Positions 1-64,000 of a DNA stretch of 64,000 bases are shown here, piece by piece. Under the pieces are notes generated by a model. It was not told the DNA's origin, made no database searches, and was given only the letters and a program-made list of their open reading frames with translations. Where the stretch lies: the NCBI GenBank assembly GCA_022822855.1, contig JAJDYG010000030.1, positions 161-64,160 on the forward strand, read 5' to 3'. A program made the translations under genes and the position numbers. Source of the DNA: Dehalococcoidia bacterium. Its GTDB lineage: Bacteria; Chloroflexota; Dehalococcoidia; Bin125. Each line of letters opens with the position of its first letter. The stretch's first letter is position 1.

Positions 1-186
1 CACGCCGACGTGATGCGTGAGATGGGCCTGGCCGACGAGTTGGCGGGGGGATCGGAGGGCGATTCCGGATGTCCGCAGTGCGGACACGGGAATCGGGCAC
101 AGGAATCGATGCGGATGCTACGCGAGGAGGTTCTCGCCAGAAGAGAAGCCGAGGAAGCCGCAGAGGACGAGGAGGACCCCCATTGA
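1..186 (+). CDS. 3' end of a hypothetical protein (truncated by window edge), CPQCG motif and acidic tail
   Basis: Frame 1 is open from position 1 to TGA at 184-186 (HADVMREMGLADELAGGSEGDSGCPQCGHG...EAAEDEEDPH*), with GC-rich third positions. Confidence 0.5.
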   Translation, partial: HADVMREMGLADELAGGSEGDSGCPQCGHGNRAQESMRMLREEVLARREAEEAAEDEEDPH

Positions 187-277
187 CCCCCGGCCCCGAT
201 CGCGGCCGACCGTCCGGATAGAGGCGGCGAACTCGGCGCTGAACACGCCCTAGGCTGCGATCTATTGGAGTCTTCCC

Positions 278-613
278 ATGACGACGATGCGCCGCCGCCA
301 ACAGTTCAAGGCCGAGGTGTTGACCACGCGCGGCTCGCTCCTGACCGAGTGCTTTGCCATCGTTGACATCGAGACCACCCGCTCGGGCGATGTCCGTGAG
401 CGCTCCTGGCGCGGCAAGATCTCTTCCCTCTCCAATCCCGAGCACTCGCTCGGCGGGGCCTACCGACTGCGCCCGCGCGGCGAAGACGGCGATGGCGCGC
501 GGATCGAGATCGTCGACGGATTCGAGGAACGCCTCGGCGTCACCTCGGATGAATACGGCTTTATCGGCAGCGGCGATCCGCCCAAGCCGCCCGCCCGCCG
601 GCGGCGGCGATGA
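278..613 (+). CDS. hypothetical protein (111 aa)
   Basis: ATG with GGAG upstream; codon usage matches the host genes; no family recognised. Confidence 0.6.
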   Translation: MTTMRRRQQFKAEVLTTRGSLLTECFAIVDIETTRSGDVRERSWRGKISSLSNPEHSLGGAYRLRPRGEDGDGARIEIVDGFEERLGVTSDEYGFIGSGDPPKPPARRRRR

Positions 614-672
614 GAGCCCCCGACGACTACGATCAGTGACGAGCGACCGAACCAGGGATTGGGAAGAGCACG

Positions 673-1968
673 ATGGCGACAACCCACGCGGTAGATGCGT
701 CGACGGAGTTGAGACAGCAGGTTGAGGCGGCCAAAGCCGCGTCGCCGTCGCTGGGCTGGGCCTCGACCGAGCAGAAGAACGCCGTCCTGCAGGCTGCCGC
801 GAACCTGCTGCGGGCACGCCGCGATCAGATCGTCGCGGCCAACGCGGAGGACGTGGCCGAAGCCAGCGGACACCTGAGCGATGCGATGATCGACCGACTC
901 AAGCTGACCCCGGAGCGGGTCGAGGCGCTCGCCGTCTCGCTTGAGGACCTCGCCCTGCTCGATGATCCCGTCGGAGAGACGATCGACTCCACAACCACGG
1001 ATTCGGGTCTGGAGATCGAGCGCGTCCGGGTACCGCTCGGCGTGATCGCCTCGGTCTACGAGTCTCGCCCCAACGTGACCATCGACATCGGCGCGATCTG
1101 CCTCAAGTCCGGCAACGCGTCGGTCCTGCGCGGCGGTCGCGAGGCGCTCCGCTCGAATCGCCTCCTGGCCGACGTGCTCCGGGACGCGCTGGCCGGCAAT
1201 GACCTGCCCGCAGATGCGATCCAGTTGGTGCGCAGCACCGACCGCGCCCTGGTCGGCGAGATGCTGGCTATGAACGACCTGATCGACCTGATGGTCCCCC
1301 GAGGCGGTCAGGCGCTGATCAACCGCGTCCGGCGCGAGGCCTCGATGGCGGTCGTCGCCGGCGGGGTCGGCATCTGCCACACCTACATCGACGCCGCCGC
1401 CGACCTCGAGATGGCCTTGGCGGTGGTCGACAACGCCAAGCGCCGCCGGGTCAGCATCTGCAACGCGCTCGACGTGATGCTCGTCCACGAAGCGGTCGCC
1501 CCGCAGTTCCTGTCCGAGCTGGGACGCCGTTGGGCGGGCGATGGTCCGACGCCGGTCGAACTGCGCGCCGACGATCGGGCGATCGAAGCGCTCGCGGCGA
1601 CCGCCGCCAACGTGCATCCGGCCGGCCCCGACGACTTCGACACCGAGTTTCTCTCGCTGACGGCCGCGGTGGGCGTGGTCGATGACGCCGACGCCGCCCT
1701 GGCACATATCGCCGAGCACGGCAGCGGTCACTCCGAAGCCGTGATCACGACCGACGAAGCCCTGGGCCAACGTTTCCTGCGCGAAGTCGACGCCGCCGCC
1801 GTCTACGTCAACGCCTCGACCCAGTTCACCGACGGCGGCCAGTTCGGCCTCGGGGCCGAGGTCGGCATCTCCACCGGCAAACTGCACGCCCGGGGTCCTA
1901 TGGGTCTGCGCGAGCTGACCTCGTACAAGTGGGTAATCCGCGGCGACGGCCACATCCGTCCCGTCTGA
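673..1968 (+). CDS. proA: glutamate-5-semialdehyde dehydrogenase (gamma-glutamyl phosphate reductase)
   Basis: Motifs RVPLGVI..YESRPNVT, KSGNASVLRGGREA, ICNALD, NASTQFTDGGQFGLGAEVGISTGKLHARGPMGL. Confidence 0.97.
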   Translation: MATTHAVDASTELRQQVEAAKAASPSLGWASTEQKNAVLQAAANLLRARRDQIVAANAEDVAEASGHLSDAMIDRLKLTPERVEALAVSLEDLALLDDPVGETIDSTTTDSGLEIERVRVPLGVIASVYESRPNVTIDIGAICLKSGNASVLRGGREALRSNRLLADVLRDALAGNDLPADAIQLVRSTDRALVGEMLAMNDLIDLMVPRGGQALINRVRREASMAVVAGGVGICHTYIDAAADLEMALAVVDNAKRRRVSICNALDVMLVHEAVAPQFLSELGRRWAGDGPTPVELRADDRAIEALAATAANVHPAGPDDFDTEFLSLTAAVGVVDDADAALAHIAEHGSGHSEAVITTDEALGQRFLREVDAAAVYVNASTQFTDGGQFGLGAEVGISTGKLHARGPMGLRELTSYKWVIRGDGHIRPV

Positions 1969-1992
1969 GCCGTGTCTGAGAGAGAACGAACC

Positions 1993-2982
1993 ATGACCGA
2001 GAGACCATCACCCACAGCCGCCGGCGCAGCGATGCGCGCCGCCGCCAACGACTTCGCCAACAGCCTGAACGCCGAGCAGCGCGCGACGACGATCTACGAC
2101 TTCATGGATGGCGAGCGGATCTTCTGGTACTACCCGCCGACCAATCGTCACGGCCTGCCGCTACGCGGCATGAGCGAGGCCCAGCGCGGCCTCGCCCTGG
2201 ATCTGATGAAGTCCGGGCTCAGCCAGCGGGCCTATGACCAGGCGGTCGGGATCATCGACCTTGAAGTGATCCTCGGCGAGATCGAACTCGGCGCCGGCCG
2301 CAAGACCTTCAAGCGCGACCCTGAGCTCTACTACTGGACGATCTTCGGCGATCCCTCCAACGACGAATCGCCCTGGGGCTGGCGCGTCGAAGGACATCAC
2401 ATCTCGCTCAACTTCTCCCTCTGGGGCGACGGTCTGCTCGCGCTGACGCCGTTTTTCTTCGGCACCAATCCGGCCGAGGTCCGCAAAGGACCTCAGACCG
2501 GACTGCGCATCCTCGACCAGCGCGAGGATCTCGCCTTCGACCTGATGGTCTCGCTCGACGCGGAGCAGTCGGAGCGCGCCGTGATCTACCCCGAAGCTCC
2601 CTGGGACATCCTCACCTTCAACGCCTCCCGCGCCGTCATGCCCGCCTACGAGGGGCTGGCCGCCTCGGAGATGGACGACGACCAGCGCGCAGTCCTGGAT
2701 CGCTTGATCGATCTGTACGTTGATCAGGCCCCGCCCGATCTCGCCGACGATCGCCGCGCTCGAATCGCCGCCGCCGGCCGCGACGGCATGCACTTCGCCT
2801 GGGCCGGACCGGCTCAGACCGGCGAGCCGCATTACTATCGGATCCACGGCGGCAACTTCCTCGTCGAGTTCGACAATCGCCAGAACGGGGCCAATCATAT
2901 CCACTCCGTCTGGCGCGATGTCGAGAACGATTTCGCTAACGATGTCCTCGGCGACCACCTGATCCTCTATCACGTCCTCTAG
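1993..2982 (+). CDS. DUF3500-family protein
   Basis: WGWRVEGHHISLNF, PFFFGTNP and HYYRIHG...NHIHSVWRD motifs recalled for DUF3500. Confidence 0.8.
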   Translation: MTERPSPTAAGAAMRAAANDFANSLNAEQRATTIYDFMDGERIFWYYPPTNRHGLPLRGMSEAQRGLALDLMKSGLSQRAYDQAVGIIDLEVILGEIELGAGRKTFKRDPELYYWTIFGDPSNDESPWGWRVEGHHISLNFSLWGDGLLALTPFFFGTNPAEVRKGPQTGLRILDQREDLAFDLMVSLDAEQSERAVIYPEAPWDILTFNASRAVMPAYEGLAASEMDDDQRAVLDRLIDLYVDQAPPDLADDRRARIAAAGRDGMHFAWAGPAQTGEPHYYRIHGGNFLVEFDNRQNGANHIHSVWRDVENDFANDVLGDHLILYHVL

Positions 2983-3016
2983 CGGCGGCCTGAAGACGCG
3001 GGGAGGCGGAGAGACG

Positions 3017-3307
3017 ATGTTTCACTACGAACGCGAAAGCCGCACGGCCCAGTCCGAGTGCTACGTCGTGGAAAATGAAACCGGCTCGCGCGCGCGGGTC
3101 GATCTGCACTACGCCTCGCCTCTGGTCTACGCCACGCTCTGCGTGCCCGAGGCATGGGCCGAGGAAGATATCCAGGACGTGATCGCCGACATGGACGATC
3201 GCTGGGCGTTGACCGCCGACCCGCTGCGCGATGACCTGATTGTGACCGTCTGGCGAGGCCAGGAGGTCGGCGTGTACTCACAGGAAGATGGAGGGGCCGA
3301 TGACTAG
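3017..3307 (+). CDS. small hypothetical protein (96 aa)
   Basis: GGAG RBS, host-like codon usage, overlaps the start of the next ORF. Confidence 0.75.
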   Translation: MFHYERESRTAQSECYVVENETGSRARVDLHYASPLVYATLCVPEAWAEEDIQDVIADMDDRWALTADPLRDDLIVTVWRGQEVGVYSQEDGGADD

Positions 3308-3725
3308 CGAGGACGTAACGAGCGCCGAGCCGCAGACCGAGGAAGAAGCCGCCGACGCGCTGCAGATGCTGTTCGACGGGCACGTCGACGTGATGCTTCC
3401 GCCGGAAGAGATCGAGGAATTCCACGACTTCATCCGCGAGGAGGCGCTCATGCGCCGGCGTTTCGCGGTTTCGTTTCGTCTCGAATGCCGCTGCCTGGCC
3501 TGGATTGGCTACTCGCTCGCCAACATCGTCACCCACGAGGACGGCATCGAGTTCAAGGCCAATCCGATGCAGACCTACGTCCCCGACCACGAGCCCGACG
3601 TCGAGCATCCCGAGGGCGCAACCGAAGATCCGCCGGAACAGTTCCTCGACTGGCCGATCTGGCCGCTTGAGATTTATCAGGACGAACTCGAGGAAGAACT
3701 GGACGAAGACGAGGTCGAGGAATGA
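3300..3725 (+). CDS. acidic hypothetical protein
   Basis: GGAGG RBS before ATG 3300; ATGA overlap with the downstream HAD gene. Confidence 0.75.
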   Translation: MTSEDVTSAEPQTEEEAADALQMLFDGHVDVMLPPEEIEEFHDFIREEALMRRRFAVSFRLECRCLAWIGYSLANIVTHEDGIEFKANPMQTYVPDHEPDVEHPEGATEDPPEQFLDWPIWPLEIYQDELEEELDEDEVEE

Positions 3726-4450
3726 GCGGAGCCAACGGCCGCTTCGCCGCCGTCTTCTTCGACCTTGACGGCACGCTGGTCAGCGAACGCAGCGGCGTTC
3801 GCGAGGCCCGCACCGCGGTCGGAGCGCGGCTGATCGAACTCGGCCTCTATCGCAAGCCCGCCTCAGCCTTTGCCGATACGGTCGAAACGGTGATCGGCGG
3901 GATCATGGAGGACAATGACTGGCAGTGGCCGCTCTGGCTCCATGCCGAGGAATGGATGAAGCGCAGCCTGGCAGTCGAGGAGATCGCGGTCGGCGAGGAT
4001 GAGTTCCGCGAACTCAATCAGGTCTACCGCGATGAGCGCAGCGATCGGGCGGCGGCGATCGCGGGCTGGCCCGAGGTGCTGTCGGCCGCCCGTACTCACG
4101 GTCCGATCGGCCTGATCACCAACTTCAACGACGGTTCGATGCAACGTGAGAAGATCCGCGGCGCAGGCCTCGAGGGTCAGTTCAACGGCGTCTACATCTC
4201 CGGCGAGGTCGGCCTCTGGAAACCCGAGCCCGGCATCTTCGAGCATGCCGCGCGAGACCTGGACGTCGACCCCCGAGACTGCGTCCACATCGGCAACAGC
4301 ATCCAATCCGACGTCGAAGGCGCGCTCTCAGCGGGGATGCAGGCGGTGTTGGTCGAGGAAGACGATCGGCCAAGGCCGCCAGGTCTGAATGGCGACGTGG
4401 TCTGGTGTGCGGATCTGTTGGGAGTGGCGAGCTGGCTCGAGGGAGGATAG
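3722..4450 (+). CDS. HAD-superfamily hydrolase (YjjG/HAD-IA like)
   Basis: Motif I FDLDGTL, motif II LITN, motif III KP, motif IV HIGNSIQSDVEGA. Confidence 0.9.
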   Translation: MSGANGRFAAVFFDLDGTLVSERSGVREARTAVGARLIELGLYRKPASAFADTVETVIGGIMEDNDWQWPLWLHAEEWMKRSLAVEEIAVGEDEFRELNQVYRDERSDRAAAIAGWPEVLSAARTHGPIGLITNFNDGSMQREKIRGAGLEGQFNGVYISGEVGLWKPEPGIFEHAARDLDVDPRDCVHIGNSIQSDVEGALSAGMQAVLVEEDDRPRPPGLNGDVVWCADLLGVASWLEGG

Positions 4451-4453
4451 AGC

Positions 4454-4786
4454 GTGCGGCGGCGCCCCAGGCCCTCAGCGCTAGATATTCGCCCGGGATC
4501 CAGCGACAAGTTGGCCCAAAGGGAATTCGACTTGGAAGATGCCAAATTCGCGTTCGAACACAATCCTCATTGGAGGTGGCAGAATCCCAAGCCTCGGGTA
4601 TCTGATGGGCGGACGACAGGCATGCAACCGGGACGTTGGAGAATGACCGGGCGTGGCTTGAGTGGCCAGATACTGACTTTCATTATCGAGCCGCCGGATA
4701 TGAGTGGTACTTCATATGTTGTTACGGGGTGGGTTGCGTCGCCACAGGACCGAAAGCGATACAATCGGAAGCAATGGAAAACCTAG
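4454..4786 (+). CDS. putative BrnT/RelE-fold toxin-like protein
   Basis: Small basic protein (KLAQREFDLEDAKFAF...RWRMTGRG...ILTFII...VVTGWVASPQDRKRY) resembling BrnT; lower GC than flanks. Confidence 0.5.
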   Translation: MRRRPRPSALDIRPGSSDKLAQREFDLEDAKFAFEHNPHWRWQNPKPRVSDGRTTGMQPGRWRMTGRGLSGQILTFIIEPPDMSGTSYVVTGWVASPQDRKRYNRKQWKT

Positions 4787-4965
4787 CAGATGATGAGCAG
4801 CGGGCTTGGTTAGAGTCGCTCAAGCCGGACGTGCGTCGGCTCGTGGAGGCCGAGATCGCCCTATACGACGACGAGGATATCTGGGAGTTTGAGGAAGTCG
4901 AAGATGGCGATTGGGAGTCTTCGCCTTGGACTGGGGCAGAGTCGGAAGTGGTCGCTGCGGACTAA
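4774..4965 (+). CDS. small acidic protein, putative antitoxin
   Basis: ATG 4774 overlaps the 3' end of the toxin-like ORF; 63 aa, very acidic. Confidence 0.4.
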   Translation: MENLADDEQRAWLESLKPDVRRLVEAEIALYDDEDIWEFEEVEDGDWESSPWTGAESEVVAAD

Positions 4966-4982
4966 GCTGCCGGCCTCGCTGA

Positions 4983-5936
4983 TCACTTCCGCTCGATTGC
5001 TTGCTTTGCGGTGTCAACTACCGATTCCGCCGTCAATCCATACTTGGTAAGCAGTGACTGCCAAGGTCCAGACTGACCGAAGGTGTCGTTGATCCCGACC
5101 TGCTCCATCGGGGTTGGCCGATGCAGGGCCAGCGTGCGAGCGACGGCAGAACCCAGGCCTCCGATGACGTTGTGCTCCTCGGCGCAGACGATGGCGCCCG
5201 TCTGCTCTGCCGCCCGAATGATCGCCTCATCGTCGAGCGGCTTCAACGTGGCCATGTTCAGTACCCGAGCTGAGATTCCTGCCTCAGAGAGAGCGTCGGC
5301 AGCGTGCAGCGTCGGCTCGACCATCAGGCCGCAGGCAATCAAGGTCACGTCGCTGCCGTCGCGGAGTTGATCGGCCCTGCCCAGCTCGAACGAGGCGCCG
5401 TCGGTGTAAACGACGGGCAGCTTGGGCCGGCCGAGTCGGATGTACCACGGTTCCTCATCTTCGGCGGCACTGCGGATCATGGCGTCGGCCTCGACCGCGT
5501 CGCAGGGCACGACCACGTTCATACCGGGCAGCGAGGTCATCAGCGCCAGATCCTCGATCGCCTGCGCCGAGGCGCCGTCCTCGCCGACCGAGATGCCGCC
5601 GTGCGAGGCGACCAGCTTGACGTTCATCCGCTGTTGCGCGATGTGTACTCGAATCTGGTCGAAGCAGTGACCCGGCATGAACACGGCGAAGGAGGCGGCG
5701 TACACCGTCTTGCCAGTCGACGCCAGTCCGGCGGCGATGCTGATCATGTTGGCTTCCGCCGCGCCAACAGTGAACCAACGCTCGGGGAATGACGCGGCAA
5801 GCTTGTTCCCGCCCGTCGAAGCGGAAAGGTCGGCGTCGAGGGCGACGATGTCGCACCCGGCTTCGGCCAACTTGACCAGGGCCGGGCCGTACGCTTCGCG
5901 AGTTGCGGCTGGCGGAGGCGCTGCGGTGGTTGTCAT
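4983..5936 (-). CDS. transketolase, C-terminal (pyrimidine-binding) subunit
   Basis: DADLSAST, GAAEANM, SHGGISVGEDGASAQ, EEHNVIGGLGSAV. Confidence 0.93.
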   Translation of the reverse strand: MTTTAAPPPAATREAYGPALVKLAEAGCDIVALDADLSASTGGNKLAASFPERWFTVGAAEANMISIAAGLASTGKTVYAASFAVFMPGHCFDQIRVHIAQQRMNVKLVASHGGISVGEDGASAQAIEDLALMTSLPGMNVVVPCDAVEADAMIRSAAEDEEPWYIRLGRPKLPVVYTDGASFELGRADQLRDGSDVTLIACGLMVEPTLHAADALSEAGISARVLNMATLKPLDDEAIIRAAEQTGAIVCAEEHNVIGGLGSAVARTLALHRPTPMEQVGINDTFGQSGPWQSLLTKYGLTAESVVDTAKQAIERK

Positions 5937-6817
5937 TGGAGCCCCGCCTCGATTTCCTTGAGCGCCTGGGCCAGTTGCTCGTCCGACGGTCCTTTGCCGT
6001 GCCAGCCGGCCGGGTTTTCGGCCATGAACGAGACGCCGCGTCCTTTGACGGTCTCGCAGATCACCACTTGGGGAGCGTCGGTCCGCGCCCGCGCCGTCAA
6101 CAGGGCGTCGCGAACGGCTTCGACGTCATGGCCGTCGACGTGTTGCACGCCCCAGCCAAACGCCTGCCATTTGTCGCCGACGGGATCGATCCGCATGATC
6201 TCGTCGCCGGGACCATCGTTCTGGAAGTGGTTGCGGTCGAGGATGGCCGTGATCCGATGCAGCCCGAAGTGCGAGGCTGACATGATCGCCTCCCAGTTCT
6301 GTCCTTCGTTCAATTCGCCGTCGCCGATGACGACGAAGATCTGACCTTCGTCGTTGCCCAAACCGTTGAGCTGGTGCCCGAGCGCGATCCCGACGGCGAA
6401 AGAGAGTCCCATGCCCAACGCGCCGCCCGACATCTCGACGCCGGATGGCTTGTTGCGCACCACGTGTCCCTGCAGCTCCGTTCCCAATGAGCGAAAGGTT
6501 GGAATCAGATCGGCGCTGAAGTAGCCCGCCTCGGCCAGGGTGGCGTAAACGACCGGCGTGGCGTGTCCTTTGCTCAGGATCACTCGGTCACGTCGCTCCC
6601 ACTGCGGATTGGCCGGGTCGTGCCGCGCGACGCCGCCGAAATAGAGCGCGGCGAAGATCTCGGTTGAGGAAAGCGAACCGCCGGGATGTCCGGACTGGGC
6701 GGCGTGAGTCATCTCCACGATGTGTCGTCTGATCCGCTGACACACGCCGAGCAACGCATCGGTGTCAACGGTGGTCGCGGTTCCCGCAACGGACTGCGGC
6801 ACGGGCTTTGTGGTCAT
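5933..6817 (-). CDS. transketolase, N-terminal (TPP-binding) subunit
   Basis: SGHPGGSLS, DRVILSKGH, TPP motif GDGELNEG...N, ETVKGRG; ATGA overlap with the C-terminal subunit gene. Confidence 0.93.
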   Translation of the reverse strand: MTTKPVPQSVAGTATTVDTDALLGVCQRIRRHIVEMTHAAQSGHPGGSLSSTEIFAALYFGGVARHDPANPQWERRDRVILSKGHATPVVYATLAEAGYFSADLIPTFRSLGTELQGHVVRNKPSGVEMSGGALGMGLSFAVGIALGHQLNGLGNDEGQIFVVIGDGELNEGQNWEAIMSASHFGLHRITAILDRNHFQNDGPGDEIMRIDPVGDKWQAFGWGVQHVDGHDVEAVRDALLTARARTDAPQVVICETVKGRGVSFMAENPAGWHGKGPSDEQLAQALKEIEAGLQ

Positions 6818-6925
6818 ATGGCTCTGGATTTCACTGGCAATGAGATGCTGCGAGAGCGCACAATCATGCTAGTGGCGGATCGGGATTGCAGATAGGAAGC
6901 TCTGGATAACAGGGAGAAGAAGCGG

Positions 6926-7498
6926 ATGCGGTTGTTCATTGAGGCAGTCGTCGAACCCTCGGCCCTGGACGAGGTCTGGTCGGTTGGAAATCGGATGCGA
7001 AGCGAACCGGGTTTCCCAGTCGGCGCGGTGCGCTGGGTCAAACCGGAGGCCATGCACCTGACGCTTCGCTTCCTGGGCGACGTGGATCGGAAGAGACTCG
7101 AGGGGGTGATGACGGCTGTTGCGAGGTTGGAAGGCAGTGGCCGCATCGAGCTTCGGATGGTTGAGGTCGGATCATTCGGCGCCCGCAGTCCCAGGATCGT
7201 ATGGGTTGGCCTGGCTCGCGATCAGGGATTCGAGGCGCTACGACACTTGCGTCGGCGTCTTGACCAAGCGCTAAACGGCGCCGGATTCGAGCCTGAACAG
7301 GCTTCGTTCCGGCCGCACCTGACGCTCGGCCGGGTGCGCAGGCAGGCGACGAGGCAAGATCGGGCGAGCATTCGCGCAGCCGTCGAGGCGGCGGCCGAAC
7401 TGGACATCGCGACATCCTTACAGCGCGTGGCGTTGGTCGAGTCGACATTGTTGAAAGATGGGCCGCGCTACCGTCGTCTGGCGTTCGCCGAGTTGTAA
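6926..7498 (+). CDS. thpR: RNA 2',3'-cyclic phosphodiesterase (2H phosphoesterase, LigT-like)
   Basis: MRLFI start; two HxT motifs (HLTLRFLG, PHLTLGR). Confidence 0.9.
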   Translation: MRLFIEAVVEPSALDEVWSVGNRMRSEPGFPVGAVRWVKPEAMHLTLRFLGDVDRKRLEGVMTAVARLEGSGRIELRMVEVGSFGARSPRIVWVGLARDQGFEALRHLRRRLDQALNGAGFEPEQASFRPHLTLGRVRRQATRQDRASIRAAVEAAAELDIATSLQRVALVESTLLKDGPRYRRLAFAEL

Positions 7499-7551
7499 CA
7501 TTCGGGTGTACCATTGCCCGCCCGGCGGAGCGATTTCGAGGGAGTTGAGCG

Positions 7552-7812
7552 ATGCAGAGCAGCCTCATCTCGAAGATCGAGAAGGCGCGTATCTACGCGG
7601 AAGAACGGGAACGGTTTCGCATGCTGTCGTTGCGCTGTGACGTGCGCGGGGACTCGAAAACGCATACAGCAGAACTCGGCGCCGAGGGCTGGCAGTGCGA
7701 CTGCCACTTCTTCCAGGACGCGAAGACCTGCTCGCACACGATGGCGCTCGAGCGAGTGCTCGACCAGATGCTCCCCGAGGCGTATCGCCCGGCGTTCCCG
7801 AGCGGGAAGTAG
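7552..7812 (+). CDS. small SWIM-type zinc-finger protein
   Basis: CxC-x8-CxH (CDCHFFQDAKTCSH); GGAG RBS. Confidence 0.75.
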   Translation: MQSSLISKIEKARIYAEERERFRMLSLRCDVRGDSKTHTAELGAEGWQCDCHFFQDAKTCSHTMALERVLDQMLPEAYRPAFPSGK

Positions 7813-7909
7813 CCGGTCGTCGCTCGTGACTCGCGGGCTCAGCCCGGGAGTGATGTCCCGTGTTGCTCCGTCCCGGGACGAGCAGAGCGTGCATTAGCCC
7901 TGTGCGTTC

Positions 7910-7940
7910 ACATCTCAGCGGCCGCGCTGCTGAGATGTTT
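7910..7940. terminator. hairpin between convergent genes, probable terminator
   Basis: acatctcagcggc / gctgctgagatgt inverted repeat followed by TT. Confidence 0.5.
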
Positions 7941-8001
7941 GAGTTATCCGCGGCAATCGCGGATACGGCTGAGGGACCTGGGACGGTGTGACTGAGTCCT
8001 G

Positions 8002-9279
8002 CTAGTCACCGTCGACGCGGCGGAAGACGAGGCAGGCATTCTGGCCGCCGAAGCCGAACGAGTTCTTGAGTACGGCATTGACCTCGGCCTGGCGGGACTC
8101 GTTGGGGACGTAGTCCAGGTCGCATTCGGGGTCGGGCGTGGTGTAGTTGATCGTCGGGTGGATCTCGCCGTCGGCAATCGACCTAATCGCAGCGATCGAT
8201 TCCAGACCGCCGGCGCCGCCGAAGATGTGACCGATCATTGACTTGGTCGAAGAGATCGGGATGTTGCGGGCGGCTTCGCCCAGAGCGATCTTGAGCGCGC
8301 GTGTCTCCGAAGCGTCGTTGAGCGGCGTGGAGGTGCCGTGAGCGTTGACGTAGTCGATCTCCTCCGGCTCGATTCCGGCGTCTTCCAGGGCCCAGTTGAT
8401 CGCGCGAATCGGCCCGGCGCCGTCGGCGTCGGGCATGACTAGATGGTGGGCGTCGGCCGAGGAACCGAAACCGGCCAGTTCGACCTGGTAGTCGACGCCG
8501 CGCCGGCGCGCCGACTCCTCTGATTCGAGCACGATGATGCCGGCGCCCTCGCCGGGGACGAAGCCGTCGCGGTCAGCGTCGAAGGGACGCGAAGCAGCGG
8601 TCGGATGCTCGTTCCTGGTGCTCAAGGCGCGCATGACAGCGAAGCCTCCGAGGCCGAGCTGGCAAAAGCCCGCCTCGGTGCCGCCGGAGATGACGATGTC
8701 GGCCTGGCCGTTGCGGATCACGTTGGCGGCGTCGCCGAGCGCCTGCGTACCGGCGGCGCAGGCGGTCACGACCGTGGTGTTGTAGCCAAGTAGGCCAAAC
8801 TGCATGGCGATGTTGGCCGCCGCCATGTTGGGCAGGACCTTGGGCAGGAAGAGCGGATCGAGCCGCATGCCGCCTCGCTCGAAGAGCGTGCTCGCCGTGG
8901 CCTGGATCTCGGGGTAGCCGCCCGCGCCGTTGCCGAGCACCACGCCGATTCGGCTGCGATCAACCGAATCCAGGTCCAGTTGGGCGTCCTGGAGCGCCTC
9001 GCGCGCCGCCGCGACGGCGAACTGGGAGAAGCGAGCCATGCGGCGGGCCGACTTCCGGTCGATGAAGTCGCGGGCGTCGAAGCCGCGGATCTCGCCCCCG
9101 ATGGTGCAACTGAAGCCGGAAATGTCGAAGTTCTCGATCGGCTTGATCGCGCTCTCGCCGGCCAACAGGCCGTCCCACAACAAGTCCACACCGGGCCCGT
9201 ATGGCGAGACGGCCCCCATTCCGGTGACGACCACTCGAGTGCGCTCGGAACGTTGAGAGGCTGGCTCGGACTCAGTCAT
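8002..9279 (-). CDS. fabF: beta-ketoacyl-ACP synthase II
   Basis: RVVVTGMG, TACAAG (catalytic Cys), NAHGTST, KSMIGH, NSFGFGGQN. Confidence 0.96.
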   Translation of the reverse strand: MTESEPASQRSERTRVVVTGMGAVSPYGPGVDLLWDGLLAGESAIKPIENFDISGFSCTIGGEIRGFDARDFIDRKSARRMARFSQFAVAAAREALQDAQLDLDSVDRSRIGVVLGNGAGGYPEIQATASTLFERGGMRLDPLFLPKVLPNMAAANIAMQFGLLGYNTTVVTACAAGTQALGDAANVIRNGQADIVISGGTEAGFCQLGLGGFAVMRALSTRNEHPTAASRPFDADRDGFVPGEGAGIIVLESEESARRRGVDYQVELAGFGSSADAHHLVMPDADGAGPIRAINWALEDAGIEPEEIDYVNAHGTSTPLNDASETRALKIALGEAARNIPISSTKSMIGHIFGGAGGLESIAAIRSIADGEIHPTINYTTPDPECDLDYVPNESRQAEVNAVLKNSFGFGGQNACLVFRRVDGD

Positions 9280-10736
9280 ACAGTCGGATCCTCGGCTCGG
9301 CGAACGATGTGTGTTTCCGGCGGGGCGCTCAGGAAGCGTCGCGCGTCTGCGGCGAGGGAGAGGGATCCGAGCACCAGGATTAGATCATCAGGGTGGGCGC
9401 TCTGGCCGGCGGCGCTCAGCGCGGCCTGCGGGTCGGTATGGACGCCGATGTCGCCCGGCCAGTCGGGATCGGCGAACGCATCGGCGACCTGCTGCGGCGG
9501 CCGAGCGCGGGGATGGTCCGAGGTCGTCGCGTAGACGTGCGTGCTGCGGGTTTGGATGACGTTGGCCATGTCCTGCAGGGCCTTGTCTCCGAGCACGCCG
9601 AAAATGACGTGGAGCTGTTCGTGCGGGAAGTAGTCGCGGCAGGCATCCAGCGCTCGCTGCACCGACTCGGCATTGTGGGCGCCGTCGATCACGACGTTCG
9701 CCGATCCTCCGGGCTCGTTTGAGGCGAACACTTCGGGCAAATCGAACGACTCTAGACGACCCGGCCAGCGCACGGTCGCGAGGCCCTTGTGCAGCGCCTC
9801 GGAGGAGATGGCGACGGTTCCGGCGGCGACCAATGTGTCGATCACGGCAATGGCCGTTAGCGCATTGTCAAGCTGGTGCCGTCCCAACAGAGGCAGCAGG
9901 TGCATCGCTCGAGGCTGTTCGCCCGGTCGCGGGTTTCGGCGTTGCACGCGGAACCACTGGCCCCATGGCTCGACGCCGGCTGGCTCGGCCGAGTAGTCGG
10001 CGCCGACATCAACCAAGGGGACAGGCACGTCGTCGGCGGCGTTCCGCACGACCTCCGCGGCCTCGGCAAATCGTTGCGGCGACAGGATCGCGCTGCGGCA
10101 GGCGGCGCTGATGATGCCCGCTTTCTCTGAAGCGATCTGCGTGATCTTGTCGCCCAGGATGTCGGTATGTTCGTGCGACAACGAGGTGATCACGGCGGCG
10201 TCGGTCTGGGAGAACACGTTGGTGCAGTCCAGCCGGCCGCCCAGTCCGACCTCGACGATTTGCACGTCCACGTCGTGCGCGTGAAATGCGTGGAAGCTCA
10301 GCGCGGTGAGGATTTCGAATGTGCTGATGTGACCGGGGTCTTCGCGTTGCTCAGCGTCGATCACATGGCGCACCTGTTCGCAGAGCCGGGTGAATTCTTC
10401 CTCGGGCAACGGCGCGCCAAGAATGCGGATTCGCTCGGTGAACTCGTGCAGGTGCGGGCTCGTGAACAGGCCGGTGCGGAAGCCGGCGGCCCGCAGGATC
10501 GATTCAAGGATGGCCGCGGTGGAGCCCTTGCCCTTGCTGCCCGCGACGTGGAGCGTGGTCCGTCCGTGCTGCGGGTCACCGAGGCGGCGCAAGATTGAGC
10601 GAATCCGGTCGAGCGCGAAGTCACCCTTCGAACGCCGGGGTCCAGAGCCCCGTTCGAAGTCGGCGAACGACATCAGCCAGTCGATCGCGCTCGCGTAGTC
10701 GCCGATCGGTTTGCTGGAAGCCTCAACATCAGACAT
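9276..10736 (-). CDS. folC: folylpolyglutamate synthase/dihydrofolate synthase
   Basis: HVAGSKGKGST, FTSPHL, EVGLGGRLDCTN, WPGRLE, DGAHN, GSLSL. Confidence 0.95.
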   Translation of the reverse strand: MSDVEASSKPIGDYASAIDWLMSFADFERGSGPRRSKGDFALDRIRSILRRLGDPQHGRTTLHVAGSKGKGSTAAILESILRAAGFRTGLFTSPHLHEFTERIRILGAPLPEEEFTRLCEQVRHVIDAEQREDPGHISTFEILTALSFHAFHAHDVDVQIVEVGLGGRLDCTNVFSQTDAAVITSLSHEHTDILGDKITQIASEKAGIISAACRSAILSPQRFAEAAEVVRNAADDVPVPLVDVGADYSAEPAGVEPWGQWFRVQRRNPRPGEQPRAMHLLPLLGRHQLDNALTAIAVIDTLVAAGTVAISSEALHKGLATVRWPGRLESFDLPEVFASNEPGGSANVVIDGAHNAESVQRALDACRDYFPHEQLHVIFGVLGDKALQDMANVIQTRSTHVYATTSDHPRARPPQQVADAFADPDWPGDIGVHTDPQAALSAAGQSAHPDDLILVLGSLSLAADARRFLSAPPETHIVRRAEDPTV

Positions 10737-10951
10737 CAACATCTCCCCGCTCGTCTTCCCGTCGCCGCTGCGGAATCCCTTCGGCCGTATCGGTCAACCG
10801 CTGTGGAAGTCCGCCCTACTTCCTGGTTCACTCATCGTACGCCACTTGCTCGGGCCCCACTTGATCAGTCGCATTCAGGCTGCGACGATCCGCCCAAGAG
10901 CAGCAGCGCGACATCGCGCCGCACCTTGGGACACGGGCGGGCGAAACGGTT

Positions 10952-11929
10952 ATGTCTGATCCTGGTGGTTCATTGAAGACCCTGGCCGATGTGGTTTCCC
11001 AGACGGCGCCGCCTGAGCTGGTTGCCGACGGCTTCCTGACGGTGGTCGACGCGATTGCCGACGGGGCCAAACGAGTCGATGGTCTGACCCGCCGCGCAGC
11101 TCTGGCCGGCGTGCTCGGCGATACCGGCGAGCTGAACGTGCAGGGCGAGATCGTGCAGGTGCTCGACGCGGCAGGCACTGACGCCTTCGTCTCCTCATTG
11201 CGCGACTGCGGCGTCGTCGCCGCGCTGGCATGTGAGGAGCTGGAAGACGCTGTCTTTGTCTCCGACGCCGCCGATCATCCCTACCTGGTCATGTTTGACC
11301 CGGTTGACGGTTCGTCGAACATTGATGTTGCCGTCACGATCGGTTCGATTTTCGCGATTTACCACCGCAGCGACGATTCGCCGGTCGGCGATGCGACGCT
11401 GCTGCGGCCCGGGCGCGAGCAGTGCGGCGCGGTGTACGTTGTCTACGGGTCGTCGACCGTGTTGGTGGTCGCGACGCAGGGCCGGGTGGACGGATTCACC
11501 CTGGATCCGGCGTCCGGTGAATTCCTGCACTCGCACGACCAGATTCAGATTCCGGCGAAGTGCGGAGCCTATTCGGTGAACGAGGGGAACCAGGGGAACT
11601 GGCATCCCGAGATGCAGGCAGCGGTGGCCGAGCTACGCAACGACTACGGCTTGCGTTACGTGGGGTCGCTTGTGGCCGACTTCCACCGCGACCTGCTCAA
11701 AGGCGGCATCTTTCTCTACCCGGGCGACCTCAAGTCGCCGGCTGGCAAGCTGCGACTGGGGTACGAGGCAAATCCCCTCTGTTATGTCGCGGAGCAGGCT
11801 GGCGGCGCCGGGTCGACCGGGACCGAGCGCATTCTTGATGTGCAGCCCGTGCTGTTGCACCAGCGCACGCCCTTGATCGTGGGAAACGCCGACGTGGTCG
11901 AACGCGTCGTAGCCAAACTGGCCGAGTAG
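10952..11929 (+). CDS. fbp: fructose-1,6-bisphosphatase class 1
   Basis: FDPVDGSSN, SVNEGN, RYVGSLVADFHR, GKLRLGYEANP. Confidence 0.95.
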   Translation: MSDPGGSLKTLADVVSQTAPPELVADGFLTVVDAIADGAKRVDGLTRRAALAGVLGDTGELNVQGEIVQVLDAAGTDAFVSSLRDCGVVAALACEELEDAVFVSDAADHPYLVMFDPVDGSSNIDVAVTIGSIFAIYHRSDDSPVGDATLLRPGREQCGAVYVVYGSSTVLVVATQGRVDGFTLDPASGEFLHSHDQIQIPAKCGAYSVNEGNQGNWHPEMQAAVAELRNDYGLRYVGSLVADFHRDLLKGGIFLYPGDLKSPAGKLRLGYEANPLCYVAEQAGGAGSTGTERILDVQPVLLHQRTPLIVGNADVVERVVAKLAE

Positions 11930-11973
11930 GACAGCCCAGTAAGACGGCCAGTAAGACAGCAGGCAAGACAGAC
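11930..11973 (+). repeat. short degenerate ~12-bp tandem repeat (gacRgc..agtaa) x3-4
   Basis: gacagcccagtaa gacggccagtaa gacagcaggcaa gacagac between fbp and the aldolase gene. Confidence 0.5.
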
Positions 11974-12015
11974 TGTTTCCACCCAACAGGTCGAGATCGC
12001 GAGAGGCGAAGTCCA

Positions 12016-13026
12016 ATGAGCAACCCACTGCATGAGACCGCACGCGCCCTGGTCGCGCCGGGTCGCGGCATCCTCGCCGCCGACGAGTCGAGTCCGACGA
12101 TCAAGCGGCGCTTCGACACGATCGGCCTCGAGTCGACCGAAACCAACCGCCGCGATTGGCGCCAGTTGTTGTTCACCTCTGAAGGGATCGGCGACTGGAT
12201 CTCGGGGGTTATCCTGTTCGAGGAAACGCTGGCTCAGGACGCGTCAGACGGACGCTCGCTGGTCGAGGTGCTGACCTCAAATGGCGTGATCCCGGGCGTC
12301 AAGGTCGACAAGGGCGCCAAGGATCTTGCCGGCTCGCCGGACGAGAAGGTGACCGAGGGATTGGACGGAATGCGCGAGCGGCTCGAGGTCTATCGGGAGC
12401 AGGGCGCGCGCTTCACCAAGTGGCGCGCCGTGATCGATATCGCCGAGGACCGTCCGACCGCCTACTGCCTGAACGTCAACGCGCACGCGCTGGCCCGTTT
12501 TGCCGCGCTCTCGCAGGAAGCGGGGCTGGTGCCGATCGTCGAGCCTGAGGTGCTGATGGATGGCGACCACGAGATCGCCGCCTGCGCCGAGGCGACAGAG
12601 GCAGCGCTGCGGGCGACGTACGCTGCGCTGGCGGTCCAGAACGTCGACCTCGAGGGCACGCTGCTCAAGCCGAACATGGTGCTCTCGGGCAAGAGCGCTG
12701 CCGACCGCGCGCCGGCCGAAGTGGTTGCTTCCGAGACGCTGCGCGTGTTCGCCAACTCGGTGCCCTCGGCGGTGCCGGGCTGCGTCTTCCTCTCCGGCGG
12801 TCAGTCGGACGAGGAGGCGACGGTGAATCTTAACGCGATCAACCAGGCAGCGGCAGGTTCATCCTCGGCGCCGTGGGAGCTGAGCTTTTCTTACGGCCGA
12901 GGTTTGCAAGCGACACCACTCGCGGTCTGGGGCGGCAAGCCTGAGAATGTGGCAGCCGCGCAAGCCGCGTTCCAGGAACGAGCGCGGATGACCTCGGCGG
13001 CTCGCAAGGGTGAGTACGCGGGCTAA
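12016..13026 (+). CDS. fructose-bisphosphate aldolase class I (eukaryote-type glycolytic family)
   Basis: GILAADES, KVDKG, KWRAV, VPIVEPEV, Schiff-base Lys in LLKPNM, FLSGGQS, FSYGR. Confidence 0.95.
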   Translation: MSNPLHETARALVAPGRGILAADESSPTIKRRFDTIGLESTETNRRDWRQLLFTSEGIGDWISGVILFEETLAQDASDGRSLVEVLTSNGVIPGVKVDKGAKDLAGSPDEKVTEGLDGMRERLEVYREQGARFTKWRAVIDIAEDRPTAYCLNVNAHALARFAALSQEAGLVPIVEPEVLMDGDHEIAACAEATEAALRATYAALAVQNVDLEGTLLKPNMVLSGKSAADRAPAEVVASETLRVFANSVPSAVPGCVFLSGGQSDEEATVNLNAINQAAAGSSSAPWELSFSYGRGLQATPLAVWGGKPENVAAAQAAFQERARMTSAARKGEYAG

Positions 13027-13063
13027 CTGGAGGACCTCCTCCGGGGTCTTGAGACGAGAACCA

Positions 13064-13693
13064 GTGCCCCACCGACTACTGATCGCCACCGGGAACCCCG
13101 GCAAGATTCGCGAATTCCGCGAGCTGTTCGACGCTCATGTCGATTCGCAGTGGAAGTTGGTCGCTCCGGCTGAGGTTGGATTGCGGGACTTCACGGTCGT
13201 GGAAGACGGCCAGACCTACGCCGAGAACGCCGGGCGCAAGGCTCGCTCGTACTCGAACGCCGCCGGACTGCCGGCGCTGGCCGATGACTCGGGCCTGGAG
13301 GTTGACTCGTTGGATGGCGCGCCCGGGCTGTACAGCGCTCGATATGCTGGGGAGGCAGCGGATGATGCCGCCAATCGCGCCAAGCTTCTCAGGGCATTGG
13401 CCAACGTCCCAACCGAACGGCGGGCGGCCCGATTCCGCTGCGTGATCGCCCTGGCCTTCCCCTACACGACCAATGTGCGGCTGGGCGAGGGTGTAGTAGA
13501 AGGTTCGATCGCCATGGACGAGCGTGGAGACCGCGGCTTCGGCTACGATCCGCTGTTCGGGCTGCCCGGCGGCAGGCGGATGGCGGAGTTGGACGTTGCA
13601 GAGAAGAATCGGATCTCGCACCGCGCTCGGGCGCTTGCCGATGCAGCGTGGGCGCTCAACTCAATGGCTCAGACCCTGGACAAGTCCTCGTGA
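13064..13693 (+). CDS. rdgB: non-canonical purine NTP pyrophosphatase (RdgB/HAM1)
   Basis: ATGNPGK, ADDSGL, PGLYSARY, GFGYDP, KNRISHR. Confidence 0.94.
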   Translation: MPHRLLIATGNPGKIREFRELFDAHVDSQWKLVAPAEVGLRDFTVVEDGQTYAENAGRKARSYSNAAGLPALADDSGLEVDSLDGAPGLYSARYAGEAADDAANRAKLLRALANVPTERRAARFRCVIALAFPYTTNVRLGEGVVEGSIAMDERGDRGFGYDPLFGLPGGRRMAELDVAEKNRISHRARALADAAWALNSMAQTLDKSS

Positions 13694-14721
13694 ACCCGAC
13701 CGCATATGCGCCGATCGACCGGTTGGGGAGACGTTTCGCCGATCTGCGCATCTCGGTCACCGATCGCTGCAACTTCCGCTGCCCGTACTGCATGCCCAAA
13801 GAGATCTTCGGACCAGGCTACGAGTTCCTGCCGCGCACGGCGATCCTGAGTTTCGAGGAGATCGTCCGGCTGGCCGGAATCTTTGGCCGCATGGGTCTGC
13901 GCAAGCTTCGTCTAACGGGCGGCGAACCGACCGTGCGGGCCGAGCTGCCGACCCTGGTGCGGATGCTGCGCGAGGCGCTGCCCGATGTCGACCTGGCGCT
14001 GACGACGAACGGGTCTCGGCTGGCCTCACTGTCCGAGGAGCTCAAGGCGGCAGGGCTGGACCGGGTGACCGTCAGCCTCGACTCGGTCGATCCTGAAATC
14101 TGCCGCGAGATGAACGGTGTCGACTTCCCGCCCGAGCGCGTCCTTGAAGGCATCGACGCCGCCGCTGCGGCCGGACTGGGACCGATCAAGATCAATGCGG
14201 TCGTTAAGCGCGGTGTCAACGACGACGGCATCGTCGATATGGCCCGCCACTTCCGCGGTACGGGGCAGATCGTCCGCTTCATCGAATACATGGACGTCGG
14301 CGCGACCAACGGCTGGAAGCTGGACGAAGTGGTGCCGGCCCGCGAGATCATCGAGCGGTTGGAACAGGTGGAAGGTCTGGAGCCGGTTGAGGCGGCCTAC
14401 CTGGGCGAGGTCGCCCGGCGCTGGCGCTGGTCGGACGGCAGCGGTGAGATCGGCGTGATCACATCTGTGACCGAGCCATTCTGCGGCGACTGCACGAGAG
14501 CCCGGCTCTCTGCCGAGGGCTCGCTCTACACCTGCCTGTTCGCCTCCGTCGGCAACGACCTGCGCGGTCCGATGCGCGAAGGCGCGACCGACGAGGAGCT
14601 GCTTGAGCGGATCGCCGGCATCTGGACAGTGCGAGAGGACCGCTATTCGGAACTCCGGGCCGCAATGACCGATGATCTGCCGATTCGCGATCGGGTGGAG
14701 ATGTCGCACATTGGCGGATGA
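13690..14721 (+). CDS. moaA: GTP 3',8-cyclase (molybdopterin biosynthesis radical SAM)
   Basis: [28 protein letters not shown]...C, C-terminal MSHIGG. Confidence 0.96.
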
Positions 14722-15214
14722 GCAATCCCCAGACACTCCGTCGGATCTGAGTCATATCGACGCGCAGGGTCGCGCGCGGATGGTCGATGTAGGCGACAAG
14801 GATGTGACCGAGCGTCGTGCGGTGGCCGAAGGCCGCGTGCTGATGAAGCCCGAGACGCTGGAGCTGATCCGCAACTCGGCGCTGAAGAAGGGTGATGTGC
14901 TGGCCGCAGCCGAGATCGCCGGCGTGATGGCCGCCAAGCGCACGCACGAGCTGATCCCACTCTGCCACCCCTTGATGCTGAGCAAGGTGCTGGTCGAACT
15001 CAGCCTGGTCGACGAGCCGCCCTCGATCGCGATCCGGGCGGAAGTGCGCAGTTCGGGCAAGACGGGCGTTGAGATGGAGGCACTGACCGCTGTCTCGGTC
15101 GCCGGGCTGACGGTCTACGACATGGCCAAGGCGGTCGATCGGGGTATGCAGATCGACGCGGTGCGGCTTCGGGAGAAGGATGGCGGGCGGTCTGGGTCGG
15201 TGCGCCTAGAATGA
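14711..15214 (+). CDS. moaC: cyclic pyranopterin monophosphate synthase (start uncertain)
   Basis: [42 protein letters not shown]. Confidence 0.95.
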
Positions 15215-15236
15215 GCCTGAGCGACCCTGGCTGAGC

Positions 15237-16460
15237 TCAGTCGAGGTTGTAAACGCGGGCAGCGTTGTCGTGTAGCACCTTTTCCAGGATCTCTTCAGAG
15301 ATGCCGGTGTTGTCAAACTTGCGATCCAGGTTTTCGCTGGCCGACTCCGAGAACTCGAACGCGCCAGGTGTGATACTGGTCGGATGAGGGAAGTCGGTCT
15401 CGTACATCACGTTGTCTTGGATCAAGTCAATCACTCGGACCGCGGACTCCTGCTCGAACCAGAAACTGCCGTAGACCTGGCGATAGAAGTACTCGCTGGG
15501 TAGCAGGTCGCGATCGGGGTGGGCCCGGTGCATGCCGAGGTTGATCCACTGCCAGTCCATCGACTCGAGCAGGTAGGGGATGTAGCCGATGCCACTCTCG
15601 ACGGAGACGAAGTCGAGGTTGGGGAATCGGTGACAGAGTCCGGAGAAGATCACTTCTGAGATCGCATCAGTGTTGCCGAGGAAGCTCATGATCGTGAGCT
15701 TGACCAGGTGCGTGGCCGGGTCGTAGTCCGGCCAGACGTTCATCTCGCGTCCGGCGTCGATGTGGAACGTGATTGGCAGGCCGGTGTCTTGCGTCGCTTC
15801 CCAGATCGGATCCCAATGTTGGTCGGCGAGCCAGGGCAGACCGTAGCCGTCGGGCTGGTAGGTCATCATCACCGACTTGTGGCCGGCGGCTGCGTTGCGT
15901 TCAATTTCCTCGACGCAGGCGGGGATGTCCCAGAGCGGTAGGCTGACCTGTGCCAGGAGCCGGTTCGGGTCGGCGCTGCACCAATCGGTGAGGAAGTCGT
16001 TGTAGGCCCGGCAGCATTCGAGCGCGAGCTCGGGCTCGGATCTCGCGATGCTCAGGTACTGACGGCTGCCGCCGACGTTGGGGAAGAGCAGGTTGGCGTG
16101 GACGCCGACCTCGTCCATGAGCCTAAGTCTCGCCCGGGGGTCGTAGGCGGCTGCGTGGGCGTCGGCCAATGTGCGCGGATGACGGGGCCAATGCTCGCTG
16201 TGGCCCGACCAGGCGAGTAGGGCCGTGGGCATGCCCGGCTTACCGTCGACAATCCAGATGTCGTCCGTGGCACCGCGGTCGATCTCAACGTTGCGTACGA
16301 CATCGGCGCCGCCCGTCGCGTGGGCGTCTGCGGCTTTGACGACGTGCGGGATACGCTCTCCCCATTTGGATGAGACCCGCGAGGTCCAGAGGTCTTCGGG
16401 CTCGGATATGTGGGTGTCGACATCGATCACCTTGATGCGATCGGTGATGCCGGAGGTCAT
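15237..16460 (-). CDS. amidohydrolase family protein (Amidohydro_2, LigW/ACMSD-like)
   Basis: IDVDTH, LPITFH, VESGIGY, YETDFPH metal-binding motifs. Confidence 0.88.
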   Translation of the reverse strand: MTSGITDRIKVIDVDTHISEPEDLWTSRVSSKWGERIPHVVKAADAHATGGADVVRNVEIDRGATDDIWIVDGKPGMPTALLAWSGHSEHWPRHPRTLADAHAAAYDPRARLRLMDEVGVHANLLFPNVGGSRQYLSIARSEPELALECCRAYNDFLTDWCSADPNRLLAQVSLPLWDIPACVEEIERNAAAGHKSVMMTYQPDGYGLPWLADQHWDPIWEATQDTGLPITFHIDAGREMNVWPDYDPATHLVKLTIMSFLGNTDAISEVIFSGLCHRFPNLDFVSVESGIGYIPYLLESMDWQWINLGMHRAHPDRDLLPSEYFYRQVYGSFWFEQESAVRVIDLIQDNVMYETDFPHPTSITPGAFEFSESASENLDRKFDNTGISEEILEKVLHDNAARVYNLD

Positions 16461-16558
16461 GACGGGTCGCTTTCTCTACCGTTCGCCGCAGTCGTCCGCG
16501 ACTGGAGCGTGTGCCAGAAGGGTAGAGAATCCAGGGCGTGATGGCCGCCGAGTCGGCA

Positions 16559-17692
16559 CTAGCCGCCGGGGTTGACCAGCGATTCGAAGCCTTGGTTGCC
16601 CCTCAGACTGTCGAAGTGATCGTCGGTCCTGGCGGCTTCGGCGTAGCGGGGGTTGAGCGTCGTCGCCTGGCGCAGGGCGGAGATAGCGTCGTCGGCCTGG
16701 CCCATCTTGGCCGCCGCCGAGGCGAGGCCGTAGTGCGCGCCGGGCTGCTCCGGCTCGAGCCGCACCGCTTCCTGGAAGGACTCGAGCGCCTCCTGGGCGC
16801 GGTCCTCGTAGAGCAGGGTCAGGCCCAGGTTGGTGTGCGCGGCGCCGTCGTCGGGGCGCAGACGCAGCGCGTGACGGAAATCGCCCTCGGCCGTGTCGAA
16901 GTCGCGGCCGAATAGCCGCAACAGACCGCGGTTGACGTAGATGTCGGGGTCGTCCGGTGCGAGTTCGATCGCGCGCTCGTAGTCGTTGGCCGCCTCCTCC
17001 GTGCGGTCCAGTCGGACCAGCGCGTTGGCGCGGTTGTAGTAGGCGGCGGCCGAGTTGGCGTCGAGGTCGATCGCTCGCGCGTACTGGTTGACGGCGGCGT
17101 CGTAGTTGCCGGCGCCGAAGTAGGCGTTGCCCTCATCGAGGTGCGAGGCGGCGCTGCGATCGGCCGGAATGGTCGGCGCGGATTCGACGGCAGCCGCTGC
17201 CGGCGGGGCCGGCGGCGGCTCGGGTGCTTCAACCGGAGCTGCGGCGGGAGTCGGAGGAGGAGTTGGGGCCGCGGGAGCAGGGGCCGGCGGCGGTGTGGTC
17301 GCTGCGGGCGGCGGTGTGGGCGGCGTTGGGGCTGGAGGCGGGGGAGGAGGAGATGGCGGAGCAGCAGCCGGAGCCGGAGGCGCGGGCGGCGGTTGTGGAG
17401 CTCGCGCGGCCGGGGGAAGCGGCCGAGCTGGTGCAGGTGCAGGTGCCGGGCTGGGAGCCGCCGCGCTCGGCGTCTCGGACATCGAGGCGCCGCTGGCCTG
17501 TGCGATCTGGCGGGCCATGAGCTCTGCTTGTTCGCGTCGCGAGCGCTCGTTGCTCAGCTGCAACTCGAGGTGGTCGATCCGTTCTTCGGTCAGTTCTCGC
17601 TCCAGCCGCTGCTGAGACTGCAGAGCTCGATAGATCCACACGATTGCGGCCCAGGGCAAGAGCACGCGCAAGACGATGGCGATGAAATTCAA
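16559..17692 (-). CDS. membrane-anchored tetratricopeptide repeat protein with Pro/Ala-rich linker
   Basis: TTG start after GAGGAG; N-terminal TM segment, coiled coil, ~100-aa Pro/Ala linker, ~5 TPRs (AYYNRANAL, IYVNRG, AHTNLG, AHYGLA). Confidence 0.85.
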   Translation of the reverse strand: MNFIAIVLRVLLPWAAIVWIYRALQSQQRLERELTEERIDHLELQLSNERSRREQAELMARQIAQASGASMSETPSAAAPSPAPAPAPARPLPPAARAPQPPPAPPAPAAAPPSPPPPPPAPTPPTPPPAATTPPPAPAPAAPTPPPTPAAAPVEAPEPPPAPPAAAAVESAPTIPADRSAASHLDEGNAYFGAGNYDAAVNQYARAIDLDANSAAAYYNRANALVRLDRTEEAANDYERAIELAPDDPDIYVNRGLLRLFGRDFDTAEGDFRHALRLRPDDGAAHTNLGLTLLYEDRAQEALESFQEAVRLEPEQPGAHYGLASAAAKMGQADDAISALRQATTLNPRYAEAARTDDHFDSLRGNQGFESLVNPGG

Positions 17693-17792
17693 GGGATTCT
17701 CCTCTGCTTCGCGTGCTGCGAGCTCGCCGGCTGGGCGGTCATCCGATCGGTCTGGCGGGCCGCGTGACGGGTACTCAGACGGCTGCCGTCCC

Positions 17793-18200
17793 TCATTCGG
17801 GCTGCTGTTCGAGTTGGTCGCTAATCGCCTCAAGCCCGTTGATCGCCAGCGTGAGCCGGTCCCGCGGGGACAGGTCTTCCAGCTCGACCAGCGTTTCGTC
17901 ACGCATCGAGACGGGGTCGTTGGCGCCTAGGAACGCCGCCGGTCCTTCGTCGTCAAACGACAACTGCAGTTCCCGCAATGCACCCTCTTCGGTCACGATC
18001 ACACAGCCGATGCTGTTGTCATGCAGACCGTCTGGTTCGACTTCGACGCCCATCGTGAAGAACGCGCCGGGGAAGGGCGGGAACGGCCGCAATTCCAGCG
18101 CCGCCTCGCGCAGCAGGGCCTCGACCTGCTCTGCCGCCGCCGACAGCGCTTCATCGGCCATCCGCCGCCGGAGCTGGATGCGCACGGTTCGCTGGGTCAT
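17793..18200 (-). CDS. hypothetical protein
   Basis: 135-aa ORF with host-like codon usage; PFPPFPG and GCVIV motifs. Confidence 0.7.
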   Translation of the reverse strand: MTQRTVRIQLRRRMADEALSAAAEQVEALLREAALELRPFPPFPGAFFTMGVEVEPDGLHDNSIGCVIVTEEGALRELQLSFDDEGPAAFLGANDPVSMRDETLVELEDLSPRDRLTLAINGLEAISDQLEQQPE

Positions 18201-18447
18201 CTGTCGCCCAGTTTCCTGAACGGCGGCGGGATCGGAGTCTGGCATCGGCTTGGGTTGTGGACTGTCCGGTCGCCTGAGGGTGCGCCCAGAAGTTTCAGGT
18301 GGATGAGATACGAGTATACGCAGGGTCTGGGTTTGGTACCGCCGATGACGTAACAGCCTGGCTCAGCGCGAGTGAGCACGAAGTCCTGAGTGGGTACGAT
18401 GGTTGCGGGGCGCGAGGGTCGGTCAGCGTGACTAACAGGACGACTGG

Positions 18448-20790
18448 ATGACGCAACCACACGAGATCTGGAGTTCGCAGCTCCGCATCGCGGCTGGCCG
18501 GGCAGTGGAGGAAGCGCCGCAGGTCGGGTTCGCCGAGCAGCGGGACCAGCTCGGACGGCTGGTGCGCCTCTCGATCCTGGCCGAGTCGGCCGCCGCTGGG
18601 GCCGACGCATTCATGGATCAGTTCGTCCGTCGGCTCGGTGAGCTGTTCGATCCGGCGGCCCGGTCGTTGACCGGTGCGATCAAGTTCGCGGTCGAGACCA
18701 CTCATGAGGAGCTGCGCGCCTGGAATCGTCAGCATCTGCCCGAGGACCACGCCATGTACGGCGTCTCGTTCCTGATCCAGCGCGCCGATCAGCCGGCCGT
18801 GCTGGGCCAGGTCGGTCCTTCGGTTGGGTTGCTTGCCGGGGACGCCGGACTCGCCGGCCTACGGGCCACGGCACTGTACGTCCACCAGTCTCGCCGGGGC
18901 GACCCTGTCTCGGCTGCGATCGGCAGTTCCGACCCGCTCAATCTGGAGTTCGTCTCGGGACCCGAAGCCTCGGACGGCTGGGCTCTGCTGTTGACCTCGA
19001 ATACGGCGACGATGCTCGATCCCGAGCGGCGTGTTGCGCTGAGCCGGATGGAGGTCGAGGAAACCCTGCGACATCTCTATCCGTCGATGGTCAATCTGCG
19101 CGATGCCGCGGCACTTGTGATCAGCTTGGGCGCCGGTCCGTCGCCGGGCGATTCAGCCGCCCCGCCGCAGACCGAGACCGTAGAAGACGCTGACGAAGCT
19201 AGCGATGATGAACCGCTAGAGGATTCGATAGAACCCGATGATTCCGAGCGTGAACTAGCAATTCTGGATCAAAACCCCATCGAGTTCGGCCGCGACTACT
19301 CGCAAGCCAGTGATGCGAGCGAGGCGGGGGGACGTGCCCCGCCTGCTGCCGGCCAATGGGAAGTGACCTTTGCGCCGCCCGCTCCGGCGGAGCTGGAGGT
19401 CGTCGGTTGGCCGGTCAACCCCTTCGCGGTGACCCGGGTCGACCAGGTCCAGCCGCCGACGCCGCTCCCGGCAGTTGGGCCGCCGCTGACGAAGCCGATC
19501 ATGGAGTTGGGCCGGGCGATCCCTTCGCTGCTCGAGAAACGCAATGAGCCCGCGGTCGAGCAACCCAAGATTCGTCCCCGCGACCCACGGACGCGGTCTG
19601 CGACCGCCCGTCGTGTGGGACTGGTCCTGCTGGGCATGCTGGCCGTGCTGATCGGCGTCGCCGCCGTGCTTCTGGGACCGTCGCTGCTGCAGTCGGACGA
19701 CGATCAGTTCCGCTCCCGGGTCGAGCGGGGCCGCAACGGATTGGCGGCCTCCCAGCTGGCGGTGACGACCGAAGGCGCCAGGCTTTCTCTGCAGGATGCG
19801 CTGAGCGAAGTCGAAGCTGCGCTCGAAATCAATCCCCTGGCCGAGGAAGCCCTGCAACTGCGCGAAGAGATCGAGGCCGTGCTGGCCGAACTGAACCTCG
19901 TCCAGTCGCCCGGCGAGCTCAGCACGATTGCCGATCTCAGCCGGTTCGGCCCATCGATCGCCCTCGGCACGGTCCGTTTCGGAGCAGGCCGCGCGTTTGT
20001 GCTCGACGATGCCGGCGGCCGCGTGTTCAGTGTGAGCGCCGACGGCGCCGTCTCGGTGATTTTCTTGGAAGGCGAGCTGCTCGGGCTTGGCGGACAGTTA
20101 CGCGCCGGCAAGCCGATCTCGCTCGCCTGGCAGACCGCGCAGACGGCGCAAACGGCGCAGACCGCAAATGGCGTGGCCGTGTCGAGCGCCGAAGACGCGC
20201 TCTGGATCCTCGACTCCCAGGATCGGCTCTATCGTTGGACCCCCTCCGGGGTACTGCTCGTGCCGATCCCCGGCCTGGTCCGGCTCGGCTCGGTCGACGC
20301 CGTGGCCGCAACAGCGGGCAGCGTCTACCTGCTCGATCAAGCCGGCGGCGCGGTCTGGCGCTTCGCCGTTGAACGCTCGGAACTGAGCGAACCCGTCCGT
20401 GCGGTCGGTCGCACCGATCTGCTTGAGGCCAGCGAACTGGTCGCCACGGTCAACTCCTCGGGCGCCGTCGAGTTTCTGGTCGCCTCGAGCGACGGACGAT
20501 TACGCCGCTTCAGCGCTGACGAAGAGCTGCCGCTTGCACTCGGACTCCAGCGAAGCCTGCTCAACCCCGCATCGATCTCGACCGGTGCCCAGTCGGGACT
20601 GATCTTCGTCGTCGATCGCGGCGAGGGGCGGATCATCGCGCTCGGGGCGGACGGCAACGTGGTGAGTCAGATTCAGTCGGCCGAGCTGGCCGCGTTGCGC
20701 GGCGCCTGGGTTGACGAGCAATCCGGGCAGATCATCTACGCGCTGCCGTCCTCGATTCTGACCGGCCGGCTGCCCGCCGGTCAGGAGTAG
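18448..20790 (+). CDS. large single-pass membrane protein; C-terminal beta-propeller-like (NHL-type) region
   Basis: 780 aa; TM VGLVLLGMLAVLIGVAAVLLG; repeats AFVLDD..GRVF, LWILDS.DRLY, VYLLDQ..GAVW, IFVVDR..GRII. Confidence 0.75.
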   Translation: MTQPHEIWSSQLRIAAGRAVEEAPQVGFAEQRDQLGRLVRLSILAESAAAGADAFMDQFVRRLGELFDPAARSLTGAIKFAVETTHEELRAWNRQHLPEDHAMYGVSFLIQRADQPAVLGQVGPSVGLLAGDAGLAGLRATALYVHQSRRGDPVSAAIGSSDPLNLEFVSGPEASDGWALLLTSNTATMLDPERRVALSRMEVEETLRHLYPSMVNLRDAAALVISLGAGPSPGDSAAPPQTETVEDADEASDDEPLEDSIEPDDSERELAILDQNPIEFGRDYSQASDASEAGGRAPPAAGQWEVTFAPPAPAELEVVGWPVNPFAVTRVDQVQPPTPLPAVGPPLTKPIMELGRAIPSLLEKRNEPAVEQPKIRPRDPRTRSATARRVGLVLLGMLAVLIGVAAVLLGPSLLQSDDDQFRSRVERGRNGLAASQLAVTTEGARLSLQDALSEVEAALEINPLAEEALQLREEIEAVLAELNLVQSPGELSTIADLSRFGPSIALGTVRFGAGRAFVLDDAGGRVFSVSADGAVSVIFLEGELLGLGGQLRAGKPISLAWQTAQTAQTAQTANGVAVSSAEDALWILDSQDRLYRWTPSGVLLVPIPGLVRLGSVDAVAATAGSVYLLDQAGGAVWRFAVERSELSEPVRAVGRTDLLEASELVATVNSSGAVEFLVASSDGRLRRFSADEELPLALGLQRSLLNPASISTGAQSGLIFVVDRGEGRIIALGADGNVVSQIQSAELAALRGAWVDEQSGQIIYALPSSILTGRLPAGQE

Positions 20791-20857
20791 CCAGGCCCCT
20801 GGCCTGTTGCTGTGAGGGCCGATTAATCTGATCTTCAGAGAGTTGCAAGCTTAACTG

Positions 20858-20969
20858 TTCGCCGTGCCGCCGCTTGCCGCGCCGCCTGCCCGCGCCAACC
20901 GGGACGGGAGCAGCTGGCCGAGTCGAGCACGGACATCGGCTCAGGAGGCGGCGAGAGCGTCACGGCGAA
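20858..20969 (+). other. multi-branched inverted-repeat element upstream of tsaD (candidate structured RNA)
   Basis: Closing stem ttcgccgtg/cacggcgaa, second stem cgcttgccgc/gcggcgagagcg, two internal hairpins. Confidence 0.4.
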
Positions 20970-21019
20970 GCGTGATGATGACCAACAACATCGAGGATCG
21001 TGCCGGAGCGAGGTGAACC

Positions 21020-22069
21020 ATGACGTTTCGAGTGCTAGCGCTGGAGTCTTCCTGCGACGAGTTTGCCGGTGCCGTGATCGAAGACGGGATCGAGGTCCTG
21101 GCCTCGGTGGTGGCCTCACAGGCCGGGATCCATGCCCGCTACGGCGGCGTTGTGCCCGAGGTCGCCGGCCGCGAGCACCTGCGCAACCTGGCTCCCGTGA
21201 TGCGAGCCACACTCGAGTCTGCCGGTCTGGGCTGGGATGATCTCGACGCGATCGCCGTGACCCAGGGGCCAGGCCTGGGCGGTTCGCTGTTGGTCGGCGT
21301 CAATGCGGCCAAGTCCGTCGCGTGGGCGCGTGGCTTACCGCTGATCCCGGTCCATCACATCGCCGGCCACCTCTATGCCAACTGGCTGCGCCCGGCGCGT
21401 GACGATTGGGACGACTCGGCCCCACCCTTCCCCCTGGTCGCGCTGGTCGTCTCCGGGGGTCATACCGAACTCTTCTGGATGGAGGACCATGAGCGGGTTG
21501 AACGGATCGGCCAGACCCGGGACGATGCCGCCGGCGAGGCCTTCGACAAGGTCGGCCGGCTGCTCGGCCTACCCTTCCCTGGAGGCCCGGAGATCGAGCG
21601 CGCCGCCAACCAGGCAACGCCGGAACGGATCGCTGCGCTTGATCCGTTGCCACGGGCCTGGCTCCCGGGCAGCTACGACTTCTCTTTTTCCGGACTCAAG
21701 ACAGCGGTGCTCAACCGGGCGCGCAAGACCGAGGCCGCCGGTCAACCGGTCGACGTGCCGGCGATGGCAGCGCGGTTCCAGGAATCCGTGACCCACGTGT
21801 TGTCCGAGAAGACGGCTCGAGCGGCCGAAGAACTTGGAGCCGCCTGCGTGATTGTGGCTGGCGGGGTCGCCGCCAATGGCGCCCTGCGCGAAGCGCTCAA
21901 GACCCGCTGCGCCGAGATCGGCCTGCCGGTCCGAGTACCGCCGCCCCGGCTATGCACAGACAACGCGGCCATGATCGGGGCCGCCGCTTGCTACCGTCGA
22001 AGCGAAGCGCCGCTCGATCTGGACGTGTTCTCCACCTCAGGGCCGGAAGTCTTCTCACCCGGATCGTAG
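21020..22069 (+). CDS. tsaD: tRNA N6-adenosine threonylcarbamoyltransferase
   Basis: LALESSCDE, GGVVPEVA, HHIAGH, VSGGHT, DDAAGEAFDK, FSFSGLKT, GGVAAN, TDNAAMI. Confidence 0.96.
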   Translation: MTFRVLALESSCDEFAGAVIEDGIEVLASVVASQAGIHARYGGVVPEVAGREHLRNLAPVMRATLESAGLGWDDLDAIAVTQGPGLGGSLLVGVNAAKSVAWARGLPLIPVHHIAGHLYANWLRPARDDWDDSAPPFPLVALVVSGGHTELFWMEDHERVERIGQTRDDAAGEAFDKVGRLLGLPFPGGPEIERAANQATPERIAALDPLPRAWLPGSYDFSFSGLKTAVLNRARKTEAAGQPVDVPAMAARFQESVTHVLSEKTARAAEELGAACVIVAGGVAANGALREALKTRCAEIGLPVRVPPPRLCTDNAAMIGAAACYRRSEAPLDLDVFSTSGPEVFSPGS

Positions 22070-23251
22070 GCGAAGATCCAGGGCCGCAAGCGGACAGATG
22101 CGGCAGGCCAGTTGTCGGCAGCGGGTTCGCTCCAGTTCCAGCAGGGCCTGCGTCTGTGGATGCCGCCAGGCCAGGTGGTTGACCGCGCCGCACTCGATCC
22201 GCTCGCGTAGCTCGTTGGTCCGCCGATAGCGCGCCCCCGCGATCCGGGACCATTGCGTCCATGAGCCGGTGAGCGGATAGACGGCGTCGGCCAGGAGTTG
22301 AGCCGCCCTCGCCGGGCCCAGACGCCTCGCGATCCGCAGTTCGCCGATCGCTTCCCGCGGCGGCAACGAAGACAACCGCTGGAACGCAGCCCAGGGCGCC
22401 GCATCTCCGGTCGTCCAACGCTCCACAAGCGTTGCAAGGATCTGGCCCAGGCCGCTGGCAGAGCCCAGTGCGCCCCGGCCTTGCCGCCAGCCGTCGCCAT
22501 CGACGAGCGGCCGGAAGTCCCGCCACTGTTCAGCGTGTCCCAGCGCCCGGCGAGCGGCATGCTCGCTGATCCGTGTGTTGTTCGGCTGGCCCAGCGCCCG
22601 TGCCGCCGCCACCACCGAACGTCGATCATCGTCGGAGCCGGGCCCGGGAGCGACATGCAGGCCGCGCAGCTCAGCCATCTTGCGCAAGAACCGATGCTGG
22701 CCGATCCGCAGCAGCCGAGCCTCCACCGCGGCCGCGCCTGCCCGTTGTGCGATCCCGGCGCACGGTGGAGCGTTCGTAGCGGCGGCGAACGTCTGGGGCA
22801 GGTCGCTGGTTTCCAATGCCGCGTCGTTCATGGCTGGCGGCAAGTTGCTCATTGCCTGCGGCAAGTTGCTCGTTGCCTGCGGCAAGGGGACGGGCGGGGG
22901 AATCCGCGGATCCGCCGAAGTGGAAGCGCGCCTGCGCGGCTCGGTTCGCTCTACCCATTCCACGACGTGCAGCAGGAGGTTCTCATAGGCTGGGTCGGTG
23001 TCGTGGCCGTGCTGCAACCACGAGTGGGCTTGAAGGTGCAGTTCGACATCGCCGCGCCGCGAGCGGCCTTCCGCATCGAGGATCTGAGCGCCGCGAAAGT
23101 CCGGCCCCGGCCCCCGGTTCCAGCTACCCGGCGAGATCACCCGGATCGGCGACCCCTGAGGCGACTGCAGGAATGGAGTCGGCCAGCGCGACTCGGCCCA
23201 ACGGCGCTGCAGTTCGAGCTCGTTTGCCGCGGGCTCAGCCACTCTGTTCAT
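22055..23251 (-). CDS. DUF2851-family protein
   Basis: N..PGPDF, GDVELH, W..HGH..DPAY..LLLHVV and C-terminal QALLEL...C....C..C. Confidence 0.8.
   Translation of the reverse strand: MNRVAEPAANELELQRRWAESRWPTPFLQSPQGSPIRVISPGSWNRGPGPDFRGAQILDAEGRSRRGDVELHLQAHSWLQHGHDTDPAYENLLLHVVEWVERTEPRRRASTSADPRIPPPVPLPQATSNLPQAMSNLPPAMNDAALETSDLPQTFAAATNAPPCAGIAQRAGAAAVEARLLRIGQHRFLRKMAELRGLHVAPGPGSDDDRRSVVAAARALGQPNNTRISEHAARRALGHAEQWRDFRPLVDGDGWRQGRGALGSASGLGQILATLVERWTTGDAAPWAAFQRLSSLPPREAIGELRIARRLGPARAAQLLADAVYPLTGSWTQWSRIAGARYRRTNELRERIECGAVNHLAWRHPQTQALLELERTRCRQLACRICPLAALDLRLRSG
22837..22886. repeat. 21-bp in-frame tandem repeat (2.4 copies)
   Basis: gcggcaagttgctcRttgcct x2 plus gcggcaag; encodes LPQATSN-LPQAMSN-LP on the minus strand. 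Confidence 0.8.
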
Positions 23252-23531
23252 CCTGCTCAGCCGTATCAGGCGGTTCTAGATTGGGCTCATCGTCCGAGCC
23301 GGACCCCGCCACGAACGGAAACTGAACGTCTTCCGCGACCCGGGTCAGCAAGCGCGCCGCAGTACCGCGCGGCGTGTACTCACCGCGCTCCCACTCGGAG
23401 ATCGTCTGCTGCCGCGCGTTGAGCTCTTCCGCCAGCTCACGCTGGCTCAGTCCGGCGTGACGACGGAGCCGGCGGATCGCCTCGGCGTCCCAGCTGCCGT
23501 CCCGCTGTCTTCTGTCTTCTGTGATACCCAC
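23235..23531 (-). CDS. XRE-family helix-turn-helix protein
   Basis: IRRLRRHAGLSQRELAEELNARQQTISEWERG; overlaps the DUF2851 start; GTG start inferred. Confidence 0.85.
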   Translation of the reverse strand: MGITEDRRQRDGSWDAEAIRRLRRHAGLSQRELAEELNARQQTISEWERGEYTPRGTAARLLTRVAEDVQFPFVAGSGSDDEPNLEPPDTAEQDEQSG

Positions 23532-23642
23532 TGGACCGTGCTCCGGACTCAGGATACACGTTACCGTGTGAACGGGGTGGGATCGCTGACGAAGCCGTCG
23601 GAGCGCTCGGGTCAAGTCAGTCCGGATTGAGCGGATCAGAGA

Positions 23643-23671
23643 TTGACGCAGCAAACGCGTCGGCATACGAT
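23643..23671 (+). promoter_or_regulatory. sigma70-type promoter for rpoBC
   Basis: TTGACG-N17-TACGAT. Confidence 0.7.
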
Positions 23672-23931
23672 GGGGTCTCAACCTATGCCCCAGATCGTCA
23701 CTGCACCCGCAAGTTGCGCGCTGGTTGGCTATGGAGCGCGGTCCGCCAGCCGCTCCTGGCCTTCGCTCCGCTGCGCTCATCAGGTGTGGAATTGCTGACT
23801 GCGAACGGCTTCGGCCGATACCTCCGCAGTCGCAATCGGCCGCATCGCGCGGTGCGCCGTGCCGCTTGGGCAGTCCGCCCCCCGCGGGGAACAGGGCGGA
23901 GATCGACCACGTGGAATGAGGAGGCACGCTG

Positions 23932-32365
<8,434 letters not shown>

Positions 32366-32406
32366 GCGTTCCGGGCTTTGAGCTTCTGAACTGCTCGGGA
32401 GCAACG

Positions 32407-32439
32407 AAACAGCCCCGGCTCATTGAGCCGGGGCTGTTT
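32407..32439. terminator. bidirectional intrinsic terminator between rpoC and groEL
   Basis: Perfect inverted repeat aaacagccccggctca-t-tgagccggggctgttt. Confidence 0.85.
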
Positions 32440-32474
32440 GATTGTCGGCCGTGGTGGCCCGTGGCGGGTTGGAC

Positions 32475-34450
<1,976 letters not shown>

Positions 34451-34499
34451 TGTGCAGTCTTCCATTCCCTGTTGTTGTTGAGGTACCTGATTGCGGACG

Positions 34500-34526
34500 C
34501 TAGCACTCTCACACATCGAGTGCTAA
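34500..34526 (-). promoter_or_regulatory. CIRCE element (HrcA operator)
   Basis: Minus strand TTAGCACTC-N9-GAGTGCTAG (one mismatch to consensus) upstream of groES. Confidence 0.95.
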
Positions 34527-34533
34527 CGAGTGC

Positions 34534-34562
34534 ATCGTATGCAACGAATGCCGGTGCTGCAA
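34534..34562 (-). promoter_or_regulatory. sigma70-type promoter for groESL
   Basis: Minus strand TTGCAG-N17-TACGAT just upstream of CIRCE. Confidence 0.7.
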
Positions 34563-34739
34563 GCAAGTGAGGGTGAGCGAAGCAGCCATTACGTCGCGCG
34601 CCGAGGCTCGCGCGGCGTGGTTGCGTAATCCACTGAACGGAGCGAGGCGATCCATCAAATCGGGCGAGCACGGCGGGGCCGGGGTCGAGGGATCGCCCAG
34701 GAGAAAAAGAAAACGCGAGAAAACAGAAACCGAGGCGAA

Positions 34740-35091
34740 TTACAGGGGGTCGTCGTCTTCCTCGGGCGATTCCTCCTCCTGAGCGGGCCCCCCCCTCTGT
34801 CCCCGCATCAAGTGCGGGGCAGGCTTCTACGAGACATCTCCCCCCGCCGGAGGCGGGGGGAGAGAGGAACAGGTCGGCGTGGTCGTAGAGGTCGCGGAGG
34901 TGGTGGCGGGCGACGTCGTAGGGGTCGGTGGCGAGGTACATCTCGTGGTTGAGGCGGGCTCGCTCGGTGGGGGCGAACAGTTCTCGGACGATGGCGTTGA
35001 GGGCCTTGAGTCGGATGTAGCCGGGGTTGTGGTCGCCTGAGCGTCGCCAGAGGCGGTCGATTTTGGCTCGGAAGTGGTAGGGGTTGGGCAT
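34740..35091 (-). pseudogene. small orphan gene containing a palindromic element, apparently frameshifted at a G8 tract
   Basis: GGAG RBS and ATG at 35091; removing one G from the G8 tract (34788-34795) joins it to an acidic tail AQEEESPEEDDDPL* ending at 34740. Confidence 0.45.
34788..34864. repeat. palindromic repeat family A copy with nested family-B hairpin
   Basis: ccccctctg[tccccgcatcaagtgcggggcagg]cttc...catctcccccc-gccggaggc-ggggggaga. Confidence 0.8.
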
Positions 35092-35201
35092 TGGGGGGTC
35101 TCCTTGGTTTGGGATAGACGTATGTTCTGATGGTGTCGGGGTGATGAGGTGCGTGGGGAGTAGGTGAGGGCGCGGTGTTGTGTTGGTTGCGTTTCGGGGA
35201 G

Positions 35202-35264
35202 CCCCCCTCTGCCCCCGGGTCGGAGCCCGGGGCAGGCTTCGGCATCTCCCCCAAAGGGGGGAGA
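35202..35264. repeat. palindromic repeat family A copy with nested family-B hairpin
   Basis: cccccctctgc[ccccgggtcggagcccggggcagg]cttcggcatctccccc-aaag-gggggaga. Confidence 0.8.
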
Positions 35265-35320
35265 AAAGGGAAAGCGCGGCATATCGCCCACGTGGCGGCG
35301 GAGATAAGGGGAAGCGTGGC

Positions 35321-35492
35321 ACCCCCGCATCAAGTGCGGGGCAGGCAAGCACGGGGCAACGGAGGGGGAGGGAGCGGGTCCCCGAATAAATCGGGGACTG
35401 GGAATAGGAGAGTGGGGTTGGTTGCTGAGACGAGGTGTGTTGCGGTGGCCGGGTTGGGTGCTCTGGGCCCCGTGTCAAGCACGGGGCATCGA
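35321..35492. repeat. cluster of REP-like hairpins (families B and C)
   Basis: ccccgcatcaagtgcggggcaggc (35323-35346, same as 34801-34824); gtccccgaataaatcggggac (35378-35398); 35463-35492 is the exact reverse complement of 63604-63633. Confidence 0.8.
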
Positions 35493-35661
35493 ACGGGCGC
35501 GGGCATGGATGGGAACCGGGAGGCAAGGACTCACGTGGGCGTGTGTCCACCGCGGGTGGTGTATAGGTTTGACAACTGGGGTTGCGGCCTGTTCGTTTTT
35601 CGGGGGTGAGATAGCTTGACGGCGTGAATCAAGTTGCGCCGTCGGCGGGGAGGGCGTTGCG

Positions 35662-36609
35662 ATGAGTCGATATGTCGGTGAGCCGGTGGTCTTCACGGGC
35701 AACGCGCACGCGGAGCTTGCCCGCGATGTGTGCTCGGCGCTGGGCGTCGAGCTGGGCTGCGCCAATGTTTTCGACTTCGCCAACGGCAACACGTTCGTGC
35801 AGTTCCTGGACAACATCCGCGAGCGCGACGTGTTCCTGATCCAGCCGGGGGCGAAGCCGGTCAACCATCACCTGGTCGAGTTGTTGATCATGATCGACGC
35901 GGCGCGGCGGGCCTCGGCCGGGCGGATCACGGCGGTGGTGCCGTACTTCGCCTACGGACGCTCGGACAAGAAGGACCAGCCGCGGGTGCCGATCACGGCG
36001 CGGTTGTTCGCCGACCTGATCCAGACGGCGGGCGCCGACCGGATGCTGACGATGGACCTGCACGCGGGTCAGATCCAGGGGTTCTTCCACATCCCGACGG
36101 ACGAGCTGACCGGTCAGATGCTGCTGATCGAGCATTTCGCCGAGCAGGAATTCAACGGGGTCGTGGTGGCGCCGGACCTGGGATCGGCGAAGCGGGCGCG
36201 GGCGGCGGCGGACCGGTTGCACCTGCCCCTGGCGATCACGGAGAAGCGGCGCAGCGGGAACGAGGACGCGGCGGAAGTGATGCAACTGATCGGCAAGGTG
36301 AAGGGTCGGGACGTACTGATCATCGACGATGAGATCGATACGGCGGGGACGCTCTGCAACGTGGCCGAACTGCTTCGCGAAGAGGGCGCGCAGCGGATCT
36401 TCGGTGCGGCGACGCACGGGGTGCTGTCGGATCCGGCGCTGGAGCGGCTGGACTCGAGCCCGATTTCGAAGGTGGTGGTGACGGACACGCTGCCGCCGAA
36501 GTCGAACGGTTCGGGCTGCGGTCTGGAGGTGGTGTCGATCGCGCCGCTGTTGGGGGAGGCGATTCGTCGGATTCATGAGGGCGACTCGGTCGGGGCGCTG
36601 TTTACGTAG
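35662..36609 (+). CDS. prs: ribose-phosphate pyrophosphokinase
   Basis: PYFAYGRSDKK, MDLHAGQIQGFF, VAPDLG, IIDDEIDTAGT, ATHG. Confidence 0.97.
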   Translation: MSRYVGEPVVFTGNAHAELARDVCSALGVELGCANVFDFANGNTFVQFLDNIRERDVFLIQPGAKPVNHHLVELLIMIDAARRASAGRITAVVPYFAYGRSDKKDQPRVPITARLFADLIQTAGADRMLTMDLHAGQIQGFFHIPTDELTGQMLLIEHFAEQEFNGVVVAPDLGSAKRARAAADRLHLPLAITEKRRSGNEDAAEVMQLIGKVKGRDVLIIDDEIDTAGTLCNVAELLREEGAQRIFGAATHGVLSDPALERLDSSPISKVVVTDTLPPKSNGSGCGLEVVSIAPLLGEAIRRIHEGDSVGALFT

Positions 36610-36644
36610 GGGAACCGGCCGAGTCTCGTTTGCGTCTGTATGGC

Positions 36645-38723
36645 ATGAGGACGTTGTGGATCGTGGGCGGGCTGTTGCTGGCGGTGTGTCTGGCTGCCTG
36701 CGGGGATGAGCTACCGACGGCGGCGCAGTCTCAGCAGGCTGCGTCTGCCGCTCAGGAACCGCAGGCGGAAGCTGCGCAACAAGGGAGTGCGGCGCAAGCG
36801 GAGAACCAGGCACGGTCAGAGGCTGCGGCGACGGCGCTGCAGTCGGAGACGCAAGAGCAGCAGAACGACCCTGCTCACGAGGATCAGGCGGAGCCGGCGG
36901 TGGAGAGTGAGGCTGGGGCGGTTGAGGAGGAATCGGCTGAGGTTCGGGAGTCTGCGCCGAGTGACCTGACCGAGGTGCCGGCGGTGGTCGTGGCCGATGC
37001 GGAGATGCGAGTACGGCCTGGATTGGCCTGGGGCGTGAATCGGCAATTGGCGGCGGGCGACGAGGTGCTGGTCTTGAGTCGCATCAGTGGCTGGATGCAT
37101 ATCCGTGTCGACATCTGCGAGGGATGGGTGCGGTCGGATGTCCTGGACTTGGGAGAGGTCGATGAGTCCGACACTTTTGAGCAAGCGGCGGCGCCGATCA
37201 TCGCCGAGTGGCAAGGGGTCGAGTACGGCGTGATGGGTCAATCGGCGGATGCAGCGGAGGTGCGGTTGCTGAGCGAGTCTGACGAGATTGTGAGCGCGCC
37301 CAAGGACGAAGTGACGTTGCTGGCCAATGACATCACGGTTGACGACCTGCCGGTGCTGATCGGCGAGGAGACAGTCGTCTTCCCCGGCGACGACTTCCGC
37401 GCGGGTCAGGGAAAGATCCTGCCCCAGGCCGACGAGTGGATGTGGCTGCCCTGGGGTTGGCTACTCGCCCACAATGAGGAGTACATCTGGCAGTGGCGTC
37501 CGGAGAAGGACGAGCTGGAGTTCATCCGCCGGCCGCCGGGACGTGCTGGGTTCTCGCCCGGGGGCGAGAGCCTGGCGATCCTGACCTGCGGCGGCGAAGA
37601 GTCTTGCTTTCCCTACTTGGACGTCACGATCTTGCCTCTCGACGGCACGCCGTCGGTCAGGCTTATGGAACATGCCGAAGTCAACCCGAGTCTGGGTGCG
37701 TTGAAAGCAATCGACATGTTGCGGTGCGACGACGGGTGGTGCGACGACTTCTTCTGGACCAGCGACGGGCGGGGGCTGCTGATTCCGCTCGTGCCAGATA
37801 TCGCAACTGCTGCTTTTGCTGCCGGGCTACTCCATGTCGACCGAGAGTTGGCCATACTCAACCTGGCACCTCGTGATTCCAGGTTGCCCGGACATTGCGT
37901 TCCGCAACGGGTTCCCTACGGATACGGATGGAGACTGAGCTCCGATGACCTGGTGGCGTTCCTCGTTCGCTGTGAGATCGACGGTGATGAGCCGAACTTG
38001 CATCTGGCGTCCTATTACGCCAACGGCCAGTCGATCACGGTTGGACCTGCTCTTGAGTTCGCGGAGCAGGCCTCGACAGAGGAGTTGCCGCTTTCGGCCA
38101 TGTTTGGTGAGCTCAGCGATGACGCGTTCGAGATACGCGGCGGCACTCAAGGACACTCGATTGTCGTCGCGCCAGAGTCACACCAGCTATTCCTTCACGA
38201 CAAGGCAAGACGCGAGCATCGGCCTGTAGCCGACGTCTCGAAGGGAATTCCCGAGTGGTTCTGGAGAGTGCTCGTGCGTGGACCAAGTCTTGGACAATGG
38301 GATCTGTATTGGACAGATCACCACGTTGTCGTCGTTGCGCGAACACACGTTACCTGGGTTGTCGCCGGCCTGTTGGTCGATCTGGCCACAGCCGATTCGC
38401 TTCCGCTCGAGATTGGTTCGATCAGGACGTGGCCCTGCTTTCCGAACGGTGGATGGAATCCCGACGGCACGATTTTCCAGATTGAGTTCCAGGACTTCAC
38501 CAGTTATGAGCAGCTCGAAGACCATTGGAACGATGGAACCGCAACCCCTGGTGGCAAAATTGCGCAAAGGCAGATCGTGAACTCGGATGGCGAAACTCTC
38601 GCAGTGATGAGAGCGCTCGCGCACCTGAAGTTCACCGTGCCGACCCATATTGCCGGGTGGTCGGCGGATGGAGGCTGGTTGGCGATTGGCGGACATCAAG
38701 AACTGGGTCATTTCTGCGCCTGA
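36645..38723 (+). CDS. lipoprotein with bacterial SH3 domain and beta-rich (propeller-like) C-terminus
   Basis: Lipobox LAA-C, Ala/Glu/Gln linker, SH3b-like segment (MRVRPG...VLVLSRISGWMHI...GWV), FSPGG/WTSDG/WNPDG/WSADG repeats. Confidence 0.75.
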   Translation: MRTLWIVGGLLLAVCLAACGDELPTAAQSQQAASAAQEPQAEAAQQGSAAQAENQARSEAAATALQSETQEQQNDPAHEDQAEPAVESEAGAVEEESAEVRESAPSDLTEVPAVVVADAEMRVRPGLAWGVNRQLAAGDEVLVLSRISGWMHIRVDICEGWVRSDVLDLGEVDESDTFEQAAAPIIAEWQGVEYGVMGQSADAAEVRLLSESDEIVSAPKDEVTLLANDITVDDLPVLIGEETVVFPGDDFRAGQGKILPQADEWMWLPWGWLLAHNEEYIWQWRPEKDELEFIRRPPGRAGFSPGGESLAILTCGGEESCFPYLDVTILPLDGTPSVRLMEHAEVNPSLGALKAIDMLRCDDGWCDDFFWTSDGRGLLIPLVPDIATAAFAAGLLHVDRELAILNLAPRDSRLPGHCVPQRVPYGYGWRLSSDDLVAFLVRCEIDGDEPNLHLASYYANGQSITVGPALEFAEQASTEELPLSAMFGELSDDAFEIRGGTQGHSIVVAPESHQLFLHDKARREHRPVADVSKGIPEWFWRVLVRGPSLGQWDLYWTDHHVVVVARTHVTWVVAGLLVDLATADSLPLEIGSIRTWPCFPNGGWNPDGTIFQIEFQDFTSYEQLEDHWNDGTATPGGKIAQRQIVNSDGETLAVMRALAHLKFTVPTHIAGWSADGGWLAIGGHQELGHFCA

Positions 38724-38793
38724 GGGTCGCTCAGCGCCCGTTACACTGGATGTGTATGCCCTGATGTGGGGCTGACTGATTGGGGACTGCTGG

Positions 38794-41520
<2,727 letters not shown>

Positions 41521-41522
41521 GC

Positions 41523-42434
41523 ATGGCAGAGGCGTCGGCCGACACGACAGAGCATGCTGGGCAGGCAGGCGACAATCCCTTCCCGCATCTCGCCGGACGG
41601 GGGGACGGCGACGGTCCCTTCGAGACCGGCTTCGCTTCCGATCATGGTCCGGAGGACGAGCACATCGTCGACGGCGAGTTGATGGAGTTCGGTCCGGAGG
41701 CGCTGCTGGCGCAGTTTCACGCGCAGCTACACGCTGGGACGCCCTGGTTCGACGCGCTGCTGGATTGCATCCGCGACTGGGAATCGCCGCGCGAGACGTT
41801 CGACGGACGCGAGTATGTCTACCTGATCGAACACGAGGCGTTCGACTGGTTGCTGTTGGCCGAGCGGATCTGCGACTCGGCGCCTCCGGGACTGTTGCCG
41901 CGACATGAGGTCGAGGCGCTGCTGGTCGACGAATCACCGCCGACCACGCTGAGCGAGATCGAGTTCCAGGACCGCCTGGGTACGGCGAAGTACTGGGCGC
42001 ATCTGAACTTTCTCTACGGCGTGCGGGTCGAGCAGGCGCTGCACCTGGCCATGGAGCGCGTTCTGCAGAAGGAGCGGAGCGGACTCTCGTTCTCGCACGC
42101 CCGCAACGACCTGGACGGCGACGTCTTCGGCCGCATCTACGGCGCGCGGCAGGCGGAGCTGCTGCGCGAGTTTCGGTCGGCTGCCGACCGCTCGGACGCC
42201 GATCCGGAGCGGATCGAGCACGCCGAGTGGCAGGCATTCACCTATTGGCTCTTCCGGCGTCGGCTCGAGCGTCAGGATCCGGCGCGGGTCGCCTCGGATA
42301 CGCGGCAGGGGATGGAAATGCTCTACGAACTGGAAGCGGCCAAGCAGCGGCGCTTCCGACGCCGGGCTGCCGATGCCGAACGACCGGCCGACGATGCAGA
42401 GATTATCGACGGCGTACTCGTCGCTGTAGGTTAG
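41523..42434 (+). CDS. hypothetical helical protein
   Basis: Starts 2 nt after the secA stop; Trp/Tyr-rich motifs EAFDWLLLAER, LNFLYGVRVE, FTYWLF. Confidence 0.8.
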   Translation: MAEASADTTEHAGQAGDNPFPHLAGRGDGDGPFETGFASDHGPEDEHIVDGELMEFGPEALLAQFHAQLHAGTPWFDALLDCIRDWESPRETFDGREYVYLIEHEAFDWLLLAERICDSAPPGLLPRHEVEALLVDESPPTTLSEIEFQDRLGTAKYWAHLNFLYGVRVEQALHLAMERVLQKERSGLSFSHARNDLDGDVFGRIYGARQAELLREFRSAADRSDADPERIEHAEWQAFTYWLFRRRLERQDPARVASDTRQGMEMLYELEAAKQRRFRRRAADAERPADDAEIIDGVLVAVG

Positions 42435-42555
42435 GTTCGGCGCGCGCCCGGGCCAGAACGCGCCGAACCCACCAGTCGCTCCCCTCAGCCAGCCACTCCA
42501 CCAGCTCACCAGCCACACGCCACAAGCCAAGCCCAGCATCATGCGGAGTTCAGCC

Positions 42556-45408
42556 GTGACCACTACTGAATTCGACCTGTCAATCGTCAGCGGCCTGACC
42601 GGCGCCTACGACGCGTCGGTCGTCGAGGACCCGATCTACGCCTTCTGGGAGGACAACGGCTGGTTCCGGCCGACGGATGCCTCGGACAGCGACTCTTCGC
42701 GTGATTCCCGCGCGGGCGGGAAGGAGCCGTTCACCGTGATCATGCCGCCGCCGAACGTGACCGGCGTGCTGCACCTGGGCCACGCGGTGACGCTGACGAT
42801 CGAGGACGCCCTGATCCGCTGGCATCGGATGCTGGGCGAGCCGGCCCTCTGGCTGCCGGGCCTCGACCACGCCGGGATCGCGACCCAGAGCGTGGTCGAA
42901 CAGCAGCTCGCGCGCGAAGGGATGACCCGTCACGACCTGGGGCGCGAAGCGTTCGAGGAGCGGGTCTGGGACTGGGTCGGCGTGACTCGTCCGCGCATCA
43001 CCGCGCAGGCGCGGCGGATGGGCGCGTCCTGCGACTGGGAACGGACGGCCTTCACGCTGGATCCGACGCCGCGGGATGCGGTGCGGAAGACGTTCGTCGA
43101 TCTGTTCAAAGACGGCAAGATCTATCGCGGGGCGCGGATCATCAACTGGGATCCGCAGATGCTGACCGCGCTCTCCGATGTCGAAGTGGAGTACGAGGAG
43201 GAAGAAGGGAAACTCTGGCACGTCCGCTACCCGTTCGTCGACGAGCGCGGCAATGAGCTAGAGGATGGAGTGGTCATCGCGACCACCAGGCCGGAGACGA
43301 TTCCGGCAGACGTCGCCATTGCGGTCCACCCCGACGACGAGCGCTGGCAGCCGCATCTGGGTCGGCGCGTCCGACTGCCGCTGCGCGGCTTTGACCGCTT
43401 GATTCCGCTGATTGCCGATACCGGCGTCGACCTCGAGTTCGGCACCGGCGCGCTGAAGATCACGCCGGGACATGATCAGCTCGACTTTGAGATCGGCGAG
43501 CGTCACGGGCTGGAACCGATCCGCGTGGTCGACTGGGACGGCACGCTGACGGTCGAGGCCGGACTCTACGCCGGTATGGATCGGGACGAAGCGCGAGAGC
43601 TGGTCGCGCAGCATCTGGATCAGGACGGTTACCTGGTCGAGACCGAGACCCACGTCCATAACGTCGGGCACTCCCAGCGCTCCGGGGTGGTCGTGGAGCC
43701 GCTGGTCTCGAACCAGTGGTTCGTCGACACCGACGAGATGGCCGCCGAGGCGGCGCGGGTGGTGCGCGACGACGAAGTGCGGATCGTTCCCGAACGTTCC
43801 AAGAATGTCTACCTGCAGTGGATGGACAACATCCGACCGTGGTGCATCTCGCGGCAGCTCTGGTGGGGACACCGGATCCCGGCCTGGTACTGCCGAGTCT
43901 GCGACGCCGAGGCGATCATCACCGGAGACGACGGCGAGATCACGATCGACGAAGGGTCCAATCCAATCGTCGAGCTGGAGGATCCCACGAGTTGCCCGAC
44001 CTGCGGCCGGACGGAACTGGTGCAAGACCCCGACGTGCTCGACACCTGGTTCTCGTCTGGTCTGTGGACGCACTCGACGCTCGGCTGGCCCAATACGACC
44101 GACGATCTCTCGCGCTTCTATCCGTCCTCGGTGATGGAGACCGGCTACGACATTCTCTTTTTCTGGGTCGCGCGGATGATCATGCTGGGCTGCTACAACA
44201 TGGGCTCGGCGCCGTTCCACACGGTCTACCTGCACGGCCTGGTGCGCGACGCGCAGGGGCGCAAGATGTCGAAGTCGCTGGACAACGTGATCGACCCGCT
44301 GGAGAAAGCCGACCAGTACGGCATGGACGCGCTGCGCTTCACGCTCGCCACCGGCTCGACGCCGGGCAACGACATGCGCCTGACCGACGAACGGCTGGAG
44401 GGTTCGCGGAACTTCGCGAACAAGTTGTGGAACGGCGCGAAGTTCGTCCTCGGCGAGATAGCTCAGGCTGATCTCACCTCTCCCCCAGCGGGCCAGGCTG
44501 AGAAGGCTCCCCTTAACCTCTCCTCTCCCCCCGCGGAGCGGGGGGAGATGCCGCAGGCAGAGGGGGGTTCCCCGCTCGAAGACCGCTGGATCCTTTCCCG
44601 ACTCCAGGCTGTGACCGAGTCTGTCGACGAACTCCTGCGCCAGTTTCAGCTGGGAGAAGCGGGCAGGCAGATCCAGGACTTTCTCTGGGGCGAGTTCTTC
44701 GACTGGTACGTGGAAGCCAGCAAGGTGCGGCTACGGAACGGTGATCTCACGCCGCTTCCGGTGCTGACCAAAGTGCTTGACGGCGGGCTGCGGTTGCTGC
44801 ATCCGTGGATGCCGTTCGTGACCGAGGCGATCTGGCAGCAACTGCGGCCGCATCTTGGCGACGACGCGGATGCGACGGCGTTGATCGGCGCTCAGTATCC
44901 GCAACCGGGCGACTCAGCGCGGGACCTTGAGGCCGAGGAGGCCTTCTCAGCGGTGCAGGAGATCGTCACCGCGGTTCGCCAGGTGCGGGCCGACTACCGC
45001 GTGCAGGCCGGCCAGTGGGCGGAGGCGTACGTCCTGCCCCAGACCGAGGTCGCCGACGCGGTCAGCGCCTCTGCGCCGATCGTTGAAGTGCTGTCACGAG
45101 CTCGACCATTGACCATCGTTGCTGAGCGAGCCCAAGCTCCCACCGACCAGATCGCGTCTGCCGTGCTGCCCGCCGCGGAAGTCATCCTGCCGTTGGGGGG
45201 ACTGGTTGACCTCGAGCAGGAGCGAGCCCGGCTGAACAAGGACCTCGAAGGCATCCTCAAACGACTTCGCGGCGCCGAGGCGAAGTTGGCCAACGAGGGC
45301 TTCCGCTCGAAAGCCCCGGCCGAGGTCGTGAAACAGGCGGAAGAGCTGGCCGCCGATCTCCAGCGTCAGCAGGCTGATCTGGAGTCGCGGATTGGGGCGC
45401 TGGGCTAA
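42556..45408 (+). CDS. valS: valine--tRNA ligase
   Basis: PPPNVTG.LHLGH (HIGH), ATTRPET, WCISRQLWWGH, KMSKS, C-terminal coiled coil. Confidence 0.98.
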   Translation: MTTTEFDLSIVSGLTGAYDASVVEDPIYAFWEDNGWFRPTDASDSDSSRDSRAGGKEPFTVIMPPPNVTGVLHLGHAVTLTIEDALIRWHRMLGEPALWLPGLDHAGIATQSVVEQQLAREGMTRHDLGREAFEERVWDWVGVTRPRITAQARRMGASCDWERTAFTLDPTPRDAVRKTFVDLFKDGKIYRGARIINWDPQMLTALSDVEVEYEEEEGKLWHVRYPFVDERGNELEDGVVIATTRPETIPADVAIAVHPDDERWQPHLGRRVRLPLRGFDRLIPLIADTGVDLEFGTGALKITPGHDQLDFEIGERHGLEPIRVVDWDGTLTVEAGLYAGMDRDEARELVAQHLDQDGYLVETETHVHNVGHSQRSGVVVEPLVSNQWFVDTDEMAAEAARVVRDDEVRIVPERSKNVYLQWMDNIRPWCISRQLWWGHRIPAWYCRVCDAEAIITGDDGEITIDEGSNPIVELEDPTSCPTCGRTELVQDPDVLDTWFSSGLWTHSTLGWPNTTDDLSRFYPSSVMETGYDILFFWVARMIMLGCYNMGSAPFHTVYLHGLVRDAQGRKMSKSLDNVIDPLEKADQYGMDALRFTLATGSTPGNDMRLTDERLEGSRNFANKLWNGAKFVLGEIAQADLTSPPAGQAEKAPLNLSSPPAERGEMPQAEGGSPLEDRWILSRLQAVTESVDELLRQFQLGEAGRQIQDFLWGEFFDWYVEASKVRLRNGDLTPLPVLTKVLDGGLRLLHPWMPFVTEAIWQQLRPHLGDDADATALIGAQYPQPGDSARDLEAEEAFSAVQEIVTAVRQVRADYRVQAGQWAEAYVLPQTEVADAVSASAPIVEVLSRARPLTIVAERAQAPTDQIASAVLPAAEVILPLGGLVDLEQERARLNKDLEGILKRLRGAEAKLANEGFRSKAPAEVVKQAEELAADLQRQQADLESRIGALG
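44524..44567. repeat. palindromic repeat family A copy inside the valS reading frame
   Basis: tctccccccgcggagcggggggagatgccgcaggcagagggggg, a near reverse complement of 47110-47153; translates as SPPAERGEMPQAEGG. Confidence 0.85.
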
Positions 45409-45412
45409 GCGG

Positions 45413-45961
45413 TCAGGCTCGCACGCCGCGCCGCACCCTGGCGAGCACCAGGCTCGATCCGACCGCCACTACGGCGGCCAGGGCGTTGAACAGCATGTCG
45501 ACCGGATCGAACACTCGGTCCGGCAGCGCGAGCTGGATGACTTCGTCGACCACCCCGATCGCCGCCACGATGAGGATGGCGACGACTCCGGGCAGACGCG
45601 CGCCACGGCCCTGATCGGCGCGTTCGGTCAGGGCGGCGTGGATGAAGACCGCCAGCACGCCGAACTCGATCAGGTGTGAGCGCTCGGCGAGGGTCAGGCG
45701 CAGGAGCACCATCAGGATGACGGCAGCAATGCCGAACGCGACGGCGATCTCAATGTGCGTCGGCTTCGATTGCAACCCGTCGGTCAACACCGTCGCCGCA
45801 ACAAGGAGCAATGCCAGGCTGAACGCCACCGCGCCCGCGGTATCGTCGTTGAGCAGATCAACCAGTCTCCCGCTGAGTCCGAGAGAGGCAAAGATCAGCG
45901 CGACGACCGCGAACGTCCAGAGCCAGAGCCGGCGTTCACGCCGAGAGCTGAAGAAGCCCAT
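45413..45961 (-). CDS. VanZ-like membrane protein
   Basis: Several TM helices; HLIEFGVLA and DEVIQLALPDRVFDPVDMLFN. Confidence 0.75.
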   Translation of the reverse strand: MGFFSSRRERRLWLWTFAVVALIFASLGLSGRLVDLLNDDTAGAVAFSLALLLVAATVLTDGLQSKPTHIEIAVAFGIAAVILMVLLRLTLAERSHLIEFGVLAVFIHAALTERADQGRGARLPGVVAILIVAAIGVVDEVIQLALPDRVFDPVDMLFNALAAVVAVGSSLVLARVRRGVRA

Positions 45962-45989
45962 CCCGTCGCGGCTCGCCTGTTTCAGTTCG

Positions 45990-47036
45990 TCAGAGACTGA
46001 GCTTCGACAGCGCGGCGAGGAACTCGGGCACGTCGGTGCGGAAGTCGTCGGCGTTGACGCCGTCGTTGGCGGCCAGGTGCGCGGCGAGCAGTTGCGCCGG
46101 GACGACGGCGGGAATCGTGAGGAGCTCGGGGGAGAGTTCGGGCAGCACGAGGTGGCGGGCGGACTCGGGGCCGGGCGCACGTTGCGGCGCAACCCAGGCG
46201 GCGGCGCAACCGTTGTCCATTGTCAGTTGCGTGATGGCGCGGGTTCGCCCGGCTGAGTCGTCATTGGCGGCAAAGGCGAGAATTCGGTCGGAGTCGACGA
46301 GCTGGATGGCCGGACCGTGGAGGAATGATTCAGGTTCCTGGTGACGTACCGCCCGACGCGAGGCCTCGGCGATCTTGATGTGCGCCTCCTCGGCGGCGGT
46401 CAGCATCGGTCCGGCACCGAGCGCGATCAATGCTCCCGACGACCACTCCTCCGCCAACTCGGCGATCTCATCCTCCAGCTTGAGCGCCGACGCCAATGCC
46501 GACGGAACCTCCGAGATGTCGCCCAACGCGCCGGGCGAGACGAGGTCGGCGATCTTCGCGGCCGCGGTCATCGCCGTGGTGTGGGAGACGGTGTACATCG
46601 AAGACGGATCCTGCGTTGTGGTGTGCAGGACGGTCACGCTGTCGGGGAAGGAATCGAGATCGAATCCGGTCTCGATCTTGGTGATGAGCACGGTTGGGAT
46701 GCCGCGCTCGATGCACAGATCGAGCGAGTGTCCGCTGTAGGTCTTGCGGCCGGTGTGGGCGAAGAGCAGGACGGCGTCGCCGTCGGCGACGGTCGGCCAG
46801 GTCGCGAACTCGAAGCTGGTCAGTGGGCGGGCCTCGAGTCCGGCGGCGCGCAGCATCCAACTGGCCGCGTTGGCGGCGTTGAACGAGGTGCCGATGCCGA
46901 CGGTCCAGACGCGCGTCGCTGCAGAGAGCGTCTGCGCCGCGCGACTGAAGGGTTGGACACTGCTGAGGACCTTGGCGCACTCGGAGGGTTGCGCCTGGAT
47001 CGCGGGGTAGAGGCGGTAGTCGCTGATTGAGACCAT
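45990..47036 (-). CDS. SIS-domain sugar isomerase (GlmS C-terminal/AgaS-like)
   Basis: I.AQP, GIGTSFNAA, AHTGR, KIAE, ESFLHGP. Confidence 0.85.
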   Translation of the reverse strand: MVSISDYRLYPAIQAQPSECAKVLSSVQPFSRAAQTLSAATRVWTVGIGTSFNAANAASWMLRAAGLEARPLTSFEFATWPTVADGDAVLLFAHTGRKTYSGHSLDLCIERGIPTVLITKIETGFDLDSFPDSVTVLHTTTQDPSSMYTVSHTTAMTAAAKIADLVSPGALGDISEVPSALASALKLEDEIAELAEEWSSGALIALGAGPMLTAAEEAHIKIAEASRRAVRHQEPESFLHGPAIQLVDSDRILAFAANDDSAGRTRAITQLTMDNGCAAAWVAPQRAPGPESARHLVLPELSPELLTIPAVVPAQLLAAHLAANDGVNADDFRTDVPEFLAALSKLSL

Positions 47037-47109
47037 GTTGTCGGACCTCGGATCTTCCGCCTTGACGGCAGCCAGTTGAGTGGACAGATTGGGCGTCGGC
47101 TGACCAGCG

Positions 47110-47153
47110 CCCCCCTCTGCCTTCGGCATCTCCCCCCGCGGAGCGGGGGCAGA
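47110..47153. repeat. palindromic repeat family A copy
   Basis: cccccctctgccttcggcatctccccccgcggagcgggggcaga. Confidence 0.8.
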
Positions 47154-47195
47154 ACGGGAGTCGTCAGGTCGTCTTCGCCTGTGCGGATCAGTGCG

Positions 47196-48338
47196 TCAGG
47201 CGACCGCGCCGGCTGTCTTGAGGTCTTCGCCCTGCGAGCCGTTGAGGCCGATTTCGGCGAGGATTTCGTCGGTGTGCTCTCCTGGATAGGCGGGCGGGCC
47301 CTGGATCGCGGACTTGGTACGGCTGAACCTCGGAGCCGGCGCGGGTTGGACGACGCCGGCGACCTCTTCGAATGCGCCGCGCGCCTTGGCATGCGGGTGA
47401 TTTGGCGCTTCCCAGGGCTCGAGCACGGGGCCGAAGCAGACGTCCGAGCCCTCAAAGATCGCTTCCCACTCGGCGCGGGTCTTGGTGCGGAAGATGGCGG
47501 TCACGCGATCCTTGAGCTCGGGCCAGCGGGTGTTGTCCATCTGGTGCGGCAGTTCCTCGTTCTCGAGGCCGAGCAAGTGCAGCAGCTCGGCGTAGAATTG
47601 CGGCTCGATCGAGCCGATCGAGACGAATTTGCCGTCCAGCGTCTCGTAGGCGTCGTAGAAGTGCGCGCCGGTGTCGAGCACGTTGGCCGCGCGGCCGCGT
47701 CGCCAGCCGCCCGTGGCGAGTCCGGCGTGGACCGAGGTGATCAGCGACGATGCGCCGTCGACCATGGCCGCGTCTACCACCTGTCCCTTGCCCGAGCGCT
47801 GCGCTTCGATGAGGGCGCCCAGCATGCCCACGGCGAGGTACATGCCGCCGCCACCGAAGTCGCCGACGAGATTGAGCGGAGGCACCGGGACCTGGCCCTT
47901 GCGGGCGATCGGCGCGAGCGCGCCGGCCAGCGAGATGTAGTTGATGTCGTGGCCGGCCATCTGCGCGTACGGACCTTCCTGGCCCCAGCCCGTCATGCGG
48001 CCGTAGACGACCTTTGGGTTGCGCTCGAGGCAGACGTCGGGACCGAGGCCCAGGCGCTCCATCACGCCGGGCCGGAAGCCCTCGAACAGCGCGTCGGCGC
48101 CCTCGATCAGCTTGAGCGCGACCTCGACGCCCTCGGGGTTCTTGAGGTCGAGCGCGATCGAGCGGCGGCCGCGGGCGAGCAAGTCGCCGGGCGGGTTGAC
48201 CGGCGCTTCGCCGGGCGCGTTCGAGGCGCGGTCGATGCGGACGATGTCGGCGCCCATGTCGGACAGGATCATGCCGCAGAACGGCCCCGGTCCGATGCCC
48301 TGAAATTCAATGATCCGAATGCCGCTCAGCGGTCCCAT
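47196..48338 (-). CDS. CaiB/BaiF family III CoA-transferase, alpha-methylacyl-CoA racemase-like
   Basis: GIGPGPF, EGFRPGVMERLGLG, AGHDINY, NLVGDFGGG, PAPAPRFSRT. Confidence 0.92.
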   Translation of the reverse strand: MGPLSGIRIIEFQGIGPGPFCGMILSDMGADIVRIDRASNAPGEAPVNPPGDLLARGRRSIALDLKNPEGVEVALKLIEGADALFEGFRPGVMERLGLGPDVCLERNPKVVYGRMTGWGQEGPYAQMAGHDINYISLAGALAPIARKGQVPVPPLNLVGDFGGGGMYLAVGMLGALIEAQRSGKGQVVDAAMVDGASSLITSVHAGLATGGWRRGRAANVLDTGAHFYDAYETLDGKFVSIGSIEPQFYAELLHLLGLENEELPHQMDNTRWPELKDRVTAIFRTKTRAEWEAIFEGSDVCFGPVLEPWEAPNHPHAKARGAFEEVAGVVQPAPAPRFSRTKSAIQGPPAYPGEHTDEILAEIGLNGSQGEDLKTAGAVA

Positions 48339-48407
48339 ATCGTGCTCCTCACGTGCGCAACGCGCTTGATCTGAACGTGGTCGTCTTCAGTGGCAGAGTA
48401 ACGCGCC

Positions 48408-48893
48408 ATGAGCTTGCAGATAGAACCGGTTGGCCACGAAGCCGCGCCCGAGGTGATCGAGCTGATCCACCGCGTCTTCGACGAGTACGGGTTTATCTGG
48501 GATCCCGAGGACGAGTTCTGGGATCTGCTGGCCGAAGAGCGGGCGTTTCCGTACCGCTCGCCGATCGGCGGGATGTGGGTCATGCGCGACGAGGAGGGCG
48601 TGGTCGTTGGCTCGGTTGCGGCCAATCGGGTCGATGGACCGTCTGTCGAGTTGCATCGGCTGTATCTGGATTCGCACCTGCGTGGGCAAGGCCTGGGCCG
48701 GAAGCTGTTCGAGACCGCAGTCGACTGGGCCCGCACACATGGCGCCTGGCGGATCGAGCTCTGGTCGGACACTCGGTTTGAGGATGCGCACCGGTTGTAT
48801 GAACGTCTCGGTTACGTCAAGACGGAGTCTCGGAAGCTGGATGACGTGAACGAGACGGTCGAGTTCAAGTTCGAGCGGGACATCGCGCCGTGA
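48408..48893 (+). CDS. GNAT-family N-acetyltransferase
   Basis: ELHRLYL...RGQGLGRKL, AHRLYERLGY. Confidence 0.9.
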   Translation: MSLQIEPVGHEAAPEVIELIHRVFDEYGFIWDPEDEFWDLLAEERAFPYRSPIGGMWVMRDEEGVVVGSVAANRVDGPSVELHRLYLDSHLRGQGLGRKLFETAVDWARTHGAWRIELWSDTRFEDAHRLYERLGYVKTESRKLDDVNETVEFKFERDIAP

Positions 48894-48906
48894 AGGATGA
48901 GCTCAC

Positions 48907-49107
48907 ATGCCGAAAGTGAGGGACGCAATCAGATTCGTCGAGAGTGATGGATGGGTGATCGATCGCATGCGCGGTAGCCATCGAATGTTCCCGCATCCAA
49001 CGAAACCAGGCGAGGTGGTGATTCCTGGGCACCCCTCCAAGGATCTTCGCGTGAAGACGTGGCGGAGTATCCTGAGGCAGGCCGGCTTGAGGGAGGAAAG
49101 ACGATGA
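48907..49107 (+). CDS. hicA: type II toxin HicA family
   Basis: GW...RGSH (catalytic His)...VVIPGH...ILRQAG. Confidence 0.9.
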   Translation: MPKVRDAIRFVESDGWVIDRMRGSHRMFPHPTKPGEVVIPGHPSKDLRVKTWRSILRQAGLREERR

Positions 49108-49433
49108 AGCTGCAGTACGCCGTGGTCTTTGAGCGGGCCCCGAACAACTACTGCGCGTACATTCCCGACATTCCCGGTTGCATCGCTGCTGACGACACGC
49201 TCGAGGGCACGAGAACGATGATGCGAGAGGCGATCGAGTTCCTCTTCGAGACGAAGCAGGAACGGGGCGAGCCGATTCCGATGCCGACTATGAACGTGCT
49301 GGAGGCCATGGCCTATCACGCCTCGGACCTGGACGACGTGACGGATGCAGACTTTGGGTCCGGCTACGAGGCGACTGTGGCGTTAGTGGAGGTCGAGCTG
49401 GCGCCGGGCGCGGCTGAGGCGGCCGGTGGCTAA
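49104..49433 (+). CDS. hicB: type II antitoxin HicB family
   Basis: YAVVFE...YCAYIPDIPGC...T.E...EAI; ATGA overlap with hicA. Confidence 0.88.
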   Translation: MKLQYAVVFERAPNNYCAYIPDIPGCIAADDTLEGTRTMMREAIEFLFETKQERGEPIPMPTMNVLEAMAYHASDLDDVTDADFGSGYEATVALVEVELAPGAAEAAGG

Positions 49434-49448
49434 CCGCACGGTCTCAGT

Positions 49449-49478
49449 TTGACCCTGATTGCACCGCGCGGGTACGAT
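49449..49478 (+). promoter_or_regulatory. sigma70-type promoter for the nuo operon
   Basis: TTGACC-N18-TACGAT. Confidence 0.6.
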
Positions 49479-49534
49479 CTGTTCGCACTGGGGAATCTGG
49501 TGCGTATCTTCAGAGCGGGTGACGGCAGGTAGAC

Positions 49535-49924
49535 GTGTCTGAGCTGTTTGAGAACTACGGCGCCGTCCTGGTCGCGATTCCCGTCGGGATCATGCTGGTC
49601 CTGACCGCGCTGCTGGCGACCAAGCTGCTCGCCCCGCAGCGACGCACCGCGCTGAAGGGTCAGGTGTACGAGTGCGGCATGCTGCCGATTGGGCGCAACT
49701 GGGCCCAGGTCCACGTCCGCTACTACACCTATGCGCTGCTCTTTCTCGTCTTCGACGTGGAGGTCGTCTTTCTCTTCCCCTGGGCCGTCTCCTTCCTCGG
49801 ACTGATGGGCGAGCCCGACTGGGGCAAGGTCATCCTCTGGCAGATGGTGCTCTTCATCGGCACGCTGCTGATCGCGCTGGCCTACGCCTGGCGCAAGGGC
49901 GTCTTCGACTGGCAACGGAACTAA
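49535..49924 (+). CDS. nuoA: NADH-quinone oxidoreductase subunit A
   Basis: YECG, YY.YALLFLVFDVE, FPWA, YAWRKG. Confidence 0.95.
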   Translation: MSELFENYGAVLVAIPVGIMLVLTALLATKLLAPQRRTALKGQVYECGMLPIGRNWAQVHVRYYTYALLFLVFDVEVVFLFPWAVSFLGLMGEPDWGKVILWQMVLFIGTLLIALAYAWRKGVFDWQRN

Positions 49925-49948
49925 CGGAACACGGAGCGAGAGGGCCGC

Positions 49949-50533
49949 ATGACGACCTCCCAGCCACCACACATGATTGATCCCGGAGGCGATCCGACGC
50001 CGGTGATCATCTCGCCCGAGTCGCTTCGTCTGCAGGCGATTGACGACGCTCCGCCGACCGTTCCCTACAAGGTTGTGTTGCCGGGCGTCATGCAGGCTCC
50101 GGCCGAGGCATTGATCTCGGCTGCGCGCAAGTCTTCGCTCTGGCCGATGACCTTTGGTCTGGCCTGCTGCGCGATCGAAATGATCGCCACCTATATGGCC
50201 AACCACGACCTCGACCGCTTCGGCATCGTGCCCTGGCCCTCGCCGCGACAGTCGGACGTGATGATCGTGGCCGGCACCGTAACCAAGAAGATGGCCCCGG
50301 CGGTCAAGCTGCTCTATGAGCAGATGCCGCATCCCAAATGGGTGATTTCGATGGGCGCCTGCGCGACCAACGGCGGGCCGTACACGCAGTACGACCGCGT
50401 GGTCCAGGGCGTCGACAACATCGTGCCGGTCGACGTCTACGTGCCCGGCTGCCCGCCCCGTCCGGAAGCCCTGATCGACGGTCTGCTGGCTCTGCAGGAG
50501 AAGATCGTCGAGGAACGGGCACGGGGTTACTAA
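49949..50533 (+). CDS. nuoB: NADH-quinone oxidoreductase subunit B
   Basis: [28 protein letters not shown] (N2 ligands intact). Confidence 0.97.
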
Positions 50534-50539
50534 ACCGCC

Positions 50540-51541
50540 ATGACATCACGTCGCACGCCGGCCGCGCTCGAGGAACCGCCGAGTAACGAACCGCCTCCCG
50601 GTTCGATTGCCGACACCTACCGCGAGGTCATGCCGTTGGTCGACTTCGACGCGGCCATGACCAAGGGCGACGACGTGGCGTTGACGATTCCCGCCGACTC
50701 GATCCATGAAGTGCTCGAACGGGGCCGCGACGACGAGCGCCTGCAGATGAACCTGCTTCGCAATCAGACTGCGGTCGACTGGGAAGATCGCGGGCTGGAG
50801 ATCGTCTATCACCTCTACTCGATTCCTCTGCGCCAGGCCGTGACGATCAAGTCCTGGCTGCCATCGGAGGGCGCCGTCGTCGAGTCGATCACCGACATCT
50901 ACGAAATGGCCAACTGGGCCGAACGCGAATGTCGGGAGATGTTCGGGATCGAGTTCATCGGTCATCCCGACCCGCGCAATCTGTTGCTCGACGAAGACCT
51001 CGATATCCATCCGCTGCGCAAGAGCCATCCGCTCGCGCCGATCGAGATGGAGCAGGGCGTCGACGTCGAGTTCTTCACCAAGCAATACCCGCCGCCGGAA
51101 CCCGAGGAAGAAGAAGCGGCGGCGCCCGAAGCCGCCGCCGCTGCCGCGCCCGAGCGCAAGCGGCTTGAGGACATGACCGAAGAGGAACGCGAAGAGCGGC
51201 GGGCCGAGCAGGCCGAACGCGTCGCTCGGGCTCGCGAACTCGCGGCCGTCCGTCGAGCCGAGCGTCTGGCGGGCGCGCCGCCTGCCGGCGGTCCGCGACC
51301 GGAAGGCGCGGCTCCGCCGCCGCCTCCCGCAGCGCCCGCTGCAGCTCCAGCCGCCGCCGAGCCAGCGCCGTCCAGCGCACCGGCCCAGGACGACCGACCG
51401 CCGGCGCCTCCGCCGCCGGAATTGCCGACCATCCCCGACGCCGAAGAAGACCCCGAGGGCCGTGCCGCCGCGCAGGCCGAGCGGGTCCGACTCGGCCGCG
51501 AGCTGGCCGCCGCCAGGCGAGCCCAATTGCGCGGCGAATAG
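50540..51541 (+). CDS. nuoC: NADH-quinone oxidoreductase subunit C with long C-terminal extension
   Basis: TAVD, VYHL, ANWAERECREMFGI.F.GHPD, HPLRK. Confidence 0.92.
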   Translation: MTSRRTPAALEEPPSNEPPPGSIADTYREVMPLVDFDAAMTKGDDVALTIPADSIHEVLERGRDDERLQMNLLRNQTAVDWEDRGLEIVYHLYSIPLRQAVTIKSWLPSEGAVVESITDIYEMANWAERECREMFGIEFIGHPDPRNLLLDEDLDIHPLRKSHPLAPIEMEQGVDVEFFTKQYPPPEPEEEEAAAPEAAAAAAPERKRLEDMTEEEREERRAEQAERVARARELAAVRRAERLAGAPPAGGPRPEGAAPPPPPAAPAAAPAAAEPAPSSAPAQDDRPPAPPPPELPTIPDAEEDPEGRAAAQAERVRLGRELAAARRAQLRGE

Positions 51542-51605
51542 TCGGCCGTTCGTTGGTCAGCGGGGCTGACCGCAGCAACGAGACGAGGAGCAGGGAGTAG
51601 ACCGC

Positions 51606-52769
51606 ATGGTCCAGCAGACCTTTGAAGGTGAAGTACTCACTGAACCCGTCGTCGTCGAGCGCGAGTTCGAGACGGTCGACATGAACATCAACATCGGGCC
51701 GCAGCACCCGGCGACGCACGGCGTGTTCCGGATGGTGCTGACCGTTGACGGAGAGATCGTCAAGGACGCCATCCCATACATCGGCTACATGCACCGAGGC
51801 GGCGAGAAGCTCTCCGAGAATCTCGACTACCGCGGCGCGCTGGGTTACCAGGACCGTACCGACTACCTGGCCGCGTTCAACTCCGAGTGGGTCTACGTCA
51901 ACGCCGTCGAGCGGCTGGCGGGCATCGAAATCCCCGAGCGGGCCGAGTACGTCCGCCTGATCCTGGCCGAGTTCAACCGCCTGCTCTCGCACTTCATGTT
52001 CATGGGCGCGTTCGGCACCGACGTCGGCTATTTCGGAACCGCCTTCACCTGGACGTTCAAGGAACGCGAACGGATCCAGGATCTGTTTGAGGCGGTCTGC
52101 GGCGACCGGATTATGTACAACTACTTCCGAGTCGGCGGACTGGCCTGGGAGCCGCACGAGACCTTCATCGAGGATTCGCACTGGGTGCTCGACCAGGTCG
52201 AGGTCGGAATCGGCGACGTAGACGACCTGATGACCAACAACGAGGTCTTTGTCGCCCGCTGCCGCGACGTGGGCGCGATGACAGCTGACGAGGCGATCTC
52301 CTACGGCGTCACCGGTCCCATGCTGCGAGCCTCGGGCGTGCCCTTCGACCTGCGGGTCGACGAGCCCTACTCGATCTACGACCGCTTCCACTGGGAGATC
52401 CCGGTGGGCGAGCGCGGTGATGTCTACGACCGCTACCTCGTGCGCCTTGAAGAGATGCGGCAATCGGTCACGATCCTGCGCCAGGCGCTGGATCAGATGC
52501 CGACCTCGGGGCCGATCGAGCCGGAGCGGATGCCCGCGCGGCTGCGCCCGGCGCCCGGCGAAATCTACATGCGCCAGGAGAATCCGCGCGGCGAATACGG
52601 GATCTACATGGTCTCGGACGGCACCGACAAGCCGTGGCGCGTCAAGATGCGCTCACCATGCTTCCACAACCTGTCGGCGCTCAAGCCGCAGGTGATCAAC
52701 ACCTACCTCGCGGACGCGGTCGTAGCGCTCGGTTCGATCGACATCGTGCTCTGCGAGGTCGACCGCTGA
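51606..52769 (+). CDS. nuoD: NADH-quinone oxidoreductase subunit D
   Basis: GPQHPATHGV, GYMHRG.EK, DRTDY, TGPMLRASG, ENPRGE, EVDR. Confidence 0.97.
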   Translation: MVQQTFEGEVLTEPVVVEREFETVDMNINIGPQHPATHGVFRMVLTVDGEIVKDAIPYIGYMHRGGEKLSENLDYRGALGYQDRTDYLAAFNSEWVYVNAVERLAGIEIPERAEYVRLILAEFNRLLSHFMFMGAFGTDVGYFGTAFTWTFKERERIQDLFEAVCGDRIMYNYFRVGGLAWEPHETFIEDSHWVLDQVEVGIGDVDDLMTNNEVFVARCRDVGAMTADEAISYGVTGPMLRASGVPFDLRVDEPYSIYDRFHWEIPVGERGDVYDRYLVRLEEMRQSVTILRQALDQMPTSGPIEPERMPARLRPAPGEIYMRQENPRGEYGIYMVSDGTDKPWRVKMRSPCFHNLSALKPQVINTYLADAVVALGSIDIVLCEVDR

Positions 52770-52798
52770 TGCGGACTGAACAAGAGGTTTGCCAGGCA

Positions 52799-52838
52799 CC
52801 CCCCTCAGCCTTCGGCAGCTCCCCCCAGAGGGGGGAGC
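52799..52838. repeat. palindromic repeat family A copy between nuoD and nuoH
   Basis: cccccctcagccttcggcagctccccccagaggggggagc. Confidence 0.75.
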
Positions 52839-52918
52839 GAGAGGGTGAGCTGATGGGCGTAAGCCGGATCGCGTGTAACCTGCGTGAGCAGCGCCAACAG
52901 GCAGCGGGGATGCGCTAA

Positions 52919-54127
<1,209 letters not shown>

Positions 54128-54160
54128 CAGAGCAGCTAGCAGAGGAAGAGGAGCAACCGC

Positions 54161-54679
54161 GTGGAGGACGGCGTCACCGCGACTCAGGTGGTGTTCTGGA
54201 TCCTGGCCGTGGTCATGCTGGTCTCAGCGATCGGCGTGGTCACCGCGGGCAACATCGTCTATGCGGCGTTGTTCTTCATCGCCTCGCTCGCCGGAGTCGC
54301 CGGCATCTACCTGATCCTCACGGTCGAGTTCATCGCCCTCGTCCAACTGCTGATCTACGGCTCCGCCGTCGTGATCCTGATTCTCTTCGCGCTCATGCTC
54401 ACGCGAGCCCGCGAGCGACCCCAGGCGTTGTTCGGACGCTCGCGGCCGCTCGGTATCGCCGCCTCGCTCGGCCTGTTGGCCGCGCTGATCGGCGGAATCG
54501 TCGCCACGACCTGGACCACTCCCGAATCTTCCTCGGCGATACAGCCGGTCGGCCTGCAAGCGATCGGCGATGCGATCTTCACGATCTGGATCGTGCCCTT
54601 CATCATCGTCGGCGTGCTGCTCTCGATCGCCCTGGACGGCGCGATCATGCTCGCCTCACCTGATGAGGACGACAACTGA
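54161..54679 (+). CDS. nuoJ: NADH-quinone oxidoreductase subunit J
   Basis: Five TMs, EFIALVQLLIYG.A. Confidence 0.92.
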   Translation: MEDGVTATQVVFWILAVVMLVSAIGVVTAGNIVYAALFFIASLAGVAGIYLILTVEFIALVQLLIYGSAVVILILFALMLTRARERPQALFGRSRPLGIAASLGLLAALIGGIVATTWTTPESSSAIQPVGLQAIGDAIFTIWIVPFIIVGVLLSIALDGAIMLASPDEDDN

Positions 54680-54993
54680 TGCCGCCGCTTGACCACATTC
54701 TGATCGTCAATGCGGTGCTCTTCGCGATCGGCGCGATGGGTGTCCTTACGCGCCGTAACGCGGTATTGATCCTGCTCTCGGTCGAGCTGATGCTCAACGC
54801 CGTCTCGCTCAACATGGTCGCCTTTGCCGTCTACGGACACGTCGATTTCGGCAACATCACGGGGATCATCTTCGCCTTCTTCATCATCGTCATCGCCGCG
54901 GCCGAGGTCGCGCTGGCGCTGGGCATCGTCGTGCGGACCTTCCGCAACCGGGCCACCGCCAACGTCGACGAAGTGAATCTCCTCAAGTGGTAA
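54679..54993 (+). CDS. nuoK: NADH-quinone oxidoreductase subunit K
   Basis: RRN...SVELMLN, AAAEVA. Confidence 0.95.
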   Translation: MPPLDHILIVNAVLFAIGAMGVLTRRNAVLILLSVELMLNAVSLNMVAFAVYGHVDFGNITGIIFAFFIIVIAAAEVALALGIVVRTFRNRATANVDEVNLLKW

Positions 54994-55009
54994 CCGGGAG
55001 CATGCAGCA

Positions 55010-56944
55010 ATGATCTGGGCTGACCACGCGTGGATTCTGCCGGCGATCCCGGCCCTCTCCTTCGTCGTGCTGTTCCTGTTCGGCCGTAAGCTGCCGCGCG
55101 GCGGCGACTTCATCTCGGTCGGCGCGGCGCTGGCCGTGTTCGTGCTCTTCTTCTTCGTGTTGGAGTCTCACCTCGACTGGCTCGGCGCGGGACTCGGCGG
55201 GATTCGCAACGTCGGCACCGACTGGATCAACTTCGACAGTTTCGTCGTCCGGCTTGGTTTCACCGTCGACTCGATTGCGATGGTGATGGTCTTCGTCGTC
55301 GCCACGGTGGCGCTGATGGTCAATATCTATTCGACCAACTATCTGCGTCATCACGGCAAGCCCGAGCCTCGGTACTGGTGGTACTTCGCCGTGCTCTCGC
55401 TGTTCGTGGCGATGATGCTGACCCTCGTCCTGGCCGACAACCTCTTGCTCATGTTCGTGGCCTGGGAGGGCGTGGGCCTCTGCTCCTTCCTCCTGATCGG
55501 CTTCTACTACGAGCGCCGCTCGGCGGTCGAGGCGGCCAAGAAGGCGTTCGTCACCACGCGACTGGGGGATGTCGGCCTGTTCATCGGCATCATCCTCTTC
55601 TGGCGCGCGACCGGCTCCTTCCAAATTTCCGACATCATCGCCGCCGCCGAGGCGGGCCGCGTCAATGACCTGCCGCAGGTCATGGGCGACGGCTACCTGA
55701 CGCTCTCGACCCTGATGCTTTTCCTCGGCGCAGCGGGCAAGTCGGCGCAGGTGCCGTTCCACGTCTGGCTGCCCGACGCGATGGAAGGCCCGACCCCGGT
55801 CTCCGCGCTGATCCACGCGGCCACGATGGTCGTCGCCGGCGTCTACCTGGTCGCCAGGCTGCTGCCGGTCTTCGAAGTCACCCCGGGCGCGTCCAACGTG
55901 GTGCTCGCGGTCGGCCTGACAACCGCGCTGCTCGCCGGCATGATGGCGCTCGCCCAGAACGACATCAAGCGAGTGCTCGCCTATTCCACGGTGTCGCAGC
56001 TGGGATTCATGTTCGTCGCCCTGGGGGTCGGCGCCGTCGGCATTGCCATGTTCCATCTACTCACGCACGCCTTCTTCAAAGCCTGCCTCTTCCTCGGCTC
56101 GGGATCCGTGATCCACATGACAGAGGAGCAGGACGCTCGCAAGCTGGGCGGCCTCTGGTGGCGGATGCCGGTCACGGCTTCCACGTTCATCATCTCCTCG
56201 GTCGCGCTGGCCGGTATCCCGCCGCTATCCGGGTTCTTCTCCAAGGACGAGATCTTCCTCGCCACGATCGGCGGCGCGAACACGGCGGTGGCAATCCTGC
56301 TCGGTGTGGCCGCCTTCCTTTCGGCGCTCTATATGGCCCGGCTGGTGATCATCACCTTCTTCGGTCCGCCCAAGGACATGGCCGTGATCAAGCGCGCTCG
56401 CGAGGCCGCCCCGACGATCCTGATTCCGCTGGTCTTCCTGACCGTCCTCACCTTCCTGGTCGGCTTCGTCGCCTTCGACCAGGTCGGCGACGCGCTCGGG
56501 TTCCCGGGCGGGATCAACAACTACGTCTATTTCCCCGAACCGCACGACTTCCACTTCTCCAACTCGATCGCCGCCGTCACCGGCACCGTCTCGCTGCTCG
56601 GCTTCCTGACCGCATGGTGGTTCTTCTGGGGCCGCAACTCCCACCGCGCGCAGGCGGTGCGTGAATTCCAGCCGCGACTGGCCGCCGTGATCGAGAACAA
56701 GTTCTACTTCGACGAGGCCTACCAGTGGGGCATCGACCGAGCCATGCTGCCGCTGGCCCGGATCGTCGCCTGGTTCGACCGCATGATCGTCAACGACACC
56801 GGGATCAACGCCCCGGCCGACGCGACGCGCTATGCCGCCTACTGGCTGCGCTACCACGTCACCGGACGGATTCCCGACTACGCGCTGCTCATGGTCGTCG
56901 GCGTCGCCCTTGCGGGCGGCCTCGCCTTCCTGCTGCGCGGCTAA
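55010..56944 (+). CDS. nuoL: NADH-quinone oxidoreductase subunit L
   Basis: WEGVGLCS.LLIGF, GKSAQ.P..WLPDAMEGPTPVSALIHAATMV, HAFFKA, FFSKDEI. Confidence 0.97.
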   Translation: MIWADHAWILPAIPALSFVVLFLFGRKLPRGGDFISVGAALAVFVLFFFVLESHLDWLGAGLGGIRNVGTDWINFDSFVVRLGFTVDSIAMVMVFVVATVALMVNIYSTNYLRHHGKPEPRYWWYFAVLSLFVAMMLTLVLADNLLLMFVAWEGVGLCSFLLIGFYYERRSAVEAAKKAFVTTRLGDVGLFIGIILFWRATGSFQISDIIAAAEAGRVNDLPQVMGDGYLTLSTLMLFLGAAGKSAQVPFHVWLPDAMEGPTPVSALIHAATMVVAGVYLVARLLPVFEVTPGASNVVLAVGLTTALLAGMMALAQNDIKRVLAYSTVSQLGFMFVALGVGAVGIAMFHLLTHAFFKACLFLGSGSVIHMTEEQDARKLGGLWWRMPVTASTFIISSVALAGIPPLSGFFSKDEIFLATIGGANTAVAILLGVAAFLSALYMARLVIITFFGPPKDMAVIKRAREAAPTILIPLVFLTVLTFLVGFVAFDQVGDALGFPGGINNYVYFPEPHDFHFSNSIAAVTGTVSLLGFLTAWWFFWGRNSHRAQAVREFQPRLAAVIENKFYFDEAYQWGIDRAMLPLARIVAWFDRMIVNDTGINAPADATRYAAYWLRYHVTGRIPDYALLMVVGVALAGGLAFLLRG

Positions 56945-56987
56945 CGGCCAGTTGGCGAAGAGAACGAGATAGAGAGAGGCGCACAGC

Positions 56988-58508
56988 GTGGACGCAGGCG
57001 AAGCACTCCTCCTGCTCTTGCTGATCCCCGGGGCAGCCATGCTGCTCACGATCCTCGTGCCCTCCAGGCACGCCGACGTCGTGCGTTGGATCGCGTTGGT
57101 CGCCACGACCGCCACGTTGATCGACTCGATCTGGATCTTCGCCGTCTACGACTTCGCCGAGGGCGGCTACCAGTTCAACCTCCAGTACCCGTGGATTGAG
57201 AACATCGCGTTCCTCGGCGAGAACGGCATCTCGCTGCATCTCGCCGTCGACGGCATCGCCGCGCCGATGGTCCTGCTCAACGGACTGGTCGGTTTCGCCG
57301 GTGTGCTCGTTTCGTGGAAGATCACGCATCGGGTGAAGGACTTCTTCATCCTCTTCATGGCGCTGTTCACCGGCGTCTACGGCGTGTACATCGGCCAGGA
57401 CCTGTTCTTCTGGTTCTTCGCCTACGAGCTCGCCGTGTTGCCCATGTACCTGCTGATCGTGATCTGGGGCTCGACCAACAAGGAATACGGCGCGATGAAG
57501 CTGACCATGGTCCTGGTCGGCGGCTCGGTGCTGATCTTCATCGGCATCTTCGCCGTCTTCGCCGAGGCCGGCGCCGGCACCTTCGACATGGCCGTCCTGC
57601 GCGAGATCGAATTCGGCCGCGGCTTCGCCAACACCTTCTTCCCCTTCTTCATGATCGGCTGCGGCATCCTGGCCGGCCTCTTCCCCTTCCATACTTGGTC
57701 GCCCGACGGCCACGTGGCCGCTCCAACCGCGGTCTCGATGCTCCACGCCGGGGTCTTGATGAAGCTGGGCGCCTTCGGCATCATCCGCCTGGGCATGGAG
57801 ATCCTGCCCGCCGGCACCGACTTCTGGATGCCCGTGCTGCTCGTGCTGGGCGGCGTCGCCGCTGTCTATGGGGCGATCTCGGCCATCCACCAGACCGACC
57901 TCAAGTTCGTGATCGGTTACTCGTCCGTCTCCCACATGGGCTTCGTCCTGATGGGTCTGGGCACGATGAACAACATCGGCGTCAACGGCGCCGTGCTGCA
58001 GATGTTCTCGCACGGTGTGATGACCGCCCTCTTCTTCGCCATGGTCGGCGGACTCTACGACCAGGCGCACACGCGCGATATCCGCGTCTTCGGCGGACTC
58101 GTGCGCAAGATGCCGCTGTTCGTGATCTTCTTCGGCATCGCCGGCCTGACCTCGCTCGGCTTACCCGGACTGTCGGGATTCGTGGCCGAGTTCCACATCT
58201 TCGTCGGCACGATCGACACGTTCCCGCTGTTCGCCGCGCTGGGCATCCTCTCGGCCGCGCTGACCGCCATCTACGTGCTGCGGCTGATGGGCCGCGCCGC
58301 GCTGGGTCCGTTCAACCCGCGCTGGGAGAACCTGAAGGATCTCACTCGCTGGGAGATCGCCGCAGCCATCGTGCTGATCGCGCCGATCATCGCCATGGGT
58401 ATCTGGCCCGACCCGTTCATTGACCGGATCGCGCCCACCGTGGCGGAACTGCCGAAGATTGATCAGATCGGCGGGCTGTTCACACTCAGCTCGCTGACCG
58501 GACGGTGA
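56988..58508 (+). CDS. nuoM: NADH-quinone oxidoreductase subunit M
   Basis: YE...PMY, PFHTW.PD.H, GVLMKLG, YSSVSHMG, LGLPG.SGFVAEF. Confidence 0.95.
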   Translation: MDAGEALLLLLLIPGAAMLLTILVPSRHADVVRWIALVATTATLIDSIWIFAVYDFAEGGYQFNLQYPWIENIAFLGENGISLHLAVDGIAAPMVLLNGLVGFAGVLVSWKITHRVKDFFILFMALFTGVYGVYIGQDLFFWFFAYELAVLPMYLLIVIWGSTNKEYGAMKLTMVLVGGSVLIFIGIFAVFAEAGAGTFDMAVLREIEFGRGFANTFFPFFMIGCGILAGLFPFHTWSPDGHVAAPTAVSMLHAGVLMKLGAFGIIRLGMEILPAGTDFWMPVLLVLGGVAAVYGAISAIHQTDLKFVIGYSSVSHMGFVLMGLGTMNNIGVNGAVLQMFSHGVMTALFFAMVGGLYDQAHTRDIRVFGGLVRKMPLFVIFFGIAGLTSLGLPGLSGFVAEFHIFVGTIDTFPLFAALGILSAALTAIYVLRLMGRAALGPFNPRWENLKDLTRWEIAAAIVLIAPIIAMGIWPDPFIDRIAPTVAELPKIDQIGGLFTLSSLTGR

Positions 58509-60070
58509 CACTGATGGACCTCGAATATCAGCTGATCATCCCCGAATTCGTCATGGCCGGCCTGGCCGTGCTAGTCATCGCCGCTGCATTGGCGTTCCGA
58601 AACGTCGACCAGAAGTGGTTCGGCTACGCCACGGCGGCGGCGCTGGCCGTGATCGCCGTCGTGACAGCCGTCGCCTACTGGAACACCAACGACGACTTCG
58701 GCGGAGTACTCGCCGTCGACCACTTCACGGTCTTGTTCCGAGTCTTTTTCCTCGGCATCGCCTTCTTCACGGTGATGGCGGCCGTCCAGTTCGCCGGCGA
58801 CCGACTCAAGAATCACGCCGAGTTCTACGGCCTGATCGTCTTCGCCACGCTCGGGATGATGCTGCTCGCCGCCTCGCGCGAGTTGCTGACCGCGTACCTC
58901 TCGCTCGAGCTGCTCTCGTTCAGCTTCTACATCCTGGTCGGCTTCAACAAGCTCAACCCCTTCTCCAACGAGGGTTCGCTCAAGTACATGCTGCTCGGTG
59001 CGTTCTCTTCGGCGCTGATGCTCTACGGGATCTCCCTGATCTACGGCGTCACCGGGACGACCACCTACTCCGCCATCGGCCCCGACGTCGTCGAGGGCAC
59101 GCGCAACATCGCCGGACAGCTCGCCTCGTTCGCCGGAGGCAGCGGCGGCGTTGACCCCGACGGCGCGCGACCCGGCCTCCTGATCGGCCTGGTCCTGATC
59201 ACCGCCGGACTCGGCTTCAAGGTCTCGGCCGTGCCCTTCCACCAGTGGACGCCTGACGCCTACCAGGGCGCGCCGCTGCCGATCACCGCGTTCCTCAGCG
59301 CCGGCGGCAAGGCCGCCGCCTTCGCCTTCTTCCTGCGGCTCTTCTCCGAGGCCTTCCTGCCCGCCGCCGCCGAGTGGGTCTGGTTCGTCGGCATCCTCGC
59401 CGCCGTCACCATGATCGTCGGCAACCTGATGGCGCTGCAGCAGACCAACTTCAAGCGACTGATGGCCTATTCCTCCATCTCGCAGGTCGGCTATCTGCTT
59501 GTCGGTATCGTCGCGCTCGACGCGGCCAACATCACGCAGTCTCAGGACGCCGCCTCAGCCCTGGTCTTACATCTGATCGGCTATGTGACGACCAATATCG
59601 CCGTGTTCGCCGCGATCATTGCGTTCTACAACCGAACCGGCCGCGACGACATCGTCGACCTGCGCGGCCTGGCCGAGCGTCAACCGTTCCTCGCCTTTGC
59701 GATTGCGGCAGCGCTGTTCTCGTTAGCCGGAATGCCGCTCTTCGCCGGATTCGCGACCAAGTTCATCATTTTCCAGGCAGCCTTCAACAACGGTTTCCTC
59801 TGGCTCGGAGCAATCGGCGTCACCGCCTCCTTCGTCTCCCTCTACTACTACCTGATGGTGATCAAGCAGATGTACCTGTACGAGCCCGAAGGTTCCGACC
59901 GGGCCCGCTTCCACGTCTCGCGCCCGCTGGCCGGAGCGCTGGTGGTGCTGGTCGCCGGCGTCCTCTTTATCGGCCTGTACCCGACGCCGCTGTTCGACGT
60001 GATTCACAGCTCGACCGAGGGTCTCTTCGAGCAGGCCGCTGCCTTGTCGGCGGCAGTGGTGGGCGGATAG
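58505..60070 (+). CDS. nuoN: NADH-quinone oxidoreductase subunit N
   Basis: LELLS, E..LKY, FKVSAVPFH.W.PD.YQGAP, KRLMAYSSI, LAGMP..GF..K. Confidence 0.96.
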   Translation: MTLMDLEYQLIIPEFVMAGLAVLVIAAALAFRNVDQKWFGYATAAALAVIAVVTAVAYWNTNDDFGGVLAVDHFTVLFRVFFLGIAFFTVMAAVQFAGDRLKNHAEFYGLIVFATLGMMLLAASRELLTAYLSLELLSFSFYILVGFNKLNPFSNEGSLKYMLLGAFSSALMLYGISLIYGVTGTTTYSAIGPDVVEGTRNIAGQLASFAGGSGGVDPDGARPGLLIGLVLITAGLGFKVSAVPFHQWTPDAYQGAPLPITAFLSAGGKAAAFAFFLRLFSEAFLPAAAEWVWFVGILAAVTMIVGNLMALQQTNFKRLMAYSSISQVGYLLVGIVALDAANITQSQDAASALVLHLIGYVTTNIAVFAAIIAFYNRTGRDDIVDLRGLAERQPFLAFAIAAALFSLAGMPLFAGFATKFIIFQAAFNNGFLWLGAIGVTASFVSLYYYLMVIKQMYLYEPEGSDRARFHVSRPLAGALVVLVAGVLFIGLYPTPLFDVIHSSTEGLFEQAAALSAAVVGG

Positions 60071-60100
60071 CTCCAGGATTCCATTCTCGGACACGAATGT

Positions 60101-60189
60101 CCCAGTCCCCGACTTGTTCGGGGACCAGTTCCAGTCGGCACTGGCGAAGACGGGAGCGGGCGGGTCCCCGAATGAATCGGGGGACTGGG
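60101..60189. repeat. inverted pair of family-C REP-like hairpins between convergent nuoN and the GS-like gene
   Basis: cccagtccccgacttgttcggggacc ... ggtccccgaatgaatcgggggactggg; same unit as 35378-35402. Confidence 0.75.
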
Positions 60190-60195
60190 GAAGTC

Positions 60196-61545
60196 TTACA
60201 GCACCGCGAGATATCGGCGCAGCTCGTAGTCCGTGACCTGCGAGCGGTACTCGTCCCACTCAAGCAGCTTGTTCTGCAGCACCGTCGACCAGACGTACTC
60301 GCCCAGCACGCTCTTCATCAGCTCGGATGTCGAGAAGGCGTCGATCGCCCGGCCCTGGGTCGTGGGCATCTCGACGATGTTGCGGGCCATGCGCTGCGCC
60401 GGGGTGAGTTCGAAGACGTTGTCCTCGGCCGCCGGCGGCGGAGTGAGGCCTTCGTCGATGCCCTGCAATCCGGCCGCGAGGAAGGCTGAGAAGGCCAGGT
60501 ATGGGTTGGTCGCCGAGTCCGCGCCTCGGTACTCGAGCCGGGTCGACTCGGAATCGCCCGGCTCATAGTCAGGGATTCGCACCAGGTCGGACTGGTTGGC
60601 GTGCGACCAGGTCAGGTAGACGGGAGCCTCGGTGCCCGGCGCGAGGCGCTTGTAGCTGTTCGACCATTGGTTGGTGATCAGCGTGAACTGCGGCGTGTAG
60701 GCGAGCAGGCCGGCGAGGAATGAGCGGGCGATCTCCGAGAGTCCGCCGCCTTCTTCGTAGAAGAGGTTCTGCTCGTGGTCGAACAGCGAGAGGTAGACAT
60801 GCATCCCCGAGCCGTTGACGCCGTTGAGCGGCTTGGGCATGAAGGTGGCGTGGACGCCCTGCTTGATCGCCACCTCCTTGACCACCAGGCGCGTCGTCAT
60901 CACCTGGTCGGCCATCGTCAGCGCGTCGGTATAGCGCAGGTCGATCTCGTGCTGCGAGGGCGCCGCCTCGTGGTGCGACGACTCCACGCCGATGCCCATC
61001 TCCTCCAGCGTCAGGACCGTTTCGCGACGCAGATCGGTGGCCGTGTCCAGCGGCGAGAGGTCGAAGTAGCCGCCGGAGTCCAGTGGCGAGGGGTCGTCGG
61101 GCGCGCGGAAGTAGAAGTACTCGATCTGCGGGGCGACGTAGAAGGTGTAGCCGCGCTGCTGGGCCGACTCGAGCTGCCGGCGCAGGATCCTGCGCGGGTC
61201 GCCCTCGAACGGCTCGCCGTTGCGCCGGTAGATGTCGCAGATCATCCGCGCCACGCGGTGTTGTTGCGGACGCCAGGGCAGGACGACGAAGGTGTCGGGG
61301 TCGGGCCGCGCCACCATGTCCGACTCGTCGTGGCGGGCGAACCCCTCGATCGAGGCACCGTCGAACTCGACGCCCTTTTCCAGCGCTCCGGGCAACTCGT
61401 CGATCGTGATCGCGACCGACTTCAATTGCCCCAGCAGGTCGGTGAACCAGAGCCGCACGAAGCGGACATCATGCTCGCGGCAAGCATTGAGAACATGCTG
61501 ATGCTCACTGGGTGGAGCGTTGAGGTCAGCGTCGAGGGTGGTCAT
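60196..61545 (-). CDS. glutamine synthetase-like protein (GSI-alpha type) with altered catalytic residues
   Basis: FDGASIEGF..ESDM, HHEAAPSQHEI, TFMPKP..NGSGMH, NSYKRL, RLEYR, NPYLA; but PQIE and NQS instead of PE.E and NRS. Confidence 0.9.
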   Translation of the reverse strand: MTTLDADLNAPPSEHQHVLNACREHDVRFVRLWFTDLLGQLKSVAITIDELPGALEKGVEFDGASIEGFARHDESDMVARPDPDTFVVLPWRPQQHRVARMICDIYRRNGEPFEGDPRRILRRQLESAQQRGYTFYVAPQIEYFYFRAPDDPSPLDSGGYFDLSPLDTATDLRRETVLTLEEMGIGVESSHHEAAPSQHEIDLRYTDALTMADQVMTTRLVVKEVAIKQGVHATFMPKPLNGVNGSGMHVYLSLFDHEQNLFYEEGGGLSEIARSFLAGLLAYTPQFTLITNQWSNSYKRLAPGTEAPVYLTWSHANQSDLVRIPDYEPGDSESTRLEYRGADSATNPYLAFSAFLAAGLQGIDEGLTPPPAAEDNVFELTPAQRMARNIVEMPTTQGRAIDAFSTSELMKSVLGEYVWSTVLQNKLLEWDEYRSQVTDYELRRYLAVL

Positions 61546-61563
61546 GATGCTTGCAGTTCCCCG

Positions 61564-61717
61564 CTTCCCCCCTCTGGGGGGAAGCTCCCGCGTAGCGGGT
61601 GAAGGGGGGTCTGCCCCGCGCTAGTCGACGGGCCCCCCGCAGCCTTCGGCATCTCCCCCCAGAGGGGGGAGAGATGAATCGATCCGACATCTCCCCCGCC
61701 GGAGCGGGGGGAGATGG
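61564..61717. repeat. three family-A palindromic copies between the two GS genes
   Basis: cttcccccctctggggggaag..., ccccccgcagccttcggcatctccccccagaggggggaga, catctcccccgccggagcggggggagatg. Confidence 0.8.
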
Positions 61718-61726
61718 AATCGCACC

Positions 61727-63145
61727 CTAGATGTGGTAGTAGTGGAAGAACTCCGCCGCGACCGGGTGCATGAAGACATCCCGGGCCTCGGTCAGCTTGA
61801 AGTCCTGGTACTCGTCGATCAGGTCCTGGGTGAAGACCCCGCCTTCCATCAGGAAGTCGTGGTCGTCGGCCAGCGCCTGCAGCGAGCCCTCGAGCGAGTG
61901 CGGCACCGAGGGGATGCCGGCCGCTTCCTCGGCGCTCAGCTCGTAGATGTCGGTGTCGACCGGGTCGTCCGGCTCGATCTGGTTGCGGATGCCGTCCAGG
62001 CCGGCCATCAGCATCGCCGAGAAGGCCAGGTAGGTGTTGGCCGAGGCGTCGGGCGGTCGGAACTCGATCCGCTTGCTGTTGGGCGAGGTCTCGTAGGTCG
62101 GGATCCGGACCGCCGCCGAGCGGTTGCGCTGTGAGAAGGCCAGGTAGATCGGCGCTTCGAAGCCGGGCACCAGTCGCTTGTAGGAGTTGGTCGTCGGCGC
62201 GCAGAAGGCGAGCAGGGCGGAGCCGTGCTTGAGCAGGCCGCCGATGTAGTGGCGGGCGGTATCGGACAGCTCGGCGTACTTGCCCGCCTCGTAGAAGAGC
62301 GGGGCGCCGTCCTTCCACAGCGACTGGTGGCAATGCATGCCAGTGCCGTTGTCGCCGTAGAGCGGCTTGGGCATGAAGGTCGCCGACTTGCCGTGCGCCT
62401 TGGCCACGTTGCGGACGATGTGCTTGTACCACTGGGTCTCGTCGGCCTTGGTGCGCAGCGTGTTGAAGCGCGTGGCGATTTCGCCCTGGCCGCCGGTCGC
62501 GACCTCGTGGTGATGGACTTCCAGCTCCATCCCGACTGCTTCCATCGCGTCGGCCATCTCCCAGCGAATGTCGCTCAGGGTGTCGAACGGCGCGGTCGGC
62601 GAGTAGCCCTGCTTGGGCGGAATCTTGTAGCCGAGGTTGCTCTCGTCCTCGTCGCGGCCGCTGTTCCAGTCGGCCTCGTCCGACTCCACGACATAGAAGG
62701 CCTGGTTGATCGACATCTGGAACTGGACGTGGTCGAACATGAAGAATTCGAGCTCGGGACCGAAGAAGGCCTGGTCGGCGATGCCCGAGTCGACCATGTG
62801 CTGTTCTGCCTTGGTCGCGACGTAGCGCGGGTCGCGGCTATAGCGGTCGCCGGTCACCGGGTCGTGAACGTCGCAGATGAACTTCAGCGTCGGCACGTTC
62901 TCGGTCGGGTCGATCCGGGCCGTGTCGAGATCCGGTCGAAGCAGCATGTCCGACTCGTCGATGCTCTGGAAGCCGCGCAGCGAGGAGCCGTCGAAGCCCT
63001 GGCCGCGGTTGACCAGGTCCTCATCGACCTTGGATGCGGGAATGCTGAAATGCTGCCAGCGGCCGATCAGGTCGGTCACCAACAGGTCGACGCGCCGAAT
63101 GCCCTGATCCTGGATCAGCGCCTGGATGTCGCCAAGGGTTGCCAT
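61727..63145 (-). CDS. glnA: type I glutamine synthetase (GSI-beta)
   Basis: FDGSSLRGFQSIDESDM, GPELEFF, HHHEVA, FMPKP.YGDNGTGMHCHQS, NRSAAVRIP, RIEFR, adenylylation-site Tyr in DIYEL. Confidence 0.97.
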   Translation of the reverse strand: MATLGDIQALIQDQGIRRVDLLVTDLIGRWQHFSIPASKVDEDLVNRGQGFDGSSLRGFQSIDESDMLLRPDLDTARIDPTENVPTLKFICDVHDPVTGDRYSRDPRYVATKAEQHMVDSGIADQAFFGPELEFFMFDHVQFQMSINQAFYVVESDEADWNSGRDEDESNLGYKIPPKQGYSPTAPFDTLSDIRWEMADAMEAVGMELEVHHHEVATGGQGEIATRFNTLRTKADETQWYKHIVRNVAKAHGKSATFMPKPLYGDNGTGMHCHQSLWKDGAPLFYEAGKYAELSDTARHYIGGLLKHGSALLAFCAPTTNSYKRLVPGFEAPIYLAFSQRNRSAAVRIPTYETSPNSKRIEFRPPDASANTYLAFSAMLMAGLDGIRNQIEPDDPVDTDIYELSAEEAAGIPSVPHSLEGSLQALADDHDFLMEGGVFTQDLIDEYQDFKLTEARDVFMHPVAAEFFHYYHI

Positions 63146-63208
63146 GGGCTTGTGCCTCTCTATCTCTCTTCGTGCTGCACGGTGGTCGGGGCCGGTTGGT
63201 CTCGCACG

Positions 63209-63253
63209 CAGGCGCATTCACCTGACTTTGGGCGATGCAGGCGCATTCGCCTG
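63209..63253. promoter_or_regulatory. two 16-bp palindromes upstream of glnA (candidate operators or tandem RNA hairpins)
   Basis: caggcgcattcacctg (63209-63224) and caggcgcattcgcctg (63238-63253). Confidence 0.55.
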
Positions 63254-63404
63254 CGTATCAGCCGTGCAGCGTCAATGATTGCTGGGACTCATCCTATGCG
63301 CAGCGCAGACGCAGACCGGCTCGATTCGGTTACACCTGAGTTACGCCCGCCGCCCGCCCCGTCGGCGGCCCTGCTGTGTATTGCGCTTATCGCTCTGCGC
63401 TCCT

Positions 63405-63778
63405 GATGCCCCGCGCTCCGACGCGGGGCCCAGACCTCCATGTCTGAGCGGACCTCCGCCGCGAGCCTCACCTGAATCGTTGAGCGGGAGGTCCCCCATC
63501 GGCGTCTGAGCAGAGGCAACCCGCATCTCGTCATCAGGCGTCGTAGCTCTGGGCCCCGCGTCGGGGCGCGGGGCATCGCATTGGCGACGCGAGAGATATT
63601 GGTTCGATGCCCCGTGCTTGACACGGGGCCCAGTCCTCGATGGTTGAGCGGACCTCCGTGGTGAGCCTCGCCTGAGCCGGTGCGCAGGAGGTCCGCTATC
63701 GGCGTCTGAGCTGAGGCAACCTGCATCTCGTCAGCAGGCGTCGTAGCTCTGGGCCCCGCGTCAAGCGCGGGGCATCGA
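63405..63778. mobile_element. two tandem ~175-bp REPIN/MITE-like non-autonomous elements
   Basis: Units 63405-63577 and 63604-63778; each is bounded by ~29-bp inverted REP arms and they share a homologous structured interior. Confidence 0.7.
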
Positions 63779-63838
63779 CCAGTTTTTTTCCCTCCCCGAG
63801 CTGCCTCCGAACCCCTGTCAACTCCGACGCAGGGATGC

Positions 63839-63866
63839 TTGAGATGTACAGATGTTTGGATATGAT
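63839..63866 (+). promoter_or_regulatory. sigma70-type promoter with a degenerate LexA-like box in the spacer
   Basis: TTGAGA-N16-TATGAT; GTAC-AGAT-GTTT at 63846-63857. Confidence 0.4.
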
Positions 63867-63896
63867 GGTCTGACTGTGTGGGAAGTGAGGAGAAGG

Positions 63897-64000
63897 ATGC
63901 AGAAACCGATGGGTTACCGCGAAGCGATGGGCGATCTCTCGGGCATCGCGAAGGAGGGTCCCGCCTACGTGCGGGTCAAGGCGCTGGTCACGATTGTGCG
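63897..64000 (+). CDS. 5' end of a hypothetical protein (truncated by window edge)
   Basis: GAGGAG RBS, ATG at 63897, open to the window end (MQKPMGYREAMGDLSGIAKEGPAYVRVKALVTIV). Confidence 0.55.
   Translation, partial: MQKPMGYREAMGDLSGIAKEGPAYVRVKALVTIV

Follow-up and report, generated by a model that had tools for sequence, protein, structure and literature searches.

The complex I-like operon studied here, together with a nuoI gene on another contig of the same genome, very probably encodes an ordinary 11-subunit quinone-reducing proton pump, as predicted from its parts, and not a 10-subunit design, because the operon's own nuoI is intact at another locus. The operon lies in a stretch of 64,000 nucleotides from a Dehalococcoidia bacterium (the window; its genome is denoted G000), and the nuoI gene in question lies on contig C2. 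An earlier note on this DNA had raised the possibility that cluster N2 is fed by a different carrier in an undescribed 10-subunit architecture; this idea is unsupported, as a cognate nuoI is present in the genome. The other possibility considered there, that nuoI had moved elsewhere, is the one that proved right, in the form of a stand-alone gene, i.e. the simple rearrangement that the note had itself set against its proposal.

The operon consists of ten plus-strand ORFs (49535-60070), each having the corresponding Nuo family as its best match, and these family scores bear out the order read previously, nuoA-B-C-D-H-J-K-L-M-N. Its features are as follows.

49449..49478, + strand: sigma70-like promoter match upstream of nuoA (TTGACC-18-TACGAT, consensus match only)
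49535..49924, + strand: nuoA, 129 aa, family match
49949..50533, + strand: nuoB, 194 aa, N2 cysteine motifs; TIGR01957 227 bits (cut-off 142.7)
50540..51541, + strand: nuoC, 333 aa; core domain at residues 49-166, then a long Ala/Pro-rich C-terminal tail
51212..51259, + strand: NuoC tail repeat, copy 1 (16 residues, Arg/Ala/Glu-rich)
51476..51523, + strand: NuoC tail repeat, copy 2 (second copy of the 16-residue repeat)
51606..52769, + strand: nuoD, 387 aa; HPATHG and DRTDY in the translation
nuoD-nuoH gap: 149 bp
52919..54127, + strand: nuoH, 402 aa, family match
54128..54160, + strand: nuoH-nuoJ gap, 33 bp; the nuoI site in orthologous operons of other families
54161..54679, + strand: nuoJ, 172 aa, family match
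54679..54993, + strand: nuoK, 104 aa, family match
55010..56944, + strand: nuoL, 644 aa, family match
56988..58508, + strand: nuoM, 506 aa, family match
58505..60070, + strand: nuoN, 521 aa, family match

Both intergenic distances agree with those given before, and the N2 ligands of NuoB (cysteine motifs ACC, GAC and GCPP) as well as the HPATHG and DRTDY motifs of NuoD are present in the translations. All seven family matches of NuoD are of the complex I/Fpo type (NuoD/NdhH/FpoD), with none to the large subunit of NiFe-hydrogenases. The promoter match before nuoA is weak, since two sigma70-like sites were found in the operon region against 1.3 expected, and a generic promoter and terminator scan of the window operon stayed at the chance level. 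Tails resembling that of the window NuoC are present in other genera of the same family. A six-frame scan of the window found no CxxCxxCxxxC motif, as had been noted, and with NuoH matching NuoH/FpoH families only, no remnant or fusion of NuoI was found within the window. The reported lack of nuoI and nuoEFG thus stands for the window but not for the genome, where nuoI, nuoE-nuoF and a NuoG-like gene are found elsewhere.

With TIGR01971 we found two full-length stand-alone NuoI-like genes in G000, whose products are 33% identical to each other.

G000:C2:38539-39084: C2 nuoI, 181 aa, follows a scoA/scoB pair
G000 C26:85603-86088: C26 nuoI, 161 aa, directly follows a second nuoB

Searching with the window proteins (tblastn) additionally revealed a second nuo operon on contig C40, nuoA-C-D-H-J-K-L-M-N, without B and I; given this operon, the second nuoB and the two nuoI genes, every core nuo gene is therefore present in exactly two copies. 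Contig C38 carries a nuoE-nuoF pair. A NuoG-like gene follows the C26 nuoI at a distance of 1.8 kb downstream, and on C37 a further, separate NuoEF-like gene adjoins a formate dehydrogenase-like one. With its two complex I cores, the genome has one dispersed set of NuoE-F and NuoG-like genes.

Gene order in related Dehalococcoidia helps to assign each nuoI to its operon. In orthologous window-type operons of other Dehalococcoidia families, nuoI sits between nuoH and nuoJ at all six loci read. In five of them the in-operon NuoI is a whole ORF with the C2 NuoI as its best match (identity 46% in G025, 39% in G027, 35% in G029, 52% in G034 and 50% in G039); the sixth, that of G030, is frameshifted, and the G030 and G026 copies were placed by coordinates and trees. 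Complete C40-type operons, found in G027, G029, G037, G038 and G040, include B and I genes that match the C26 pair best, and the operon is split in G025, G030 and G039, where nuoI stands beside a NuoG-like gene; the same I-G pair occurs in G034. At all eight loci read with a C26-type nuoI, a NuoG-like gene was adjacent or close by.

Trees of NuoI (24 rows), NuoD (22), NuoH (22) and NuoB (25, inferred with a quick method) display the same two-way split, with the C2 NuoI on the side of the window set in the NuoI tree (split support 100/99). An expanded NuoI tree of 33 rows, without four same-genus rows, retains the clade of the C2 NuoI and the in-operon proteins (SH-aLRT 99) and unites the displaced copies of seven genera in a single clade (support 100); both NuoI trees are without G038, for which no NuoI match reached 90 aa. 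A topology that groups the displaced NuoI with the C26-type proteins is rejected (p-AU 3.7e-5). Two points speak against assigning the C2 NuoI to the window set: the central split of the NuoI tree joins long branches, and the stem branch of the displaced NuoI has a length of 0.84, as against 0.40 for NuoD, 0.55 for NuoH and 0.18 for NuoB. As far as gene order and phylogeny can tell, these comparisons show that the C2 nuoI descends from the nuoI that occupies the nuoH-nuoJ interval in other families' orthologous operons, and that the C26 nuoI, along with the second nuoB and the NuoG-like gene, belongs to the second complex I set. Proximity of an input module, also suggested by the earlier note, is thus seen for the nuoB-nuoI pair near the NuoG-like gene on C26, but this pair is part of the second set. 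Since synteny ties the NuoG-like gene to the C26-type NuoI, we suggest that the C40 operon, the C26 nuoB-nuoI and NuoG-like genes and the C38 nuoE-nuoF pair likely constitute a dispersed NADH-fed 14-subunit complex I.

The gene has been kept intact at its new site. In the alignment, the C2 NuoI has all eight cysteines and each CxxCxxCxxxC motif, and between the motifs it retains the longer loop specific to its type (the G039 row, comprising a C-terminal tail only, was ignored here). It scores 83 bits with TIGR01971, below the cut-off of 113, as do the in-operon NuoIs of G025, G034, G039, G029 and G027 (86-103 bits). The dN/dS of the displaced nuoI is 0.068 (7 sequences, 21 pairs), compared with 0.020 for nuoB, 0.033 for nuoD, 0.049 for nuoH and 0.092 for nuoC, values indicative of purifying selection similar to that on the operon genes. 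An orthologue of the C2 type was found in 62 of the 65 genomes of the order (all from one family), including all 55 of high quality, while the three genomes without it are only 66-84% complete. It never stands beside nuoH: by a hand tally of coordinates, with the window-type nuoH as the reference, it is on another contig in 27 of the 62 genomes, and in the other 35 it shares a contig with nuoH but at a distance of at least 110 kb.

The neighbourhood of the gene varies. Within up to 5 kb on each side, no other nuo gene flanks the C2-type nuoI at any of 42 loci from the window's genus and the closest genera; the genes most often nearby are scoA (34 loci) and scoB (36), which form a CoA-transferase pair, a divergent CaiB-like gene (38) and short-chain dehydrogenases (39). 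More distant genera have it beside a fumarate reductase-like cluster, thioredoxin-like or ABC-transporter-like genes, as judged from translations by eye. With neighbours that change between genera, the C2-type nuoI has no conserved donor module next to it; the notion that nuoI might have become fused to, or placed next to, an alternative donor module does not hold for this unfused gene. At all 41 loci with upstream DNA, the motif GCTAYYCT occurs 24-47 nt upstream of the start, with or without preceding scoAB; its background frequency is 0.0004 per 70 nt. It may be the gene's own -10 element, a hint rather than proof because 17 of the 41 loci served to define the pattern and the loci are kin. 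The matches listed for the operon's DNA include no RNA data set, which speaks neither for nor against expression.

A predicted complex of NuoB, NuoD and the C2 NuoI scores 0.83 (best control 0.56), with run agreement of at least 96% and partner pLDDT of at least 84, and passes a mark that is reached by 51 of 78 solved pairs and two of 108 mismatched pairs. As complex I structures have been solved, this pass may reflect likeness to them and cannot tell the NuoI paralogues apart. One difference concerns a basic loop, which reads KRRK, KRRK, TRKR and SRRK in four aligned sister NuoIs and DRRK in the G039 copy; in the window's genus it is replaced by NHKS, and the donor-facing surface of the C2 NuoI may therefore have changed.

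We propose that nuoI was moved out of the operon in a single event in the family's ancestor, that it would then have taken along or acquired its own promoter, and that it later may have landed beside differing neighbours. The C2 NuoI would dock on NuoB/NuoD in the usual manner, electrons would pass from the donor through the two [4Fe-4S] clusters of NuoI to N2 and on to the quinone, and NuoL/M/N/H/J/K/A would pump protons. Electron transfer via the NuoI clusters and N2 to quinone, coupled to proton pumping by the membrane arm, is the established function of complex I. Concerning the donor, reduced ferredoxin or flavodoxin is our first guess, and we give it an even chance, because the genome has a 2-oxoacid:ferredoxin oxidoreductase domain on C36 and small ORFs with ferredoxin motifs. 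A donor of the ferredoxin type has been proposed for Desulfitobacterium (PMC11238625). The dispersed NuoE-F and NuoG-like module, shared between the two cores, is a less likely though still conceivable source; the window operon has no nuoEFG, and whereas nuoE-nuoF (C38) and the NuoG-like gene (C26) exist in the genome, the latter is syntenic with the other NuoI. Other donors account for the remainder of our estimate. FpoF input, as in the 12-subunit Fpo/Fqo complex, was considered and rejected: no match to the FpoF/FqoF/FrhB family (PF04432) was detected in the 95%-complete G000, while controls matched in 4 of 14 cases.

Several alternatives to the ordinary 11-subunit enzyme can be considered. 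Both complex I sets of this family seem to have moved nuoI onto separate promoters. If the cell used this arrangement to gate assembly, or to exchange a ferredoxin-facing for a NuoG-docking NuoI on one membrane arm, NuoI would be a regulated, exchangeable input adaptor, with the twin-repeat tail of NuoC perhaps serving as a donor tether; we regard this as improbable. A related and somewhat more doubtful reading is that the two NuoI (and the two NuoB) proteins are interchangeable between the membrane arms, and that separate regulation of the two nuoI genes would let the cell change the electron source of the window's complex, the C26 NuoI leading to the NuoG-like/NuoEF module and the C2 NuoI to ferredoxin. 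It would fit with the absence of nuoI from both operons, the promoter-like sites of both nuoI genes and the single N-module-like set for two cores, a possibility raised for Syntrophobacter in PMC4453560. However, the two NuoIs share just 33% identity, the trees are congruent, with each NuoI following one operon type throughout the class, and recombination of subunits between complex I clades is described as rare in the same paper.

A true 10-subunit enzyme, with a soluble carrier reducing N2 of NuoB directly and the C2 protein having another role, is highly implausible: the operon itself is without nuoI, and for the C2 NuoI the stem branch is somewhat long and the loop altered, but the cognate gene is kept in every high-quality genome of the order, experiences purifying selection as the operon genes do, and its product is predicted, by likeness to solved structures, to dock on the window NuoB/NuoD. 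A deletion of nuoI from the nuoH-nuoJ interval by assembly collapse, which the earlier note had named as a case against itself, can be virtually dismissed, for although G000 is an assembly of 42 contigs and 95% complete, single contigs from three of four runs (X2, X3 and X4, all of one study; the X5 piece has fewer than 31 letters on one side) bridge the junction, and nuoH directly adjoins nuoJ in 15 of 15 orthologous loci (6 + 9) read in the same family, single-contig genomes included.

The operon is best seen as that of a known enzyme type whose genes have been rearranged throughout the family, and dispersed nuo genes have already been published. Complexes of 11 subunits are widespread, with Chloroflexi among the carriers, and complex I genes often occur in two or three dispersed clusters (PMC3144371). 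The window enzyme shares with the complexes treated there the eleven subunit families and an operon without nuoEFG, and differs in that nuoI is stand-alone throughout the family; likewise, the NuoC twin-repeat tail is C-terminal, whereas the Bacillaceae NuoC in that paper has an N-terminal extension. For acidobacterial MAGs, Hausmann et al. 2018 (PMC6018796) list nuoB and nuoI apart from nuoACDHJKLMN operons, which is the layout of the C40 operon and similarly places Q-module Fe-S genes elsewhere, although in another phylum, while the window operon keeps nuoB and is without only nuoI. Spero et al. 2015 (PMC4453560) found that 86% of genomes with the enzyme have their nuo genes colocalised and that about 3% have two complex I isozymes, and they describe one genome with one nuoEFG and two cores. 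Two divergent sets per genome and dispersal as a minority pattern are thus familiar, but the survey was of 14-subunit enzymes and is older than these genomes, and here both sets are split. The 12-subunit Fpo/Fqo (F420H2 dehydrogenase) has the 11 core subunits, and perhaps a non-NADH input, in common with the window enzyme, and differs from it by the FpoF/FrhB-family component, for which the 95%-complete G000 has no match. Chadwick et al. 2018 reportedly described unusual complex I homologues that may bear on Chloroflexota layouts. The exact nuo layout of this family is without a description in the literature searched, a scope with subscription journals mostly outside it.

The consequences are mainly for annotation. 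If scored by operon, each of the two complex I sets in this Dehalococcoidia family would wrongly be called incomplete. With the stray nuoI and nuoB genes matched to their operons by the trees, the same cell has one 11-subunit and one probably 14-subunit enzyme. A NuoI-less pump would have been a surprise, but on these data it is all but excluded; to the question of how 11-subunit complexes receive their electrons, this locus adds nothing. The best DNA matches come from sponge metagenomes.

Besides the window's operon, the source genome (G000) carries a second nuo operon and, on other contigs, dispersed nuo genes:

G000:C40:60975-70641, second nuo operon A-C-D-H-J-K-L-M-N, without nuoB and nuoI
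G000:C26:84844-90510, nuoB-nuoI pair, then a NuoG-like gene (874 aa)
G000:C38:66315-68839, nuoE and a long nuoF (651 aa), with no other nuo gene nearby

The C40-type operon is split likewise, lacking both nuoB and nuoI, in three further Dehalococcoidia families (genomes G025, G030 and G039), and the split therefore predates the departure of nuoI from the window's operon. In G030, nuoB, nuoI and the NuoG-like gene immediately adjoin one another (B-I-G). The C26 NuoG-like protein exhibits two ferredoxin-type motifs and additional cysteines past an N5-like motif, with no cysteine at positions aligned with the CTRLC motif of the formate dehydrogenase-like protein from C37. The C38 NuoF is extended at its N terminus, and towards its C terminus it has a ferredoxin-like stretch that is partly degenerate.

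In this genus the relocated NuoI (G000:C2:38539-39084), assigned to the window's operon, has NHKS where sister in-operon NuoIs have a KRRK-like basic loop, a substitution that may mark an altered donor or partner surface. A third nuoH-nuoI pair, with a long-branched NuoI, occurs in a single genome (G018:C51:987-2357) and is probably a bin contamination.

The window's NuoC ends in an Ala/Pro-rich tail of ~150 aa with two repeat copies:

51212-51259, Arg/Ala/Glu-rich repeat, first copy
51476-51523, Arg/Ala/Glu-rich repeat, second copy

This repeat-bearing tail is conserved throughout the family of the source genome, and sister families with the same operon type have comparable repeated tails on NuoC (G025) or NuoI (G039, G029). 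According to a suggestion in PMC3144371, NuoC extensions may touch the unknown partner; the tail is possibly a donor tether.

Two tandem glutamine synthetase-like genes (window 60196-63217, minus strand) are convergent with nuoN, and a glnA-like gene likewise lies downstream of the orthologous operon in G025 and G030. Immediately 5' of nuoA is a short HicB-like ORF (49059-49433, plus strand), identified by eye from the sequence; the content of this upstream region (48903-49433) differs among relatives.
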